Shown here: positions 1 to 64,000 of the stretch, piece after piece
Numbering within the stretch: the first letter of the stretch is position 1
How the letters are laid out: every line of letters begins with the position of its first letter
Assembly (NCBI GenBank): GCA_023247705.1
Contig: JAHFFY010000001.1
Span: 33,358 to 97,357, forward strand
Direction: 5' to 3'
Source: Candidatus Omnitrophota bacterium
GTDB lineage: Bacteria; Omnitrophota; Gorgyraeia; Zapsychrales; JAHFFX01
Length of the DNA: 64,000 nt
Position numbers and translations under genes: made by a program
Notes under the pieces: generated by a model
Told to the model about the DNA's origin: nothing
Databases searched by the model: none
What the model saw: the letters and a program-made list of their open reading frames with translations, nothing else

Positions 1-1971
1 CTTCTTGTGAGCGGGAAAAAAGATGTTTTTATCGCGGGGGCGGATATTAAAGAAATTGAAAAGATCACGCAAACCAACGAAGGTGAAGACAAGGCGCAGG
101 CTGGTCAAAAAGTGTTTAACAAGCTCGAAGATTTAAAAGTCCCAACCATTGCGGTCATCAATGGGGTGGCGCTCGGTGGAGGATGCGAATTGGCCCTGGC
201 CTGCCGTTATCGCATCGGGACCTTCAATCCGAAGGTCAGGATTGGTTTGCCCGAAGTCAATTTAGGGATACTTCCCGGATTTGGAGGCACCTATCGTTTG
301 CCCAAAACGATTGGACTTTCTGAGGCTTTAAAAATTATTTTAGCCGGGAAGGTTATATCGGGAATGGAGGCTTACAAGATCGGCCTCCTTGATCGATTGT
401 TTCCGCAAGTTGGAATCCATGAGCAGCTTTTAAAATTTATCGACGAGATCCTTTCTTCAAAGAAAACAAAAAGAAATCAATCCCGGAAAGGATTCCTCAA
501 TGCATTTCTTGAGAAAAATCCTTTGGGCCGGGCGATTCTTTTCGACCAAACACGCCGCATGGTTTTGCAAACCACGAAAGGATTTTATCCGGCACCGCTG
601 AAAGCCTTGGAGGTGATTAAAAATAATTTTGGATTGAACCGCAACCAGGCCTTAAAAGCGGAAGCCAAAGGATTCAGCGAGCTGGTGATTGGATCGATCT
701 CCAAAAATTTGGTTAAGGTTTTTTATTTAACCGAAAAATTCAAGAAATATATGCCGCCGGGAACCGAAAATATTTTGCCTAAGCGCATTGATCAATGCGC
801 GGTGATCGGGGCCGGTGTCATGGGCGGTGGGATCGCGCAGCTTTTGACCCAGAAAGGTGTTTGGGTCCGCATGAAAGATATTGATTATAAATTAATCGGC
901 AATGGATTGAAGACCGCAGAAAAAATTTACAAAGAAGCGGTAAAAAAGCGAAAGCTCAAGCCCCACGAAGTGAAACGCAAAATGGCCCAAATCACAACCT
1001 CGATCGATTATTCCGGATTTAAGAGTGTCGACATGGTGATTGAGGCGGTCGTTGAAAATCTCGAGATAAAAAATAAAATTTTTAAGGAATTCAGCAATGA
1101 AGTCTCTGATAATGTGATTTTATGCACCAACACTTCGTCGTTACCGGTCAGTGCGATGGCGCAGGCGACCCGTCATCCAGCCAACGTCGTTGGCTTTCAT
1201 TTTTTCAATCCGGTTCATCGCATGCCTTTGATTGAGGTGATTAAAACTCCGTTTACTTCTGCTGAGACATTGGCGACCGCCTTTCAGTTTGCCCGACGGT
1301 TAGATAAAACCCCGATTTTGGTCAATGATTCTGCGGGTTTTTTGATCAACCGCATTTTACTTATTTATATCAACGAAGCCGGCCGGCTTTTAGAAGAAGG
1401 ATGGAAGATTCAAACGATCGATCAGATCATGACGGATTTCGGTATGCCGATGGGACCATTGACCTTGTCTGATGAGGTTGGACTTGATGTGGGGATCAAA
1501 GTGTTGCATATCCTGGAACAAAGTTTTGGAGCCCGTTTTAAAGCGGCCCAGATTTTTGAAAGGGTTTACAGCAATGGTCTTCTGGGCAAGAAGATGGGAA
1601 AAGGATTTTATATCCACCCCATGGAAAGTCGACGTAGCAAGATTTTAAAGAGAATAGCGAATAAAGAAATTGAGAAAATTTTAGGGACTCGTTCTGCGCA
1701 GGTTCTCGATCATGACGAGGCCCGCAAGCGCATGTTGTATTTGATGGTGAATGAAGCGGCGATGTGCTTGGAAGAAAAGATCGTAGAAGATGTCGATACG
1801 GTTGATCTGGGGATGATTATGGGCACTGGATTTCCTCCTTTCCAAGGCGGATTGATCCGGTACGCTCAAGAGATCGGGATCGACAAGATCATTGAGGATC
1901 TGAACACTTTTCAAGACAAATTTAAATCGGACCGCTTTAAACTCTGTGCGCATCTCGCAAATTTAGCATAA
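1..1971 (+). CDS. Fatty-acid oxidation multifunctional enzyme (enoyl-CoA hydratase / 3-hydroxyacyl-CoA dehydrogenase), 5'-truncated by the window edge
   Basis: Crotonase motif GGGCELALACRYRIG; NAD-binding IGAGVMGGGIAQ of 3-hydroxyacyl-CoA dehydrogenase; C-terminal 3HCDH dimerisation-like region. The frame stays open back to position 1. Confidence 0.85.
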   Translation, partial: LLVSGKKDVFIAGADIKEIEKITQTNEGEDKAQAGQKVFNKLEDLKVPTIAVINGVALGGGCELALACRYRIGTFNPKVRIGLPEVNLGILPGFGGTYRLPKTIGLSEALKIILAGKVISGMEAYKIGLLDRLFPQVGIHEQLLKFIDEILSSKKTKRNQSRKGFLNAFLEKNPLGRAILFDQTRRMVLQTTKGFYPAPLKALEVIKNNFGLNRNQALKAEAKGFSELVIGSISKNLVKVFYLTEKFKKYMPPGTENILPKRIDQCAVIGAGVMGGGIAQLLTQKGVWVRMKDIDYKLIGNGLKTAEKIYKEAVKKRKLKPHEVKRKMAQITTSIDYSGFKSVDMVIEAVVENLEIKNKIFKEFSNEVSDNVILCTNTSSLPVSAMAQATRHPANVVGFHFFNPVHRMPLIEVIKTPFTSAETLATAFQFARRLDKTPILVNDSAGFLINRILLIYINEAGRLLEEGWKIQTIDQIMTDFGMPMGPLTLSDEVGLDVGIKVLHILEQSFGARFKAAQIFERVYSNGLLGKKMGKGFYIHPMESRRSKILKRIANKEIEKILGTRSAQVLDHDEARKRMLYLMVNEAAMCLEEKIVEDVDTVDLGMIMGTGFPPFQGGLIRYAQEIGIDKIIEDLNTFQDKFKSDRFKLCAHLANLA

Positions 1972-1981
1972 AGGATCGAAT

Positions 1982-2533
1982 ATGTTGAAAAAAAAATTAT
2001 TGAAAAAGAAAAGTTGTATAAGACTCATTTTGTTACTCGTGATGCTGATTTCTGTATGCATCCGCTGCGGTTCTAACGGAAATTTTAAAGTTTATCAAAA
2101 TTCGAATTATCGTATAAAAATAAAATATCCTAAAAATTGGACATTACAAGAGAATCGGGATGGGGCGGTCGTTGTTTTTATGGCACCGCGGGAAGTGCCC
2201 GTTGATGTCTTTCAAGAAAACGTGAATATCGTGGTCCAGGATTTATCCGGTCAAGTCATCACCCTGCAGCAATACACCGCCACCGCGATCAATCAATTGA
2301 CCAGAGTTTTTAAAAGCGTCAAGATCCTTGATTCAGGCCCAACCTATTGGGGTGGAAAACCAGCGCATAAGGTGGAGTATATCATGCAAGCGAATGTCTC
2401 GTTGCGATTGATGCATATCTGGATGATCAAAGGGAAAAAAGCGTATCAATTTACCTTTGCCGCTGACGCCGACCGCTATGATGAATACATGGAAACCGTC
2501 CAGACCATGATCAATTCTTTTCAGGTGAATTGA
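1982..2533 (+). CDS. Hypothetical secreted/lipoprotein-like protein
   Basis: N-terminal basic stretch plus hydrophobic segment with Cys (LLLVMLISVCIRCGS). No recognisable catalytic motif. Confidence 0.4.
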   Translation: MLKKKLLKKKSCIRLILLLVMLISVCIRCGSNGNFKVYQNSNYRIKIKYPKNWTLQENRDGAVVVFMAPREVPVDVFQENVNIVVQDLSGQVITLQQYTATAINQLTRVFKSVKILDSGPTYWGGKPAHKVEYIMQANVSLRLMHIWMIKGKKAYQFTFAADADRYDEYMETVQTMINSFQVN

Positions 2534-3597
2534 TTCGCATGAATCCACATTTCGCATTGCCTCAGAAAGTAAAACCATCCTGTTCGGTTTTTGGAGAGTG
2601 CGGCGGGTGTCTTTATCAGGACATTCCTTACACGGAAGAATTGAGATTAAAAGAAACGAACCTGCAAAATCTTTTTCGCTCTCAGCTCAAGCTGAATGAC
2701 GATTGCTTTGAACAAATTCTTCCTTCGCCGCAAGAATATGCGTATCGTAATCGTCTCGATTTGAAGTTGCTTAGAACCAAACAGGGAGAGATTGTGATGG
2801 GATTTTCTCCAACGGGACGCTATCGTGTGGTTCAAGTCGATTCCTGCCCGATTGCCCGGCAAGAGATCTCGGAGTTTCTGCCGGAATTAAAAAAACAGGC
2901 GATCACGAAGCTGACCGGGAAGTACCGCGTCGCAAATCTGGTGGTGCGTTCCGGAGACGAAAAAAATGTTTCCTGGGGAGGGATCGGCCGGAATTCTTTG
3001 CAATTACAATCGGGACGTTATTTCTGGACCGAGCTTGCAGGGAAAAAAATATTCTACTCATTGGATACATTTTTTCAGGCGAACCTTTCGATTCTTCCGC
3101 TGGTGATGGAAAGGATCAGAAAGCTCAGGATTTGGGACAAGAAGACTGTTTTGTTTGATCTATATGGCGGGGTCGGACTATTTTCCGTTGTTTTAGCCGA
3201 TCAGGTCAAAAAAGTAATTTTGATCGAAGAATCGATTGCCTCTTTGCAAGTCGCCCACTTTAATAAGCATTATCATAACTTGGATCAACTCGAAATTATC
3301 CCGGGGAAGGTTGAAGATCGACTGGAAGCTTTTTTGGAAAAAGAATTTCACAATATTATTTTTATCGATCCTCCGCGCTGCGGAGTAAGTCCTACGGTTC
3401 TGGAAATCTTAAAGAAGTTAAATCATCTGCACTGCTTGCTTTATTTATCCTGTGATCCGCAGTCGCTGGTTCGGGATCTGAAAGGTTTCTTAAAAGAGCG
3501 CTGGCAGATTATAAGAGTATTTCCTTTTGATTTTTTTCCTAAAACAAAGCATGTTGAAACCTTAGTCATTTTAAGTAAAACAAAGGTGGAGGTTTAG
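2530..3597 (+). CDS. 23S rRNA (uracil-C5)-methyltransferase, RlmD/RumA family, lacking the TRAM domain
   Basis: Four-Cys Fe-S cluster (CSVFGECGGCLYQ ... SCP); SAM motifs DLYGGVGLFS and IDPPRCG; C-terminal catalytic Cys region (LYLSCDP). Confidence 0.75.
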   Translation: MIRMNPHFALPQKVKPSCSVFGECGGCLYQDIPYTEELRLKETNLQNLFRSQLKLNDDCFEQILPSPQEYAYRNRLDLKLLRTKQGEIVMGFSPTGRYRVVQVDSCPIARQEISEFLPELKKQAITKLTGKYRVANLVVRSGDEKNVSWGGIGRNSLQLQSGRYFWTELAGKKIFYSLDTFFQANLSILPLVMERIRKLRIWDKKTVLFDLYGGVGLFSVVLADQVKKVILIEESIASLQVAHFNKHYHNLDQLEIIPGKVEDRLEAFLEKEFHNIIFIDPPRCGVSPTVLEILKKLNHLHCLLYLSCDPQSLVRDLKGFLKERWQIIRVFPFDFFPKTKHVETLVILSKTKVEV

Positions 3598-3598
3598 A

Positions 3599-3892
3599 AT
3601 GAAAGCGGATAAAATTCCCTACGAGAAACAGATTTTTGTTTGCACCAACGATAAGAAAGGTGAAAAACCCAGTTGTGGCGATCATAAGGGGGAGGAAATT
3701 TTTACCGAATTACGAAAAATCGCTAAAGACCGCGGCCTTCATCCCCGAATTCGTGTCGCTCAGGCCAAATGCCTCGGACAATGCAATATGGGCGTTAATA
3801 TGATGGTTTATCCGGACAATGTCTGGCACAACGGGATTCGTTTGGAAGACATTGGCACGATTGCAGAGAAATATTTGCCTCAAGGGAAATAG
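3599..3892 (+). CDS. Thioredoxin-like [2Fe-2S] ferredoxin (NuoE-like fold)
   Basis: IFVCTN...CGD...CLGQC pattern, typical of the thioredoxin-like 2Fe-2S ferredoxin family. Confidence 0.65.
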   Translation: MKADKIPYEKQIFVCTNDKKGEKPSCGDHKGEEIFTELRKIAKDRGLHPRIRVAQAKCLGQCNMGVNMMVYPDNVWHNGIRLEDIGTIAEKYLPQGK

Positions 3893-3930
3893 AAGAGTTC
3901 AATCATAAAAAATAAAAATAGAACACAGCA

Positions 3931-3958
3931 TTGATTTTTACGATTAACACTTTATAAT
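3931..3958 (+). promoter_or_regulatory. Sigma-70 promoter (TTGATT-N16-TATAAT) upstream of the acyl-CoA dehydrogenase gene
   Basis: TTGATT at 3931-3936, 16-bp spacer, TATAAT at 3953-3958. About 110 nt upstream of the ATG at 4070. Confidence 0.5.
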
Positions 3959-4069
3959 CTTAATTGACAAACTTCCTTCTTTAAACAATTAAGAAAAACT
4001 CAATAGACTTCTCGCTATTCAACTTTGTCTTGGGCAAGGAAAAGACCACTAAAACGAAGAGGAGAACGC

Positions 4070-5929
4070 ATGAGTTTGTTTGATAAGAATATCAGTCAGG
4101 AAAAACGCGAATCGTTGGAGTTAGCGGAAGCTTCGCGCGAAAGCGAATGGCGATATCCCAGTTTTGCTTTAAAACTTTTTCACGGTGTTCTTGATTGGTC
4201 GTTGATCCATCCTTTTCCCATTCAGTCCGAACAAGACCGCAAAGAAGGCGACGAATACTTAGCGCAATTAAAGAAATTTTTAAAAGAAAATCTGGATCCC
4301 GATGAAGTCGATCGAACAGGAATAATCCCGCCCCAGGTGATCGATGGTCTCGCCAAGCTCAAGGCCTTTGCGATTAAAATTCCGAAAGAATACGGCGGTT
4401 TGGGTTTTAGTCAGACAAATTATTGCCGGGCGATCCATTTGGTTGCGAGTTTTTGCGGATCAACGGCTGTGTTGCTTTCGGCGCATCAAAGCATTGGCGT
4501 TCCGCAGCCTTTAAAACTTTTTGGAACCGAAGAACAAAAGAAAAAATATTTCCCGCGATTTGCCCAAGGGACGATCTCGGCATTCGCTTTGACCGAACCG
4601 GAGGCCGGTTCCGATCCCCGCCGGATGACGACCACTGCGACTCCGATCGAAGGCGGAAAACATTTTCTGCTCAATGGAGATAAATTATGGTGTACCAACG
4701 GATTGATTGCCGGTGTCATTGTGGTGATGGCTGTGACACCGCCCAAAATCATTAAAGGCAAAGAACAAAAGCAAATCACCGCTTTTATTGTTGAAACCAA
4801 TTCTCCGGGCTTTGAAATTGTTCATCGTTGTCAATTTCTGGGATTGCATGGCATCCAAAATGGACTGTTGCGTTTTAAAAATGTCAAAGTCCCTCGAGAG
4901 AATATTATTTTGGGTGAGGGAGAAGGATTGAAGTTGGCTTTAACCACGTTGAATACCGGCCGGTTGACTCTTCCGGCGGCCTCAACCGGAATCGCGAAAT
5001 GGTGCTTGCATGTAGCACGACAATGGTCCGTTAAACGAAAACAATGGGGCGCGGCCATCGGGGAACATGAGAGCATCGGATTGAAGCTCGGTTATATCGC
5101 CAGCCATACGTTTGCGATGGACGCGATGAGCTGGCTGACCTCCGCCATGGCGGATGATAAAAATAAAGATATTCGTCTGGAAGCCGCGATCGCTAAATAT
5201 TTTTGCACGCTGCATGCCTGGAAGATCGTGGATGAAACCATGCAGATCCGGGGAGGGCAGGGCTACGAACAATCGTCTTCACTGCGTTCCCGCGGGGCGG
5301 ATTATTATCCGGTTGAACGCGTTTTAAGAGACACCCGGATTAATCTTATCATTGAAGGGACATCGGAGATCATGCATCTTTTTATCGCTCGAGAAGCGCT
5401 GGATCCTCATTTGAGCCGATTTAAGAAACTCATTGATCCGCATGTACAACTCCCCGCGAGAATAAAAACATTTTTGTCCGTTGGCATGTATTATGTGCAA
5501 TGGTATTTGAAATTGCTTTTGCCTAATCACTTTTCTTCGAATCTCACCAGTTTGCCGGAGATTTTGGTGGAACACATGATCTATGTGCAGAATTCAAGTA
5601 AGCGTTTGGCCAGAACCACTTTTCATCAGATGATCAAATATCAGCAAAAACTCGAAGCGAAGCAAAGTGTCCTGAACCGCGTTGTTGAGATCGGAACGGA
5701 TTTGCTCGCAATGAGCGCAACCTGCTCCTATGCGAATCATCTCGTTAAAAATTCTAAACATACCCAAGGGACGATTGATTTGGCAGATTTATTCTGCCGG
5801 GAAGCAAGAAAACGGATTGAATTGAATTTTAAGGAAAATTGCCAGAATACCGACCGCAAAAATATTGCTGTTGCGCATCGGGTGATGGCCCAAGAAATCG
5901 AATGGCTCGAGAGCGATATTATAAAATAG
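4070..5929 (+). CDS. Acyl-CoA dehydrogenase, long form with a C-terminal extension
   Basis: ACAD N/M/C domain motifs (AFALTEPEAGSDP; GGxGY...; C-terminal helical domain). The ATG at 4070 follows a GAGGAG RBS; the track ORF begins earlier at 4025. Confidence 0.8.
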   Translation: MSLFDKNISQEKRESLELAEASRESEWRYPSFALKLFHGVLDWSLIHPFPIQSEQDRKEGDEYLAQLKKFLKENLDPDEVDRTGIIPPQVIDGLAKLKAFAIKIPKEYGGLGFSQTNYCRAIHLVASFCGSTAVLLSAHQSIGVPQPLKLFGTEEQKKKYFPRFAQGTISAFALTEPEAGSDPRRMTTTATPIEGGKHFLLNGDKLWCTNGLIAGVIVVMAVTPPKIIKGKEQKQITAFIVETNSPGFEIVHRCQFLGLHGIQNGLLRFKNVKVPRENIILGEGEGLKLALTTLNTGRLTLPAASTGIAKWCLHVARQWSVKRKQWGAAIGEHESIGLKLGYIASHTFAMDAMSWLTSAMADDKNKDIRLEAAIAKYFCTLHAWKIVDETMQIRGGQGYEQSSSLRSRGADYYPVERVLRDTRINLIIEGTSEIMHLFIAREALDPHLSRFKKLIDPHVQLPARIKTFLSVGMYYVQWYLKLLLPNHFSSNLTSLPEILVEHMIYVQNSSKRLARTTFHQMIKYQQKLEAKQSVLNRVVEIGTDLLAMSATCSYANHLVKNSKHTQGTIDLADLFCREARKRIELNFKENCQNTDRKNIAVAHRVMAQEIEWLESDIIK

Positions 5930-5942
5930 AGCGGTATCTCCC

Positions 5943-8030
5943 ATGGAATCTCCGATAAACGGTCTCTCCAAGATCATCAATAAATTTTCGATCATCAAGC
6001 AAATTCCGATTTTTAATAATCTCAATTGGTTTCAATTGCACATGATCAGCCAAAAAAGTGTTCTTCAGGAATACCATAAGGGAGATTTTATTTATAAAGA
6101 GGAAAGTCCTGCGGATGGTTTTTATTGTTTGATCTCGGGAAGATTGCAGGCGTATAACATGAAATCATCCGGGCGCAAAGACAACCTGGAGCTTATTCTC
6201 CGCGGAACTCATTTCGGAATTACCTCGCTTTTTACCGGAGAGAATCATTCTTTAACCGTTGAAGCGGTGAACGATTCGATCATCCTGAAGATTACGCGGG
6301 ATGATTTTTTGTTGCTCTTGAAGATGATTCCCAAACTGGCCATCGAACTCAACCGGAGCTTATCCCAGCGTGTCAGAAATAAAAAACTCAACGCCCAATC
6401 CATTTTTAACAGTTCGATTATTTCCGTTTACAGTCCTGTCAAGGGGACCGGCAGTTCCACGTACGCGCTGAATCTCGCGATTAACCTTGAACGCGAAACC
6501 AAACGAAAGGTTATTTTAGTCAATATTAGTTCCAATCTTTCGGATGAACAGTCGTTGATTTTCAAGGTCCCGGACGCCTCGCCTCATTGGAAGATCCCGG
6601 GGATCAGGATTCAGGAGACGGTGGGCGATCATCAGAAAATTATCCAGAGCGTGATTAAAGGGCATCTTAATGTCGATCTGTTGCATGTTGTTTTTAACCC
6701 TACGAACAAAAATTTAGTCGACCTGATCAGCCAGTTTGTCAGTGCGTTGATCAACGATTATTATTATCTCGTTGTTGATCTTCCCAATAATATGGATGAT
6801 GTTGTCTTGCAGACATTGACTCAATCGGACTTGATCCACTTGATCACTCTAAACCGGATGGAAGATCTGAAGCTCACAAATCAGGTGATTCATGATCTGC
6901 AAACAAAGTTAAAAGACCGTTTTATTAAGGAAAACGTTCAAGTCATGATCAGCAGTTTAGATCGTTCGGAAAACCGTTTAGTCCATCACGAGATCGATAA
7001 CGTTTTAGATTTTAAGGTCTCAGACGTATTACCGTTTATTCCCCCTGAGGATTTGAGAAATCCAGTGATCACGGATGCGATCGCTGTCATCACTCCGGGA
7101 CTTGATAGTGAATATACCAAGACCTTGGCCAGAATTTCGCGGAAAATCGGAGGGATTTTAATCGGCTTAGTCTTGGGCGGTGGGGCGGCTTTAGGATTAG
7201 CTCACATCGGCGTTATCAAGGTCCTGGAGCGGGAAAATATCCCCATTGATATTGTGGTGGGAAGCAGCATGGGTGCATTAATTGCCGCTCTCTGGACGAT
7301 TGGCAATAATTCCGAACATCTAGAAATATTTGCGCGGGAATTTGAGAAAAAACAGAATGGATTGAAATTATTCGATCCTGTTTTTCCAAGGACTGGCTTT
7401 ATCGGTGGACGCCTGATCAAATTGTGGTTGAAAAAGCATCTCGGAGATAAGACGTTTTATGATACAAAAGTCTCTTTGAAAATCGTCAGCTATGATCTGA
7501 TCAGACGAGAGGAACAAATTTTGGACCAAGGCAGTTTAGTCGATGCGGTTAGGGAAAGCGTTGCGATCCCGGGTGTTATCGAACCTGTCTTTCGTGGTGG
7601 AAAGATGATTATTGATGGAGGAGTTTTGAATCCTTTGCCGACCAATGTATTGACCACCCTTGGAATTAAAAAAATCATTGCGATCAATGTCCTGCAATCA
7701 CCGGCGGATGTTTCGAAAGGCTATGATCTTCATCAGGAAAAAGCGCAGCTAGAACATCAAATTCCGTTCATGAAATCGCCGTTAGTCTTTTTGGGTGTTC
7801 GGATCTCTAAAGTTTTCAGCGCCAATATCCCGGATATTATTATCCGGACTCTTCAAGCCTCTGAATATGTCATCGCTGAGCAAAGCGCCAACCAGGCCGA
7901 TGTGCTTATTCATCCGAATCTGGTCGGCATTAACTGGTTTGAATTGTATCAGGTCGATCAGCTAATTCAAAGCGGAGAAGACGCGACGTTGCAAAAAATT
8001 GGAGAAATTAAGAGATTGATCCGGGAATAA
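5943..8030 (+). CDS. cNMP-binding domain + patatin-like phospholipase fusion (NTE-like)
   Basis: N-terminal Crp-like cyclic-nucleotide-binding fold (residues ~20-140). C-terminal patatin motifs GGGAALGLAHIG (Gly-rich), GSSMG (GxSxG nucleophile) and DGG (catalytic Asp). Confidence 0.75.
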   Translation: MESPINGLSKIINKFSIIKQIPIFNNLNWFQLHMISQKSVLQEYHKGDFIYKEESPADGFYCLISGRLQAYNMKSSGRKDNLELILRGTHFGITSLFTGENHSLTVEAVNDSIILKITRDDFLLLLKMIPKLAIELNRSLSQRVRNKKLNAQSIFNSSIISVYSPVKGTGSSTYALNLAINLERETKRKVILVNISSNLSDEQSLIFKVPDASPHWKIPGIRIQETVGDHQKIIQSVIKGHLNVDLLHVVFNPTNKNLVDLISQFVSALINDYYYLVVDLPNNMDDVVLQTLTQSDLIHLITLNRMEDLKLTNQVIHDLQTKLKDRFIKENVQVMISSLDRSENRLVHHEIDNVLDFKVSDVLPFIPPEDLRNPVITDAIAVITPGLDSEYTKTLARISRKIGGILIGLVLGGGAALGLAHIGVIKVLERENIPIDIVVGSSMGALIAALWTIGNNSEHLEIFAREFEKKQNGLKLFDPVFPRTGFIGGRLIKLWLKKHLGDKTFYDTKVSLKIVSYDLIRREEQILDQGSLVDAVRESVAIPGVIEPVFRGGKMIIDGGVLNPLPTNVLTTLGIKKIIAINVLQSPADVSKGYDLHQEKAQLEHQIPFMKSPLVFLGVRISKVFSANIPDIIIRTLQASEYVIAEQSANQADVLIHPNLVGINWFELYQVDQLIQSGEDATLQKIGEIKRLIRE

Positions 8031-8134
8031 CAAACCCGTTACTTACCCCAACCGTCCCATCACATTTTATTTTATAACATTCTGTTTTGTTCCCCTCCTG
8101 ACCATTAAATAATCATGTAAATTTATTTATAAAT

Positions 8135-8143
8135 TGATATAAT
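8135..8143 (+). promoter_or_regulatory. Extended -10 promoter (TGATATAAT) upstream of the heme operon
   Basis: TGnTATAAT at 8135-8143; roughly 100-140 nt 5' UTR before the hemC-like gene. Confidence 0.4.
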
Positions 8144-8247
8144 ATCACCTCCTCGAGTTTTGCCTCAAATTCCTGTTCAATCTGAAAGATTTTTTGGAAT
8201 GATTCTGAACATGTGTATTCGGCCCGGGGCAAACGGCTTTGTAGGAG

Positions 8248-10359
8248 ATGTGGTTTTTAGCTTACTCCAAGAGATCATGTTTTATGTCAGGAACACCGCA
8301 AAAAATTCGAATCGGATCACGTTCCAGCGCTTTGGCCATCAAACAGGTTGAAGAGGTTTTGTATCTTTTCAAAAAAAGTGGGATCTATTTTGAATATGAA
8401 CTCAAGATATTTCAAACCCGCGGGGATCACGACAAACAGACTCCTCTCACCGCTAGCTCAATTGATAATTTTTTTACCGATACTCTTGATGAAGCCCTCC
8501 GGACCGAACAAATCGATCTTGCGGTGCACAGTGCGAAAGATGTTCCTCAGCGATTGCCGCCAGGATTGGATTTATTTGCATTAACCCCGTGTTTGGACGA
8601 AACAGACAGTCTCGTGGCCTCCCGAAAATTATCTGAACTTAAATCCGGATCGAAAATCGGTGCAAGCAGTTTAACTCGTCAGGAAGCGATCAAAGCCATT
8701 AATCCTCATGTTAAAGTGTTTGATATCCGTGGGACGATCGAAGAGCGGATGGATTTGGTCAAAAAAGAAACATTAGATGGAGTGATTATCGCGACGTGTG
8801 CTTTAAAACGTTTAAATTTAGAGCAAGACATCACGGAAATCATGCCCTGGGAGACAACCGCATTACAGGGACAATTAGCGATCGTTGGCCGATCAAGGGA
8901 TTTAAAATTAAAATTCATGTGTCATCCGCTGGATGTCCGTTCAAAGTATGGACGGGTTGTTTTGGTTGGTGCTGGTCCGGGAGACCCGGAACTCATCACC
9001 TTGAAGGCGATCAAGGCGTTAGAACAAGCCCAGTGTGTTTTTTATGATTACCTTGCTCATCCTGATTTATTGAAATATGCGCCCAACGCCGAAAAGATTT
9101 ATGTCGGTAAAAGAAAAGCCGAGCATTCGCTTTCCCAGGCGCAACTGTCCAGAATGTTACGCGAAAAAGCCGCGCAAGGCCAACAGGTCGTTCGATTGAA
9201 GGGCGGAGATCCTTTGATTTTTGGGCGTGGGGCGGATGAGATTCAATATTTAAGATCTTATCATATCCAGGTGTCGGTTGTGCCCGGCATCAGTTCAGCT
9301 ACAGGCATTCCATCGCTGTTAGGCATTCCTCTGACGGCGCGCGGCATTTCATCTTCAGTTGCTTTTATCAGCGGACATGAAGAGGATGAAAAAATTCTAC
9401 CTAACAGAATATTACAGATTCCAAAAGTTCAAACGATCGTATTTTTTATGGGATTGACAAAGTTAAAGATCGTTGTCGAGTCTTTACAGCAATCCGGATG
9501 GTCCAATGAAACACCGGTAATTATTATTTCTAGAGGAACAAGGCAAGATCAACAGATTGTTACCGGAACGATCAGCAATATTGAAGCGCGGTTATTATCC
9601 CATAAAATTGAGCCTCCGGCCCTGATTATAGTCGGAGAAACGATTGAATTTTATAATCAAAATAATTCTGCAGCCCCCAATATTCTGTATTTGGGGACCA
9701 AGCCGGAGAAATACGCGTTTTTGGGTCAGATCATTCATTTCCCTATGATGGATATTATTCCCACTGAATTCTCTCAACCACAGCGCGATCAGATTTTTTC
9801 CGATTTTAGTCGAAGCGAAGTCATTATTTTTACCAGCAGGTTTGCTGTGCAATATTTCGTCGCGTTGCTACAAGACCAAAAGGATCTTTTATCGAAGCTC
9901 AAGACCAAGATCATCTGTGCCGTGATCGGCCGGGAGACCGAGAAGGTTTTAAATGAGTTCGGTATCAAAGCCCGCTGTGTTCCTTCGATCGAAACCAGCC
10001 AGGGATTGTTTGAAGCTTTAAACCAACAGTTTGAACTCAAAGGAAAGAAAATTATCCTGCCCCGTTCCTCATTGCCAAACCCGTATCTCAAACAAAAATT
10101 AACCGAAAACGGAGCACAGGTGATCGAGGTTACAATTTATAAAAACAAAAAGCGAACAACAATTTTCCCGAACCTCCAAGACCAATCCTTTGCCCAAGTG
10201 AGCCATATTCTTGTTTCGAGTCCGTCAACGGTTAATTATTTTCTCGAGATTTATCATCAGATCCCTCAAAATTGGCAAATCATCAGTAAAGGACCAGTGA
10301 CGACTCAGGCGTTATCAAACGTCGGTTATGCGACAACAAAAATCATTGAATTAATGTAG
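8248..10359 (+). CDS. Tri-domain fusion: porphobilinogen deaminase-like (HemC domains 1-2) + uroporphyrinogen-III C-methyltransferase (CobA/SUMT) + uroporphyrinogen-III synthase (HemD)
   Basis: HemC-like IRIGSRSSALA, AVHSAKDVP, QGQLAIVGR. SUMT signature VVLVGAGPGDPELITLKA plus GGDPLIFGRG. The C-terminal ~230 aa is HemD-like. Start is ambiguous between 8248 and 8284. Confidence 0.7.
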   Translation: MWFLAYSKRSCFMSGTPQKIRIGSRSSALAIKQVEEVLYLFKKSGIYFEYELKIFQTRGDHDKQTPLTASSIDNFFTDTLDEALRTEQIDLAVHSAKDVPQRLPPGLDLFALTPCLDETDSLVASRKLSELKSGSKIGASSLTRQEAIKAINPHVKVFDIRGTIEERMDLVKKETLDGVIIATCALKRLNLEQDITEIMPWETTALQGQLAIVGRSRDLKLKFMCHPLDVRSKYGRVVLVGAGPGDPELITLKAIKALEQAQCVFYDYLAHPDLLKYAPNAEKIYVGKRKAEHSLSQAQLSRMLREKAAQGQQVVRLKGGDPLIFGRGADEIQYLRSYHIQVSVVPGISSATGIPSLLGIPLTARGISSSVAFISGHEEDEKILPNRILQIPKVQTIVFFMGLTKLKIVVESLQQSGWSNETPVIIISRGTRQDQQIVTGTISNIEARLLSHKIEPPALIIVGETIEFYNQNNSAAPNILYLGTKPEKYAFLGQIIHFPMMDIIPTEFSQPQRDQIFSDFSRSEVIIFTSRFAVQYFVALLQDQKDLLSKLKTKIICAVIGRETEKVLNEFGIKARCVPSIETSQGLFEALNQQFELKGKKIILPRSSLPNPYLKQKLTENGAQVIEVTIYKNKKRTTIFPNLQDQSFAQVSHILVSSPSTVNYFLEIYHQIPQNWQIISKGPVTTQALSNVGYATTKIIELM

Positions 10360-10402
10360 AATTGAAAAGCTCGTGTATAATACAGTATCAATATAAAAAA
10401 TT

Positions 10403-11359
10403 ATGAATCGTTCTCGACGGCTACGCAAAAATGAAATTATTCGCAATCTGGTCAGGGAAACACGATTAGCGAAAGATCAGCTCATTCAGCCTTTTTTTGT
10501 CTTGGAAGGAAGAAACAGGAAGATTGAGATATCTTCCATGCCCGGGATTTATCGCTATTCAGGAGATTTACTTCTGAAGGCAATTCAGGATTATCAAAAA
10601 TCAGGAGGGAAGGCGGGAATTTTGTTCGGAATTCCCGGGAAGAAAGATTTGCAAGGAAGTCAGGCCTATGCGGACAACGGGATCATTCAAAAAACTCTAA
10701 AACTGATCAAGAAAGAATTTCCAGATTTTTTTGTTATCACTGATGTTTGTTTGTGTGGATATACTACCCACGGACATTGTGGACTTGTGGAAGGCCGACA
10801 GATCCTCAACGATAAAACGCTGCTGCTTTTGACAAAAGTAGCGGTGTCCCATGCGCAAGCTGGAAGTGATATGGTTGCTCCATCGGATATGATGGATTTT
10901 CGGGTTCAGCATATTCGTGCGGGCTTGGATAAGAATGGATTTGAGGATACTCCAATCCTGTCTTATGCCGTCAAGTATTCGTCCGCTTTTTACGGCCCGT
11001 TTCGCGATGCGGTTGATTCAACCCCGCAGTTCGCAGACCGCAAAACTTATCAAATGGATTGTGCTAATCAGCGTGAAGCGATCAAAGAAGCCCGGCAGGA
11101 TGTCATGGAAGGTGCTGATCTGATCATGGTGAAGCCGGCGTTACCGTATTTAGATATCATAACCTTGCTTCGGCATCAGCTCACCGTGCCTATTGTCGGA
11201 TTTAGCGTTAGCGGAGAATACGCGATGATTAAAGCGGCGGCTCGAGCCAAGTGGATTGATGAAAAATCTTCAGTTCTGGAAAGTTTAATTGCGATTAAAC
11301 GCGCAGGTGCGGACATAATTATCTCCTATTACGCGCATGAAGTTTTAACATGGATATAA
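10403..11359 (+). CDS. hemB: Porphobilinogen synthase (delta-aminolevulinate dehydratase)
   Basis: Zn-binding DVCLCGYTTHGHCG; active-site Lys region (MVKPA); full-length ALAD similarity. Confidence 0.9.
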   Translation: MNRSRRLRKNEIIRNLVRETRLAKDQLIQPFFVLEGRNRKIEISSMPGIYRYSGDLLLKAIQDYQKSGGKAGILFGIPGKKDLQGSQAYADNGIIQKTLKLIKKEFPDFFVITDVCLCGYTTHGHCGLVEGRQILNDKTLLLLTKVAVSHAQAGSDMVAPSDMMDFRVQHIRAGLDKNGFEDTPILSYAVKYSSAFYGPFRDAVDSTPQFADRKTYQMDCANQREAIKEARQDVMEGADLIMVKPALPYLDIITLLRHQLTVPIVGFSVSGEYAMIKAAARAKWIDEKSSVLESLIAIKRAGADIIISYYAHEVLTWI

Positions 11360-12633
11360 AAAGATCGAAGCAGATATTTAAGGAAGCCCAGACCGTCATG
11401 GTAGGGGGTGTTAATAGCCCGGTGCGATCTTTTCGGTTGGTGGGAGGACATCCGTTGGTGATGAAATCGGGTCAAGGAAGCCAGTTATTCGATGAAGACC
11501 AAAATGCTTATACGGACTATTGTTTATCCTGGGGCTCTTTGATTCTAGGGCACAGCCACAAAGATATTGTCCAAATCCTGAAAAAAGCGATTGTCCATGG
11601 GACAAGTTTTGGAACCACGACCTCGGCTGAACTTGAGATCGCTAAATTTATTACCAAAAATATTCCATCAATTGAACGCGTTCGGTTTGTTAATTCCGGA
11701 ACTGAAGCAACGATGAGTGCAATACGCGTGGCCAGGGGGTTCACAAAAAAAGAAAAGATCATCAAATTTGATGGCTGCTATCATGGCCATTTTGATGATT
11801 TGTTGACAAAAGCGGGATCCGGCGTTGCCAATTTATCGGAATCCTCGAGTCTTGGGATTACGAAGAACCATATCCAAAATACCTTCAGCCTGCCATTCAA
11901 TGATAGCCAAACGTTTGAAAAAATTGTGACCCAGCATAAAGCTGAAATTGCCTGCGTGATCATTGAACCTGTTGCTGGCAACATGGGGGTTATTCCAGCT
12001 AAAGAGGAGTTTTTGAAAACAATCCGGCAAATCACTCAAAAAAATAATATTGTTCTGATCTTCGATGAAATCATGACGGGTTTCCGCAGTCATATCGGTG
12101 GTGTTCAATCAGAGTTAGGTGTCATTCCTGATATGACCTGTTTGGGAAAAATCATCGGAGGCGGATTCCCCGTTGGCGCGTATGGTGGTAAAAGGGAAAT
12201 CATGTCCTACCTTGCGCCGTTAGGTGGCGTGTATCAGGCTGGAACGTTTGCCGGAAATCCTGTCGTAATGCAAGTTGGTCTGGCGACTTTAAAAAATTTA
12301 ACGCCATCTTTTTACAAAAAACTGAATGCCTTTGCGGATCAATTTGCCCAGAAGTTGAATGCTTTTTTTCAAAAGAATCAAATTGAAGCGTTTTTATCGC
12401 ACTATAAATCCATGATGAGTTTACGATTCAGAAAAAAGCCGGTTGCGAATTACGAAGACGCTGTCGCAGCCTCTTCACAAGCAAAGTATTCTAAAGTTTT
12501 CCACCAGTTATTACGCCATCAAATCTATTGGCCTCCAGCTGATTTGGAAGCATTTTTTTTGTCCGGATCTCATACGCAAGCAGATTTAAATGTGTTATAT
12601 CGATGGATATGTGATTATTTCAGTAAAAATTAA
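11350..12633 (+). CDS. hemL: Glutamate-1-semialdehyde 2,1-aminomutase
   Basis: GGVNSPVRSF signature; class III PLP aminotransferase fold; overlaps the hemB stop. Confidence 0.9.
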   Translation: MDIKRSKQIFKEAQTVMVGGVNSPVRSFRLVGGHPLVMKSGQGSQLFDEDQNAYTDYCLSWGSLILGHSHKDIVQILKKAIVHGTSFGTTTSAELEIAKFITKNIPSIERVRFVNSGTEATMSAIRVARGFTKKEKIIKFDGCYHGHFDDLLTKAGSGVANLSESSSLGITKNHIQNTFSLPFNDSQTFEKIVTQHKAEIACVIIEPVAGNMGVIPAKEEFLKTIRQITQKNNIVLIFDEIMTGFRSHIGGVQSELGVIPDMTCLGKIIGGGFPVGAYGGKREIMSYLAPLGGVYQAGTFAGNPVVMQVGLATLKNLTPSFYKKLNAFADQFAQKLNAFFQKNQIEAFLSHYKSMMSLRFRKKPVANYEDAVAASSQAKYSKVFHQLLRHQIYWPPADLEAFFLSGSHTQADLNVLYRWICDYFSKN

Positions 12634-12683
12634 TTTAGAATGCTAAACATTTTAAGCGTTTGCAAAAGAAAGGAGATGCCGTA

Positions 12684-13079
12684 ATGTACAAGTTCTCTAG
12701 AAATTTATTTTTTGCGTTTTTAGTCGGGGTCATTTCTTTTTCTGCTTCAGGGTGCCTGCCTTTAGTCGTTGGCGCTGCAGCCGGAGCGGGAAGCGTTATT
12801 TGGGCCAAGGGGACCATTCAACAAGATTTCAATAGACCACTTAATAGCGTCTATAAAGCAACCAAGGTGGCCCTGAAGAAACTGGATGTGCCTATTATCG
12901 TTGATAAGAAAGATAACTTGACTGCTCATCTGGAATCGCAATTTGCAGATGGGAAGAAGATCAAAATCGATATCGAATATGTTTCAACCTACACGTCCAA
13001 GATCTCGATCCGGGTTGGCACCCTTGGCGATGAGAATAAATCCAGGGAAATTTTGGAAATGGTCATAAAATATCTCTAA
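12684..13079 (+). CDS. Small lipoprotein, hypothetical
   Basis: Signal peptide with lipobox FSASGC. The ATG at 12684 has an AAAGGAG RBS 9 nt upstream; the track ORF uses a TTG at 12660. Confidence 0.5.
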   Translation: MYKFSRNLFFAFLVGVISFSASGCLPLVVGAAAGAGSVIWAKGTIQQDFNRPLNSVYKATKVALKKLDVPIIVDKKDNLTAHLESQFADGKKIKIDIEYVSTYTSKISIRVGTLGDENKSREILEMVIKYL

Positions 13080-13186
13080 TTAAGTTTTTATGCAAACGAT
13101 GAAATGTTTATTGAAAATTAAAATATAATTTGTTATTACTATGGCATGGATAAAATGAACCATTAGGATTGGAATGAAAGATCTCT

Positions 13187-13543
13187 ATGGAAAATACTGA
13201 TTCATTTTCAACCCGTCCCTGGGGTAATTATCATAAGCTTTTTCAAGAGCCCGGAGTCTGGGTTAAGCGGGTGGAAGTCAACCCCGGAGCCCGTTTGAGT
13301 TTGCAGAAACATATCAAGCGTTCGGAGAAATGGATTGTGGTGAATGGTTTTGGCTTAGCTGTAGTCAATAATCTGGAAATCAAGGTTAAACCAGGTTCAG
13401 TCATTGATGTTCCTTTGGGGGCCGTCCATCGCATCGGAAACACGGGGCAAGAGAAATTAATCTTCATCGAGGTCGCTTGCGGTAGTTATTTAGCAGAGGA
13501 TGATATCATCCGCCTACAAGACGATTACGATCGTAAATCCTAG
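13187..13543 (+). CDS. Cupin-domain protein (mannose-6-phosphate isomerase type II C-terminal-like cupin)
   Basis: Cupin motifs (G..H.H.....E ; G..H..N.G) in a 118-aa protein. Confidence 0.55.
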   Translation: MENTDSFSTRPWGNYHKLFQEPGVWVKRVEVNPGARLSLQKHIKRSEKWIVVNGFGLAVVNNLEIKVKPGSVIDVPLGAVHRIGNTGQEKLIFIEVACGSYLAEDDIIRLQDDYDRKS

Positions 13544-13650
13544 AAGCCATTTCATAACCCCTTTTCACCACGTCAACCTCGTCAATGAGAAGGATCGTTT
13601 TCGATGTTGTGAAATGATTTCTAAACAAAAGACGATCAAATTTTATTATA

Positions 13651-15042
13651 TTAGATATATCGGCGTAAATGAGAGGGAAGGATTTTTAACGAATGTCGGT
13701 ATTTGCTGACTGTTCTACGGGCAAGAACTAATCCTTTTTCCTGAAAGAGACGCTGAATATCTTGGTCTGAGAGGGGTGTATTTTTATCTTCGTTGTCCAC
13801 CATATCTTTAATTTCCTCGCGAATACTCCTGCTCGAAATATTATTCTGTTGTTCATCAACCAGGCCGTTTGAGAAAAAGAACTTGATTGGGACCACCCCT
13901 TGAGGAGTTTCAATATATTTATTTTGAATGGCTCGGCATATGGTCGATTCATTCCGGCCGATCGCCAGTGCGATCTCTTTCATGTTCATGGGCGGAATGG
14001 CACTGTTTGTTCCTTCGAAATACTCTTTTTGTTTGGTGAGGATAAACTGCGCGATTTCCCGAATAGTTGAACCGCGCTGTTCTATACTTTTGATGAAATG
14101 GAGGGCATCTCGCAGTTTTCCCTTAAGAAATTCCTTTTCTTCATTGGTTAAATTGTTTTTACTCATAATATTTTTATAGAATGAATTAATACGCAAATGG
14201 GGGATCTGCCGCATATTGATATTAATCTGATAGCCATGAACAGGATCATTTTTGATGATTACATCTGGAACAATCTCAATGTTGCTGGATAATGGACGAT
14301 AATTTCTGGCTGGTTTTGGTTCCAATAATGCGATAATTTTGATTGATTCTTTGAGTTTGTCAATGGATATCCCTAATGCGCGAGCGATTGGCGTGTATTT
14401 TTTTCGACCTAAATCTTCTAAATATAAGTCTACGATTTTATAGACAGCGGTTTCCTTTGCGTAATTTTTGTTTCGTAACTGACAAAGTAGGCATTCTTTG
14501 AGTGTAAAAGAGGCTATGCCGATCGGTTCAAAGTTTTGAATGATTCTCCTGACTTCTTCAACTGGTTCTGTGGAGGGCAGGGCAAGGACTTGTGCTATTT
14601 CATCACAAGATATTTTGAGATAGCCATCTTCATCAAGGTTTCCAATAATCAATTCGGCAATTTCGAGTTTGAGCGAATCAGATATTTCAATGCGAGCTTG
14701 TTGCAGGAGTATATCTTCCAGAGGAAGCTCTCTGGTGATTGGTTTTTCTTCAAATTCATCTTCATCCGTTGGATGGTTGTCGTATTTATTTATTTTGTTC
14801 AATTCCGTATGCTGAAGGATTTTTTGATTCATTTGGGATTCGAGGTGTGCAACAGAAGCCTCAAGGTTTTCTTCCGCCAGCTCAAGAAGCGGGTTATTTT
14901 CAAGTTCCTGCTCAATTGTTAGGCGTAGTTCAGTCAAGGGTAGCATAAGAATCGAGATAGATTGCTGCATGAGGGGAGACAGAACTGGTTTTAGGGTCTG
15001 TAAAGGTGTTAATTTGAATTTCATATGCAGAAAGTATACCAT
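13651..15042 (-). CDS. rpoN: RNA polymerase sigma-54 factor
   Basis: C-terminal RpoN box (ARRTVSKYR); HTH region; acidic region II; N-terminal Gln/Leu-rich activator-interacting region. Confidence 0.9.
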   Translation of the reverse strand: MVYFLHMKFKLTPLQTLKPVLSPLMQQSISILMLPLTELRLTIEQELENNPLLELAEENLEASVAHLESQMNQKILQHTELNKINKYDNHPTDEDEFEEKPITRELPLEDILLQQARIEISDSLKLEIAELIIGNLDEDGYLKISCDEIAQVLALPSTEPVEEVRRIIQNFEPIGIASFTLKECLLCQLRNKNYAKETAVYKIVDLYLEDLGRKKYTPIARALGISIDKLKESIKIIALLEPKPARNYRPLSSNIEIVPDVIIKNDPVHGYQININMRQIPHLRINSFYKNIMSKNNLTNEEKEFLKGKLRDALHFIKSIEQRGSTIREIAQFILTKQKEYFEGTNSAIPPMNMKEIALAIGRNESTICRAIQNKYIETPQGVVPIKFFFSNGLVDEQQNNISSRSIREEIKDMVDNEDKNTPLSDQDIQRLFQEKGLVLARRTVSKYRHSLKILPSHLRRYI

Positions 15043-15165
15043 ATGATTTTAAAATAAGGCAAATTCTAATTTTTTTTATCATATTTCCATTTTATCAATT
15101 TTAGCGGTGATGATAATAATTTTAAACATTTGTTTAACTCTTTATTTTTCTTGGCTTTTCTGTGC

Positions 15166-15188
15166 TTGTCCTACCTTGTCTAGGACAA
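15166..15188. promoter_or_regulatory. Inverted repeat TTGTCCTA-N7-TAGGACAA (candidate enhancer / bEBP binding site)
   Basis: Perfect 8-bp arms, about 140 bp upstream of the sigma-54 -24 element at 15324. Confidence 0.35.
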
Positions 15189-15323
15189 ATACGTCCATTC
15201 TTCTAAACACATACCTAAAGTGTGTCTGTAAGTGTTTTTATCAAGCGCAAAAATTTATTTCATAACTTATTGAAGATAATTAGGTTATAGATTTAAAAAA
15301 TATTCTCAACATCGATACAAAGA

Positions 15324-15339
15324 TGGCACACTAGTTGCT
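15324..15339 (+). promoter_or_regulatory. Sigma-54 (-24/-12) promoter, TGGCAC-N5-TTGCT, heading the EPS operon
   Basis: Exact consensus match: TGGCAC at 15324-15329, 5-nt spacer, TTGCT at 15335-15339. About 85 nt upstream of the first gene (15425). Confidence 0.7.
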
Positions 15340-15424
15340 TAATGCCATTGTAAATCGATGCAATAATGATTTGCGATATTCAATATATATTATAAAATAC
15401 ACAAAGTAAAAAGGAGGAGTTGCA

Positions 15425-15610
15425 GTGAAGAAGAGAATGACTATTACGGAAGTCGCCGGCATGATTGGCATCAGTCCGAAAACAATAGCGCGATGGGAAA
15501 AAGTTGGAAAAATTAAAAAACCCAAACGAGATTGGCGTGGATGGCGAGTGTACGATGAAAATGATGTCACCCAGATTCGGGAATTTCATGAGACTGTGTT
15601 TGAGGTATAA
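15425..15610 (+). CDS. Small MerR/excisionase-type HTH DNA-binding protein
   Basis: TITEVAGMIGISPKTIARWEKVGKI helix-turn-helix; GTG start 6 nt after an AAAGGAGGAG RBS; first gene behind the sigma-54 promoter. Confidence 0.6.
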   Translation: MKKRMTITEVAGMIGISPKTIARWEKVGKIKKPKRDWRGWRVYDENDVTQIREFHETVFEV

Positions 15611-15648
15611 AAAGTCTTAAATTTAATCAATTTAAGGAGTCGCAATAT

Positions 15649-16488
15649 ATGAAACACAATATAAAAACATTTAATATTCTGATTTTAGCTTTAATGGCCA
15701 TTCTATTGGACTTTAACGTTGTTCACGCCGAAAATTATGCTGGCGGGAATCCAGAGATCAAAGCTAAAGAACAAACTCAAAAATTAACAGAAACCAAGAA
15801 TACTGATACTACTAAAGAAGCTCAAGAAGGGATGGTAGTCCAGGAACCTAGCGCAGAAGATATTCTTCAGCAATCACAATCTTTATCATCGGAATCTGAT
15901 CCGAGTCGATATACGTTAGGAGTCAATGACGTGATCGAAATATCTGTATTGCGCCATCCAGAAGTCACAGGGCAATATGTGATTAATAGTGAAGGCAAGA
16001 TCCAATACGAATTTGTCGGAGATATTAAAATTCAAGGAAAGACAAAGGATGAGGTCAAGGCGATCATAACCGAAAGTTTATCAAAATATATCGTATCTCC
16101 GGATGTAACAGTTAAAATCAGCGGATATAACAGTAAAGTCGTCTATGTCATTGGAGAAGTTGGAAATCCGGGAAAGATTTATATGCGAGGAGATACGATT
16201 ACCATTCATGAAGCTCTCCTGCAAGCGGGCTTACCGCTTTTAACCGCTTCTACGCGAAAAAGCAGGCTCATAACACCTTCAAAAGAAGGAAAGGCTTCTC
16301 AAAAATTCGTTAATGTGGAAGCTTTGCTGTATGAAGGTGACTTAAGAGAAAATTTAGTGATGAAACCTGGAGATACTCTTTATATCCCAGCAACTGTTAT
16401 GGCGAAGGCTATGAGAGTTATTTCTCCGGTCGCTCAACCAGTCGGAGCAGCCGCTACTACTGGAAGAACCGTTACGACAGGTTTTTAA
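15649..16488 (+). CDS. Polysaccharide export protein (Wza/OPX-like periplasmic Poly_export + SLBB domains)
   Basis: Signal peptide; Poly_export-like motif (YTLGVNDVIEISVLRHPE...); SLBB-like repeat (VYVIGEVGNPGKIYM). Confidence 0.8.
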   Translation: MKHNIKTFNILILALMAILLDFNVVHAENYAGGNPEIKAKEQTQKLTETKNTDTTKEAQEGMVVQEPSAEDILQQSQSLSSESDPSRYTLGVNDVIEISVLRHPEVTGQYVINSEGKIQYEFVGDIKIQGKTKDEVKAIITESLSKYIVSPDVTVKISGYNSKVVYVIGEVGNPGKIYMRGDTITIHEALLQAGLPLLTASTRKSRLITPSKEGKASQKFVNVEALLYEGDLRENLVMKPGDTLYIPATVMAKAMRVISPVAQPVGAAATTGRTVTTGF

Positions 16489-16536
16489 TTTTATCATAAT
16501 AACCGTTATTCTCGGATAGGCAAGAAAGGAAATAGC

Positions 16537-17841
16537 ATGGATGATTTAAATACTAGTTCGCTGTCAGTCATGAGTTATCTAAAAATATTTTTTAGAAGAA
16601 AATGGCTGTTTATTATTCCCGTGTATGCCGGTTTGATTTTCGGTGTTTGTGCAGGGATAGTTCTTCCGAAAAAATATTTATCATCCACAATTATTTTGGT
16701 AGAGGAAGGGAAATCGGATAATCCTTTGTTTAATAATTTAGCTGTTTCAACGACCGTCACGCAACGTATGACAGCGATTCAAGAGTCCATGCTCGGATGG
16801 AATAGTCTGGTCAAACTCGTTAAACGGTTAAATATGGATTCCTTGGTGAAAACGCCGCAAGATTTGGAAAAGCTGATTTTAGGCATAAGAAAGGACATAA
16901 TTATCAAATTACGTGATAAGAATATTATTGATCTATCTTACATTGGTACGGAGCCGGAACAGACTCAAGCCGTCGTTAAGAATATCACAGAAATTTTTAT
17001 CGAAAGAAACGTTGAAGTCCAAAGCAAGGAAACCTCTGATGCCATCACTTTTATAGAAGGGCAGTTGCATCTTTATCAGGGGAAGATTAAATCAGCAGAA
17101 ATTGCGCAACTTCAAGATCAATTGAATACATTATTATTAGATTCAACCGAACAACACCCGCATGTCAAGCAACTCAGAGAACAGATTGAAAACAAAAAAC
17201 AAGAATTAGCCAAAGAGAACCTGGTATATACGGAAAATGTTTCTCTGGATACAAGCACTACAAATCCTATTATTGATGAAATCAAAAAAGCTTTAGGTAA
17301 TATCGAAACAGCGAGCAATGATGGTCCCGATGCCAACGGGATCAACGATCCAGGAACCAAGGATATTTATAAAGTTATGTTAATTGATAAACTTGACAAT
17401 GTGATCGCCCGTGATGTTAATGTTAACACGAACATTTATAATATGCTTTTACAGCGACTGGAAACTGCGAAAATTACCCAGCGCCTGCAGTCGTCAAAAG
17501 AAGGTACGAAATATACAATTTTAGATCCGCCGCGGGTTCCGCTAGATCCAGTACAACCTAATAAAGTTTTAGTGATCATGATGGGAACCTTGCTTGGCGC
17601 GATCATCGGAGGGGCATTGGTTTTTGCGATCGAGTTCCTTGATAAATCGTTTCTTGATGTTGAGGAAGCCAAAGAATATCTCGGAACACCTCTTTTAGGA
17701 GCGATTTCAAAGATTGTTACAGTGGAAAGTTTGCAGCAAGACAAAGTTAAACAAGGATGGATTGCCGGATTAACCGCAGTGGCCGGAGTCATCATCGTCA
17801 TTGTCACAGTGCTGGTATCGAAATTTATTTCAAACAGTTAA
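16537..17841 (+). CDS. Polysaccharide chain-length determinant protein (Wzz/PCP family, PEP-CTERM-locus type)
   Basis: N-terminal and C-terminal TM helices flanking a long coiled-coil periplasmic region; Wzz-like N-terminal motif. Confidence 0.75.
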   Translation: MDDLNTSSLSVMSYLKIFFRRKWLFIIPVYAGLIFGVCAGIVLPKKYLSSTIILVEEGKSDNPLFNNLAVSTTVTQRMTAIQESMLGWNSLVKLVKRLNMDSLVKTPQDLEKLILGIRKDIIIKLRDKNIIDLSYIGTEPEQTQAVVKNITEIFIERNVEVQSKETSDAITFIEGQLHLYQGKIKSAEIAQLQDQLNTLLLDSTEQHPHVKQLREQIENKKQELAKENLVYTENVSLDTSTTNPIIDEIKKALGNIETASNDGPDANGINDPGTKDIYKVMLIDKLDNVIARDVNVNTNIYNMLLQRLETAKITQRLQSSKEGTKYTILDPPRVPLDPVQPNKVLVIMMGTLLGAIIGGALVFAIEFLDKSFLDVEEAKEYLGTPLLGAISKIVTVESLQQDKVKQGWIAGLTAVAGVIIVIVTVLVSKFISNS

Positions 17842-17865
17842 CTATTCAAGAAAGAAGACGTCATT

Positions 17866-18750
17866 ATGTATCTTCAATTTTACGGATTTCAGGAACCACC
17901 ATTTAATATTACCCCAAATTCGCGTTTCTTTTTTTCCAGCACAAAGCACACGGAAGCCTTGAGTACTCTTGTTTATGCGATTTCGGAACGCAAAGGGTTC
18001 GTTGTGATAACCGGGGATATCGGTTCCGGCAAAACAACCGTATGCCGGGCGCTGGTCAACAAGCTGGATTCAAGAACCCAAATTGCCTTGATTACAAACA
18101 CGCTGATGAGCGGGAGAGATTTGATTACGACCATTCTAGAAGATTTAGAAGTCGATTTTACCTCCGGATCCAAGGCCAAACTTCTTTCTCAATTGAATTC
18201 ATATCTGATCGAACAATTGCGAAGCAACAATAACGTCGTTTTAATCATTGATGAAGCCCAGAATTTAACACCTTCCGTGCTAGAAGAGGTCCGCTTGTTA
18301 TCCAATTTAGAAACTGAAAATGAGAAATTGATACAAATTATTTTTCTTGGGCAACCTGAGCTTAAGAAAAAATTAGCGTTAAGTAAATTAGAGCAGCTCA
18401 GACAGCGTATTGCGGTCTTTTATCACCTTTATCCATTAACACAAAAAGAAACTCATGAATATGTGCTCCATCGGTTGAAAGTCGCCAGTGGAAGTGATCG
18501 GAATTATTTGACTCCGGAGGCCTTGGAACTGGTCTATCAGTTTTCCAAAGGGATTCCGCGATTAGTTAATCAAATTTGTGATAGCGCGTTTTTAACCGGG
18601 TATATCAACGAATCCAAAATAATCGATGCGACGATTTTGAAAGAAGTCATTGCTGAATCTCCGATGACGTTAATCGGAGATGGCACGAAGAAGGATATCA
18701 ATGTCTCGTCTTTAGATGACGATCTGCCCAAGGCATGGCTACGCGGATAA
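17866..18750 (+). CDS. ExeA/GspA-like AAA ATPase (PEP-CTERM locus secretion-ATPase family)
   Basis: Walker A GDIGSGKTT; Walker B IIDEAQNL; ExeA-like architecture. Confidence 0.7.
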   Translation: MYLQFYGFQEPPFNITPNSRFFFSSTKHTEALSTLVYAISERKGFVVITGDIGSGKTTVCRALVNKLDSRTQIALITNTLMSGRDLITTILEDLEVDFTSGSKAKLLSQLNSYLIEQLRSNNNVVLIIDEAQNLTPSVLEEVRLLSNLETENEKLIQIIFLGQPELKKKLALSKLEQLRQRIAVFYHLYPLTQKETHEYVLHRLKVASGSDRNYLTPEALELVYQFSKGIPRLVNQICDSAFLTGYINESKIIDATILKEVIAESPMTLIGDGTKKDINVSSLDDDLPKAWLRG

Positions 18751-18805
18751 TCAACGTTTCTAGAAATGGAAAAGTATCTCAGTGATCTAGGGAGGATTTT
18801 AAGTT

Positions 18806-19522
18806 ATGAGCAAAGTCTTGAAAGCACAAAAAGAATTAGGCGAGGGAAGAAAGATCAAATTCAGTCTGTTGTCGTTGCCCCACGCTCACGATGATTTAAA
18901 TCATGGCGCTTCTTCAATGGCCACAGAAAACGAAGGGCTAGAATCTCCCGAGTCGACCCAATCCCAGCCATCTGCTAAAAACCATTCCAAAGAACGCAAT
19001 CATCTGGAATTTTCTGGAGAAAAGAAAAGATCCAATTTTAAGCATATGATGCCGGTTATTTTTTTGGTTGCAGTTTTTGGATTCTCCTTGATGATTTTTA
19101 GTTTGAAGATCCTGGAGGAATTAAAATCGTTAGAAACGGCATCCGCAGATATTCATAAGAATTTTCTTTCGCAAAATGCCAAATTGATCGAGTTGGAGCA
19201 TTCTTGGGAGGAGTTCAGAATGAAATCACTGAATGATATCACTCAGATCATCAATGACCAAGAGGATTTTATGCAAACCGCAAAAACATCACAAACCGCT
19301 TTATTTAAAGTCTCCAACAATGTGGCAGGTTTGAACTCTACGATCATGAACATGGAGAATAATTTACAGAAGAATCAAGAACGGCTTAATGAACTTTATT
19401 CAAGTCATTTAACCTTACAGACGATGGTGAGTGACATGAATGAGAGTGTACAGCAGATCCAAATGAAATTGGATACTAATCCTACTGAGGGAGTAAGAGG
19501 AAAAGAAAGTTCTGTCCAATAG
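18806..19522 (+). CDS. Hypothetical bitopic membrane protein with periplasmic coiled-coil (possible ExeB-like partner)
   Basis: Single TM (MMPVIFLVAVFGFSLMIFSL) after a ~75-aa charged N-terminus; coiled-coil C-terminus; sits directly after the ExeA-like ATPase. Confidence 0.35.
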   Translation: MSKVLKAQKELGEGRKIKFSLLSLPHAHDDLNHGASSMATENEGLESPESTQSQPSAKNHSKERNHLEFSGEKKRSNFKHMMPVIFLVAVFGFSLMIFSLKILEELKSLETASADIHKNFLSQNAKLIELEHSWEEFRMKSLNDITQIINDQEDFMQTAKTSQTALFKVSNNVAGLNSTIMNMENNLQKNQERLNELYSSHLTLQTMVSDMNESVQQIQMKLDTNPTEGVRGKESSVQ

Positions 19523-19553
19523 ACAGTCATCTTAAGAAAGGGCAAAGACGAAC

Positions 19554-20339
19554 ATGGGAAAAATCACGAGTGCATTGAAAAAAGCCGCGGATGAACGGTT
19601 CCAAAGAATAGATAAGATCAATCGGATCAAAGAGCAAGATCGTTTAATTATTAAAAAAATGGGGTCTTCCAGCATTGATCCGCGATTAATCACTTATTTC
19701 GATCCCAAGGCACTGATTACGGAACAATATAAAATCTTGAGGACCAATTTTCTTTCCATCAATAAAGGCCGCCCCCCGAAAATCGTCGTGGTGACAAGTG
19801 CCTTGCATTCAGAAGGGAAGACAATTACTGCACTCAATTTAGCCATTGCTTTGGCGCAAACGACCAATAAACCAAGAATTCTGTTGATTGACGCCGATTT
19901 GCGCCGTGGCCGTATCGCTAAGTATCTCGGAGTTGACCAGAATTCAGGCTTAAGCGATCTTTTGAGCGCTAGAGCCTCGTTGGATCAAGTTTTATTCAGT
20001 ATTGATCTTGAGAATTTAAGTTTTATTGCGCCGGGATCTCCTCCGGAAAATCCCTCAGAGCTTCTTTCATCTGAAAATATGAAAACTTTACTGAATGAAG
20101 TCAAACACCAATTTGATTTTGTTTTGATTGATACTCCCCCCATTATTGCGGTGACTGATTCGGGAGTTTTAGGTTCTATGGTTGACGGTGTCCTTATGGT
20201 TGTGCAAGCTGGCCGAACCCAGCGCGGGATCATCAATCGGGCCACTGAACTTCTCGAGCAAGCTCACGCGAAATTGATAGGCCATGTGCTAACAAATATC
20301 GAATATCATCTTCCAGAATATATCTATCGGTATTTGTAA
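19554..20339 (+). CDS. Tyrosine-protein kinase (BY-kinase) cytoplasmic ATPase domain (CpsD/Wzc C-terminal-like)
   Basis: ParA/MinD-type Walker A (TSALHSEGKTITALNLA), A' (LLIDADLRRG) and B (VLIDTPP); C-terminal Tyr cluster EYHLPEYIYRY. Confidence 0.8.
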   Translation: MGKITSALKKAADERFQRIDKINRIKEQDRLIIKKMGSSSIDPRLITYFDPKALITEQYKILRTNFLSINKGRPPKIVVVTSALHSEGKTITALNLAIALAQTTNKPRILLIDADLRRGRIAKYLGVDQNSGLSDLLSARASLDQVLFSIDLENLSFIAPGSPPENPSELLSSENMKTLLNEVKHQFDFVLIDTPPIIAVTDSGVLGSMVDGVLMVVQAGRTQRGIINRATELLEQAHAKLIGHVLTNIEYHLPEYIYRYL

Positions 20340-20403
20340 CAAAATTATATTTAACATATCGGAATTTATTACGAATTCATTTTAACGATCATCAAGAGGA
20401 GAG

Positions 20404-21381
20404 ATGATGGAAAAATATTTAATTACTGGTGGAGCTGGTTTTGTAGGATCTAACATTGCAGAGCATCTTATCCGGCAAGGACATTTCGTCCGGGTGCTGG
20501 ATAACTTCTATACGGGTAAAGAAGAGAATTTAGTTTTTACACAGAGCTTGGGCAAAAAACAGTTCGAATTGATCCGAGGCGATATTAGAGATAAATCCAT
20601 GTGTGAACAAGCGACTCAGGGAATGGATTATGTTCTTCACCAGGCCGCGTTGCGTTCGGTCCCGAAATCGCTGCAAGACCCCCAAAGTTATAATGATGTC
20701 AATATTAATGGGATTTTAACGATGTTGCAGGCGTCCGCGAAGAATAAAGTAAAACGGTTTGTATTCGCGTCTTCAAGTTCGGTCTATGGTGACACAACCA
20801 TCTTCCCTCAAACGGAAGAGCATCTACCGTTACTGATTTCTCCCTATGCCTTAAGTAAATTAGCCGGAGAATATTATTGCCGTATATTTTCTGAATTTTT
20901 TAATTTAGAAACGGTTTGTTTGCGTTATTTCAATATTTTTGGACCCAAGCAGGCGCTTGATGATGAATATGCCGTCGTGATTCCAAAATTTATACATTGT
21001 ATTCTGCATGATCAACCGCCGCCCATCTTCGGGACAGGGAAACAATCCAGAAATTTTACGTATATCGATAACGTGATATTGGCCAATATTCTTGCCGCGA
21101 CAACTCTGGGGATCAAACATGAGGTTTTCAACGTGGCCAGCGGAAAAGATAATACGGTATTAGAACTCGTTAGAGTCATCAATCAAGTTCTCAAGAAAAA
21201 TGTAGAGCCTAAATTTTTGCCGGTCAGAGCCGGCGACATTTTCAGAACAAACGCGGATCTTTCGAAAATTGAGAAGATTTTAAAATATAAGTCATTGGTC
21301 GATTTCCAGGATGGGATTGAAAGAACAATCAATTATTTCAGAACAAAATGGGCAAAAAATTATTCTGCTGCACAAAATTGA
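20404..21381 (+). CDS. NAD-dependent sugar epimerase/dehydratase (UDP-sugar 4-epimerase, WbpP/TviC-like)
   Basis: GGAGFVGS Rossmann motif; YxxxK (YALSK) catalytic dyad; SDR-extended fold. Confidence 0.8.
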   Translation: MMEKYLITGGAGFVGSNIAEHLIRQGHFVRVLDNFYTGKEENLVFTQSLGKKQFELIRGDIRDKSMCEQATQGMDYVLHQAALRSVPKSLQDPQSYNDVNINGILTMLQASAKNKVKRFVFASSSSVYGDTTIFPQTEEHLPLLISPYALSKLAGEYYCRIFSEFFNLETVCLRYFNIFGPKQALDDEYAVVIPKFIHCILHDQPPPIFGTGKQSRNFTYIDNVILANILAATTLGIKHEVFNVASGKDNTVLELVRVINQVLKKNVEPKFLPVRAGDIFRTNADLSKIEKILKYKSLVDFQDGIERTINYFRTKWAKNYSAAQN

Positions 21382-21493
21382 TGGGATTTTACAGTTTTGT
21401 GTAGCAATATTTTCTCCAGAGAATATTGCTGCGAAGCAAAAGAAACCAGTCCGATTGCTTTCGTGAAGGAGAATAATTTAATTCCTTGAAACC

Positions 21494-22528
21494 ATGATCA
21501 TTCAATACTTAAAATCAAAGCTAAAGTTGCTAGTCTGTCATTTTATTCTGTATTCCGGAATTCTGCATTGTTATATTGAATTCGTTTACAAAAGACGAAG
21601 ATCTTTTCCTCTTATTATCATCAACTACCACGGATTTTTTACGAATATTGATCAGCTAATCGATTCCGGACATTCGGTCTCACACCGGATTAGTGATTTC
21701 AGGAAAGAACTTAAATTTTTACGGCGATACTTTAAGCTGATCTCGCTCGATGAAGCTGTCCAGGCCCTGAAGAAGAACAAACAGTTCGACCAGCCAACCA
21801 TCACCCTGACCGTGGATGATGGATATAAGAATAATTTTGAAATCCTTTTTCCTGTTTTAAAAGAAACCAATACGCCGATCACCATATTTTTAACGGCCGG
21901 TTTAATCGGAACAAAAGACAGAACCTGGGTGAGCCAGATGGGAGATATGATTTTAAAAGCTTCTGGGGAATCGCTTAAACTTAACGGGCTTTTCTCCAAA
22001 CAATCCTTTTCCCTGAAATCATTGGCGGACAAACGTCGGACATACGCGAAGATTTTAGGGAAATTGAAAGATTTATCAAATTCCGACCGGAATCAATATC
22101 TGAAAGAAATTGAACATCTGCTCGGTGGTGTGACGTACGATACTCCGGATATGTTGAACTGGGATGATGCGCGTATGATGCAAAAGCATAATGTGTTTTT
22201 CGGCGCCCATACCTGTAACCATCCGATCCTTACCAATATTCCCTTGGAAGAAGCCAAAAAAGAAATCCTGGATTCTAAGAAAATGATTGAGAAAGAATTA
22301 GGCGTTCCGGTCAAGCATTTTGCCTATCCGAATGGCCGGCCGAGAGATTTTAATGAAGAGTTGCGTCAATACTGTAAAGAAATCGGTCTGGAAAGCATTG
22401 CCACGTGTGATTACGGTCATAATCATCGTCCGGATGATATCTGGGCGTTAAAACGCATCGGTCCGCCTTTGCCGGTCAGTATTTATGCGTTCAATATTTT
22501 TCGGGCGTTATTGAAGAGAGGTTCGTGA
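21494..22528 (+). CDS. Polysaccharide deacetylase (NodB-homology domain)
   Basis: TLTVDDGY, catalytic Asp-Asp and His motifs of carbohydrate esterase family 4. Confidence 0.7.
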   Translation: MIIQYLKSKLKLLVCHFILYSGILHCYIEFVYKRRRSFPLIIINYHGFFTNIDQLIDSGHSVSHRISDFRKELKFLRRYFKLISLDEAVQALKKNKQFDQPTITLTVDDGYKNNFEILFPVLKETNTPITIFLTAGLIGTKDRTWVSQMGDMILKASGESLKLNGLFSKQSFSLKSLADKRRTYAKILGKLKDLSNSDRNQYLKEIEHLLGGVTYDTPDMLNWDDARMMQKHNVFFGAHTCNHPILTNIPLEEAKKEILDSKKMIEKELGVPVKHFAYPNGRPRDFNEELRQYCKEIGLESIATCDYGHNHRPDDIWALKRIGPPLPVSIYAFNIFRALLKRGS

Positions 22529-23730
22529 TGGCAAAAAGATATTCGATTCCAGCAATTGTTTTAGGGATGACCGCCAATGGGTTGGGGGTGGTTCGGTCTT
22601 TGGCCCGTAACGGCGTTAAGGTTTATGCCCTGGATTCCTATATTCATCGTCCGGCGATGAAGACACGATATGCGACCTGCTTAAGCTGTCCGGACGTTCA
22701 AAAGAATCCGAAAGCGTTTAGCAGTTTTCTATTAAAACTAACCGATGAGGTAGGGGGAAAGGCCGTTCTGTTTCCTACCAGCGACGCGCACAACGAATAT
22801 GTGAATGAATACCGCAACCTTCTCGACCCTTCGTTATTCTTCTCGATCTCTCCCAAACCCGTCATGGACCAATTGCTGAACAAAAAAGGTCAATATGAAA
22901 TAGCTGTTCGTTATGGAATTCCATCTCCAAAAACATTTTTTCCCGAGACCATTGAACAGATCGAAAAAATATCCCAAGAATTAAAATATCCCGTGATCCT
23001 TAAGGGGCTGAGCACAGGCAATTGGCGCGCCAGGTTCGGTGATCAGAAAGCTGTTGTGGTCAAGACGTCTCAAGAACTGATTGAATCGTATCGTTCGATC
23101 CATCAAATCGGCCAGATTGAAACGATTCTGCAAGAGATTATCCCGGGCGAGGACACAAGGCACTATAAAATTTGCGTCTACATGAATAAGGCCGGCGAAC
23201 CGCTTTTGACATTTACACTACAAAAAATCCGTCAGTATCCCTGTGATTTCGGCATTGGATCCAGTGTCATCAGCGTTTGGATCCCCGAAATTGCTGAGAT
23301 GGGAATTAAATTTATGAAAAAGATGGGGTATTGTGGCGTGGGTTCGATTGAGTTTAAAAAAGACACTCGCGATGAACAGTTTAAGATGATCGAGATCAAT
23401 CCCCGGCTCTGGGCGCAAAACAGCCTTCCGGAAGCCTGTGGACAGAATTTCGCGTTCACGGCCTATCTGGATCTTCTGGGAGAAAAGGTTGAGGCCAAAG
23501 CAAAATTCAAGGAAGGAATAAAATGGATTGCCCTCAACGTTGATCGTGCCTCATTTAAAGGTTATCTTGCCCAGGGCAGGATCACCTGGGGAAAATGGCT
23601 GAAAAGTATTTTAACGGGCCGCCGGACATGGGCGATTTGGGCGATGGATGATCCGATGCCGTTTTTGACGGCCATTAAGTTCGGATTTTTACCTTTTGAA
23701 AAAGTCATTTCCCGTTTACAACGAAAATAA
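22525..23730 (+). CDS. ATP-grasp domain protein (carboxylate-amine ligase)
   Basis: ATP-grasp motifs including IEINPRLW (Mg-binding E-x-N). Paralogous to 37394..38566. Confidence 0.6.
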   Translation: MMAKRYSIPAIVLGMTANGLGVVRSLARNGVKVYALDSYIHRPAMKTRYATCLSCPDVQKNPKAFSSFLLKLTDEVGGKAVLFPTSDAHNEYVNEYRNLLDPSLFFSISPKPVMDQLLNKKGQYEIAVRYGIPSPKTFFPETIEQIEKISQELKYPVILKGLSTGNWRARFGDQKAVVVKTSQELIESYRSIHQIGQIETILQEIIPGEDTRHYKICVYMNKAGEPLLTFTLQKIRQYPCDFGIGSSVISVWIPEIAEMGIKFMKKMGYCGVGSIEFKKDTRDEQFKMIEINPRLWAQNSLPEACGQNFAFTAYLDLLGEKVEAKAKFKEGIKWIALNVDRASFKGYLAQGRITWGKWLKSILTGRRTWAIWAMDDPMPFLTAIKFGFLPFEKVISRLQRK

Positions 23731-23750
23731 CCCGGCTGGGCAAAGAACCG

Positions 23751-24851
23751 ATGGACAATTCCGAAATTCAGACAACAACGATCAAAAACGTCGAATCATT
23801 CATAAAATTACGCACCGAATGGAACGACCTTCTTAAAGAAACCGGAAATCAGACCCCGTTTATCCGGCATGAATGGTTAAGCGCCTGGTGGACCGCTTAT
23901 GGGAAAGACAAAGAACTCTGTGTCGTCTGCTTTAAAAAAGGCGGACGATTGGTCGGATTTATTCCTTTAATGCGCTATCAAAGCAAATTCTTGGGAATGA
24001 ATCTCGCGGTCCTCGGCTTCATGGCGAATCATTGGGTGGAGCTCGACATCGTTGCTACTGCGGCCGAACGGGAAGATTGTCTTAAGAATTTCTTGAAGAT
24101 GGTGCAAAAAGAAAAACGGATGGTCATCCTTTCGCACTTTTGCGAGACATCGCCGGTATTTGAACGCTGGCTGGAGCTTCTTTCTCAAGCCTCATTAAAA
24201 TTCAAGCTTAAAAAGATGTCCGTGCCGTATATCAAACTTGAAGACTCCTGGGAAGGATATTTAAAGAAACGGACGTATCGGTTTCGCGCGGAATATAAGA
24301 AGAAGTTTAAGAGTCTGAAAGAAAAAGGCACATACCAGCTTGTACGCTACCAAAAGAATTCCGACTTTAACGACGCCTTAAAACAGGCCGAGGAGATTGT
24401 GGTCAACAGCTGGCAAGGTAAAAACGGGGTGGCGATCCTCTCCCAAGAGGAAGGAAAATTTTTTTATCAAGAATTGATCAAGACTTGGGGACCGCTGGAG
24501 CAGATCGATATATCGATTTTGAAACTAGACGACAAACCGCTCGCGTATCTCATCGGATTCATCGCGGAGGGATGTTTTCATGTATTCGATACCGGGTACG
24601 ACGATAATTACAAAAATGATTCACCGGGCATGGTCATCCATAATCTTTTGCTGGAGATCCTGCATTCAAGCGGCCTGAAAGAATTTAATTTCGGTTATAT
24701 GGCCGATTATAAAAAGCGTTGGACCGAAGACGCACGCGTCATCTCCGACTGCTTGATCTTCGCCAAAGGCCCGATGGGAGAAGTGCTTTGGCAGGCCAAC
24801 CGTTTAAAGGAACGAATCAAAAACAAGAAAGTGGAAGTTGCCAAAGATTAA
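23751..24851 (+). CDS. FemAB/CelD-like GNAT-fold acyltransferase (PEP-CTERM locus-associated type)
   Basis: Size and N-terminal region (FIRHEWLSAWW) resemble the CelD/BioF2-like FemAB-related family. Confidence 0.45.
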   Translation: MDNSEIQTTTIKNVESFIKLRTEWNDLLKETGNQTPFIRHEWLSAWWTAYGKDKELCVVCFKKGGRLVGFIPLMRYQSKFLGMNLAVLGFMANHWVELDIVATAAEREDCLKNFLKMVQKEKRMVILSHFCETSPVFERWLELLSQASLKFKLKKMSVPYIKLEDSWEGYLKKRTYRFRAEYKKKFKSLKEKGTYQLVRYQKNSDFNDALKQAEEIVVNSWQGKNGVAILSQEEGKFFYQELIKTWGPLEQIDISILKLDDKPLAYLIGFIAEGCFHVFDTGYDDNYKNDSPGMVIHNLLLEILHSSGLKEFNFGYMADYKKRWTEDARVISDCLIFAKGPMGEVLWQANRLKERIKNKKVEVAKD

Positions 24852-24890
24852 TCGCTCTGATTAAACAGCTTTAGAATAGGAAGGGAGAAT

Positions 24891-25676
24891 ATGAAGCAGA
24901 TATTGGAACAAATCTTAAAATACCGCGACCTCTTGTTCATGCTGACCTTAAGAGACATCAAGATCCGCTACAAGCAGGCGGTCATGGGATTCTTGTGGGC
25001 CATTTTCATGCCGATGGTGGCGGTGGCATCAGGACTTTTGATCAAAAAGGCCATGTCCGTCGTTTCGGGAAAACCAATGGATTTAGCGAGTGTTGTTTCG
25101 ATATCGGTCAAAGTCCTTCCCTGGACGTTTTTTGTGAGCGCGATCAAATTTTCGGTTCAAACACTGGTTGGAAACAGCAATTTAGTGACCAAGATTTATT
25201 TCCCGCGGGTTGTGCTGCCGTTGTCTTCGATTTTGGCCTGTCTTTTTGATTTTGGTATCGCGATTCTTGTTTTGAGCGTCCTTTTGATCATTGCCAAGAT
25301 TGGTATCAGTGTTTACATCCTATGGTTGCCGATTGTTCTTTTCTTGCTGGTTTTGTTTACCGCAGGAACAGGGATCCTCTTAGCTTCGATCAATCTGTTT
25401 TTGCGAGATGTTAAATATATTGTAGAAGTCATCTTGATGTTCGGGATATTTTTTACACCAGTTTTCTATGACGCCAGCAGCGTTGGCGAATGGAAAATAT
25501 TTTTATTGTTAAATCCGATCGGAAGTTTATTGGAGTCGATCAATCGGGTTGTGGTACTTCATCAGATGCCTGATTTATTCTGGCTGACGTACGCAGGGTT
25601 TTGTTCCGTCGTGATATTTTTTTTAGGGATTATTATTTTTCATAGACAGGAACCTTATTTTGCCGAGAATATATAA
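24891..25676 (+). CDS. wzm: ABC-2 type polysaccharide export permease (Wzm)
   Basis: Six TM helices; ABC-2 signature region; precedes the Wzt ATPase. Confidence 0.8.
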   Translation: MKQILEQILKYRDLLFMLTLRDIKIRYKQAVMGFLWAIFMPMVAVASGLLIKKAMSVVSGKPMDLASVVSISVKVLPWTFFVSAIKFSVQTLVGNSNLVTKIYFPRVVLPLSSILACLFDFGIAILVLSVLLIIAKIGISVYILWLPIVLFLLVLFTAGTGILLASINLFLRDVKYIVEVILMFGIFFTPVFYDASSVGEWKIFLLLNPIGSLLESINRVVVLHQMPDLFWLTYAGFCSVVIFFLGIIIFHRQEPYFAENI

Positions 25677-25690
25677 AATTGGAGAAATAA

Positions 25691-26926
25691 ATGGGCATAG
25701 CGATAGAGTTTAATGACGTTTGGAAAAAATTTAGGAGGGGAGAGAAACGGAATTCGCTACGCGATGCGGTGCCTTACTTGTTCAAGAAAATCTCCCAAAA
25801 AAACGATAGTTTAGAGAGTAAAGAGTTCTGGGCCGTCCAAGGAGTCAGTTTTGATATTGCCAAAGGGGACGTTGTTGGCATTATGGGACCCAATGGCGCT
25901 GGAAAAAGCACTATTCTCAAATTACTTTCCCAAATAATCATTCCTAACAAAGGGGAAATGAAAATTAACGGAAAACTTTCCGCCCTTATTGAAGTCACGG
26001 CGGGATTTCATTCTGACTTAACCGGAAGAGAAAATGTTTACTTAAACGGCACCATATTAGGAATGAAGAAACGGGAAATTGATAAAAAATTTGATGCGAT
26101 TGCTGAGTTTTCCGGAGTCAGTGAATTCATTGATACTCCGGTCAAGCGGTATTCCTCCGGAATGTGCTCCCGGCTTGGATTCTCGGTGGCGGCGCATATG
26201 GATCCAGATATTCTTTTAGTGGATGAAGTATTGTCGGTTGGGGATATTTCATTCCAGGCTAAATGCGCTCAGAAGATGAGAGAGCTTTTGAAATCCGGTT
26301 CGACGATTGTTTTGGTTTCCCATCATCTTTCACTCATTCAAAGTCTGTGCAAACGGGTCATACTGCTGAACCGCGGCGAAGTCTTGAAGGATGGACTGAC
26401 CGATGAAGTAATCCCTTATTATGAAAATTTGGTTTTTAAGAGTCAGGAAGAAGATTTAAAGAAGAAAATAACGTCCTCCTCAAATTATAAGGTTCGAGTT
26501 AAGGCGGACATTGCTGTTGAAATCAGCGGCTGTCAGATAACCGACGGGCAGAAGAAACAGAAAAATACTTATCACAGTTTGGATGAGATTAATCTCAAGC
26601 TTGAGTATACCGCGCAAAAAAAGATTGATCAGCCGGTTTTTTGTATTGAAATTATTCGGGCGGATGGTGTCCTTTGCTGTACGTCAAGGACGAAGGATAC
26701 GGGTTTTGTCATTCCTTATATTGAAGGTAAAGGCAGGATTGATGTGAATTTAAGAGCGATGAATTTAGGACCAGGTATTTATATGTTAAAGATTTCCGTG
26801 TGGGATAAAGATCTCATTCATCCGTTTGCGGTCCGGCATTCCGATGTCTTGCGCATTGAAGCCGAACGAGGCTATATAGACTCGGGGGCTGTGTTTATAC
26901 CCCAATCTCAATGGAATCAGGAATAA
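25691..26926 (+). CDS. wzt: Polysaccharide ABC transporter ATP-binding protein (Wzt) with C-terminal glycan-binding domain
   Basis: Walker A GPNGAGKST; signature YSSGM; Walker B ILLVDEVLSVGD; ~150-aa C-terminal beta-rich extension typical of Wzt that recognises a capped polymer terminus. Confidence 0.85.
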   Translation: MGIAIEFNDVWKKFRRGEKRNSLRDAVPYLFKKISQKNDSLESKEFWAVQGVSFDIAKGDVVGIMGPNGAGKSTILKLLSQIIIPNKGEMKINGKLSALIEVTAGFHSDLTGRENVYLNGTILGMKKREIDKKFDAIAEFSGVSEFIDTPVKRYSSGMCSRLGFSVAAHMDPDILLVDEVLSVGDISFQAKCAQKMRELLKSGSTIVLVSHHLSLIQSLCKRVILLNRGEVLKDGLTDEVIPYYENLVFKSQEEDLKKKITSSSNYKVRVKADIAVEISGCQITDGQKKQKNTYHSLDEINLKLEYTAQKKIDQPVFCIEIIRADGVLCCTSRTKDTGFVIPYIEGKGRIDVNLRAMNLGPGIYMLKISVWDKDLIHPFAVRHSDVLRIEAERGYIDSGAVFIPQSQWNQE

Positions 26927-26929
26927 GGT

Positions 26930-27619
26930 ATGCCGAAAATGCTGTTAGAAAATTTCCAGAAAATCCAAAATAGAATCATCGACTTTAAAAACAATAAAAA
27001 ATATCGTGCAATCTACGAAGAATTTAAAGACTACACGATAATTCCCAAAGAAACTTACATCGATAATTTAATCCTAGCCGATATTTACCGTAAAGTTGAT
27101 GGTGCAATCGTTGAATGTGGCGTTTGGCGAGGCGGAATGATTGCCGGGATTGCAAAATTGTTCTCGGATCAACGTGATTATTACTTGTTTGACAGTTTTG
27201 AAGGATTACCTCAAGCCAGGGACGTCGATGGGGAAGATACCATTCAGTGGCAGAAAGATCAAGACAATACGATGAAAGCAGAGATTGATTTTGCGCAAAA
27301 GGCTATGCGCTTATCCGGGACAAGAAATTATCATTTCATCAAAGGTTGGTTTAAAGACACTCTTCCAAAATTTAAGATGGATACTAAGATCGCCATCCTG
27401 AGATTAGATGGTGATTTATACGATTCAACCATGGACTGCCTCACGTATCTTTATCCTTTCTTGTCTGATGATGGGATCATCATTGTGGATGATTATTATT
27501 TCTGGGAAGGTTGTACAAAAGCAGTGCATGATTATTTATCAAAGCATCAACTGTGTTCCAGACTTAGACAGTTCGGTTGTTCTGTTTGCTATCTGATCAA
27601 AAAAGATAAGAAAATTTAA
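26930..27619 (+). CDS. TylF/MycF-family SAM-dependent O-methyltransferase
   Basis: ECGVWRGG, DSFEGLP and RLDGDLYDST motifs of the macrocin-O-methyltransferase family. Confidence 0.75.
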   Translation: MPKMLLENFQKIQNRIIDFKNNKKYRAIYEEFKDYTIIPKETYIDNLILADIYRKVDGAIVECGVWRGGMIAGIAKLFSDQRDYYLFDSFEGLPQARDVDGEDTIQWQKDQDNTMKAEIDFAQKAMRLSGTRNYHFIKGWFKDTLPKFKMDTKIAILRLDGDLYDSTMDCLTYLYPFLSDDGIIIVDDYYFWEGCTKAVHDYLSKHQLCSRLRQFGCSVCYLIKKDKKI

Positions 27620-27625
27620 TGTGAT

Positions 27626-28564
27626 ATGCCCAAAGTCAGCGTCATTGTTCCAACATTTAACCGTGCCAATCTCCTATCCGAGGCGATCCAGAGCGTATTG
27701 GATCAAACGTTTAAGGATTATGAGATCATTGTGGTTGACGTGGGATCAACGGATAACACACGGGAGATGATCGGACGATTTGGAGATCAAGTAAAATATT
27801 TCTATAAGGATCAATGTCCCGTATCAACTGCAAGAAATTTCGGGATGAAGAATTCGTGTGGGGAATATATTGCTTTTCTTGATGATGACGACTTATGGTA
27901 CAAGAACAAGCTTGCAGTTCAGGTGAAAGAACTGGATCAGAACCAGGAATTGGGTTTTTTATGTGCTGAAGCTGATGTCATGACCATGGATGGAAGAACA
28001 CTGTATACTTTGAGAAAAGGTTGGGGAAACAAGGAAAATTTTGAAAGTTTGTTTAATGAAAACTTTATTCCGATGTTAACGGTCTTGATGCGTCGAACAT
28101 GTTATGAGCAAATCGGCGGATTCGATGAAAATTTTATTAATTCCGAAGATTATGATTACTGGCTGAGATTAGCTCAAGTATATCAATTCAAGTATCTTGA
28201 CACCCCGTTGGCAAAATGGCGCGTGACCCCTAATAGTAAGAGTAAAAATATTGAGCGGATGTTTAAAGCGTATTGGAAAATTTTTACAAAAAAGAAGATT
28301 ATCAAGAATGTCCCATTTCGAAAGATCATTATTCGCCGTTCAAAATTCTGTTTGGAGTATGCTGACCTATATAAACAAAAAGGACAATTTTTGCAATCTG
28401 CCCAAGCGTATTTAAAGGCTGTTCTTGTCTTCCCGCTTATTGGGTTTTACATATGGCCGAAAGAAATACGACGGATACATTTTACGCTTTTTTATCGAAT
28501 TTTTAGGATTTATGGGCTGATGTTGTATAGTTTTCTTATGGCCATCAGGAATCCCAAGAATTGA
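27626..28564 (+). CDS. Family 2 glycosyltransferase (tandem paralogue A)
   Basis: VSVIVPTFN, DxD (DDDD), QxxRW-like region. About 83% aa identity to the next gene. Confidence 0.85.
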   Translation: MPKVSVIVPTFNRANLLSEAIQSVLDQTFKDYEIIVVDVGSTDNTREMIGRFGDQVKYFYKDQCPVSTARNFGMKNSCGEYIAFLDDDDLWYKNKLAVQVKELDQNQELGFLCAEADVMTMDGRTLYTLRKGWGNKENFESLFNENFIPMLTVLMRRTCYEQIGGFDENFINSEDYDYWLRLAQVYQFKYLDTPLAKWRVTPNSKSKNIERMFKAYWKIFTKKKIIKNVPFRKIIIRRSKFCLEYADLYKQKGQFLQSAQAYLKAVLVFPLIGFYIWPKEIRRIHFTLFYRIFRIYGLMLYSFLMAIRNPKN

Positions 28565-28591
28565 AATCCTAAGGGAAAGATTAGAACTTAT

Positions 28592-28720
28592 CCCAAAATT
28601 TCTCATCAGGATTTTCGTGCGGGTGGCCCGGAGGCGGGTTCCCTGCCGCCCGCAGGTGATGAGGACGGCAGGGTGCCGCAGGGACAGAACCCGCAACAAA
28701 TTCACAGAAGCAATTTTGGG
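28592..28720. repeat. GC-rich (~70% GC) nested palindromic element between the tandem GT2 paralogues
   Basis: Outer IR CCCAAAATT (28592-28600) / AATTTTGGG (28712-28720). Inner IR TGCGGGT (28618-28624) / ACCCGCA (28689-28695). Core CCTGCCGCCCGCAGG self-palindrome and CCCTGCCG/CGGCAGGG pair. Confidence 0.6.
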
Positions 28721-28780
28721 ACAAGTTCTAGACAGTTTGATCGCTCTGGTTGTTATTTGGTAGAAAGAATTAAATTTAAC

Positions 28781-29725
28781 GTGAAGATACCCAAAGTCAG
28801 CGTTATTATCCCGACTTATAATCGAGCCAATCTCCTATCCGAGGCGATCCAGAGCGTATTGGATCAAACGTTTAAGGATTATGAGATCATTGTGGTTGAC
28901 GTGGGATCAACTGATAACACGCGGGAGATGATCGGACGATTTGGAGATAAGATAAACTACATTTATCAAAAGCAATGTCCAGTCGCAACGACAAGAAATT
29001 TAGGAATGAAGAATTCATCTGGGGAATATATTGCCTTTCTTGATGATGATGACTTTTGGCACAAGAACAAACTTGAAATCCAGGTGAAAGAACTGGATCA
29101 GAACCAGGAATTGGGTTTTATCTGCTCTGAAGCTGATGTTGTGACCTTGGATGGAAAATTAATGTACACTTTAAAACGAGGGTGGGGAAACAAGGAAAAT
29201 TTTGAAAGCTTGTTTAACGAAAATTTTATTCCGGTGTTAACGGTCTTGATGCGCAGAAAATGCTATGAGCAAATCGGCGGATTTGATGAGAATCTTATTG
29301 CTGCCGAAGATTATGATTACTGGCTGAGATTAGCCCAGGTGTATCAATTCAAGTTTCTTGATGCCCCATTGGCGAAATGGCGCATGACTCCCAATAGTAC
29401 AAGCAAAAATATTCAGCAAATGTTCGAAGGACATTTGCAACTTTCTAGAAAAAAGAAAATTATTGCGAATGTCCCATATTTAAAAGTCATTATTCGACGT
29501 TCAAAGTTTTGTTTGGAATATGCTGAGCAATATAAACAAAAAAAGCAATTTTTGCAATCCGCCCAAGCTTACTTAAAAGCAGTTCTTGTTTTTCCAATGA
29601 TTGGTTTTTATATATGGCCCAAAGAAGTTAGAAAAATGCGTTTCACCTTGTTTCACCGAATTTTTAGAGTTTATGGCCTCATGTTGCAAAGTTTTTTTAT
29701 GGCCGTCAGGAATCCCCGCAAATGA
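28781..29725 (+). CDS. Family 2 glycosyltransferase (tandem paralogue B)
   Basis: Same motifs as paralogue A. Likely GTG start at 28781 (VKIPKVSVIIP aligns to MPKVSVIVP of A). The track ORF's 5' extension from 28673 reads through the GC-rich element and is probably not coding. Confidence 0.8.
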   Translation: MKIPKVSVIIPTYNRANLLSEAIQSVLDQTFKDYEIIVVDVGSTDNTREMIGRFGDKINYIYQKQCPVATTRNLGMKNSSGEYIAFLDDDDFWHKNKLEIQVKELDQNQELGFICSEADVVTLDGKLMYTLKRGWGNKENFESLFNENFIPVLTVLMRRKCYEQIGGFDENLIAAEDYDYWLRLAQVYQFKFLDAPLAKWRMTPNSTSKNIQQMFEGHLQLSRKKKIIANVPYLKVIIRRSKFCLEYAEQYKQKKQFLQSAQAYLKAVLVFPMIGFYIWPKEVRKMRFTLFHRIFRVYGLMLQSFFMAVRNPRK

Positions 29726-31011
29726 AAATTATAAAAAGATTTATACAAAATTTGATCAGAATATTTTTTATGCTATTGACATTGATCCGACAATGTTTGA
29801 GAAATAAGTCCGATATAAAGTTGGGTTTTCTTGTGGAAGAGTTCTTTCATGAAGATCTGAGAGGCTTTGGTGGTTTTGGAATGCTGGTTAAGTACATCAC
29901 GGATCATTTCAATCCCAAAAGAGGAATGTTTGGAGCAGATGTTTTATTAACTTTTCCGGTAGATTGCGATCAGCCACAAAAAAAAAGATATCATCACGCC
30001 AATGTGATTTTAAAACCTAAAGTTAATAAAAATTATGTTGCCAATTATTTGCGATATAGCAATCTGATCTTCCAAACACGCATCAATGCGTTTATCTCTA
30101 TTGATTATTATGGTTCATATGATTATCCATTATCAGTGTTTCCTCACATGCCTTTAATGATTTGGCATCAGGATCCGCGGGATGAACAAGAATGGGTGCA
30201 AATCATAACGGTTTCTTTAGAAGTGAAATTTTTAAGTAAATTTAAAACATTTGATTATAACCGTTTTATGAATAATCAGCGTACCTCAGTTGAAAAAATG
30301 CTTGATGACAGTAAAAGATTGAATCGAAAAATTTATTTTGTTAGTCAAGCAAATCAATTAAACGCAATGGCGGAACGATTATACGGCATTTCCAATACCA
30401 ACCCAACATTTTTGCCGAATCCGATTCAAAGCATTGGGGTTCAGCATCAGCATTTTTCTCAAAAGCCCTCTTTTCTTCTTTTGGGACGGTTAGATCCAAT
30501 CAAACGACCATGGATCTATTTTGAGTTGGCCAAACGGTTTAAGGAATATGATTTCTACGTGGCGGGTTCAACTCATTATCAGGAAGAGATGGATCGGGTT
30601 ATTGCCAACTATCAAAATATCCCTAATCTAAAATTTCTAGGAAGAATTATGAGCGAACAGAAGGATCAAATTTTGAATTCTATATGGGCGGTTATTAATA
30701 CCAGTATTCACGAGGCATTGCCCGTCTCTTTTTTAGAAGCTTTTGCCTATGGCAAACTGGTTATCAGCTGCCGTAATCCGGATAATTTAGTGAATCGGTT
30801 TGGTTTTTATACTGGAGAAATCTTAGGAGAGGGAACAGATCAGGTATCAATGGGAAAGTTTGAAACGGCTGTAAAAAAATTGGTATCAAAAGATTTTGAT
30901 AAAGAAACGAGGGGACTGGCTGCTCGTCAATATGTCCTGGAGACGCATACGTTTGAAAATTACGAGAAGATCGTTCGGGAAGTCCTAACGAATAAAAAAT
31001 CTTATCTCTAG
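29722..31011 (+). CDS. Glycosyltransferase (GT4-like C-terminal domain, divergent N-terminus)
   Basis: C-terminal Rossmann GT-B half with E...E motif (EALPVSFLEAFAYGK); ATGA overlap with the upstream gene. Confidence 0.55.
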   Translation: MKIIKRFIQNLIRIFFMLLTLIRQCLRNKSDIKLGFLVEEFFHEDLRGFGGFGMLVKYITDHFNPKRGMFGADVLLTFPVDCDQPQKKRYHHANVILKPKVNKNYVANYLRYSNLIFQTRINAFISIDYYGSYDYPLSVFPHMPLMIWHQDPRDEQEWVQIITVSLEVKFLSKFKTFDYNRFMNNQRTSVEKMLDDSKRLNRKIYFVSQANQLNAMAERLYGISNTNPTFLPNPIQSIGVQHQHFSQKPSFLLLGRLDPIKRPWIYFELAKRFKEYDFYVAGSTHYQEEMDRVIANYQNIPNLKFLGRIMSEQKDQILNSIWAVINTSIHEALPVSFLEAFAYGKLVISCRNPDNLVNRFGFYTGEILGEGTDQVSMGKFETAVKKLVSKDFDKETRGLAARQYVLETHTFENYEKIVREVLTNKKSYL

Positions 31012-31019
31012 GAGTTGAC

Positions 31020-32231
31020 ATGGGAGATCGTAAGAAAAAAATTGTTTTTTTAACTGATCCGCGAGAGTGGGGCGGGTGCGAGATATTGCTTTTAGATTAT
31101 CTGACGGCAATTGATTATTCTAAAGTAGAAGTTGTCCTCATGACAACCAACGATTTCTTCTCCAAACGAATCGCTGAACGGGGGTTACCGGTTAAGGTCG
31201 AACTATTCCCTTTCAAATTAGCAGGACATCCGTTAAGCAGATTTATAAAATTCTACCGAATGTTAAGCAAGTTCAAACCGATGGACAAGATTATTTATTT
31301 TACTGGTGGTTTTTATATTTTTAAATGGTCGGAATATTTAGCGGGATATATGCTCTCGAAAAAAGAAGTTTACTCAGTAGAAAATTTAGGACCATTCAAG
31401 CTGCCGGAAACGGGAGACAAAAAATATTTTGGTGTTATTCCACCGCTTAATCTATGGCGACATAAGAAAATATTTTTCGCCAAATTACGCCTTAGTCTCT
31501 GTAAACGGATTCTGACAGTTGGGCTTGATATCAAAACTCGCTTGGTGGATTGGTATGGATGCTCACCCAATAAAATTTTTGTAGCGTATAACGGTGTGAG
31601 TTCAAAAAAATTTAGCCCGGATAGATCCAAAAAAGAAAATTTTCTCAAACGCTATCACAGAACAACAGGTGATATCGTTATTACGAGTACGTCCCGATTA
31701 TCTCAAGAAAAATGCGTCTATCGGTTACTTGAGGCAATCGCGCAAATTAAAGATAAGTATCATAATATTTTTGTGGTGATCGTTGGGGACGGTCCGTTAA
31801 GATCCGAACTAGAGAAGTTAGCGGTCGAGAAAGGTTTGATGCCGATCATCAAATTTGTCGGTTATCAAGAGAACGTGGTCGATTTCCTCCATCTGGGCGA
31901 TATATTTGTTCTGCCGTCTGATTATGAGGGGTTTTCGATCGCGATGCTGGAAGCGATGGCGGTTGGTCTGATCCCGGTACGAACGGATACCTGCGGCGCA
32001 GGGGAAGTGATTATCCATGGCGAGAACGGATTTATTGTTGAATGCTCAACCGAGGGTGTTCGCAAGGGATTAGAAATGACCCTGAAACTTACGGCCGCAC
32101 AGAGACGTATCATGAGCGAAAAGGCCAGGAAAACAATTGAGGAAAATTTTGATTTTACCAAAAATATCAAAAGAGCTGTTTCATTTCTAGAATTAAGTCC
32201 TGTATCTGATTTTGATTCTTCAAAAGGTTAA
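31020..32231 (+). CDS. Family 4 glycosyltransferase
   Basis: GT-B fold; EGFSIAMLEAMAVGLIPV (EX7E motif). Confidence 0.8.
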   Translation: MGDRKKKIVFLTDPREWGGCEILLLDYLTAIDYSKVEVVLMTTNDFFSKRIAERGLPVKVELFPFKLAGHPLSRFIKFYRMLSKFKPMDKIIYFTGGFYIFKWSEYLAGYMLSKKEVYSVENLGPFKLPETGDKKYFGVIPPLNLWRHKKIFFAKLRLSLCKRILTVGLDIKTRLVDWYGCSPNKIFVAYNGVSSKKFSPDRSKKENFLKRYHRTTGDIVITSTSRLSQEKCVYRLLEAIAQIKDKYHNIFVVIVGDGPLRSELEKLAVEKGLMPIIKFVGYQENVVDFLHLGDIFVLPSDYEGFSIAMLEAMAVGLIPVRTDTCGAGEVIIHGENGFIVECSTEGVRKGLEMTLKLTAAQRRIMSEKARKTIEENFDFTKNIKRAVSFLELSPVSDFDSSKG

Positions 32232-32284
32232 ATCGCATCGGATTGCAGGAAAATTTGTAGAGTTTTACAAAAGGCGTAATCGTT

Positions 32285-33532
32285 ATGGAGAACCAGAAAA
32301 GAAAATTACGGATTGCCATGGTGGTATACGCATTCCCAGCGTTATCTCAGACATTTATTGTTAATCAAATCACCGGACTGATTGATCTGGGCCATGAAAT
32401 CGATATATTTTCGTTTATTAAATTGAAGGAGAATCAAATTGCCAACGATATTCATAAATACAATCTGTTAAGTAAGGTCACTTATCTTAAAGGCATTTCG
32501 AAAGATTTTAGTAAAACAATCCTAAGATTTCTTAAGTTATTTTTTCGTTTCATATTTATTTATCCCAAAGAGATTCTAAAAGTACTTAATATTTTTCAAT
32601 ATAAAAGCATGCGGATCGTATTAAACAATTTTTTTATACTTAGCTATTTTCTAGGGAAGAATTATGATGTGTTCCATTGCCATTTTGGTCTTGTTGGAAA
32701 AGAGCTTGTTTTCGTAAAAGAGATCATGCCTCAGGTAAAAATTATTACTCAGTTTCACGGTTATGATATCAGTAAATATATTAAAGAAAATGGCGAACAG
32801 ACATATGATGAACTTTTTAGAAAAGGAGATCATTTTTTGCCGGTCAGTGAACATTTCAAGAACCGGTTGCTCCAGTTGGGATGCCCTCAAGAGAAGATTA
32901 CGATTCATTATTGTGGTGTCTATCTTGACCGCTTTCCATGGTGTGAACATAAATTCGATTTTGGCCAGCGAATACAAATACTTTCGCTGGGGCGTTTGGC
33001 TGAAAAAAAAGGGGTAGAGTATATGATCAAAGCGGTCGCGCATTTAAGATTTAAATTTCCGCAGCTGCAATGTGAAATTGTGGGAGATGGAGAAGAGAGA
33101 ACTAAACTCGAAGAACTCGTTGAGCAAAATGATTTAGAACGGATGATTCAATTTAAAGGCAGTGTGACAACCGGAGAAGTTCAGCAATATTTCCAGAGAG
33201 CCGATATTTTCATTGCCCCCAGCGTGACTTCTTCCAGTGGGGATGAAGAGGGTTTAGTTGTTACGATCAAAGAGGCCATGGCCACCGGGACCCCCGTTAT
33301 CACAACAAACCATGCAGAAATTCCGGAGATGGTTAGAGATGGAATATCAGGTTTTTTGGTCAGCGAGCGTAATGCTCAGGAAATTGCGGACCGGATCACA
33401 TCTTTAGTCCTTAATCCTGACCTTTGTCGTACGTTTGCTTCCGGGGCCCGGAAAGTTGTTGAACAAAAATTCGATCAACTAAAATTAAATGAACAATTAG
33501 AAGAAATATATTTTAATGTCTCCAGCAGATAA
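32285..33532 (+). CDS. Family 4 glycosyltransferase
   Basis: GT-B fold; EEGLVVTIKEAMATGTPVI (EX7E). Confidence 0.8.
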   Translation: MENQKRKLRIAMVVYAFPALSQTFIVNQITGLIDLGHEIDIFSFIKLKENQIANDIHKYNLLSKVTYLKGISKDFSKTILRFLKLFFRFIFIYPKEILKVLNIFQYKSMRIVLNNFFILSYFLGKNYDVFHCHFGLVGKELVFVKEIMPQVKIITQFHGYDISKYIKENGEQTYDELFRKGDHFLPVSEHFKNRLLQLGCPQEKITIHYCGVYLDRFPWCEHKFDFGQRIQILSLGRLAEKKGVEYMIKAVAHLRFKFPQLQCEIVGDGEERTKLEELVEQNDLERMIQFKGSVTTGEVQQYFQRADIFIAPSVTSSSGDEEGLVVTIKEAMATGTPVITTNHAEIPEMVRDGISGFLVSERNAQEIADRITSLVLNPDLCRTFASGARKVVEQKFDQLKLNEQLEEIYFNVSSR

Positions 33533-34454
33533 GAAAATAATAAGTATCATTATTGCGACTTTTCAACGTCCTGATCTTTTGAAAGATGCATTGAACAGTA
33601 TCTTGGGCTGTGAGTTGAATGACTCTTTTGATTATGAAGTCATTGTTGCTGATAATGACTCGCGTGATCACACTCAACAAGTGGTTGAGAACCTGATGCC
33701 TGATTTTCAGGGACGGTTAAAATATGTTTTGGAAGCAAAAAAAGGAAAAAGTTTTGCTATCAATACGGGTATTCTGGAATCTAAAGGCTCTTATATTGCG
33801 ATTACAGACGATGATTGCTTGATTGATAAGAATTGGATCTCTACGATTCATAGTACATTCGCTGTGTGCGATTTGGATATTTTATCCGGAAAAGTTATTC
33901 CATTGTTTGACCAAGAAAAACCTGATTGGATTGACTTTAATGTAAATTTTTTCCAAGGGCCCATGGTGTATTTTAACATGGGCGACAGTTATCTTGACAA
34001 TGCGAAACGGCCAATGTTTGCGGCGGGGGCCAACCTGATCTTGAAACGGTCGTCCATCGAGAGATTTGGACTGTTCCAAAAAGAAGCGCGCTCGCAGGAT
34101 ACCGAGATTTGTCATCGTTGGCAAAATCAAGGGGCTAAAATGGGCTATGATCCCAATCTGGTTGTCTATCATAAAACCCCTTTGTCCCGTTTGAATAAAA
34201 ATTATTTCCGTCAATGGCAGTTTACTCTTGGGAAGAATGCCGTTGAGATTTTTTTTTATGAGCGGTATTATTTCCAGGAGTCCAAACGAAATTGTTTCAA
34301 AATCCCGTTGTGGTTATATCGGAGGATTCTTTCCAGCATTGGTCGATATCTAAAGCAGATGTTCATTGGTAAAGCCACTTTTGCTGATGAATTATCGGTA
34401 TGGTTTCATTCGGGAGAGCTTTGCGGATTATGGAGTCAATATCATGCAGTATAG
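33516..34454 (+). CDS. Family 2 glycosyltransferase
   Basis: ISIIIATFQRPDLL, DNDS, TDDD motifs. Confidence 0.8.
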   Translation: MSPADKKIISIIIATFQRPDLLKDALNSILGCELNDSFDYEVIVADNDSRDHTQQVVENLMPDFQGRLKYVLEAKKGKSFAINTGILESKGSYIAITDDDCLIDKNWISTIHSTFAVCDLDILSGKVIPLFDQEKPDWIDFNVNFFQGPMVYFNMGDSYLDNAKRPMFAAGANLILKRSSIERFGLFQKEARSQDTEICHRWQNQGAKMGYDPNLVVYHKTPLSRLNKNYFRQWQFTLGKNAVEIFFYERYYFQESKRNCFKIPLWLYRRILSSIGRYLKQMFIGKATFADELSVWFHSGELCGLWSQYHAV

Positions 34455-35322
34455 CGTCATCATTTGTACTTACAATCGCGCTAACGACTTGGCGAAAGTA
34501 TTAGATCAGTTATGCAAACAATCGAAGGAAGTTGATGTTAAGCTAGAGTTTTTAGTGATTGATAACAATTCAACGGATCAGACACAAGAAATTGTGATTG
34601 AATTTGCAGAACAATATCATCACGTTCGATATTTGTTTGAAGACCGGCAGGGGAAGCCTTTTGCCTTAAATACGGCAATTCAGCAGGCAAAAGGGGATTG
34701 GTTATTCTTTACCGATGACGATGTCGTGTTTGATGATCATTGGCTCAAAGCAATGATTAACGCGGTGAACATATATTCGTTTAAATGTTTTTTTGGAAAG
34801 ATTATTCCTTTATGGCCCATGGAAAAACCGGATTGGTATGACCCCCGGATGGGCAGTGTGATTGTCAACGCTGATCACGGGAATAGCTTCAAAGATAAAA
34901 TGAATTATATGGTTGGTGCCAATATGGGCATCCATAAAGATATTTTTAAACAATACGGTGGTTTTAACGAAAAGATTAAGCGTTTTGAGGATTCCGAGTT
35001 GAGTCTCAGACTCCGGGAGAAAGTCAATATCGCATATGTTCCTGATGCGGTTGTTTACCATCCGGTTACTCCCTCACGAGTCAACAAACTATATTTTAAA
35101 AAATGGTATTTTGAAATGGGAAGGATTATTGATTTACGCCTCTTTGCTCAACAGCATAAGAAAATCTTGGGCATTCCCAGGTGGGTTTACCGCGCATTCT
35201 TGAAGCAATTGTTTTTATCTCTAAAATCAATCGATCCCAAGATCAGGTTTTATCATCAATTGCAAGTGTGGAGATACTTAGGATCATTCCAAGAGAAATG
35301 GTTTAATGCAAACGTAAAATGA
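34444..35322 (+). CDS. Family 2 glycosyltransferase
   Basis: YSVIICTYNRANDL, DNNS, TDDD. The ATG at 34444 is preferred over the track's 34366 start, which overlaps the previous gene by 89 nt. Confidence 0.75.
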   Translation: MQYSVIICTYNRANDLAKVLDQLCKQSKEVDVKLEFLVIDNNSTDQTQEIVIEFAEQYHHVRYLFEDRQGKPFALNTAIQQAKGDWLFFTDDDVVFDDHWLKAMINAVNIYSFKCFFGKIIPLWPMEKPDWYDPRMGSVIVNADHGNSFKDKMNYMVGANMGIHKDIFKQYGGFNEKIKRFEDSELSLRLREKVNIAYVPDAVVYHPVTPSRVNKLYFKKWYFEMGRIIDLRLFAQQHKKILGIPRWVYRAFLKQLFLSLKSIDPKIRFYHQLQVWRYLGSFQEKWFNANVK

Positions 35323-36515
35323 AAATCGCATTTGTCAATACAGAATATTTGCCGGTTCCGCCTACACGCGGTGGAGCGGTTGAAGAGTGGATCGAAAAGA
35401 TTGCGCAAAGTCTTAAAGAGCACGATATTTTTGTCTTGAGTTATGACGAAAAGCGTAAAAAATCATCAGATAAAAAATGGCATGTTCGATACTTTTGGTT
35501 CAAGCCGAATATTCTCGATAAACTCCTATTGTCAAATTATCGCCTACCGTTTAGACGTGATGATTCCAAGTGGCTATTTTATCCGTATTCTCTTTGGTGT
35601 GCGCAAGAATTAAAAGAAATAAAACCGGATGTGATTCATATTCATAATCGTCCGCATTTTGTGTGGATAATCAAGAAGCTGAACCCCGAAGCCAAAATTA
35701 TTCTGCATCTGCATCAGGTAAGCGCGATGGAAGAGAAAAATTTATGGACGAAAGAATTGATTGCCAGCATTGATTTATTTGTCGGTTGCAGCCAGTTTAT
35801 CGTTGATGAGATGATTCAACGCTATGGCGTTGATAAATCGAAAACAGCGGTTTTTTACAATGGGCTTGATTTGAATGATTTTCCGTCTATTTCGCGAAAG
35901 CAAGAAAAACGTTTAGCGCTTCGCCTAGAAAATAACCTGGCTGATAAAACAACGATTTTGTATGTGGGGCGTTTGGTGGAAAATAAAGGTGTGCATCATC
36001 TGGTTCAAGCGGTACGAGATCTGATCCAGCGTAAATTTTCGAATATAAAGCTTGTTGTCTGCGGGGCATGCGGTTATGCTAGCCGGCACATGACTCCCTA
36101 TGTCCAAAGAATTTATAATATAGCGTATGAAGTTAATGAAAACGTCTTTTTTACCGGTTTTATCTCTCATGAAAAGATTTTAGATTATTATTTAATGGCG
36201 GATCTCGTTGTTATACCATCAGAAGTCCAGGAAGGTTTTTGTTTAGTGACTATCGAGAGTATGGCGGCCGGTGTTCCGGTGATGGCAACGAAGAGGGGAG
36301 GAATGCCCGAAATTATAGAACACCGAAAAACAGGCATCATTGTCGGTGAACCATCCGCGGCCAATATCGAACAGCATATTGAAGAGTTTCTTAAAAATCC
36401 TGAAGGCTTCAGGCAATATATTGCGATAGGTCGAAAAACGGTTGAAGAAAAATTTACCTGGGACATTGTAAGCCGTAACGTGGCCAAAGTATACATGGAG
36501 TTGCAAAATGCCTAG
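35319..36515 (+). CDS. Family 4 glycosyltransferase
   Basis: GT-B; EGFCLVTIESMAAGVPVM (EX7E). Confidence 0.8.
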   Translation: MKIAFVNTEYLPVPPTRGGAVEEWIEKIAQSLKEHDIFVLSYDEKRKKSSDKKWHVRYFWFKPNILDKLLLSNYRLPFRRDDSKWLFYPYSLWCAQELKEIKPDVIHIHNRPHFVWIIKKLNPEAKIILHLHQVSAMEEKNLWTKELIASIDLFVGCSQFIVDEMIQRYGVDKSKTAVFYNGLDLNDFPSISRKQEKRLALRLENNLADKTTILYVGRLVENKGVHHLVQAVRDLIQRKFSNIKLVVCGACGYASRHMTPYVQRIYNIAYEVNENVFFTGFISHEKILDYYLMADLVVIPSEVQEGFCLVTIESMAAGVPVMATKRGGMPEIIEHRKTGIIVGEPSAANIEQHIEEFLKNPEGFRQYIAIGRKTVEEKFTWDIVSRNVAKVYMELQNA

Positions 36516-37392
36516 AGTTAGTATCCTTACCCCGGCTTACAATTGTGAGAAATATATCGTTGAAACGATTGAATCTGCTTTAAAACAGACTTTTCAGGAT
36601 TTTGAAATGATTATCGTTGATGATGGCTCGATCGATCGTACACAGGAAATCGTGGAGCGATATGTTTTCAATTTTCCAGAAAAAATCCGTTATATTTATC
36701 AAGCCAATGGAGGTCCGGCCAAGGCCAGAAATAGAGGGATCAGAGAATCGAAAGGAGAGTATCTTGCTCTTTTAGATGCGGATGATTTGTGGTTACCCAA
36801 TCGGCTAGAAGAGACGGTGGCCGTTTTGAATCGAAAAGCTGAAGTTGGACTCGTCCACGCAAAAACAAAAAGAATTTTAGAAGATGGGCGTTTCACCGAA
36901 ACACCTCGAAAGAATATTCGGTATTTATCCGGACACATCTTTCCTTATATCCTATTGAGAAAAGCAAATATTTCCTGTTTAACCGTTCTTTTTCGGAAAG
37001 AGTGTGTAGAGAAAGTTGGTTATTTTGATGAGACGAAAGAATGTTTCGGTGTTGAAGACCGCGATCTATGGTTAAGGATTGCTTCAAATTATCGAATCGA
37101 ATTTATTGATAAAGTCCTCGGATATTACCGGCTTCGCTCCAGCGGGATTAGTCAGGGAGAGAAAATCCAGGCTAACAAGATTTACGTGATCAATAAGCAT
37201 TGTTCCAGTGAACAACATAAAACTCTAAAGAAACTTGCGCTGGCCCAGATTTACCGGGAATTAGGCGATAGTCTGCTTGCTCAGAAAGAAATTGTCCAAG
37301 CCAAATACTATTACTGGCAGTCTATTTCTTTTTATCCATTCAAATTTTGGCCTTGGATCAATTTATTGAGATTATCATTAAGGAGATATTAA
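36508..37392 (+). CDS. Family 2 glycosyltransferase
   Basis: VSILTPAYNCEKYI, DDGS, DADD motifs. Confidence 0.8.
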   Translation: MPRVSILTPAYNCEKYIVETIESALKQTFQDFEMIIVDDGSIDRTQEIVERYVFNFPEKIRYIYQANGGPAKARNRGIRESKGEYLALLDADDLWLPNRLEETVAVLNRKAEVGLVHAKTKRILEDGRFTETPRKNIRYLSGHIFPYILLRKANISCLTVLFRKECVEKVGYFDETKECFGVEDRDLWLRIASNYRIEFIDKVLGYYRLRSSGISQGEKIQANKIYVINKHCSSEQHKTLKKLALAQIYRELGDSLLAQKEIVQAKYYYWQSISFYPFKFWPWINLLRLSLRRY

Positions 37393-37393
37393 C

Positions 37394-38566
37394 ATGAAAA
37401 AAATTCTGCTTCTATCAACGAATGCCGATGACGCACGTATTCTTCTTTGGTGTATGAGAGAAGCAAATTATGACTGTGTTGTGGCTGGTAATTTATCTCA
37501 GAATCGCGAATTGGAACATTTTCCTTTATGTCATAAACTTTATGCGATCCCAGAACAGTGGAGTATTGAGAAGAGGTCTCCGGAAATAATCCCCATTCTA
37601 GGGTCGATTATGGCGCATGAAAAAACCAGTATTTTATTGCCTACGGGATTTGAAAGTATAAAATTTTTAAGTCAGCATTACGAGAATGTCAAAAAATTTG
37701 GTCCGGTTATTCCTCTCCCAACGCTTGCGATGATCGATACCTTAAGCAATAAATTCAGTTTTGCGAAATTTTGTAAAGAGAATGATATCCCTCATCCGGA
37801 TATTTATCTTTTGGAAGATCTCGCGGTGGTTAGAGATAAAAAATTGCCTATTCGGTTTCCGTTATTAACCAAACCCTTGTCGATGTCAGCAGGGAAAGGG
37901 ATTTATGTGTTTCATAATGGAGATGAACTTTATAAATATCTGCAAGAAGGTCGCAGTGACCTATCCAATGCGCTGCCGTTGTTATTGCAAGAGTTCATTC
38001 CTGGACAAGATATTGATTTTAATGGTTTCGCACAAGATGGCCGTTTATGCGCCTGGACGATCCAAAAGGCGATTGAAATTCCTAGGGGCGACAAAGAACC
38101 TCTGCGCTGGATCCAATTTTTGCCTAATGACGAGGTCAAGAACATCGGAGAAAGGATCATCGAAAAGAGTGGATACTCCGGCCCAATCCATATTGATATG
38201 CGGGTGGATGAACGCAACGGCCAGGTAAAGTCGATCGAGATTAATCCGCGTTTTTGGGCGAGCACGTTTTATTCGATTTGCGACGGCGTCAATTTCCCGG
38301 CGATCGCAGTCCAATGCACCTGGGATCGTCAATACACCGCGACACCGAACAATTCCCATCGCATCTGGGGAACGCCGCATCGTATTCCACTTTTATTCTT
38401 ACAATATAAAGATTTAATCTTTCTTAAGTACGGTCTGCAGCATACTTGGTTGCAGGTGAAATTTGAGATTTTGAATCGTTATTTTAATTTTATCCAAAAT
38501 TATAATCAAAAGAATAAGAACGGTCATAAGAGTAATATTGCGGCTTTAGCCAATACAATTAAATGA
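37394..38566 (+). CDS. ATP-grasp domain protein (carboxylate-amine ligase), paralogue of 22525..23730
   Basis: IEINPRFWAS; ATP-grasp central domain with Gly-rich loop. Confidence 0.6.
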   Translation: MKKILLLSTNADDARILLWCMREANYDCVVAGNLSQNRELEHFPLCHKLYAIPEQWSIEKRSPEIIPILGSIMAHEKTSILLPTGFESIKFLSQHYENVKKFGPVIPLPTLAMIDTLSNKFSFAKFCKENDIPHPDIYLLEDLAVVRDKKLPIRFPLLTKPLSMSAGKGIYVFHNGDELYKYLQEGRSDLSNALPLLLQEFIPGQDIDFNGFAQDGRLCAWTIQKAIEIPRGDKEPLRWIQFLPNDEVKNIGERIIEKSGYSGPIHIDMRVDERNGQVKSIEINPRFWASTFYSICDGVNFPAIAVQCTWDRQYTATPNNSHRIWGTPHRIPLLFLQYKDLIFLKYGLQHTWLQVKFEILNRYFNFIQNYNQKNKNGHKSNIAALANTIK

Positions 38567-38703
38567 TTCTGCGCTAGATCATGACAGCTTATCTGTGTTA
38601 TTCATTAATCCGCAGAAAAGATGGGAAGCGGGTTTGAAAGTATTAATTTTTTATTGAAAATAGGCTAGCGAAAACGGTTTAATTTTAGAGAGAGACAGAA
38701 AAT

Positions 38704-40044
38704 ATGATCGGAACACTAAAAATTATAACGCCAATAATATTTTATTTCATTGGCATCATGTTCATTTTTGTCTCTTTTTCCGGAAAAGTGCGGTGGACGA
38801 TCTTGTTTATTACCTTTTTGTTGCCTTTACAAAATATTATCGATAAGTTGCAGCAATTTCCTTTTGGTAAAGATTATATTGATATCTTGCTCATTGCGAT
38901 GACATTTGGATGGGTCGTTGACGCTGCTCAATACAAGCGGAAAACGTTTGAGAAATCACCGATCAATACTATTGCGATTGTACTCATGTGCTATATCTAT
39001 TTGTCATTATGGAATGGGTATCTTTATTTGCACTATTTTGCCCCATTTGATCTATCGGATCCTCGGTTGAAATCCTGCAAAAATTTTCTTATTTTACCGT
39101 TTTTATATTTTTTGACATTTAATAATATCCATGACAAAAAATGGGTTTGGCGAACGTTTGCCATGATGTGTTTATCGATGGTATTTATGAATTACTATCT
39201 TCTGCGTCAGATTGAGATGTTTTCCACCATCACCTCCCGGGATAAAATACATGGCACATTCGTTGATCTTGGCCCCAATGAAATCGCGGCATTTTACAAT
39301 CAATACTCTATGATCTTGTTGAGCATCATCTTTTTTATGAAGAACAATTTAAAAAAAATTTTATTGTTTATACTTTTTTGTGTAAATATTTTTTGCGTCG
39401 CCTTTCTTTTTTCTCGCGGGGCTTATTTAGGACTTGTGGCAGGATTGTTTTTCCTCTTTGCCATCAAACGAAAAGTTCTTCTTATCCCGCTTATTTTAGC
39501 GCTCTTGGCCTGGCAAACTGTTTTGCCGGCTAACGTAAAAGCCCGAATTGAAATGACCACCAATGCGCAAGGGGAATTGGACCCTTCGGCGCAAGGTCGT
39601 ATCATCATCTGGGAGCAAAGTATCTCGTTATTCAAAAGTCAGCCTATTTTTGGTGTCGGGTATGCCGTATTCCGCGAGTTAGGATACGGGTTGGGAGATA
39701 CACACAATATTTATCTGAAAATACTGACGGAACAGGGAGTCATTGGATTTATTATATTTCTGGTTCTTATCGGGACATTGTTTCGGGAGGGCTGGAAACT
39801 ATTCAAACGGGGGGACGATGATATGTCGAAGGCTTTGGGATTAGGTTTTGCCGCGTGTATCATTGTTCTGCTGGTTAATAATCTTTTTGGAAACCGCTGG
39901 ACTCATCCTGTGTTAAGTTCTTATTTTTGGATCATTGCTGGCTTAGTGGCTCGTTGCAATGTGTTAGCGGATCAATCGAATAAAGAACAACATCCTAATC
40001 GGAAAAAAAGAGAAAGAAGCCCGAGACTTTATGGAAGAATCTAG
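38704..40044 (+). CDS. O-antigen ligase/polymerase-like (Wzy_C) membrane protein, exosortase-locus associated
   Basis: About 10-12 TM helices; Wzy_C-like loop (FSRGAYLGLVAGLFF ... periplasmic loop with R/H residues). Confidence 0.65.
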   Translation: MIGTLKIITPIIFYFIGIMFIFVSFSGKVRWTILFITFLLPLQNIIDKLQQFPFGKDYIDILLIAMTFGWVVDAAQYKRKTFEKSPINTIAIVLMCYIYLSLWNGYLYLHYFAPFDLSDPRLKSCKNFLILPFLYFLTFNNIHDKKWVWRTFAMMCLSMVFMNYYLLRQIEMFSTITSRDKIHGTFVDLGPNEIAAFYNQYSMILLSIIFFMKNNLKKILLFILFCVNIFCVAFLFSRGAYLGLVAGLFFLFAIKRKVLLIPLILALLAWQTVLPANVKARIEMTTNAQGELDPSAQGRIIIWEQSISLFKSQPIFGVGYAVFRELGYGLGDTHNIYLKILTEQGVIGFIIFLVLIGTLFREGWKLFKRGDDDMSKALGLGFAACIIVLLVNNLFGNRWTHPVLSSYFWIIAGLVARCNVLADQSNKEQHPNRKKRERSPRLYGRI

Positions 40045-41176
40045 TCCAATTCCAAAATATCATGTTCTTTTTCTGACGGATTGCTGTCCGGATCTTGCGG
40101 GAGGAGCGGAAAAACAAATTTATGAACTCAGTAAAAGAATCAACCCGAAATTATTCCGGGTTACGGTGATCAGCCTGGATCCTCAAGGCGTTATTCCACA
40201 GCATTTATTTAATGCCGTTGGATGCCAGATCAAAAATTTTCCAGTTAAAAAAATGTACGGACTATCGGGTATTTTACAAGGGATTCATTTTATTAAATTC
40301 TTAAAAAAAGAAAAAGTGGATATTGTTCTGACTTATCATTTTTGCTCTGATATCTGGGGATGCATTTTTGCGCATTTGGCCGGAGTGAAGCTGGTCGTTT
40401 CGAATCGAAGAGATATGGGGTTTTGGCGCAAAAGTTGGCATACCCTTGCTTATCGGATGATTCAACATTGGATAAATAAAATTATCGTGGTCTCTCATTC
40501 GGTCAAAGAAATTGTCAAGAAAACAGAAAATGTTCCTGATGATAAAATACAGGTCATTTATAACGGAATCGATCTTTCTGAAAATGGTCCCCCAAGCACA
40601 CCCGTCGTGTCTTTAAAGAAACAACTTGGAATCAATATGGATGAACCTGTTGTGATGCATGTCGCAAATTTTAAAACTGTTAAAGGACATGATTATTTAT
40701 TAGAGGCTATGGTTTCGGTGGTGAAGTCTGTTCCGAAAGTCAAGTTAGTTCTCATTGGTGAAGATGAAATGAACGGACGACTTCAGAATCTGGCTGTGCA
40801 ATTAGGGATCGATAAGAATTTGCTTTTTCTCGGCAAACGGGATGATGTCCAGAATTTATTACCCATGGCAGACATTTGTGTTTTGCCGTCCTTAAGCGAA
40901 GGGATGTCGAACGCTATTCTTGAATACATGAAATGGGGGAAGCCGGTGATTGCAACGCAAGTTGGAGGAAACCCAGAACTCATTGAAGAAGGACGAAGCG
41001 GACTGCTCGTTCCACCGAGAAATTCTCAAAGTTTAGGAATGGCCATGATCCATCTGCTTCGAGATCCCTTTTTATGCCGACAAATGGGAAAAAACGCAAG
41101 AAAAAGAGTAGAAGAGATATTTACGATCGAAAAAATGGTTCAAAACTACGAACAGCTTTTTGAATCTCTCATCTAA
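40031..41176 (+). CDS. Family 4 glycosyltransferase
   Basis: GT-B; EGMSNAILEYMKWGKPVI (EX7E). Confidence 0.8.
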   Translation: MEESSPIPKYHVLFLTDCCPDLAGGAEKQIYELSKRINPKLFRVTVISLDPQGVIPQHLFNAVGCQIKNFPVKKMYGLSGILQGIHFIKFLKKEKVDIVLTYHFCSDIWGCIFAHLAGVKLVVSNRRDMGFWRKSWHTLAYRMIQHWINKIIVVSHSVKEIVKKTENVPDDKIQVIYNGIDLSENGPPSTPVVSLKKQLGINMDEPVVMHVANFKTVKGHDYLLEAMVSVVKSVPKVKLVLIGEDEMNGRLQNLAVQLGIDKNLLFLGKRDDVQNLLPMADICVLPSLSEGMSNAILEYMKWGKPVIATQVGGNPELIEEGRSGLLVPPRNSQSLGMAMIHLLRDPFLCRQMGKNARKRVEEIFTIEKMVQNYEQLFESLI

Positions 41177-41187
41177 TATGATTTCGC

Positions 41188-43089
41188 ATGGATACGATGC
41201 CAAAACGATTAACTGCAATTATTTCAATTTTCCTAATTTTATTAGCAGAAATATGTGCTGCGTCCTATATTGATACATTTCTATATTCATTTCATCGCAG
41301 GTTGTTAGTTTCGCGTTTTGTTTTTTTCTTAGTCGTGATGCTGAGTTTGTCTGTAGCGGTGCGATTAAAATCGAAGATAGCCGTTTTCGTGAGAGAATTC
41401 TTTTCAACGCCTGAACATCCTTTGAACTTGGCCGTTTTTCGGGTCGTTTTATTCGGGACGCTCTACCAAAGTTCGGATCTCGTCCAGTTGATTCAATTCA
41501 GCCAAATCCCTTCGGTCTTGATTTTCCCTCCGTTCGGTACAGAATGGATTCTTCGGTTTCTTCCGATCAATACCCATTTGGCGATTATCAGCTGGGTTAT
41601 TTTTCGTATTTTTTGCTTAAGCGCTATGATCGGTTATTGCACGCGCATTAGTATTTTAGGGACAATTCTTTCAGCGCTATATGTCTTGGGGATTCCCCAA
41701 TTTTTTGGCAAAGTTGATCATCCCTATCTTCACCTCATTTGGTTCGCCATGATTTTAAGCGTCAGTCCGTGTGCAGATCTTGGGTCAGTCGATGCATTAT
41801 TAACGTTAAAGAAGACGAAAGCTGTCAGCTTAAGAAAAATAACCCCATCTCTTGAATATGCATTACCATTACGCTTTGTCTGGTTACTCATAGGGATAAT
41901 TTATTTTTTTCCTGGCGTTTGGAAGTTATGGAAGGGTGGTTTTGATTGGGCACTGAGCGAGAATATACAATTCACGCTTTACCTTAAATGGTATGAATTT
42001 TCTGATTGGGTTTCTTCATTTCGGTTGGATCACCATCCCATTCTTTATCGCCTTTTTGGACTTGGAGCGATTGTTTTTGAACTCTCATTCATTTTCTTGA
42101 TTTTTCTACCGCGTATGCGTCTTTGGATTGCCGGTATAGGACTTTTATTCCATAATTTGACCAATCTTGTCTTTCGTATTTCCTTCTGGAATTTACAAAC
42201 CTGTTACGTTGCCTTTGTCAATTGGCATCAGGTTTTTCAAAAGATAGGGAAGAGGTTCTCTAGAGAAAAATTATATGTCATCTATGATGGACACTGTTCT
42301 TTTTGCATACAAACCGTCAACTGCTTGCAGATGTTTGATGTATTTGATCAATTGATATGTGTCAATGCGAATGATAGAAATCAATTAAATGTGCATCCCT
42401 TGTCTGGGCTTGATCGAGAGGCTATTTTAAAGGACATGCATGTTGTCGATGGAAAAAATGTTTATTTGGGTTTTTCCGCTTACCGTGCTTTAGCCAGACG
42501 GATTCCCATATGCTGGATATTCCTGCCGTTTTGCTATCTTGGTTTTGTGAATCGGATCGGCAATCAAGTTTACCGAACGATTGCGGATCATCGTCAATGT
42601 GCGATCAATGTGAACAAAACCTTTGAGGCCCAATCCCATCCCTTGCCTGGGTCTTCTTTAAATGGCATCGTTGTGGTCGGGATATTATCAGTATTGATGA
42701 ATATTTATGTTGGGACCAAACAGATCACCCAGGGCTGGCCGTTTGCCTGTTATCCTACCTTTTCTGATCTCGCCCATGGCACAACAACGACGATCGAGAT
42801 AGAAGCGGATAGTTTTAACGGCAAGAAAGTTGTCTTAACTCAACATCAAATGAGTAATAATTTTGAAGAACATCGTTTTCGCGGATTGTTAAGTAAAATC
42901 CTGGCAACCAAGGATAAAAAGCTACAAGAAATGCAACTAAACGCTTTATGGACACTTTACACGCGATATAATTCTCATTTAGGGAATATCAAGACTGTTT
43001 ACTTCTATCGTGTTGAACGGCTAACTTCTCCCGAAATGAAAAAACATAATTTGCTGAAACGAGAATTAATTCTGGTGAACGAATTTTAA
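41188..43089 (+). CDS. Multi-pass membrane protein: HTTM (gamma-carboxylase-like) domain fused to DCC-family thiol-disulfide oxidoreductase (DUF393) plus unknown C-terminal domain
   Basis: N-terminal ~330 aa polytopic with HTTM-like conserved stretch; middle LYVIYDGHCSFCIQTV (DGxCxxC of the DCC family); ~150-aa C-terminal domain of unknown function. Confidence 0.5.
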   Translation: MDTMPKRLTAIISIFLILLAEICAASYIDTFLYSFHRRLLVSRFVFFLVVMLSLSVAVRLKSKIAVFVREFFSTPEHPLNLAVFRVVLFGTLYQSSDLVQLIQFSQIPSVLIFPPFGTEWILRFLPINTHLAIISWVIFRIFCLSAMIGYCTRISILGTILSALYVLGIPQFFGKVDHPYLHLIWFAMILSVSPCADLGSVDALLTLKKTKAVSLRKITPSLEYALPLRFVWLLIGIIYFFPGVWKLWKGGFDWALSENIQFTLYLKWYEFSDWVSSFRLDHHPILYRLFGLGAIVFELSFIFLIFLPRMRLWIAGIGLLFHNLTNLVFRISFWNLQTCYVAFVNWHQVFQKIGKRFSREKLYVIYDGHCSFCIQTVNCLQMFDVFDQLICVNANDRNQLNVHPLSGLDREAILKDMHVVDGKNVYLGFSAYRALARRIPICWIFLPFCYLGFVNRIGNQVYRTIADHRQCAINVNKTFEAQSHPLPGSSLNGIVVVGILSVLMNIYVGTKQITQGWPFACYPTFSDLAHGTTTTIEIEADSFNGKKVVLTQHQMSNNFEEHRFRGLLSKILATKDKKLQEMQLNALWTLYTRYNSHLGNIKTVYFYRVERLTSPEMKKHNLLKRELILVNEF

Positions 43090-43091
43090 AT

Positions 43092-44234
43092 ATGTATATA
43101 AGCGCATTCCCTACGTTAACCATAAAAACATTGTTTAATCCATTCCCGCAGCGGTCCTGGGATAGACATTTCCCTTTTCAAAAACCTATTTTTTTCTATC
43201 GGGGAGCGAATGCGGTTTGGAGTGCGGTTAAAATTTTAAAGTTGCCGCCCCAATCCCATGTCTTGGTCCCAGCCTATCATTGCGGGGTCGAAATAAGCGC
43301 AGTCCTGAAAGCAGGCGGATTCATTCAGTTTTATAATATTAAAAACGATTTGCTGGTTGATTTGGAGGATATCCAGCGAAAAATAAATCATGAAACAAAG
43401 GCGATTCTTGTGATTCACTATTTCGGATTTCCGCAACCCATCCGGGAAATTAAACGACTCTGCGATTCAAAAAAAATATTTTTAATCGAAGATTGCGCCC
43501 ACGCTTTGTTCGGCCGCATTCCAGAAGGAATGTTAGGCAGTTTTGGAGATGCCAGTATTTTCAGTTTTCAGAAAAGTCTTCCGGTCGCGGATGGAGGGGC
43601 GATGATCCTCAAGAAGGAAAAACTTGAAGAATCCCGGATGTTAAGACAACCGCCGGGATTAACCGTCCTGAGAGGTCTGAGCGTTTTATGGATGGAACAT
43701 CTAAAAATGTTCCATCAAACTGTTTATCAATTTTTAGAAGGATTCATTTTTAACCCTCTTCGGTATTTATTGAAACAATTAAAGAAAATTCCGACCGAAT
43801 CATTTCAAATTAAGACAGCAAGCACGCATGAATTTGACGAAGGACTGACCGTTCTTGGCATGTCGAATGTTTCCTTGAAGATCAGTCAAAACATTGATCC
43901 TGATCTTGTGATTCAAAAGCGCAGAAAAAATTTTCAATTTCTAAAAGAAGGATTAAAGAATGTTAAAGGAATTGCATTCCTTTATCACGATTTAGCAGAA
44001 GGGATTTGTCCTTTGTTTTTTCCGATCTTAGCGGATGATCGGAATTTTTTGCAGGAGAGACTAAATCAGAAATCAATCGGAACATTTATCTTCGGCAAGA
44101 TACTTCATCCCCATCTGCCGCGGGAAAAATTTCCGTCGGCTGAATTTGTTTCGAACAAAAACCTTTGTTTCCCCATTCATCAGGATTTAGACGAAATTCA
44201 TCTAAAATATATGATCGAAGCGATCACAGAATGA
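43092..44234 (+). CDS. DegT/DnrJ/EryC1/StrS-family PLP-dependent sugar aminotransferase-like protein
   Basis: HYFGFPQPI...IEDCAHALFG...SFGDASIFSFQKSLP resembles the DegT family core, with a candidate PLP Lys in FSFQK. Confidence 0.5.
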   Translation: MYISAFPTLTIKTLFNPFPQRSWDRHFPFQKPIFFYRGANAVWSAVKILKLPPQSHVLVPAYHCGVEISAVLKAGGFIQFYNIKNDLLVDLEDIQRKINHETKAILVIHYFGFPQPIREIKRLCDSKKIFLIEDCAHALFGRIPEGMLGSFGDASIFSFQKSLPVADGGAMILKKEKLEESRMLRQPPGLTVLRGLSVLWMEHLKMFHQTVYQFLEGFIFNPLRYLLKQLKKIPTESFQIKTASTHEFDEGLTVLGMSNVSLKISQNIDPDLVIQKRRKNFQFLKEGLKNVKGIAFLYHDLAEGICPLFFPILADDRNFLQERLNQKSIGTFIFGKILHPHLPREKFPSAEFVSNKNLCFPIHQDLDEIHLKYMIEAITE

Positions 44235-44235
44235 T

Positions 44236-45390
44236 ATGCGTATTGCTCATCTGATCAGCAGTAGCGGTTTTTTTGGAGCGGAGAAGGTTGTCTTAACCTT
44301 AGCCGAGGCCTTTTCCACGAAAGGAACGATGACATCCTTGGGAACAAGGCTGGATTTTGTTTCGATTGGGACACTGTTAGATCAACGACAACCGAATCTT
44401 ACCTTGCTGGAAAAGGCAAGAGAGAGAAAAATCTCAACTTTTACTCTCGAAAGTAGAGGCCGGTTTGATTTTCGTCCTGTATCGCAGTTGAAAGCTTATC
44501 TCAAGGTGAATAAAATCGACGTTCTTCACACGCATAATTATAAATCAGACTTGATTGGTTTTTGGGCAGCCCAATCCGCTGGGATCCCGGTTGTCGCCAC
44601 CGCGCACGGCTTTACTGATATGACGCAGACCGTGAGCATTTACGAAGGGTTGGACCGCTGGATGTTGAAACATTTTTTTGGAAAAGTGGTTGTGGTGACG
44701 AACCAGTTGTTGAAGGATTTTCCCGTTAAAAAGCGAGTGGTTATTCCTAATGGTGTTTTGCTGAATGATCAGAACTCAAATCGCATAAGACAAGATCTCC
44801 GACGAACTTTGGGCGTCAAAGATCAGGATTATCTTGTTGCGACCATAGGCCGGCTGAGCAAAGAAAAAAATCAGATCTTGTTTCTGGAAGCGGCACAGCA
44901 GTTGATTACGCGGCATCGTCATGTCAAATTTCTTATTGTTGGATCAGGACCAGAAGAACATAAATTAAAGCAAAAAGCGGAACAAATGAGATTATCAGCG
45001 AATGTGATATTCACCGGATTAATCAGTGATATATCCCCGATTTATCAAGCGATTGATTTGTTTGTTTTGTCATCACTGACGGAAGGAATTCCCATGACGA
45101 TCTTGGAGGCGATGGCCTCGCGCGTTCCTGTCGTTGCCACTCGGGTTGGAGGGGTTCCAGAATTGATTGATGATCGTAAAACTGGCTTGCTGGTTCCGTC
45201 AAATAATGCATTAAAACTTGCCGATCGGATCGAAGCCTTGATGTTGAATCAAGGTCTACAAAAAGAACTGACCATAAACGCATTTGAATTGGTCAAATCC
45301 AAATTTTCTTTAGACTCTATGGTGGAATCGTATCGAAAAGTATACCAAGACATTCTGCAGTCCCAAAAACTCATGGCGAAAGGCATTTAA
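44236..45390 (+). CDS. Family 4 glycosyltransferase
   Basis: GT-B; EGIPMTILEAMASRVPVV (EX7E). Confidence 0.8.
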   Translation: MRIAHLISSSGFFGAEKVVLTLAEAFSTKGTMTSLGTRLDFVSIGTLLDQRQPNLTLLEKARERKISTFTLESRGRFDFRPVSQLKAYLKVNKIDVLHTHNYKSDLIGFWAAQSAGIPVVATAHGFTDMTQTVSIYEGLDRWMLKHFFGKVVVVTNQLLKDFPVKKRVVIPNGVLLNDQNSNRIRQDLRRTLGVKDQDYLVATIGRLSKEKNQILFLEAAQQLITRHRHVKFLIVGSGPEEHKLKQKAEQMRLSANVIFTGLISDISPIYQAIDLFVLSSLTEGIPMTILEAMASRVPVVATRVGGVPELIDDRKTGLLVPSNNALKLADRIEALMLNQGLQKELTINAFELVKSKFSLDSMVESYRKVYQDILQSQKLMAKGI

Positions 45391-45453
45391 ACATTTCATT
45401 GATCAATTTGAGAAAGGTCAAATTTAAGTTGGGATAGGAGGTTATCAAATATC

Positions 45454-46650
45454 ATGAAGATTTTATTTGTTGCACCCCGTTTACCCGTCCCGGCTGATAC
45501 GGGAGGAAAAATTCGGACATTCAATCTTTTAAAACAAATCGCGAAAAAAGCCGAGACCAGATTGGTTTGTTTTTCCTTTGAGAAGGAAGATAAGGGACTG
45601 GCCAATGAGCTCGATAAAAATTTAGGTATTTTAACCTCCCTGATTCCGATGCTGCCGCTGGGGTTGATCAATAATATCAAAAATGTCTTAGCCGATCCTT
45701 TGCCGTATTCCATCATCAAATATTATTCACCGGCCATGGAGGAGACTTTAACCTCTTTCAAAGCAATCGGAACATTTGACGCGGTTCATATCGATCATTT
45801 GCATATGGGACATTACATCAAGTGTTTGAGTCCATTACCATGTATTCTGGATGAACATAATGTCGAATATAGAATTCTGGAACGTTGCGCCAAATTTGAA
45901 CGCTCATTTTTCAAACGGTGTTTTTTTTCACAACAAGTTCTCAAAATGAAAACCTTTGAAGCGAGTAAAATTCAGGAATGTTCTCAATTCTGCGCTGTCT
46001 CTGATGATGATCGTAAGGATCTTTTGACATTAGGCCAGGGAAAAGCCAAAGGACACACCATTGCTAATGGAGTGGATACGGAATATTTTCATCCTCAGGC
46101 GTTTACTTCTATGGAGGAAGAATCGTCCTTGGTTTTTACCGGATCGATGGACTGGTTGCCGAACGAAGATGCGGTCTTGTTTTTTTGCAAGGACATTCTG
46201 CCTCTGATCTGGAAAGATAAACCCGAGGTCAAATTTTATGTGGTGGGTAAGGCGCCTTCATCTGCGATCCAAGAACTTGCGCGCAAAGACCCCCGGATCA
46301 TCGTCACCGGTCGGGTCGATGATGTTCGTCCCATTATGGCGAAAGCAAAGGTTTTTGTTGTTCCGATGAGAGTTGGCGGGGGGACGCGATTGAAGATTCT
46401 GGAAGCCATGGCGATGCAAAAGGCCGTAGTCTCCACAAAAGTCGGAGCGGAAGGGATCCAATACACAGAAGGTAAAAATATCCTCATTGGAGATTCTCCT
46501 GAGGCATTTGCAAAGCAGGTGATTGCGGCTCTCAATGATTCGGCTAAAACCACTGAAATCGGAATTCTAGCAAGAGACCTGGTTTGTCGACAATATGATT
46601 GGAACAGTATTGGTGAACGATTATGGAGCATTTATGCAAAATTCGCCTAA
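45454..46650 (+). CDS. Family 4 glycosyltransferase (PEP-CTERM locus sugar-transferase type)
   Basis: GT-B; GGTRLKILEAMAMQKAVV. Confidence 0.75.
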   Translation: MKILFVAPRLPVPADTGGKIRTFNLLKQIAKKAETRLVCFSFEKEDKGLANELDKNLGILTSLIPMLPLGLINNIKNVLADPLPYSIIKYYSPAMEETLTSFKAIGTFDAVHIDHLHMGHYIKCLSPLPCILDEHNVEYRILERCAKFERSFFKRCFFSQQVLKMKTFEASKIQECSQFCAVSDDDRKDLLTLGQGKAKGHTIANGVDTEYFHPQAFTSMEEESSLVFTGSMDWLPNEDAVLFFCKDILPLIWKDKPEVKFYVVGKAPSSAIQELARKDPRIIVTGRVDDVRPIMAKAKVFVVPMRVGGGTRLKILEAMAMQKAVVSTKVGAEGIQYTEGKNILIGDSPEAFAKQVIAALNDSAKTTEIGILARDLVCRQYDWNSIGERLWSIYAKFA

Positions 46651-47419
46651 GCAAAATCCGATCGTGTTAATGTACCATGGCATCATCAGCCATCCGGATT
46701 CCATCCCAAATAATAGAGAACCGGGAGCGGACTTATATGATGTTTCGCTGGATCAATTTAATGCACAGATGGAATTTATAAAAACGTATGGGTATCCTGT
46801 GGTTAGGTTTGGTCATGAGGACGATCTCGGAAAGAAGAGAAATGTCGTAATGACATTCGACGATGGCGAGAGCAATAATTTTGATGGCGCGTTTGCTGTT
46901 CTCAGGAAGTTCGGCTTTCCGGCTTATTTCTTTGTAATCGTGCATCGGATTGGACGTCCCGGTTATATGAGCTGGGAAATGCTTCACGAATTAATTGCTA
47001 ATGGGATGATCATTGGATCACACGGTCTAAGTCACGCAATTTTAACTCAATGCACAAATCGGCAAATCGAAGAAGAGTTTACAGAATCCAAATCTATTTT
47101 AGAAAAAAATTTGAATTCCCAGGTGAATGATTTTTCTGTTCCCCGGGGTTTTTATAACGCAAGGGTTATCGAGGCCGCACGGAGGGCTGGTTATAAAAAT
47201 ATTTTTATCTCCACTAAACTTACGAACGAAGCCGATCATGGTATTGAACGAATCGCCATCAAGAGAAACTGGACGATGGAACGTTTTCAACAGAGTTTAG
47301 AAGGCCGAGTCTCTCTTGGCGAAATTATCTTGGATTTGATCAAAACTACTTGCAAAAAATTTTTCGGCGGGGCGATTTACAATCGTATCAGAAATAAATT
47401 ACTCGGTTCAAAATTATGA
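46634..47419 (+). CDS. Polysaccharide deacetylase (NodB-homology domain), second copy
   Basis: VMTFDDGESNN plus His motifs. An ATG at 46634 is plausible; the track ORF starts at 46595. Confidence 0.7.
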   Translation: MQNSPKQNPIVLMYHGIISHPDSIPNNREPGADLYDVSLDQFNAQMEFIKTYGYPVVRFGHEDDLGKKRNVVMTFDDGESNNFDGAFAVLRKFGFPAYFFVIVHRIGRPGYMSWEMLHELIANGMIIGSHGLSHAILTQCTNRQIEEEFTESKSILEKNLNSQVNDFSVPRGFYNARVIEAARRAGYKNIFISTKLTNEADHGIERIAIKRNWTMERFQQSLEGRVSLGEIILDLIKTTCKKFFGGAIYNRIRNKLLGSKL

Positions 47420-48564
47420 AAACCATATTCTGGATTTTATTCATATTAATCGTGTACTGTTATTTTGGATATCCGATCCTGCTTAGCGTTTTCGCCAGCT
47501 GCCGTACGCGAAAAGTTATAAAACAAGAAATTTTTCCAACCATTTCCGTTGTGATCTCGGTTGCGAATGAGGAATCGGTCATTGAGAAGAAGATGAGTAA
47601 CCTTTTATCCATGGATTATCCTTCCGACAAACTGGAAATTTTAATCGGATCGGATGGTTCAACGGATAAAACGAATGATATCGTCCGAAATTTTAACGAC
47701 AAACGCATTCAGCTAATTGTTAGTTCACAGCGAAAAGGGAAGATGGCGACCGTTAATCAACTGGTTCAACTGGCCCAAAACGAAATGATCGTTTTTACGG
47801 ATGCCCGTCAGATGTTTGACCGAGTTGCTTTTAAGGAATTGGTTTTTAACTTTGCCGATCCACACGTAGGATGTGTCAGCGGAGAGTTGATTTTTACGAA
47901 AAAGGAAGGCTCGACCGCTCAGGGAATTAATCTATACTGGGAATATGAAAAATTTATGCGTCAAAAAGAAAGCCAACTTCATTCCATGATCGGGGCAACA
48001 GGAGCGATCTATGCGATCCGTCGAAAATTGTTTGTTCCTGCGCCGACCAATATGATTTTGGATGATGTTTTTACGCCGCTTAAAATTGTTCAACAAGGGT
48101 ACCGTGCGATCTTTGAGGGACAGGCGATCGCTTACGATGAAGCGGCAAACAACCCAAAAGAAGAATATGCGCGGAAAGCCAGAACCTTAGCCGGCAATTA
48201 TCAGATATTTTTTGTTTTGCCGGACATCTTTAACCCCTTGAAAAGTCCTTTGGCGATTCAGATGTTCTCGCATAAACTGCTAAGGGTTTTGATCCCATTT
48301 TTTTTGATTTTTTTGCTCATTATCAATTTTAAATTAAGAAACAATCAATTTTTTATTTTTATTTTATGGGGCCAGATCCTTTTCTACGGGATGGCGATAT
48401 TGGGAAGCTTGGCAAAAAAACCAAAATATGCTATTCTTAAGCCTATTTCTAAAATGTGTTATATTCCCTATGTCTTTTGTCTCCTTAATTTCTCTGCTTT
48501 AGCTGGATTTTGGCGCTTTGTTCGGTCTTCGCAGACGGTCACTTGGGAGAAGGCAAGGACTTAG
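47416..48564 (+). CDS. Family 2 glycosyltransferase with N- and C-terminal TM segments (processive-type topology)
   Basis: ISVVISVANEE, DGSTD, TDAR motifs; C-terminal multiple TM helices. Confidence 0.75.
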   Translation: MKTIFWILFILIVYCYFGYPILLSVFASCRTRKVIKQEIFPTISVVISVANEESVIEKKMSNLLSMDYPSDKLEILIGSDGSTDKTNDIVRNFNDKRIQLIVSSQRKGKMATVNQLVQLAQNEMIVFTDARQMFDRVAFKELVFNFADPHVGCVSGELIFTKKEGSTAQGINLYWEYEKFMRQKESQLHSMIGATGAIYAIRRKLFVPAPTNMILDDVFTPLKIVQQGYRAIFEGQAIAYDEAANNPKEEYARKARTLAGNYQIFFVLPDIFNPLKSPLAIQMFSHKLLRVLIPFFLIFLLIINFKLRNNQFFIFILWGQILFYGMAILGSLAKKPKYAILKPISKMCYIPYVFCLLNFSALAGFWRFVRSSQTVTWEKART

Positions 48565-48586
48565 CGAAACGATTCAAAATAACGAT

Positions 48587-49405
48587 ATGCGTGAGTTAAT
48601 TACAAAATATAAAAACCAATTTTTAATTGCTTTAATCTTATTATTTACCTATACGCCCACATTAATTTGGATGTGGGATCGATGGTTTACTCGGGATTCT
48701 TATTATTCGCATGGGATTCTTATTCCATTCATTACAGCTTATTTAATCTGGCAGAATAGATCACAGTTAATGCAGATGAAACCAGAAAAATCCGAGATAG
48801 GGATGAAATTGATCATTCTCGGACTGTTTGTTCATTTAATTAGTTCTCTTTTCCGGGTTTATTTTTCCTCTGGTTTTTCTCTGGTGATTGTTATTATCGG
48901 ACTCATTCTTTATTTTTATGGAGAAAAAATTTTAAAAGATATCTCGTTCCCGATCGTTTTTTTATTTTTTATGGTTCCCTTACCGCTGGTTGTTATTATC
49001 AATATTAGTTTTAAGATGAAATTATTCGCGGCTCAAATTGCGGCTGTTGTGTTAAATAGCATGAATATTCTGGCGGTCAGGGAGGGGAGCCTGATTCGCA
49101 TGGCTAATGCCCAAGTTGTCGTCGATGATGTCTGCAGCGGGTTGCGATCTTTGATGTCGTTGACGGCCTTAGGAAGCATTTTTGCGTATTGGATGAAAGG
49201 GCCGATGTGGAAGCGGCTTTTACTGTTTTTGTCTACAGTCCCCATCGCGGTGATCACAAATGTGTGCCGAATTATATTGCTTGCTTCGGTCAGCGAGATT
49301 TGGGGGTCGAAATACGCGACGGGGTTTATTCATGATCTTTCTGGCTTTATTGTTTTTGCGTTAGCTTTTATTTTATTGTATTCAGTTTCTAGGTTAATGG
49401 AATAA
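48587..49405 (+). CDS. Exosortase (EpsH/XrtA family)
   Basis: Eight-TM architecture. Conserved exosortase motifs: DDVCSGLRSL (catalytic Cys region), NVCRIILL (Asn/Arg) and the HD-like C-terminal motif. The track ORF starts at 48518, overlapping the upstream gene. Confidence 0.85.
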   Translation: MRELITKYKNQFLIALILLFTYTPTLIWMWDRWFTRDSYYSHGILIPFITAYLIWQNRSQLMQMKPEKSEIGMKLIILGLFVHLISSLFRVYFSSGFSLVIVIIGLILYFYGEKILKDISFPIVFLFFMVPLPLVVIINISFKMKLFAAQIAAVVLNSMNILAVREGSLIRMANAQVVVDDVCSGLRSLMSLTALGSIFAYWMKGPMWKRLLLFLSTVPIAVITNVCRIILLASVSEIWGSKYATGFIHDLSGFIVFALAFILLYSVSRLME

Positions 49406-49407
49406 AT

Positions 49408-50043
49408 ATGATACGTGATAAAAATTTTGGCATCATTGTTTGTCTTCTATTAATTTCCGGAATAATTTCCTGGGTTTTATATTTCAAGGAATATACTCAA
49501 GTGGATACAGTGGATATTACCAAATTTCCGAAATCGATATCGGGCTGGACAGCTGAAGATCTTCCAATCAGCAAGGAAGAGTATGATATTTTAGAGACTC
49601 ACAATGTCGTAGCAAGGCGTTATAAAAATATTCAGAATGAACCGATATATCTCTTAATTGTTTATTCTCAGCATAATCGCAAAATTTCTCATCCTCCAGA
49701 AGTTTGCTATACAGGGGGAGGCGTTACTATTTTAGAAAATGTTAAAGATAAGATCCCTGTTTCTGCAGGAAAGAATATAATCAGTGCGAACCGATTACTT
49801 TTAGAGCTAAGGGGGACCAAGCAGTTTTCGTATTATTGGTTTAAAGTAGGCGATTCGTTTACCGCGAACTATTGGAATCAACAAGCCCTCATTGCCGTAA
49901 AAACATTGTTTGGGCAGCCTCATAGTAGCGCATTAATTCGAATTTCATCCGACATCAGCAAGAATGATGAAAAAGGGGCTATTGATCGAATTAAGTACTT
50001 TACAAATTTGATCCTAAATGATTTAAATCGATATCTGCCGTAA
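49408..50043 (+). CDS. EpsI-family exosortase-associated protein
   Basis: N-terminal TM; size, position (immediately 3' of exosortase) and ISGWTAEDLPISKEEYDIL...VVARRY region match the EpsI family. Confidence 0.7.
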   Translation: MIRDKNFGIIVCLLLISGIISWVLYFKEYTQVDTVDITKFPKSISGWTAEDLPISKEEYDILETHNVVARRYKNIQNEPIYLLIVYSQHNRKISHPPEVCYTGGGVTILENVKDKIPVSAGKNIISANRLLLELRGTKQFSYYWFKVGDSFTANYWNQQALIAVKTLFGQPHSSALIRISSDISKNDEKGAIDRIKYFTNLILNDLNRYLP

Positions 50044-50080
50044 AAAATATCAAATCGTTGGGACCTCAAATCATGAATAA

Positions 50081-50099
50081 TTCTGTTTGTTAAACAGAA
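50081..50099. promoter_or_regulatory. Inverted repeat TTCTGTTT-gtt-AAACAGAA (candidate enhancer site)
   Basis: Perfect 8-bp arms with a 3-bp spacer, about 200 bp upstream of the sigma-54 promoter at 50298. Confidence 0.3.
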
Positions 50100-50297
50100 A
50101 ATTTTTTTTCGATCCGAAAAAGGGATGAAAATTAAAAACAACATGCGTTTAATAAATTCAACATCTTTTGATTCTAATTTTATAATTTCCCAATAAATTG
50201 TTGGAAATTGTTAAGTTTTTATAGTTTCTCTTATTGTAAGGTTATATTTAGCAATAATTTATAATAGAGGTGTTTCTTAAATGATTTTTAAAAAACT

Positions 50298-50313
50298 TGG
50301 CACATTATTTGCT
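50298..50313 (+). promoter_or_regulatory. Sigma-54 (-24/-12) promoter, TGGCAC-N5-TTGCT
   Basis: Exact consensus at 50298-50303 / 50309-50313; about 45 nt upstream of the ATG at 50358; the same 16-mer architecture as the promoter at 15324. Confidence 0.7.
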
Positions 50314-50357
50314 ATAAAGATTGTGTACCAAAGTTTAACAAAGCTAAATTTACATCT

Positions 50358-51224
50358 ATGGAAACTCAGAAAAAAATCAATCACAACTCTAAAGGAAAAA
50401 TGACAGTTGTTTTAGCGGTCATTTTCCTCATGCTATTTGTTCAAGCAGCTTGGGCGACCCTTTCCTTTCTCAAACCGTATGACAGTGACATCCAATCAAC
50501 GAATATAAAGGAAGGCAATGCATCAGAAATTCCTGAGCAATTACCCGAAAATTCGAAATCGCATGCTCCTGAGCCGACAACTCTAGCGTTATTTGGGAGT
50601 GGTGTTCTTGGGATGGTTGTGAGTGCCATTCGAAAGGCTTATAACCATGCAAAAAGAATTTTTGATATATTTGTATCAATTGTCGCTTTTATCATCCTTT
50701 CTCCATTGTTTTTATTTGCTGCCGTTCTCATCAAGTTGAGCTCCCGCGGACCGGTTTTGTTCACCCAAGAGCGAGTAGGAAAAGATGGAAAACATTTCAA
50801 AATTTATAAATTCCGTACCATGCGCGTGGATGCTGAGAAAGAAACAGGGCCGGTTTGGGCAAAGGCAAATGACACTAGACTTATCCCTTCCGGACGTTTT
50901 TTAAGAAAGACTCATATTGATGAAATCCCTCAGTTTTTTAATGTCCTTATAGGTGACATGAGTATTATTGGGCCAAGACCTGAACGGCCAGTTTTCGTAA
51001 CTAAATTTAAAGAAATTATTCCTGATTATGAACAAAGACTATCAGTCAAACCGGGCATTACTGGTTTAGCGCAAGTTTGGCATAAATATGATGAGACGAT
51101 CGAAGATGTCCGTAAAAAAATCCGTTATGATTTGTTATATATTAAAAAGTTATGTCTTTGGACTGATTTAAAGATATTTTTAAGGACTTTTCGGGTTGTT
51201 CTAACTGGAGAGGGAGCTCGATAG
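50358..51224 (+). CDS. Polyprenyl-phosphate sugar phosphotransferase (small WcaJ/EpsL-type priming enzyme) with an N-terminal signal-peptide + PEP-CTERM-like module
   Basis: The catalytic domain starts at KRIFDIFVSIV..., the usual N-terminus of small priming sugar transferases, and contains RTMRVDAE and IIGPRPERP motifs. The preceding 85 aa carry a signal peptide (VVLAVIFLMLFVQAAWA) and a PEP-CTERM-like motif (APEPTTLALFGSGVLGMVVSAIRKAYNHAKR). Confidence 0.75.
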   Translation: METQKKINHNSKGKMTVVLAVIFLMLFVQAAWATLSFLKPYDSDIQSTNIKEGNASEIPEQLPENSKSHAPEPTTLALFGSGVLGMVVSAIRKAYNHAKRIFDIFVSIVAFIILSPLFLFAAVLIKLSSRGPVLFTQERVGKDGKHFKIYKFRTMRVDAEKETGPVWAKANDTRLIPSGRFLRKTHIDEIPQFFNVLIGDMSIIGPRPERPVFVTKFKEIIPDYEQRLSVKPGITGLAQVWHKYDETIEDVRKKIRYDLLYIKKLCLWTDLKIFLRTFRVVLTGEGAR

Positions 51225-51292
51225 TTAAGTAATAAATTTTTGAGTAAAAAAAGTATTGTTTAATTTGATCAGTACAGTTACAATCTAATATC

Positions 51293-51321
51293 TTGACATC
51301 TAGGTGGTGTCTTTATATAGA
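51293..51321 (+). promoter_or_regulatory. Sigma-70 promoter (TTGACA-N17-TATAGA, or N15-TATATA) upstream of the major PEP-CTERM protein gene
   Basis: TTGACA at 51293-51298; -10 at 51316-51321; strong GGGGGAG RBS before the ATG at 51378. Confidence 0.5.
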
Positions 51322-51377
51322 GAATAGTTTCAAACCGTAATAAAAAGATAAATGTAACAAATAAAGGGGGAGTTTAA

Positions 51378-52289
51378 ATGAAGAAGTTATTTGTAGTTTT
51401 AGCCCTAGTTGTTGGAGTGTTCTCAATTAACTCCCAAGTTTGGGCACAACCGTTTACACCATCGATGGCGGGAGATACTTATGATACTACGCCAGATGCG
51501 ATCCCGACTCCTAAGGATAATAATGATAACTTAGGACCTTATTCGGGTACGCCTTATACGTTAAGTTCAACAGAACCTGGTTCACATGGACCTAACCCGG
51601 CGGACATCAACGATGCCATCAATTTGCTTTTGAGCACTGCTTACGTAAGAAATCAAGATGTTGATTTCCTTCGTTTTCTTGGCCCAGATGCAACCTGGAA
51701 AGACTTGAGCACAATAGATAACGATGGAACATATGTGCTCGTTTCTCTTACCGCAGCTAACGAAAATACCTTAAGAGTGTATGATGTGGCTTCACCTGGG
51801 ATTAAATTGAATGTTCTTGGCCCAGATCGGGGTTTTGGATATACTGGGGATGGAAGCCTGGCTAAACCTTTTGAGGCTGGTTTTTCTCCATTAACTCCAG
51901 GAACGAACTTTGGTTGGTCACTAAAAAGTGAAAGAAAGGCACCCCAGACTCCTCCATTTTTTGTAAGAGAATGGGATTCCAATGTCGCTTTTAACGTTGA
52001 TGGTTTGGATCATATGTTGACATACCATTTAGCCGATTTAAAAGGTAAGAAAGTTTACATCAAAGTTGGCACGGTTGTTCAGCAGTATACGTTTAACGAT
52101 CCATATCTTTTAGCCTGGGAAGACAAAGGATTAGGCACAGATGGTAAACTAGGCGATGAAGATTATGATGATCTTATTTATCTAGTTGATCGCGTTCAAC
52201 CTTTCAACCCGGTTCCAGAACCGATGAGCATGATGTTGCTCGGTAGTGGGTTGGTTGGTTTAGTTGGTTTAAGAAAGAAGATTAGTTAA
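51378..52289 (+). CDS. PEP-CTERM domain secreted protein (exosortase substrate)
   Basis: Sec signal peptide (AQP cleavage); C-terminal VPEPMSMMLLGSGLVGLVGLRKKIS (PEP motif + TM helix + basic tail). Confidence 0.85.
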   Translation: MKKLFVVLALVVGVFSINSQVWAQPFTPSMAGDTYDTTPDAIPTPKDNNDNLGPYSGTPYTLSSTEPGSHGPNPADINDAINLLLSTAYVRNQDVDFLRFLGPDATWKDLSTIDNDGTYVLVSLTAANENTLRVYDVASPGIKLNVLGPDRGFGYTGDGSLAKPFEAGFSPLTPGTNFGWSLKSERKAPQTPPFFVREWDSNVAFNVDGLDHMLTYHLADLKGKKVYIKVGTVVQQYTFNDPYLLAWEDKGLGTDGKLGDEDYDDLIYLVDRVQPFNPVPEPMSMMLLGSGLVGLVGLRKKIS

Positions 52290-52292
52290 TAA

Positions 52293-52321
52293 TCTTTTAC
52301 GGAATTATCAGAAGTAAAAGA
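52293..52321 (+). other. AU-rich hairpin between the two PEP-CTERM genes (possible attenuator or processing site)
   Basis: TCTTTTAC (52293-52300) / GTAAAAGA (52314-52321), 13-nt loop; no T-tract. Confidence 0.2.
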
Positions 52322-52381
52322 AAATATATTCCCTAGAGCATTTGATAACCTGTAGCAAAAAGGAGAGGAGGTTCATATGAG

Positions 52382-52660
52382 ATGTCAAAAGACACGAAAA
52401 AACTTTTATCTTTTGCCCTTATCTCGTTATTTCTCCCGTTCTTTGTCGGGTGTCAAGGTGCTGCCAATCAACTAAGTGAATTCACCTTGGGTGGGGGTGG
52501 TACAAACAATGCTGTTAGTTCTGGTTTTTTCCCCCTTAGTGTTGTAGATGGAGGTACTGCGATAGCAGCCATCCACAATCCAGAACCTACAACAGTGTTA
52601 TTGTTAGGGAGTGGCTTCATAACAATGGGTTTATATAGGAATCGAAGAAAGAATAGATAA
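52382..52660 (+). CDS. Mini lipoprotein with C-terminal PEP-CTERM domain (dual-anchor exosortase substrate)
   Basis: Lipobox FFVGC after a signal peptide; C-terminal HNPEPTTVLLLGSGFITMGLYRNRRKNR; AGGAGAGGAGG RBS. Confidence 0.75.
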   Translation: MSKDTKKLLSFALISLFLPFFVGCQGAANQLSEFTLGGGGTNNAVSSGFFPLSVVDGGTAIAAIHNPEPTTVLLLGSGFITMGLYRNRRKNR

Positions 52661-52686
52661 TCGATCCCTTATATATGAAATAAGAT

Positions 52687-52731
52687 AAAAAAATACGGTA
52701 GGATGAGTGATCTTCCTACCGTATTTTTTTT
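52687..52731 (+). terminator. Rho-independent (bidirectional-type) terminator after the PEP-CTERM genes
   Basis: A-tract at 52687-52692; 11-bp stem ATACGGTAGGA (52693-52703) / TCCTACCGTAT (52714-52724); 10-nt loop; T8 at 52725-52732. Confidence 0.8.
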
Positions 52732-52770
52732 ATTCGTGACCGTACTTAAGGCAAAAATTTGGCTTTATGT

Positions 52771-52798
52771 TTGACACGAATCGTATCTATGTTAAAAT
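52771..52798 (+). promoter_or_regulatory. Sigma-70 promoter (TTGACA-N16-TAAAAT) for the regulatory operon
   Basis: TTGACA at 52771-52776; TAAAAT at 52793-52798. Confidence 0.45.
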
Positions 52799-52836
52799 AA
52801 CTCACTTGTTTAGAGATAATAATAATTGAATTTATA

Positions 52837-53706
52837 ATGAATAAGCATAAAAACAATAAAAGTTTGATTTCTTTGCTGCGGTCATCAATTGAGATTCTAT
52901 TTCATAAACCATTGATTTTCTATCCCTATGTGATTTCAATTTTTATTCAACTTTTTGTGCTTGAAATTTTATACTTTGCACCGCGGTATCCTTTATCGCT
53001 ATTTTTTGCTCCCCTGATCAGACAATTTTGGGGGGAAATGTTTTTACATTTTCCGTTTAATCTCCTTTTATTGCCTGTTTTATTCCAATACGTAAAAACC
53101 CCGATTTATATTATCTCGAGCAGTTATCTCATTGGGATAGCAATCATTATCATCGCTGCCATTAACGAAGATCAAACGATTAGCTTTAAATCGGCCGCCA
53201 AAAAGGTATTGCCTCGCTATATCCATTTGATCTTCATCACTAGCATTTCTTATTCACTTTTTTATGGATTTTCGCAACTTTATGGATTGGTGATCAAAAG
53301 GGCCTTTATTATTCACTCTGAGACAGGAATATTTTATTTAATTAAGCGGATTGTGCTTGATGGGACTCCCTTTTTCTCCCTTTTAATAAGCGTTTTTGTT
53401 TCGACCCTCTTAGTTTTTATGATGCCGCTCCTCCTGCTCGAAAAAAAGAATTTATTCGCAGCGTTTTGGACTAATTTGAAGAAAGTTATTAAATCCTTCT
53501 GGTTTGTCTTGGGGATTGTTTTATTGCCGACCTTGTTATATCTGCCAGTCTTGTTATTGAGTAGTAATCTATCGAGTTTTGGAAATGGGGTTGCTCCTGA
53601 AATCCGAATGTCCCTCACAATAGCCAATATCCTTATTATAGTGATCATTGATGCCATCGTTTATACAGCGATAACATTATATTATTTATTTGATCAAGAA
53701 AATTAA
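52837..53706 (+). CDS. Polytopic membrane protein, hypothetical (possibly the detached sensor module of a PrsK-like kinase)
   Basis: About 7 predicted TM helices; no catalytic motifs; first gene of the operon containing the TPR protein, histidine kinase and sigma-54 regulator. Confidence 0.4.
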   Translation: MNKHKNNKSLISLLRSSIEILFHKPLIFYPYVISIFIQLFVLEILYFAPRYPLSLFFAPLIRQFWGEMFLHFPFNLLLLPVLFQYVKTPIYIISSSYLIGIAIIIIAAINEDQTISFKSAAKKVLPRYIHLIFITSISYSLFYGFSQLYGLVIKRAFIIHSETGIFYLIKRIVLDGTPFFSLLISVFVSTLLVFMMPLLLLEKKNLFAAFWTNLKKVIKSFWFVLGIVLLPTLLYLPVLLLSSNLSSFGNGVAPEIRMSLTIANILIIVIIDAIVYTAITLYYLFDQEN

Positions 53707-54614
53707 TGATTAAACGATCAATATTAATCTTTACCAGCATTCTCACCGTAGTCTATGGAATTCTTACTTTCCTTGACAGGGGGGGAGAGTATCAAGTCGA
53801 GCAGATGATTTGGAAGGCGAATGAAAAATTTCATGAGATCGCCAGAGATCCTGCCGCAGTTCCCGATCAATCTTTTGACCAACTTAGTCGACAGTATCAA
53901 AAAATTATTGAAAAATTCCCTAAATCGCCGTTAGCCAAAAAAGCGTATTTGGCGATTGGAAGGTTATATTTGGTGCAAAAAGATTTTCCGAAAACACGAC
54001 TAGTCATGGAGAAAGTCCTGCAAAGATATCCGGATGATCAGGATTTCTCAGCGGAATGTCTTACGGTCATAGGAAAATCATATGAGTTGGCAGGAGATCC
54101 GGTCAACGCGGTTAAGGTTTACACAGGCATAATGACCCAATATCCTGTAACGGATATCGGACTAAGTACGCCGTTATATATCGCAAATTATTACAAGAGC
54201 ATAAATCAAAACAATAAATTTATGTCAGCCTATAATAGTGCGATTTCACATTATAAAACTCTATCAGCGAAATATCCTAATTCCTCAACAGATCTGAAAA
54301 GTCTTCGTTTATTGGCGAATTGTTATATTGAAATGAAAATGTGGAATGAGGCCGTAGAGACTTTCGGACAGATATTAATATCATACCCTTCTAAGGCTGA
54401 TCTCACCCCGCAACGGGCAAATTTGATCCTCAAATCGATTAATACTATTTCAACCATCCAGCTTAAGAATTATGATATTCCGATACGCATATACCAAAAC
54501 TTCATTGATCAACATCCCCAACATGGTTTAAACAAGGTTCTCCATGAGATGATAAAATCCTTTAATCTCTTGCGAATTAAAGGCGTGGAGGTCGACACTA
54601 AGAATGCGGGATAA
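53706..54614 (+). CDS. TPR-repeat protein (PrsT-like)
   Basis: N-terminal TM/signal segment followed by several TPR-like 34-residue repeats (AYLAIGRLYLVQKDF..., AECLTVIGKSYELAGD...). Confidence 0.6.
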   Translation: MIKRSILIFTSILTVVYGILTFLDRGGEYQVEQMIWKANEKFHEIARDPAAVPDQSFDQLSRQYQKIIEKFPKSPLAKKAYLAIGRLYLVQKDFPKTRLVMEKVLQRYPDDQDFSAECLTVIGKSYELAGDPVNAVKVYTGIMTQYPVTDIGLSTPLYIANYYKSINQNNKFMSAYNSAISHYKTLSAKYPNSSTDLKSLRLLANCYIEMKMWNEAVETFGQILISYPSKADLTPQRANLILKSINTISTIQLKNYDIPIRIYQNFIDQHPQHGLNKVLHEMIKSFNLLRIKGVEVDTKNAG

Positions 54615-54623
54615 ATCCTACGC

Positions 54624-55934
54624 TTGATTATCATGACTAGAACACTAGAAGATTTTTCTCACAGCATTCTTTTTCAAAAAATTAGCGATATTTGTGCCAG
54701 CGTTAATATCGTTAAGAATGCGCGCGAACTTTTAGAATTGTCCTTGAAGCAAACGATGGATCTTTTTGGCGCAAAAAGAGGCTCGATTTTTATTTTTAAT
54801 GAGAATAAGAAAGAATTGATCCTGAAGATCGCGCATGGTATGGAAATAAATGAACAAAAGCAAATGGTCAAACGTTTGGGAGAAGGAGTGGTCGGTAAGG
54901 TTGCTCAAATCAAAAAGCCTATTGTTGTCTATGATATCGCGGATGACAGCCGATTTAACAATTTTAAACCTAGGCGAAGCTATCATACACCATCGTTCAT
55001 TTGTGGTCCGCTGTTAATTAAAGATAAACTCATAGGGGTCATTAACATTGCGGATAAAAATTCTGGACATCGTTTTAATAATGAAGAGCTTCAGCTCCTT
55101 GATTTTTTGTCAAGTCAGATTGCCCTGAACTATCGGCGCATACAACTGTATCAGAAATTTAAGAATTTAGTCAAAGAGTCCAAATACCTTAAAACTAAAT
55201 TAGGCAAAAGCAGCGCTGAAGCAGATGATCTAAAGAAGAAAATTGTAGTGCAAGAAAAATTTGCCTCAATCGGGAAACTTGCTGGAGGCATTGCGCATGA
55301 ATTTAATAACCCTTTAGATGGCGTTATCCGCTACACAAATCTTTCGTTAGAGCATATTAAAGACGATGATGTCGTTCGTGGATATTTATTAGAAATTAAG
55401 TATGGCCTTAATCGTATGGCAAATATCGTGAGAAGTCTTCTTGCCTGTTCACGAAATTCACGTCTTGCTATAGAGGAAATCGAAATTAATCGTTCGATTG
55501 AACAAGTGATTCTTAATCTTAAATCAGAAATTGCATATAAGAAGTTAATCATCGAGAAAGATTTTGATCATACGATCCCACCGATTATGGATTTAGGGAT
55601 GGAGTTAATCGTTTCCAACTTGTTTCGTAATGCCATTGACGCAGTTGATAAGGGGGGGAAAGTCACGGTTGTTACGCGAAATTTACACAATTATGTTTCG
55701 CTTAAAATCATTGATTCAGGATGCGGATTTTCAAGAGAATTAGCTCAAAAAATATTAGAGCCATTTTATACAACCAAAGACATTGATAAAGGATGTGGCT
55801 TAGGGTTAACGATTGTTAACGAAATCGTCAAGAGTTATGACGGAAAGATGACGATTGAAAGCGTCCCGAAAAAAGGTTCAACATTCACGATTTTTATTCC
55901 ATTAAAGATAAAAGATGAAAAAAGAATTATATAG
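54624..55934 (+). CDS. Sensor histidine kinase with N-terminal GAF domain (cytoplasmic; PrsK-like partner of the sigma-54 regulator)
   Basis: GAF domain (res ~30-180); H-box HEFNNPL; N/G1/G2 boxes (NAIDAV...; IDSGCGF; GCGLGL). Confidence 0.8.
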   Translation: MIIMTRTLEDFSHSILFQKISDICASVNIVKNARELLELSLKQTMDLFGAKRGSIFIFNENKKELILKIAHGMEINEQKQMVKRLGEGVVGKVAQIKKPIVVYDIADDSRFNNFKPRRSYHTPSFICGPLLIKDKLIGVINIADKNSGHRFNNEELQLLDFLSSQIALNYRRIQLYQKFKNLVKESKYLKTKLGKSSAEADDLKKKIVVQEKFASIGKLAGGIAHEFNNPLDGVIRYTNLSLEHIKDDDVVRGYLLEIKYGLNRMANIVRSLLACSRNSRLAIEEIEINRSIEQVILNLKSEIAYKKLIIEKDFDHTIPPIMDLGMELIVSNLFRNAIDAVDKGGKVTVVTRNLHNYVSLKIIDSGCGFSRELAQKILEPFYTTKDIDKGCGLGLTIVNEIVKSYDGKMTIESVPKKGSTFTIFIPLKIKDEKRII

Positions 55935-57330
55935 CGCCTATCACATCCTCATTGTAGATGATGAGCCGCTGATTCGACAGTCATTGTATGAAATCTTGAG
56001 AATTGAGGGCTACAAAGTACATATGGCTCAAAATGGAGAAGAAGCGATAGAATTACTCAAAAAATTTCATATTGATATTATTTTAACGGATATGAAGCTT
56101 CCTAAAATGAGCGGGCTTGATATTCTGACTTTTGTGAAAGAAAACAAGCCTGACATCGAAGTTATATTAATAACGGGTTTTGGAACAATCGAATCTGCTG
56201 TCGATGCCATGCGAAAAGGGGCTGCAGACTATATCACAAAACCAATCAATGATAGTGAAATTAAAATTATTCTTAACCAAATTGTAGAACGCAAACAAAT
56301 TCTTAAAGAAAATTTAAATTTAAAAAAGATTATCGCACAAACTTCCCGAAAATCTTTTTGCAGTATCATTGGATCCAGCCCGAAAATGCAGAAGGTCTAC
56401 CACGTGATTGACTGTGTTGCAAGCACGAATGCGACAGTCCTAATTACAGGGGAAAGTGGAACAGGAAAGGGTTTGGTGGCGAGAGCAATTCATGAAAGTG
56501 ATCAGAATCGATCCGAGAAACCTTTTGTAGAGGTCAGCTGTGGGGCTCTTTCGGAAACATTGCTTGAAAGTGAGTTGTTTGGACATGCCAAAGGATCATT
56601 TACTGGAGCAATTCGAGATAAAGAGGGAAGATTTGAAATCGCGCAGGGTGGAACGATTTTTCTCGATGAGATTGATGCATTTTCGCCTAATTTACAAGCG
56701 AAACTTTTACGCGTATTGCAAGATGGAGTATTTGAACGTGTTGGCGATAACCAAACGCGAAGAACTAATGCTCGAATTATCGTTGCCACCAATCAGGTTT
56801 TAACCGATTTAGTGGAGAAAGAACTTTTTAGAGAAGATCTTTATTACCGAATCAATGTGATTTCGATTCAATTGCCTCCGTTACGAGAACGAAGGGATGA
56901 TATTGATTCTTTAATAACGCATTTCATTCAGATGTATGCCCAAAAAAATAATAAAAAGATTACTAAATTATCAGAAGATGCCCATAAAGTTTTTATAACA
57001 TATGAATGGCCAGGAAATATTCGTGAACTGGAAAATGCCATCGAAGGCGCTGTCATTATGACGAAAGACCATGTCATTAATATTTCAGATGTCCCCAATC
57101 ATACCAAATTTTCAGCTTCAACGTCGTTAAGCACTAATAAATCATCAAGCTCTAAATCTCTTAAGAAAGTGTTAGAACAGCCAGAAAGAGAACTTATTCT
57201 TTCTGTTCTCGATGAATGCAATTGGAATCGCAACAAAGCCGCGGCGAATTTAGGAATAAACAGGACAACCTTATATAACAAAATGAAAAAATTTAAAATT
57301 ATCTTTGACCGGGTCAAAACGCATGAATAA
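55915..57330 (+). CDS. Sigma-54-dependent response regulator (NtrC family; PrsR-like)
   Basis: Receiver domain (phospho-acceptor Asp in ILTDMKLP); AAA+ sigma-54 activation domain with GESGTGKG, ESELFGH and GSFTGA (GAFTGA variant); C-terminal Fis-type HTH. Confidence 0.9.
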   Translation: MKKELYSAYHILIVDDEPLIRQSLYEILRIEGYKVHMAQNGEEAIELLKKFHIDIILTDMKLPKMSGLDILTFVKENKPDIEVILITGFGTIESAVDAMRKGAADYITKPINDSEIKIILNQIVERKQILKENLNLKKIIAQTSRKSFCSIIGSSPKMQKVYHVIDCVASTNATVLITGESGTGKGLVARAIHESDQNRSEKPFVEVSCGALSETLLESELFGHAKGSFTGAIRDKEGRFEIAQGGTIFLDEIDAFSPNLQAKLLRVLQDGVFERVGDNQTRRTNARIIVATNQVLTDLVEKELFREDLYYRINVISIQLPPLRERRDDIDSLITHFIQMYAQKNNKKITKLSEDAHKVFITYEWPGNIRELENAIEGAVIMTKDHVINISDVPNHTKFSASTSLSTNKSSSSKSLKKVLEQPERELILSVLDECNWNRNKAAANLGINRTTLYNKMKKFKIIFDRVKTHE

Positions 57331-58402
57331 TCCGGAATATTTAAGACATGAATTTATGGAGCAATTGATCAATAGAGAAAAATGGGTCGATATTCTGAAG
57401 CATTTTATTGATGTGTTGCAAATCGATATTTTCTTAGTTAGTCTTGATGGAGAAGTGATTATCCCTCCGTGTAAAGATAAATACGGGGGAGAATTATGGA
57501 CAGCGAATTCCGACTTCACATCCACGGGAAAAGAAAAAAATATGAATTTTTTGACAAAATTTGAGAAACACGGAATGTACCTCGAATATAATCATCATTC
57601 CGACCTGCAAAGTTTTGCAATCCCCCTACAGCTCGAAGAAGGAAAAACGCTCGCGTATATGATTGTTGGTCCTGTTGCTTTAAACAAGCGACTTGATTCT
57701 CAAGATTTGAAGAAAATCAAATCAATTACTGAAAAATTATCCGTCAATGCCGAACGTGTTGTCAGTATCTTGCATGAAATTAGAGTTGTGTCGTTTCTTA
57801 CGATGAAATCAATCCTTGATTTATTATTTGAGGTATCAAAATATGTTCTGCAGCTTAGTTCTCAGGGGCAAAAATTTCAGAAATTGACAACGAATAAAGA
57901 AAGCATCGCTCAGCAAGTCAGCGATGCAGCTCAAGATATTTATTCTTCAATATGTCTTGATGAATTACTGGTCACGCTTTTGGATGTTGCGCTCAGTATG
58001 ACAAAGACAGAATGTGGCTCGATTATGGTTTTTGATCAAAATAATCAAGTTTTAACGATTAAAGTATCCCGGGGGTTAAATACGGAAATCGCGAGTTCGA
58101 CTCAGATTAAAATTGGGCAAGGAGTTGCGGGGTATTCAGCCCAGAAGAAATTACCGCTGATTATACGTGGGACCCATGGGGATAATCGGATTAAGAGTTA
58201 TTTAAAAAGACCAGAAATTCAACATGCCCTAGTTGTCCCAATCTTGACCGAAAACAATGTGTTCGGAGTTTTAAATTTACATACAAAACGCAAGAGAAGC
58301 AATATCAATGATGAGAGCCTGGGATTAATTCAAAACCTATCCAAATTAACTTCCGCCGCTATAAGCAGTATTCAGCAAAAGCAAAACTCAGATTTTAATT
58401 AA
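57305..58402 (+). CDS. GAF-domain protein with unknown N-terminal domain
   Basis: C-terminal GAF fold (LDVALSMTKTECGSIMVFD...GQGVAGY...VVPIL). Overlaps the regulator gene's end, so likely co-transcribed. Confidence 0.55.
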   Translation: MTGSKRMNNPEYLRHEFMEQLINREKWVDILKHFIDVLQIDIFLVSLDGEVIIPPCKDKYGGELWTANSDFTSTGKEKNMNFLTKFEKHGMYLEYNHHSDLQSFAIPLQLEEGKTLAYMIVGPVALNKRLDSQDLKKIKSITEKLSVNAERVVSILHEIRVVSFLTMKSILDLLFEVSKYVLQLSSQGQKFQKLTTNKESIAQQVSDAAQDIYSSICLDELLVTLLDVALSMTKTECGSIMVFDQNNQVLTIKVSRGLNTEIASSTQIKIGQGVAGYSAQKKLPLIIRGTHGDNRIKSYLKRPEIQHALVVPILTENNVFGVLNLHTKRKRSNINDESLGLIQNLSKLTSAAISSIQQKQNSDFN

Positions 58403-58553
58403 CCTATAGACGCATTAAAATTGGTATTTGAGGGAATAAATTTTTGTCTATATATATTCTTATAATATATGTTATGTTAACTTTTATGCTTAAAATTAGA
58501 GATTAATGGAGAGATATTCCCATGTTTCGTTCTTGGGATTTTATTTAGGTGGA

Positions 58554-59012
58554 TTAGGATTCAACAACCAGCTTAAATTGAACTTTATCAGGCGCTTTTT
58601 GGACTGGGGTCATTGTCTCGATTGTTTCGGAATCAATTTCGAGTAAAACATAACGATCATCTTCCGGGCTGGAGAAATATTGTCTGAGCATCGGGATGTT
58701 ATTCCAGACGAGTTCTTTCTTTTCAAGATTTTGGCTGATTTTGGCTTTCGCAGTAATCCGACAAAAGCACATTTTTCTGTCAATGTAGCAGAGTTCGATA
58801 TTGGGATTCTTTGTGATATGCTCAATTGTTCGGGAATGCGAAAGAACAGCCAGTAGTAATTGACCGTCATCTGCCAAGTGTGGCATCATGGGTCTTACTT
58901 TCGGCTTATTGTCTTCAACTGTGGCTAAGCACCCATACCCCGCATCCTTAATTAAATCAATAATCCAGTTCTTTTTTAATTCCTGTTTCTCATCCATTAC
59001 AATTCCCTCCAT
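58554..59012 (-). CDS. Pyridoxamine 5'-phosphate oxidase-like FMN-binding split-barrel protein
   Basis: Size and conserved pattern (GYGCLATV...KPKVRPM...) of the PNPOx-like family. Confidence 0.5.
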   Translation of the reverse strand: MEGIVMDEKQELKKNWIIDLIKDAGYGCLATVEDNKPKVRPMMPHLADDGQLLLAVLSHSRTIEHITKNPNIELCYIDRKMCFCRITAKAKISQNLEKKELVWNNIPMLRQYFSSPEDDRYVLLEIDSETIETMTPVQKAPDKVQFKLVVES

Positions 59013-59028
59013 TCTTAATGTCGATCTC

Positions 59029-59829
59029 TTAGTATTGATAATTAAACTTTAATGATCCTTCTAAAGCGTTATTATTTAAGGCAACAATTTCTGCCATAAT
59101 CGCAATGGAAATTTCTTCGGGAGTTTGCGCTCCAATTTTTAGTCCCATCGGCGCGTTAATCTTTTTGATTAATTTTTCAGGGAAATTTTTTTCTCGTAAT
59201 CGTCTTATAAATTTAATTTTTTTTACTTTGCTTGAGATAAAACCAATATAACTTGCTTTTGATCGCAACGCAGCTTGTAGGCAGTTGAAGTCATTTTCGT
59301 ACCCTTGTGTCACGATAATAATATAAAATTCTTTTGTCGGTTTTATTCGTTTTAAAATTTCTACATGTTCTCCAACGTAGATCTCATCAACGTGCGGGAA
59401 ACGCTTTTTGTTGGCAAATTCGGGACGATTATCAATAATAGAGACTTTGTAGTTTAACATTTTTGCAAAAGCAGATAACGGCAAGGCAATGTGCCCAGCC
59501 CCGCAGATAACAAAATGGCGTTTTCCGGCAAACGGTTCAATGAATACTCTGATTTTCCCTCCGCAAATCGAATTGCCGGGTCTTTCATCGAATTTATATG
59601 TCACCGTCGTTGGTTTTTGGGTTTTGATCGCTTTGATGCATTCCAGATGGGCATTGCGCTCATTTCTTCCTCCTCCAATTGATCCACTCATGCTCCCATC
59701 TTCGAACACGATCATTTTAGCTCCGGTTTTCCGCGGGGTTCCTTTGAGGGTAGATTCAATAATGGTTGCAAAAGCGTAGCTTTTACCTTTTTGGGCGGCT
59801 TCAAAAGCTTTTAAAAACAAGTCATCCAT
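59029..59829 (-). CDS. xdhC: XdhC/CoxI-family molybdoenzyme maturation factor
   Basis: N-terminal XdhC_CoxI domain and C-terminal Rossmann-like domain (FVICGAGHIALPLSAFAKMLNYKVSIIDNRPEF). Confidence 0.8.
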   Translation of the reverse strand: MDDLFLKAFEAAQKGKSYAFATIIESTLKGTPRKTGAKMIVFEDGSMSGSIGGGRNERNAHLECIKAIKTQKPTTVTYKFDERPGNSICGGKIRVFIEPFAGKRHFVICGAGHIALPLSAFAKMLNYKVSIIDNRPEFANKKRFPHVDEIYVGEHVEILKRIKPTKEFYIIIVTQGYENDFNCLQAALRSKASYIGFISSKVKKIKFIRRLREKNFPEKLIKKINAPMGLKIGAQTPEEISIAIMAEIVALNNNALEGSLKFNYQY

Positions 59830-59833
59830 TCAA

Positions 59834-60412
59834 TTATCTTTCTAGGACGTAGGCTTTTATGATTTTTTGCTCTTGCTGGGGACGATTGGATGGGCCAACA
59901 GGAGAATTCGAAATCTTCTCAACCACATCAAAACCGTTGGTGATTTCACCAAAAATCGTGTGAATGCCATTCAGCCAAGGGGTTGGAGCAACGGTAATAA
60001 AAAATTGACTCCCGTTAGTGTTCGGACCGGAATTGGCCATGGCCAGAAGTCCTTTGCGATCGAATTTAATCATTGGATTAATTTCATCTTCAAATTTCCC
60101 GCCCCATATACTTTTCCCATAGCGTCCGATTCCAGTGGGATCTCCACCTTGAATCATAAAATTTTTTTTCACACGATAGAATATGGTTCCATCATAATAA
60201 TTTTTATCGACCAGGCCAATCATGTTTTCGCAGGCCTTCGGTGCGATATCAGGAAATAATTTTACTTCAAAAGGACCTTGGTTGGTCTCAAAGATGATGA
60301 GTGGATTTTTCTTCAGCGATGGCTGCAGATTGTTTTCTTGCGCTCGTAACGAATTTCCGATAACACAAACGGAAAAACATATCGCAAGAATCATTAAAGA
60401 TTTCTTTATCAT
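59834..60412 (-). CDS. Cyclophilin-type peptidyl-prolyl cis-trans isomerase, secreted (copy 1)
   Basis: YYDGTIFYRV...MIQGGDP...GKSIWG cyclophilin signature. A start at 60412 (MIKKSLMILAICF signal peptide) avoids overlap with the neighbouring gene; the track start is 60466. Confidence 0.8.
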   Translation of the reverse strand: MIKKSLMILAICFSVCVIGNSLRAQENNLQPSLKKNPLIIFETNQGPFEVKLFPDIAPKACENMIGLVDKNYYDGTIFYRVKKNFMIQGGDPTGIGRYGKSIWGGKFEDEINPMIKFDRKGLLAMANSGPNTNGSQFFITVAPTPWLNGIHTIFGEITNGFDVVEKISNSPVGPSNRPQQEQKIIKAYVLER

Positions 60413-60425
60413 ATCAGATCTCGAC

Positions 60426-60998
60426 TCATTCTTGCTTGATATATGCTCTGATGATCTTTTGATCATCTACTGGACGTTCTTGAGCATCTGTCGGGACTTT
60501 ATTGATTTTGTCAACGACATCATATCCTTTGATCACTTCTCCGAACAAGGTGTATTGCATGTCATTTCGGGGGGCCGGAACGGTTGTAATAAAAAATTGA
60601 CTTGTATTTGTATCAGGTCCTGCATTTGCCATGCCAACAAGCCCTTTTCGATCAAATTTCACGAAAGGATTAACCTCATTTTCGAACGGTTTTCCCCAAA
60701 TGCTCTTGCCTCCTGCTCCCGTTGCCGTTGGATCTCCTGTTTGAATGACCCAGTCTTTGACAACACGATGGAAAATAAGACCATCATAAAATTTTTTTTT
60801 TATTAAGCCGATCAAATTTTCGCAGGCTTTGGGAGCAATGTCCGGAAAAAGTTTAATTTCAATATTCCCTTGGGTTGTTTCAAAAACAACTACGGGGCCT
60901 GAAGCATTTTGCGCCTTCGGTGCGCTACAGGAAGTGAAAGGTAAGACAGCAAAGAAAATGAGTATTAAAAACCGGTTTAACATATCTGGGGAAAACAA
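60426..60998 (-). CDS. Cyclophilin-type peptidyl-prolyl cis-trans isomerase, secreted (copy 2)
   Basis: FYDGLIFHRV...VIQTGDP...GKSIWG; signal peptide. Confidence 0.85.
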   Translation of the reverse strand: MFSPDMLNRFLILIFFAVLPFTSCSAPKAQNASGPVVVFETTQGNIEIKLFPDIAPKACENLIGLIKKKFYDGLIFHRVVKDWVIQTGDPTATGAGGKSIWGKPFENEVNPFVKFDRKGLVGMANAGPDTNTSQFFITTVPAPRNDMQYTLFGEVIKGYDVVDKINKVPTDAQERPVDDQKIIRAYIKQE

Positions 60999-61010
60999 AA
61001 TATTCTAAAA

Positions 61011-61541
61011 TTATGTGGCTGAAATCGCGACATTTCGATCGTTGGTCAAATTTTCTTTAAGCTCTTGATCGGTTTTTGCCTCTCTTAACTTGTCTGTCGA
61101 AGAATTGAGCTCTAATTGAAGTTTATGATTTAAATTCCGTGTTTCCAACAATTGTTTTTCTAAAATAGAATTAACGATTTGTGCCCCTTTGACAACTTCC
61201 ATTTGATGAAATAAGGCCTTCTGGAGTTTTTCAATTTCTAGACTCTTTTCTGATATCAATACTTCGAAACGCTCACATTGATTTTTCAACGTTAAAATAG
61301 TCTGATCTTTCTCATCGCTTGACGGCTTTGAGGATTTGTTTTCCTGAGAGTTTCTATATGTCATCATCCGGAGATCTTCTCTATCTTTAATTTTTAAATT
61401 AATACTTCCCTCTCTTCTGTTATATAAAATTTTGGTGATTTCGATTGGGGCAGGAGTGTTAGCGATCGTTTCCTGGGTTGTTTCTGTATCTTGGAGCGAA
61501 GAAATTTTTTCCACTTTATTGTTTTGTATTTTCTCTTTCAT
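61011..61541 (-). CDS. Coiled-coil protein, hypothetical; probably longer at the N-terminus (TM anchor) via a non-ATG start
   Basis: Heptad-rich sequence. The frame stays open upstream to 61616 and encodes a TM helix (FNLLLFIYLAILLVGGYVICSLL). A strong SD AAGGAGGTGA at 61617-61626 sits about 5 nt from an ATT codon at 61611-61613. Confidence 0.4.
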   Translation of the reverse strand: MKEKIQNNKVEKISSLQDTETTQETIANTPAPIEITKILYNRREGSINLKIKDREDLRMMTYRNSQENKSSKPSSDEKDQTILTLKNQCERFEVLISEKSLEIEKLQKALFHQMEVVKGAQIVNSILEKQLLETRNLNHKLQLELNSSTDKLREAKTDQELKENLTNDRNVAISAT

Positions 61542-61642
61542 CAGAAGAGAACAAATGACATAACCTCCGACAAGGAGGATCGCTAAATAAATAAATAGAA
61601 GTAGGTTGAAAATATCTCACCTCCTTGGAAAAAACTTATTTT

Positions 61643-61670
61643 TTGACGATATCACTCAATGCGCTATAAT
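61643..61670 (+). promoter_or_regulatory. Sigma-70 promoter (TTGACG-N16-TATAAT) placing the start site on the MocA ATG (leaderless)
   Basis: TTGACG at 61643-61648; TATAAT at 61665-61670; ATG at 61677, 7 nt downstream of the -10; no SD. Confidence 0.5.
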
Positions 61671-61676
61671 ATCAGC

Positions 61677-62291
61677 ATGATTTCCTGCATTTTACTCACG
61701 GCCGGCAATAGTTCCCGTTTTGGTTCTCCCAAGGCTTTAGCGCTTTTAAATAATACGACCAATGTTATTACTCGCCTGCAGAATACGCTGCTGGCGACTC
61801 AGGTTCATGAAGTTATTGTTGTTCTTGGCGCTCATTCGGAAAAAATCAAGCCTTCGATTATTCGACATAAAAAGATCAAATCTACCGTTAATCAGGAACA
61901 CCAGTTAGGACAAACATCTTCATTTAAGACTGGCCTTCAAATGGTTTCTAATCGTTCGTTGGGGGTCATGTTGCTTCCCGTTGATTGTCCGTTTATCCAG
62001 GCGCAAACGATTGATCGACTAATACGTGAGTTCATTCAAACCAATCCTCATATCCTCATCCCGACCTATCACAAGAAAAATGGGCATCCACCGATTTTTA
62101 ACGTAAGTTTAGTCCCTGCGCTTCTTCAGATGGACAATTCCATGGGTCTTAATTCCTATCAAAAACAATCCAACATTAATACTTTCTATTTCGAAATCGA
62201 TGATGAATGGATTTTGAAAAGTTTCAATACGTCAATTGATTTCGAAAGACTAAAAAAAGAGTATTCATTGGAACATGCGGCGGAAATTTAG
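61677..62291 (+). CDS. MobA-like NTP transferase; molybdenum cofactor cytidylyltransferase (MocA-like)
   Basis: LLTAGNSSRFGSPKAL (the LAGGxSxRxG motif of MobA/MocA). The genomic context (XdhC, xanthine-dehydrogenase-family large subunit) favours MocA. Confidence 0.7.
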   Translation: MISCILLTAGNSSRFGSPKALALLNNTTNVITRLQNTLLATQVHEVIVVLGAHSEKIKPSIIRHKKIKSTVNQEHQLGQTSSFKTGLQMVSNRSLGVMLLPVDCPFIQAQTIDRLIREFIQTNPHILIPTYHKKNGHPPIFNVSLVPALLQMDNSMGLNSYQKQSNINTFYFEIDDEWILKSFNTSIDFERLKKEYSLEHAAEI

Positions 62292-62333
62292 CCTGCCATA
62301 AACTAAGCGGTTGAAGCAAACAAAAGTAATCAA

Positions 62334-62768
62334 CTATTCGGTCCAATTGTTCTGATCATTTGATTCGTTGCTTAAGAAAACAATCACTTCGGCCGTATAA
62401 TCTTCGCGGATATTCGCATTGGCAAATATTTTAGTTAATTTGTTGTCTGTCCATTTTTTAGTCTCCGAACTGATCGTGATGTTTGTGATCGCATCACCTC
62501 CGATTGAAGCCGCTTCGGTTTTTAGTCTATCAAGGATTTCTTCTTTTTTCTGATTGCGTTCCGCGTTAATCGTCACATATCCAATGGTTTTATGCGGTTG
62601 GTTGACATCTGCGAGATATTGAATTGAATTTTGGGCAGGATAGTAGTCAAACGTTGTTTCTTCGGAAGAGATTTTATAAAAACTGCATCCCAACAAGAAT
62701 GAAAACGAAAAACATAGTATGCCAAATAAAGATTTTTTAGCGTAAACGTTATGCGTTGCTTTTTTCAT
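62334..62768 (-). CDS. Hypothetical lipoprotein
   Basis: Signal peptide with lipobox LLGC; no other motifs. Confidence 0.45.
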   Translation of the reverse strand: MKKATHNVYAKKSLFGILCFSFSFLLGCSFYKISSEETTFDYYPAQNSIQYLADVNQPHKTIGYVTINAERNQKKEEILDRLKTEAASIGGDAITNITISSETKKWTDNKLTKIFANANIREDYTAEVIVFLSNESNDQNNWTE

Positions 62769-64000
62769 AGCCCTGCTTGCTCAGTTCCTCTTTTTCTTTG
62801 ATGGCCTTTAATATTTTATCCGGGGTGATGGGTAATTCTTTCATCCGAACCCCTATAGCGTCCTCAATCGCATTGGCAATCGCCGCAGAGGTGGGAAGTA
62901 ATGAGGCCTCCCCCATCCCCTTGGCTCCAAAAGGGCCCTCCGGGTCATTCGTTTCAATCATAATAGTTTCAATGGGAATTGCGCCAATTGACTTAGGTAA
63001 TCGATAGTTGGCGAAATTGGGATTAACCACCCTTCCATTGCGGAATTTGAGATCTTCATAAAATGTATAGCCGATTCCCATGGCAATCGAACCTTCAATC
63101 TGCCCCTCGACCGATTGAGGATTTATGGCTTTACCGATATCGTGAGCATCCCACATTTTTAGGACTTTTACCTGCCCCGTTTCTTTATTGACCTCTACTT
63201 CGGCAATCTGTGCTTCAAATCCGTAGCTTCCGGAAACATTGCCTTCCGCAGTTCTAAAATCAACTGGTGTTGTTTTGGGATTATAACTTCCTCTTCCGAT
63301 GATTTGACGTCCATAATTAAAGGAATAACAAAGGTCTAAGGCTTTGTCGAACGTCATGATGATCGAGTTGTTGGTTTTGTTTACCACTTGCTCCGCGATA
63401 ATATCTAAATCATCGATATTTAATTTATGCTCTTCAGCGACAACACTGAGGATTTGTTTTTTTGCATCCGTCGCCGCTCGTTTGGTTGCATTTCCAGAGA
63501 TAAACGTCACGCGGCTGGCAAAACTTCCGGTATCAAAAGGTGTGATTTCGGTGTCCCCGGATTTACATCGGATTCGACTATAACTTACTCCTAATTCATG
63601 AGCGGCGATTTGGGAAAGAGCTGTGTTAGATCCTTGTCCGGTATCGGCAGCACCGGTAAAAAGATAAACAGACCCGTCTTCTTCCACCTTTACGATGGAG
63701 CCAGCTGATTCATGCGATTTATACATTTTTGATCCCATGACATCGGCGGCAACGCCAATGCCAATGCCTCGGCATAAATGCTTTTGCTTCCCTCTCTTCT
63801 CTTTCCAGTTGGAAGCGGTGGCGGCTTTTTCGATGCATTCTTTCAGGCCATTGGAAGAAAGATACATTTTGTTGATTGTAACCATATTGGGTTCCGTGAT
63901 ATTTTTTAGCCGAAATTCGATCGGATCCATTCCGATCCCCTGTGCTAATAAATCGATATGGGATTCAACAGAAAATCCGGATTGCACTCCGCCAAAACCG
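62749..64000 (-). CDS. Xanthine dehydrogenase/aldehyde oxidase family molybdopterin-binding large subunit, C-terminal part (the 5' end lies beyond the window)
   Basis: MoCo-binding domain motifs, including the C-terminal catalytic Glu region (FGAKGMGEASLLP). The frame is open to the window edge. Confidence 0.8.
   Translation of the reverse strand, partial: GFGGVQSGFSVESHIDLLAQGIGMDPIEFRLKNITEPNMVTINKMYLSSNGLKECIEKAATASNWKEKRGKQKHLCRGIGIGVAADVMGSKMYKSHESAGSIVKVEEDGSVYLFTGAADTGQGSNTALSQIAAHELGVSYSRIRCKSGDTEITPFDTGSFASRVTFISGNATKRAATDAKKQILSVVAEEHKLNIDDLDIIAEQVVNKTNNSIIMTFDKALDLCYSFNYGRQIIGRGSYNPKTTPVDFRTAEGNVSGSYGFEAQIAEVEVNKETGQVKVLKMWDAHDIGKAINPQSVEGQIEGSIAMGIGYTFYEDLKFRNGRVVNPNFANYRLPKSIGAIPIETIMIETNDPEGPFGAKGMGEASLLPTSAAIANAIEDAIGVRMKELPITPDKILKAIKEKEELSKQGYEKSNA

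Follow-up and report, generated by a model that had tools for sequence, protein, structure and literature searches.

The window under study, meaning the whole stretch of 64,000 nucleotides of Candidatus Omnitrophota DNA that was analyzed, carries an exosortase gene with its EpsI partner and, 3 kb downstream of this pair, a short gene whose 92-residue product (hereafter the mini protein) combines a predicted lipoprotein signal peptide with a predicted PEP-CTERM sorting signal. The features relevant to this gene are the following:

48518..50043, + strand: exosortase (48518-49405) and EpsI (49408-50043), the presumed processing enzyme pair
50298..50313, + strand: putative sigma-54 (-24/-12) promoter TGGCACATTATTTGCT, an exact TGGCAC-N5-TTGCW match in the 314-bp gap before 50358
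50358..51224, + strand: priming sugar transferase (Bac_transf), first gene of the predicted operon; PF02397 E = 1.5e-69, TIGR03025 313.7 bits
51378..52289, + strand: DUF4114/PEP-CTERM protein, 303 aa; PF07589 25.2 bits, PF13448 24.7 bits
52361..52371, + strand: ribosome-binding site AGGAGAGGAGG, strong, 10 nt 5' of the ATG, by sequence reading
52382..52660, + strand: ORF of the 92-aa dual-signal mini protein, stop codon included
52382..52450, + strand: predicted signal peptide, aa 1-23, with n-region K3/K6/K7 and h-region L8-V22, from sequence reading and a PS51257-type rule
52442..52453, + strand: lipobox F-V-G-C24; family consensus [LIV]-[YATS]-G-C
52454..52573, + strand: low-complexity Gly/Ser/Ala linker, aa 25-64, lacking Lys and Arg, with a semi-conserved L-x-x-F/LGSLFG patch
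52574..52657, + strand: PEP-CTERM sorting signal, aa 65-92, with H-N-P-E-P, TM segment TTVLLLGSGFITMGLY and basic tail RNRRKNR
52687..52735, + strand: intrinsic terminator closing the operon, with A-tract, 17-bp-class hairpin and T-tract
52837..53706, + strand: TM289, a conserved multi-pass membrane protein of 289 aa, the usual downstream neighbour of the mini gene

The mini protein and its locus

The translation of ORF 52382-52660 consists of MSKDTKKLLSFALISLFLPFFVGC followed directly by QGAANQLSEFTLGGGGTNNAVSSGFFPLSVVDGGTAIAAIHNPEPTTVLLLGSGFITMGLYRNRRKNR. The original prediction of a lipobox signal peptide and a PEP-CTERM tail within one 92-residue frame is borne out by profile and pattern analysis. 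Indeed, Cys24 conforms to the PROSITE PS51257-type rule (re-implemented as a script), there being a Lys or Arg within the first seven residues and no charge in the six positions preceding F-F-V-G-C. The motif departs from the strict consensus [LVI]-[ASTVI]-[GAS]-C in having F at -3 and V at -2, so that its initial description as canonical was slightly overstated even if the broader rule holds. Other lipobox ORFs in the window present SASG-C, in a DUF3568 protein, and LLG-C. The tripartite tail is complete, with P67-E68-P69, the helix TTVLLLGSGFITMGLY and RNRRKNR followed by the stop codon, and it accompanies an N-terminal signal peptide; the mini protein scores above the cutoff of TIGR02595 (21.5 bits, cutoff 16) and slightly below the gathering score of Pfam PF07589 (18.9 against 20.7), meaning that the proposed profile check succeeded with one model and narrowly fell short with the other. 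Against the PepA model NF033554 it reaches 22 bits (cutoff 80), the match covering the tail and part of the linker. As anticipated, a Gly/Ser/Ala-rich linker separates the signals: 42 residues, none of them Lys or Arg, lie between C24 and P67 and include the peptide QLSEFTLGGGGTNNAVSSGFFPLSVVDGGTAIAAIHNPEP. The mini protein has no folded domain.

The exosortase is identified by PF09721 (E = 6e-66) and TIGR02602 (173.6 bits, cutoff 105.55), its catalytic signature being present according to TIGR04178 (70.5 bits, cutoff 23), and EpsI by TIGR02914 (91 bits, cutoff 42.8). The Bac_transf protein contains an internal PEP-CTERM-like segment (aa 70-93, PF07589 23.0 bits), and about 28 of 35 orthologues retain its N-terminal module. 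Upstream of the mini gene lies, as had been stated, a larger PEP-CTERM gene, that of the DUF4114 protein, which has a signal peptide of the SPase-I type (VWA/QP), a V-PEP tail and orthologues of 50-62% identity in six Omnitrophota MAGs. TM289 matches no family in Pfam/NCBIfam, with weak GPDPase_memb matches in 3 of 31 homologues, and its AF2 model (pLDDT 89.5) retrieved nothing below E = 0.14 when compared by Foldseek with the PDB; its named homologues are all from Omnitrophota. The same window also encodes rpoN, a sigma-54 response regulator and a GAF kinase, as well as a Wzy_C protein (38704-40044) which resembles the family of the 'putative O-glycosylation ligase, exosortase A system-associated' (68.8 bits, cutoff 188) and, more weakly, the O-oligosaccharyltransferase TfpM.

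As judged from its sequence, the sigma-54 promoter most likely heads an operon formed by the Bac_transf, DUF4114 PEP-CTERM and mini genes, and the loci that have the mini gene in first place (L017, L032, L034, L035/36) carry a sigma-54 element 50-120 nt upstream of it. The strong terminator that had been proposed after the mini gene is confirmed, with a hairpin of -25.6 kcal/mol (z = -4.5) that none of 200 shuffles equals, and terminators follow 26 of 45 distinct mini family members versus 16 of 68 larger PEP-CTERM genes. The AU-rich hairpin postulated in the intergenic region (52293-52321) does not exceed chance expectation (z = -0.55; 54 of 200 shuffles fold as well), and a search of the 50-53 kb region with Rfam gave sub-threshold matches alone, on the terminator hairpin.

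Conservation of the two signals and of the gene order

A word-indexed homology search recovered the mini protein itself and one relative at 80%, and nothing else. The family emerged only through synteny and an exhaustive HMMER profile search (E <= 1e-3), which returned 116 cluster representatives, about 113 of them of 76-139 aa with full-length matches. In an alignment of seven sequences (29-38% identity) the only invariant columns are Gly-Cys and N-P-E-P/TM positions; G23 and C24 are invariant across alignments A2 and A3 (27-42% identity), and the Gly-Cys and N-P-E-P columns stay so in an alignment of 62 sequences. This combination is far beyond chance. Pairwise dN/dS values of 0.05-0.46 in the 32 measurable family pairs show purifying selection on the mini gene family; together with the size of the family they rule out a spurious ORF, and 52382-52660 is a genuine gene and a member of this family.

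The lipobox is retained in spite of the divergence of the remaining sequence. Gly-Cys is kept in 111-112 of 114 short family proteins and, among the 111 that were scored, Cys is invariant, -1 is Gly in 110 and -3 is Leu, Ile or Val in 96. The position -2 is occupied by Tyr in 40% of the family, which is unusual among the lipoproteins of model organisms. Accordingly, the strict lipobox fits 69 of 172 family-like proteins, the misfits having mostly Tyr, Cys or Thr at -2, whereas the PS51257-type rule is passed by 138 of the 172 with annotated starts and by 151 on the pattern alone; distant members have textbook L-[AST]-G-C lipoboxes (LTGC, LAGC, LSGC). At SPase-I sites, various small residues occupy positions -1 and -3, of which the latter would not admit Tyr. 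An invariant Cys preceded by Gly is thus the signature of Lgt/LspA and not of an SPase-I site, and Cys24 of the mini protein is predicted to be lipidated. We have also considered that a cut after the Cys could expose an oligo-Gly N-terminus acting as a sortase-like nucleophile, an idea rejected on two grounds: about half of the members have Gln or Asn at +1, and Tyr at the would-be -3 is unsuited to SPase I.

The C-terminal signal is equally well preserved: P-E-P is present in all of the 111 proteins scored, with His at -2 in 90, the family signature being I-H-N-P-E-P, and 49 of 62 members match TIGR02595 at E <= 0.01. It is, moreover, distinct from that of the other PEP-CTERM proteins encoded nearby. 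H-x-PEP occurs in 45 of 54 mini proteins versus 1 of 69 larger PEP-CTERM proteins of the same loci (Fisher p = 2e-23), which have V/I-PEP tails and signal peptides of the SPase-I type; loose lipobox-like matches were noted in three of these 69, one of them inside a spurious N-terminal extension of the ORF. Cleavage of the mini protein C-terminus by the exosortase is predicted from these features. Between the two signals the family linker is composed of 31% Gly, 18% Ser and 10% Ala, with 0.4% Lys plus Arg, and Cys and PEP stand 31-89 residues apart (median 47).

The genetic context is also recurrent, most of the following counts being derived from loci found with the mini family profile itself. 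The common order is Bac_transf, 0-10 larger PEP-CTERM genes, the mini gene and TM289, with Bac_transf preceding the mini gene in 19 of 22 loci and TM289 following it immediately in 28 of 36; most loci have, directly downstream, TM289 together with genes for a TPR protein, the kinase and the regulator. Of 15 related loci with sufficient flanking sequence, 13 contain exosortase and EpsI, and the comparative check that had been suggested finds mini genes conserved in exosortase loci. Where ascertainment was independent of the mini gene it is present in six of eight loci, and in five of the six found through the DUF4114 neighbour, all of them Omnitrophota MAGs; two exosortase clusters (L009 and L062) have no mini gene, and a search of the L009 gap for a remnant found none. 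The mini gene is the more constant element and the larger PEP-CTERM genes are variable. Since it recurs across loci and stands as the single PEP-CTERM gene in 5 of the 20 that are well flanked, it is no minor partner to a major subunit, and the original reading as a major/minor subunit operon is not sustained.

All organism-labelled relatives of the mini protein are Candidatus Omnitrophota. A PDB sequence search with the family profile gave no meaningful match, none of the curated families is specific to it, and the name of one member at NCBI is merely 'PEP-CTERM sorting domain-containing protein'. The papers found to contain both 'PEP-CTERM' and 'lipobox' describe no protein of this dual-signal kind, nor is the family mentioned in the later exosortase literature or in the 2023 preprint by Haft. 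As read from its sequences, it is an uncatalogued family, traced to Omnitrophota, in which a predicted lipoprotein signal and a PEP-CTERM signal are joined by a flexible linker.

Comparison with known systems and proposed processing

The mini protein shares with substrates of XrtA/EpsH-type systems the tripartite PEP, helix and basic tail, being itself small and of low complexity between its signals. The locus likewise comprises, as do EPS loci of the XrtA type, an exosortase, EpsI, a sigma-54 regulator pair, a chain-length determinant, a Wza-like exporter and an O-ligase-like protein. The sigma-54 promoter is a further common trait, as such promoters have been described for PEP-CTERM genes controlled by PrsK/PrsR (PMC1569441). 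The accessory proteins have their best or near-best matches to XrtA-system models, all of them too low to pass (ATPase 302 bits, cutoff 324.5; chain-length determinant 241 bits, cutoff 279; tyrosine kinase 166 bits, cutoff 231; exporter 102 bits, cutoff 180; PrsR 401 bits, cutoff 503; PrsK 85 bits, cutoff 300), and the exosortase also stays below the cutoff of the XrtA model TIGR03109 (184.9 bits, cutoff 208). On these scores the Omnitrophota locus is a divergent relative of the XrtA/PEP-CTERM EPS system. What sets the mini protein apart from XrtA substrates such as Zoogloea PepA is a signal of the lipoprotein type instead of the SPase-I type, and H-N-PEP in place of V/I-PEP.

A comparable layout is seen in M13 procoat, the precursor of a phage coat protein, which SPase I cleaves and which is neither lipidated nor processed at its C-terminus: within about 70-90 aa, a signal peptide and a short periplasmic loop devoid of basic residues are followed by a C-terminal helix with a basic tail. 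This architecture makes the two-ended insertion ordinary, and all PEP-CTERM precursors are in any case held at both ends before processing, so the topology once regarded as odd and possibly transient is not distinctive of the mini protein; what sets it apart, as predicted from the sequence, is that it is lipidated and cut by another type of signal peptidase.

We propose, with a probability of about one half, that the mini protein is a lipid-anchored flexible tether whose C-terminus is transferred by the exosortase to a surface acceptor; an adaptor or tether role is compatible with its sequence features. The precursor would insert in the inner membrane as a hairpin, as M13 procoat does, with both ends cytoplasmic and the linker periplasmic. 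Lgt would then add diacylglycerol to Cys24 and signal peptidase II would cut before it, giving a lipid-anchored mature N-terminus. At the other end, exosortase/EpsI would recognise H-N-P-E-P plus the transmembrane helix, remove the helix and the basic tail, and pass the new C-terminus to an acceptor. The product would be a lipopeptide of about 45 residues, a flexible tether fastening the acceptor to a membrane. Both acceptor and final location are inferred: the acceptor is hypothetical, the most plausible candidate being the polysaccharide of the 43-kb locus; alternatively, the product may be a Ser/Gly-rich carrier on which glycan is hung. Lol-mediated transfer would need the exosortase to act first, because the C-terminal helix would otherwise still hold the protein, and this order is assumed here.

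This proposal has a functional counterpart in Braun's lipoprotein Lpp, a very small protein with an N-terminal lipid, whose C-terminus a dedicated transpeptidase attaches covalently to a polymer of the cell envelope; in Enterobacteria it forms a coiled-coil trimer and its C-terminal Lys is linked to peptidoglycan by L,D-transpeptidases. The likeness concerns the proposed function only, namely an N-terminal lipid and an enzyme-made covalent C-terminal bond, and implies no sequence or structural relationship: the mini protein is Gly-rich and predicted to be unstructured, has a cleavable helix and contains no Lys in its mature part. As for the nature of the acceptor, the PGF-CTERM/archaeosortase A, GlyGly-CTERM/rhombosortase, MYXO-CTERM/myxosortase and T9SS CTD/PorU systems, in which a C-terminal signal is removed and a lipid or glycolipid anchor is joined, show what it might be (PMC11980579, PMC7468200). 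In these systems the anchor is C-terminal and the N-terminus free, whereas the mini protein would already have its N-terminus on a lipid, and both ends of its product would be held, or modified.

Alternative roles and significance

Other roles have to be weighed against the tether. It is rather unlikely, although it has some appeal, that the mini protein serves as a lipid-anchored glycan carrier, the linker being O-glycosylated by a Wzy_C-type ligase and the exosortase merely releasing the lipoglycopeptide from the inner membrane for outward movement: the linker is nearly uncharged with its 18% Ser and 31% Gly, the locus has a Wzy_C protein resembling the exosortase A system-associated ligases, and the gene is predicted to be in one operon with a priming sugar transferase. 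However, the Wzy_C match is far under its cutoff (68.8 versus 188 bits) and could equally denote a polymerase, no glycosylation sequon is defined, and several members (e.g. L006 and L008) have Gly/Ala linkers with few Ser. The departure of the window protein from the strict lipobox could instead point to an ordinary small PEP-CTERM substrate with an unlipidated Cys, cut by SPase I and released or glycosylated as others are. We consider this improbable in view of the invariant Cys and the almost invariant Gly before it (110 of 111), kept while other positions of the signal peptide drift, and of the poor fit of Tyr, Thr or Ser at the would-be -3 of an SPase-I site after the Cys; PEP-CTERM proteins are otherwise poor in Cys (0.4%), and the larger ones encoded alongside the mini proteins lack Cys and show clear A-x-A sites.

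We give equally little weight to a regulatory or accessory role, be it as a decoy or competitor, as a priming or chaperoning pseudo-substrate or as a signal for the pair formed by the GAF kinase and the sigma-54 regulator. It would agree with the lack of a folded domain, with an H-N-PEP tail unlike those of the cargo proteins and with the position that the gene has in most loci, directly upstream of TM289, the TPR protein and the kinase/regulator pair. Yet a strong terminator separates the mini gene from the regulatory genes and leaves it in the cargo operon, in some loci there is no other PEP-CTERM protein to compete with, and a decoy, for which nothing specific speaks, has no need of a lipobox. 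Least probable is a permanent tether between two membranes, with an uncleaved helix in the inner membrane, the lipidated N-terminus in the outer one and the linker spanning the periplasm: linkers of 31-89 residues would cover about 10-30 nm if extended, and there is no Asp at +2, but no part of the protein is better conserved than P-E-P and its flanks, a pattern that speaks for exosortase recognition, and LolCDE would need to extract a helix-anchored protein.

The tether that is transferred at its C-terminus stays as our preferred reading. A wider formulation is more tentative and, in our estimate, somewhat unlikely: that the mini family serves a lineage-specific exosortase system as its dedicated and constant substrate, a lipopeptide covalently stapling exopolysaccharide or another envelope acceptor to the membrane. 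If true, it would be the first natural protein with an Lgt-type N-terminal lipid and an exosortase-ligated C-terminus, and the internal PEP-CTERM-like module of Bac_transf would mark a physical coupling of glycan initiation and exosortase action.

The prediction of exosortases dates from 2006. Their known substrates are large, heterogeneous and released, and it is therefore hard to trace the chemistry by which the cleaved PEP-CTERM C-terminus is handled. The mini family reduces the exosortase substrate to two signals and a short linker, and the lipid probably keeps the product on the membrane; these traits, together with the predicted co-transcription with a priming glycosyltransferase, would make it a natural minimal model substrate. 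Being short (about 45 residues) and membrane-bound, the product would, if the proposal holds, allow the acceptor chemistry of exosortases to be read directly by mass spectrometry. More generally, selection can act jointly on a lipobox and on a C-terminal sorting signal, a pairing that current annotation pipelines do not flag. In Omnitrophota, a widespread and mostly uncultured phylum, the mini family points to a testable role in anchoring a surface polymer to the envelope.

Two sorting signals in a 92-residue protein

The mini gene is found exactly where the original prediction had placed it, and both signals that this prediction ascribed to its product, a lipobox and a PEP-CTERM domain, proved to be real and selected. 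The elements around the gene are as follows.

50298-50313: exact sigma-54 promoter, TGGCACATTATTTGCT, 5' of the sugar transferase gene
50358-51224 (+): priming sugar transferase (Bac_transf)
51378-52289 (+): larger, 303-aa DUF4114 PEP-CTERM protein
52361-52371: strong Shine-Dalgarno sequence, AGGAGAGGAGG, 10 nt 5' of the mini-gene ATG
52382-52660 (+): mini-gene ORF, 92 codons plus TAA
52687-52735: terminator 3' of the mini gene, -25.6 kcal/mol, z = -4.5
52837-53706 (+): TM289, a 289-aa multi-pass membrane protein

The mini protein starts with a positively charged n-region (K3, K6, K7) and a signal-peptide core of 15 hydrophobic residues running into F-F-V-G-C24, followed by a Gly/Ser/Ala-rich linker of 42 residues with zero Lys or Arg, and ends with H-N-P-E-P, a hydrophobic segment of ~16 residues and RNRRKNR as its last residues. 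On the defining features examined it qualifies as a PEP-CTERM protein: the TIGR02595 model passes (21.5 bits, cutoff 16) and Pfam PF07589 falls slightly short (18.9, gathering score 20.7). Cys24 passes a PROSITE PS51257-type lipoprotein rule, implemented as a script, and fails the strict consensus [LVI]-[ASTVI]-[GAS]-C, having F at -3 and V at -2. That the organism uses standard lipoboxes is suggested by two further ORFs of the window with canonical ones, a DUF3568 protein (SASG-C) and a 144-aa ORF (LLG-C).

A word-indexed search with the mini protein returned itself and a single relative at 80% identity, in which the signal peptide has drifted and the G-C and the mature part are retained. Using the upstream 303-aa protein as query, with one genome per species, six loci were obtained, three in records labelled Candidatus Omnitrophota and three in records labelled 'uncultured Planctomycetales', all of which we read as Omnitrophota MAGs because of their common architecture. 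A 90-113-aa ORF of mini-like architecture lies directly 3' of the 303-aa homologue in five of the six, and with identities of 29-38% the alignment is invariant only at M1, G23, C24, N66-P67-E68-P69, T71, L74 and G76. HMMER, run exhaustively against 1.84 billion cluster representatives, matched 116 of them at E <= 1e-3, about 113 being 76-139 aa long and aligned end to end. The family consensus is L-L-P-F-[LIV]-[YATS]-G-C-[GQN]-G-G-G-G … (LGSLFG) … I-A-T-I-H-N-P-E-P-A-T-M-L-L-L-G-S-G-x-x-A-M-A-Y-F-K-x-K-K. Among the 114 short proteins examined the signal peptide closes with Gly-Cys in 111-112, and the Cys-to-PEP spacing is 31-89 residues (median 47), with a linker of 31% G, 18% S, 10% A and 0.4% K+R; position -3 is L, I or V in 96/111 and -1 is Gly in 110/111. 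Remoter members, recovered with a 62-sequence profile, have textbook lipoboxes (LTGC, LAGC, LSGC, ISGC). Pairs at 60-88% identity have dN/dS of 0.05-0.46 (Nei-Gojobori), which marks the genes as coding and as maintained by purifying selection.

Some loci carry two such genes, as tandem or nearby paralogues with 67-70% identity and dN/dS of 0.2-0.46 (L023, at 8924 and 9977; L024, at 2797 and 3850; L028, at 6666 and 9998; L051, at 993-1430 and 1496-1801). Three long predicted proteins, P0004 (2500 aa), P0045 (928 aa) and P0102 (1254 aa), in which HMMER matched 8, 4 and 5 stretches, respectively, consist of complete units joined head to tail, each with a signal peptide, a domain and a PEP-CTERM helix plus basic tail. 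Their appearance is that of PEP-CTERM 'polyproteins', or of gene arrays read through in a genome with a reassigned stop codon.

The invariant cysteine and the standing of the family

SPase-I sites accept A, G, S, C or T at -1 and -3, with drift between these residues, and do not accept Tyr at -3. In the family the signal peptide varies freely except for the invariant Cys and the Gly preceding it (99%), and cleavage after the Cys would often put Tyr at -3. For these reasons, and for those that follow, the conserved Cys should be read as a lipidation site, in preference to a mini protein without lipidation, although acylation itself is an inference.

PEP-CTERM proteins as a class are poor in Cys, at 0.4% (Haft et al. 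2006, PMC1569441). The 69 larger PEP-CTERM proteins from the same loci have A-x-A-type sites (VWA|QP, ADA|F, AHA|…) and V/I-PEP tails; a loose lipobox-like match occurs in only three, one of these within a spurious N-terminal ORF extension, and H-x-PEP occurs in 1/69 versus 45/54 of the minis (Fisher p = 2e-23). The lipobox and the H-x-PEP tail, two unusual features, therefore travel together.

No family-specific model exists in NCBIfam or Pfam: members match the generic PEP-CTERM domain and, below threshold, the tails of other PEP-CTERM families, and nothing else. The mini protein lies outside PepA and every named PEP-CTERM subfamily. The single member named at NCBI is a 'PEP-CTERM sorting domain-containing protein [Candidatus Omnitrophota bacterium]', and a full-text search covering 7.7 million PMC papers plus bioRxiv turned up no PEP-CTERM protein described as having a lipobox. 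We rate the finding as a new family in which a known sorting signal occurs in a new and conserved combination, and not as a new kind of system.

Transcription and locus context

Because the exact sigma-54 promoter precedes the sugar transferase, the predicted transcription unit is sugar transferase, DUF4114 PEP-CTERM gene, mini gene and terminator. Where the mini gene comes first after a gap, this same promoter lies 50-120 nt 5' of it (L017, L032, L034, L035/36). A second exact promoter precedes the Wza-like exporter and chain-length-determinant genes, for which reason the entire 43-kb EPS locus appears to be sigma-54 driven; a divergently oriented rpoN adjoins this promoter.

13651-15042 (-): rpoN
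15324-15339 (+): second exact sigma-54 promoter, TGGCACACTAGTTGCT
41188-43089: 633-aa protein of the EPS locus

This single EPS/exosortase locus spans 15.3-58.4 kb and comprises rpoN, the Wza-like exporter, the chain-length determinant, a 'PEP-CTERM system ATPase', a tyrosine kinase, deacetylases, ATP-grasp and GNAT enzymes, Wzm/Wzt, ~15 glycosyltransferases, a Wzy_C/O-ligase-like protein, exosortase, EpsI, the mini-gene operon, TM289, a TPR protein, a GAF histidine kinase, a sigma-54 response regulator and a PocR/GAF protein. Its top NCBIfam matches are XrtA-system models, all below their own cutoffs, and the exosortase is not XrtA by score; judging from these matches, the locus is a divergent XrtA-like system. 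The 633-aa protein has no NCBIfam match, its only family match being a central DCC1-like thiol-disulfide oxidoreductase domain.

Among 58 non-redundant loci found with the family profile, 50 carry the mini gene and most others end at a contig edge. Given enough flank, the next gene is TM289 in 28/36 loci, the sugar transferase lies upstream in 19/22, exosortase and EpsI are present in 13/15, and larger PEP-CTERM genes number from 0 to 10, the mini gene being the sole PEP-CTERM gene in 5/20. Such is the case in L010 and L011, with the order Bac_transf, mini gene, (TPR protein, in L010), exosortase, EpsI. The gene is frequent, though not obligatory, since it occurs in 5/6 loci found independently via DUF4114 and in one of two exosortase clusters found via TM289 (L063, not L062), and is truly missing from L009. 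A terminator of A-tract, hairpin and T-tract follows 26/45 distinct mini genes, 16/68 larger PEP-CTERM, 7/39 sugar-transferase and 1/35 TM289 genes. The observation of the original prediction is confirmed and its interpretation holds in part. The dual signal and the strong terminator are real, and two other parts fall: the 'AU-rich hairpin' between the upstream gene and the mini gene, 92 nt apart, is noise, indistinguishable from shuffled sequence (z = -0.55), and it is wrong to think of a major/minor subunit operon, since what recurs from locus to locus is the mini gene, and what varies is the set of larger genes.

TM289 matches no Pfam or NCBIfam family, and its named homologues are all Omnitrophota 'hypothetical proteins'. 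Its AF2 model is confident (pLDDT 89.5, pTM 0.85), but nothing in the PDB matches its fold (best E = 0.14). Among the invariant residues are E43, P52, P73 and Y128, with R50 and H71 nearly so. It is fused with the normally following TPR protein in L010 (10445-12151), L053 (5606-7354) and L060 (2722-4482). In L061 it occurs without a nearby exosortase or mini gene, and the mini-gene position (7441-7995) is taken by a 184-aa secreted protein of G-x-G-[YF]-[DN]-T-[IV]-G-S-G repeats without PEP-CTERM tail.

A proposed lipid-anchored connector

The sugar transferase has a conserved N-terminal module that starts with an SPase-I-type signal peptide (..AWA|TLSF[IV]KP.D) and continues, after ~40 residues, with a PEP-CTERM-like [SR][RH]-A-P-E-P-[ST]-T-x-A-L-F-G-S-G…R-[RK]. 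This internal segment (aa 70-93, ~50565-50636), just before the catalytic domain, scores 23.0 bits with PF07589, over the gathering score, and 16.8 with TIGR02595. The module is present in ~28/35 orthologues (L004-L009, L014, L020, L022-L026, L028, L030-L033, L037, L040-L042, L044, L047, L048, L050, L052, L059) and missing from the shorter, 233-aa enzyme of a divergent high-GC cluster type (L010, L011, L021, L045, L053, L057). It suggests that exosortase docks to, or processes, the enzyme starting glycan synthesis.

The sequence itself implies that the mini precursor must insert with its N- and C-termini in the cytoplasm, leaving the linker, free of basic residues, outside, a topology shared with M13 procoat and identical to that of every PEP-CTERM precursor. 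As each signal is independently conserved, the most economical reading would be that both are used: Lgt/LspA would give a lipid-anchored N-terminus, and exosortase would cut off the C-terminal helix and attach the freed C-terminus to an acceptor, in analogy to sortase, archaeosortase A, rhombosortase and T9SS PorU. Having neither a folded domain nor Lys, and varying threefold in length, the mature part can hardly be more than a flexible connector or glycan carrier. Over a decoy or regulator, and over a permanent inner-to-outer membrane tether, we favour a product that would act as a lipid-anchored tether linking the exosortase acceptor to the membrane; in a close variant the Ser/Gly linker would itself be O-glycosylated by a Wzy_C-type enzyme. 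The favoured tether would be a functional analogue of Braun's lipoprotein, its acceptor plausibly being the polymer primed by the sugar transferase encoded on the same transcript.
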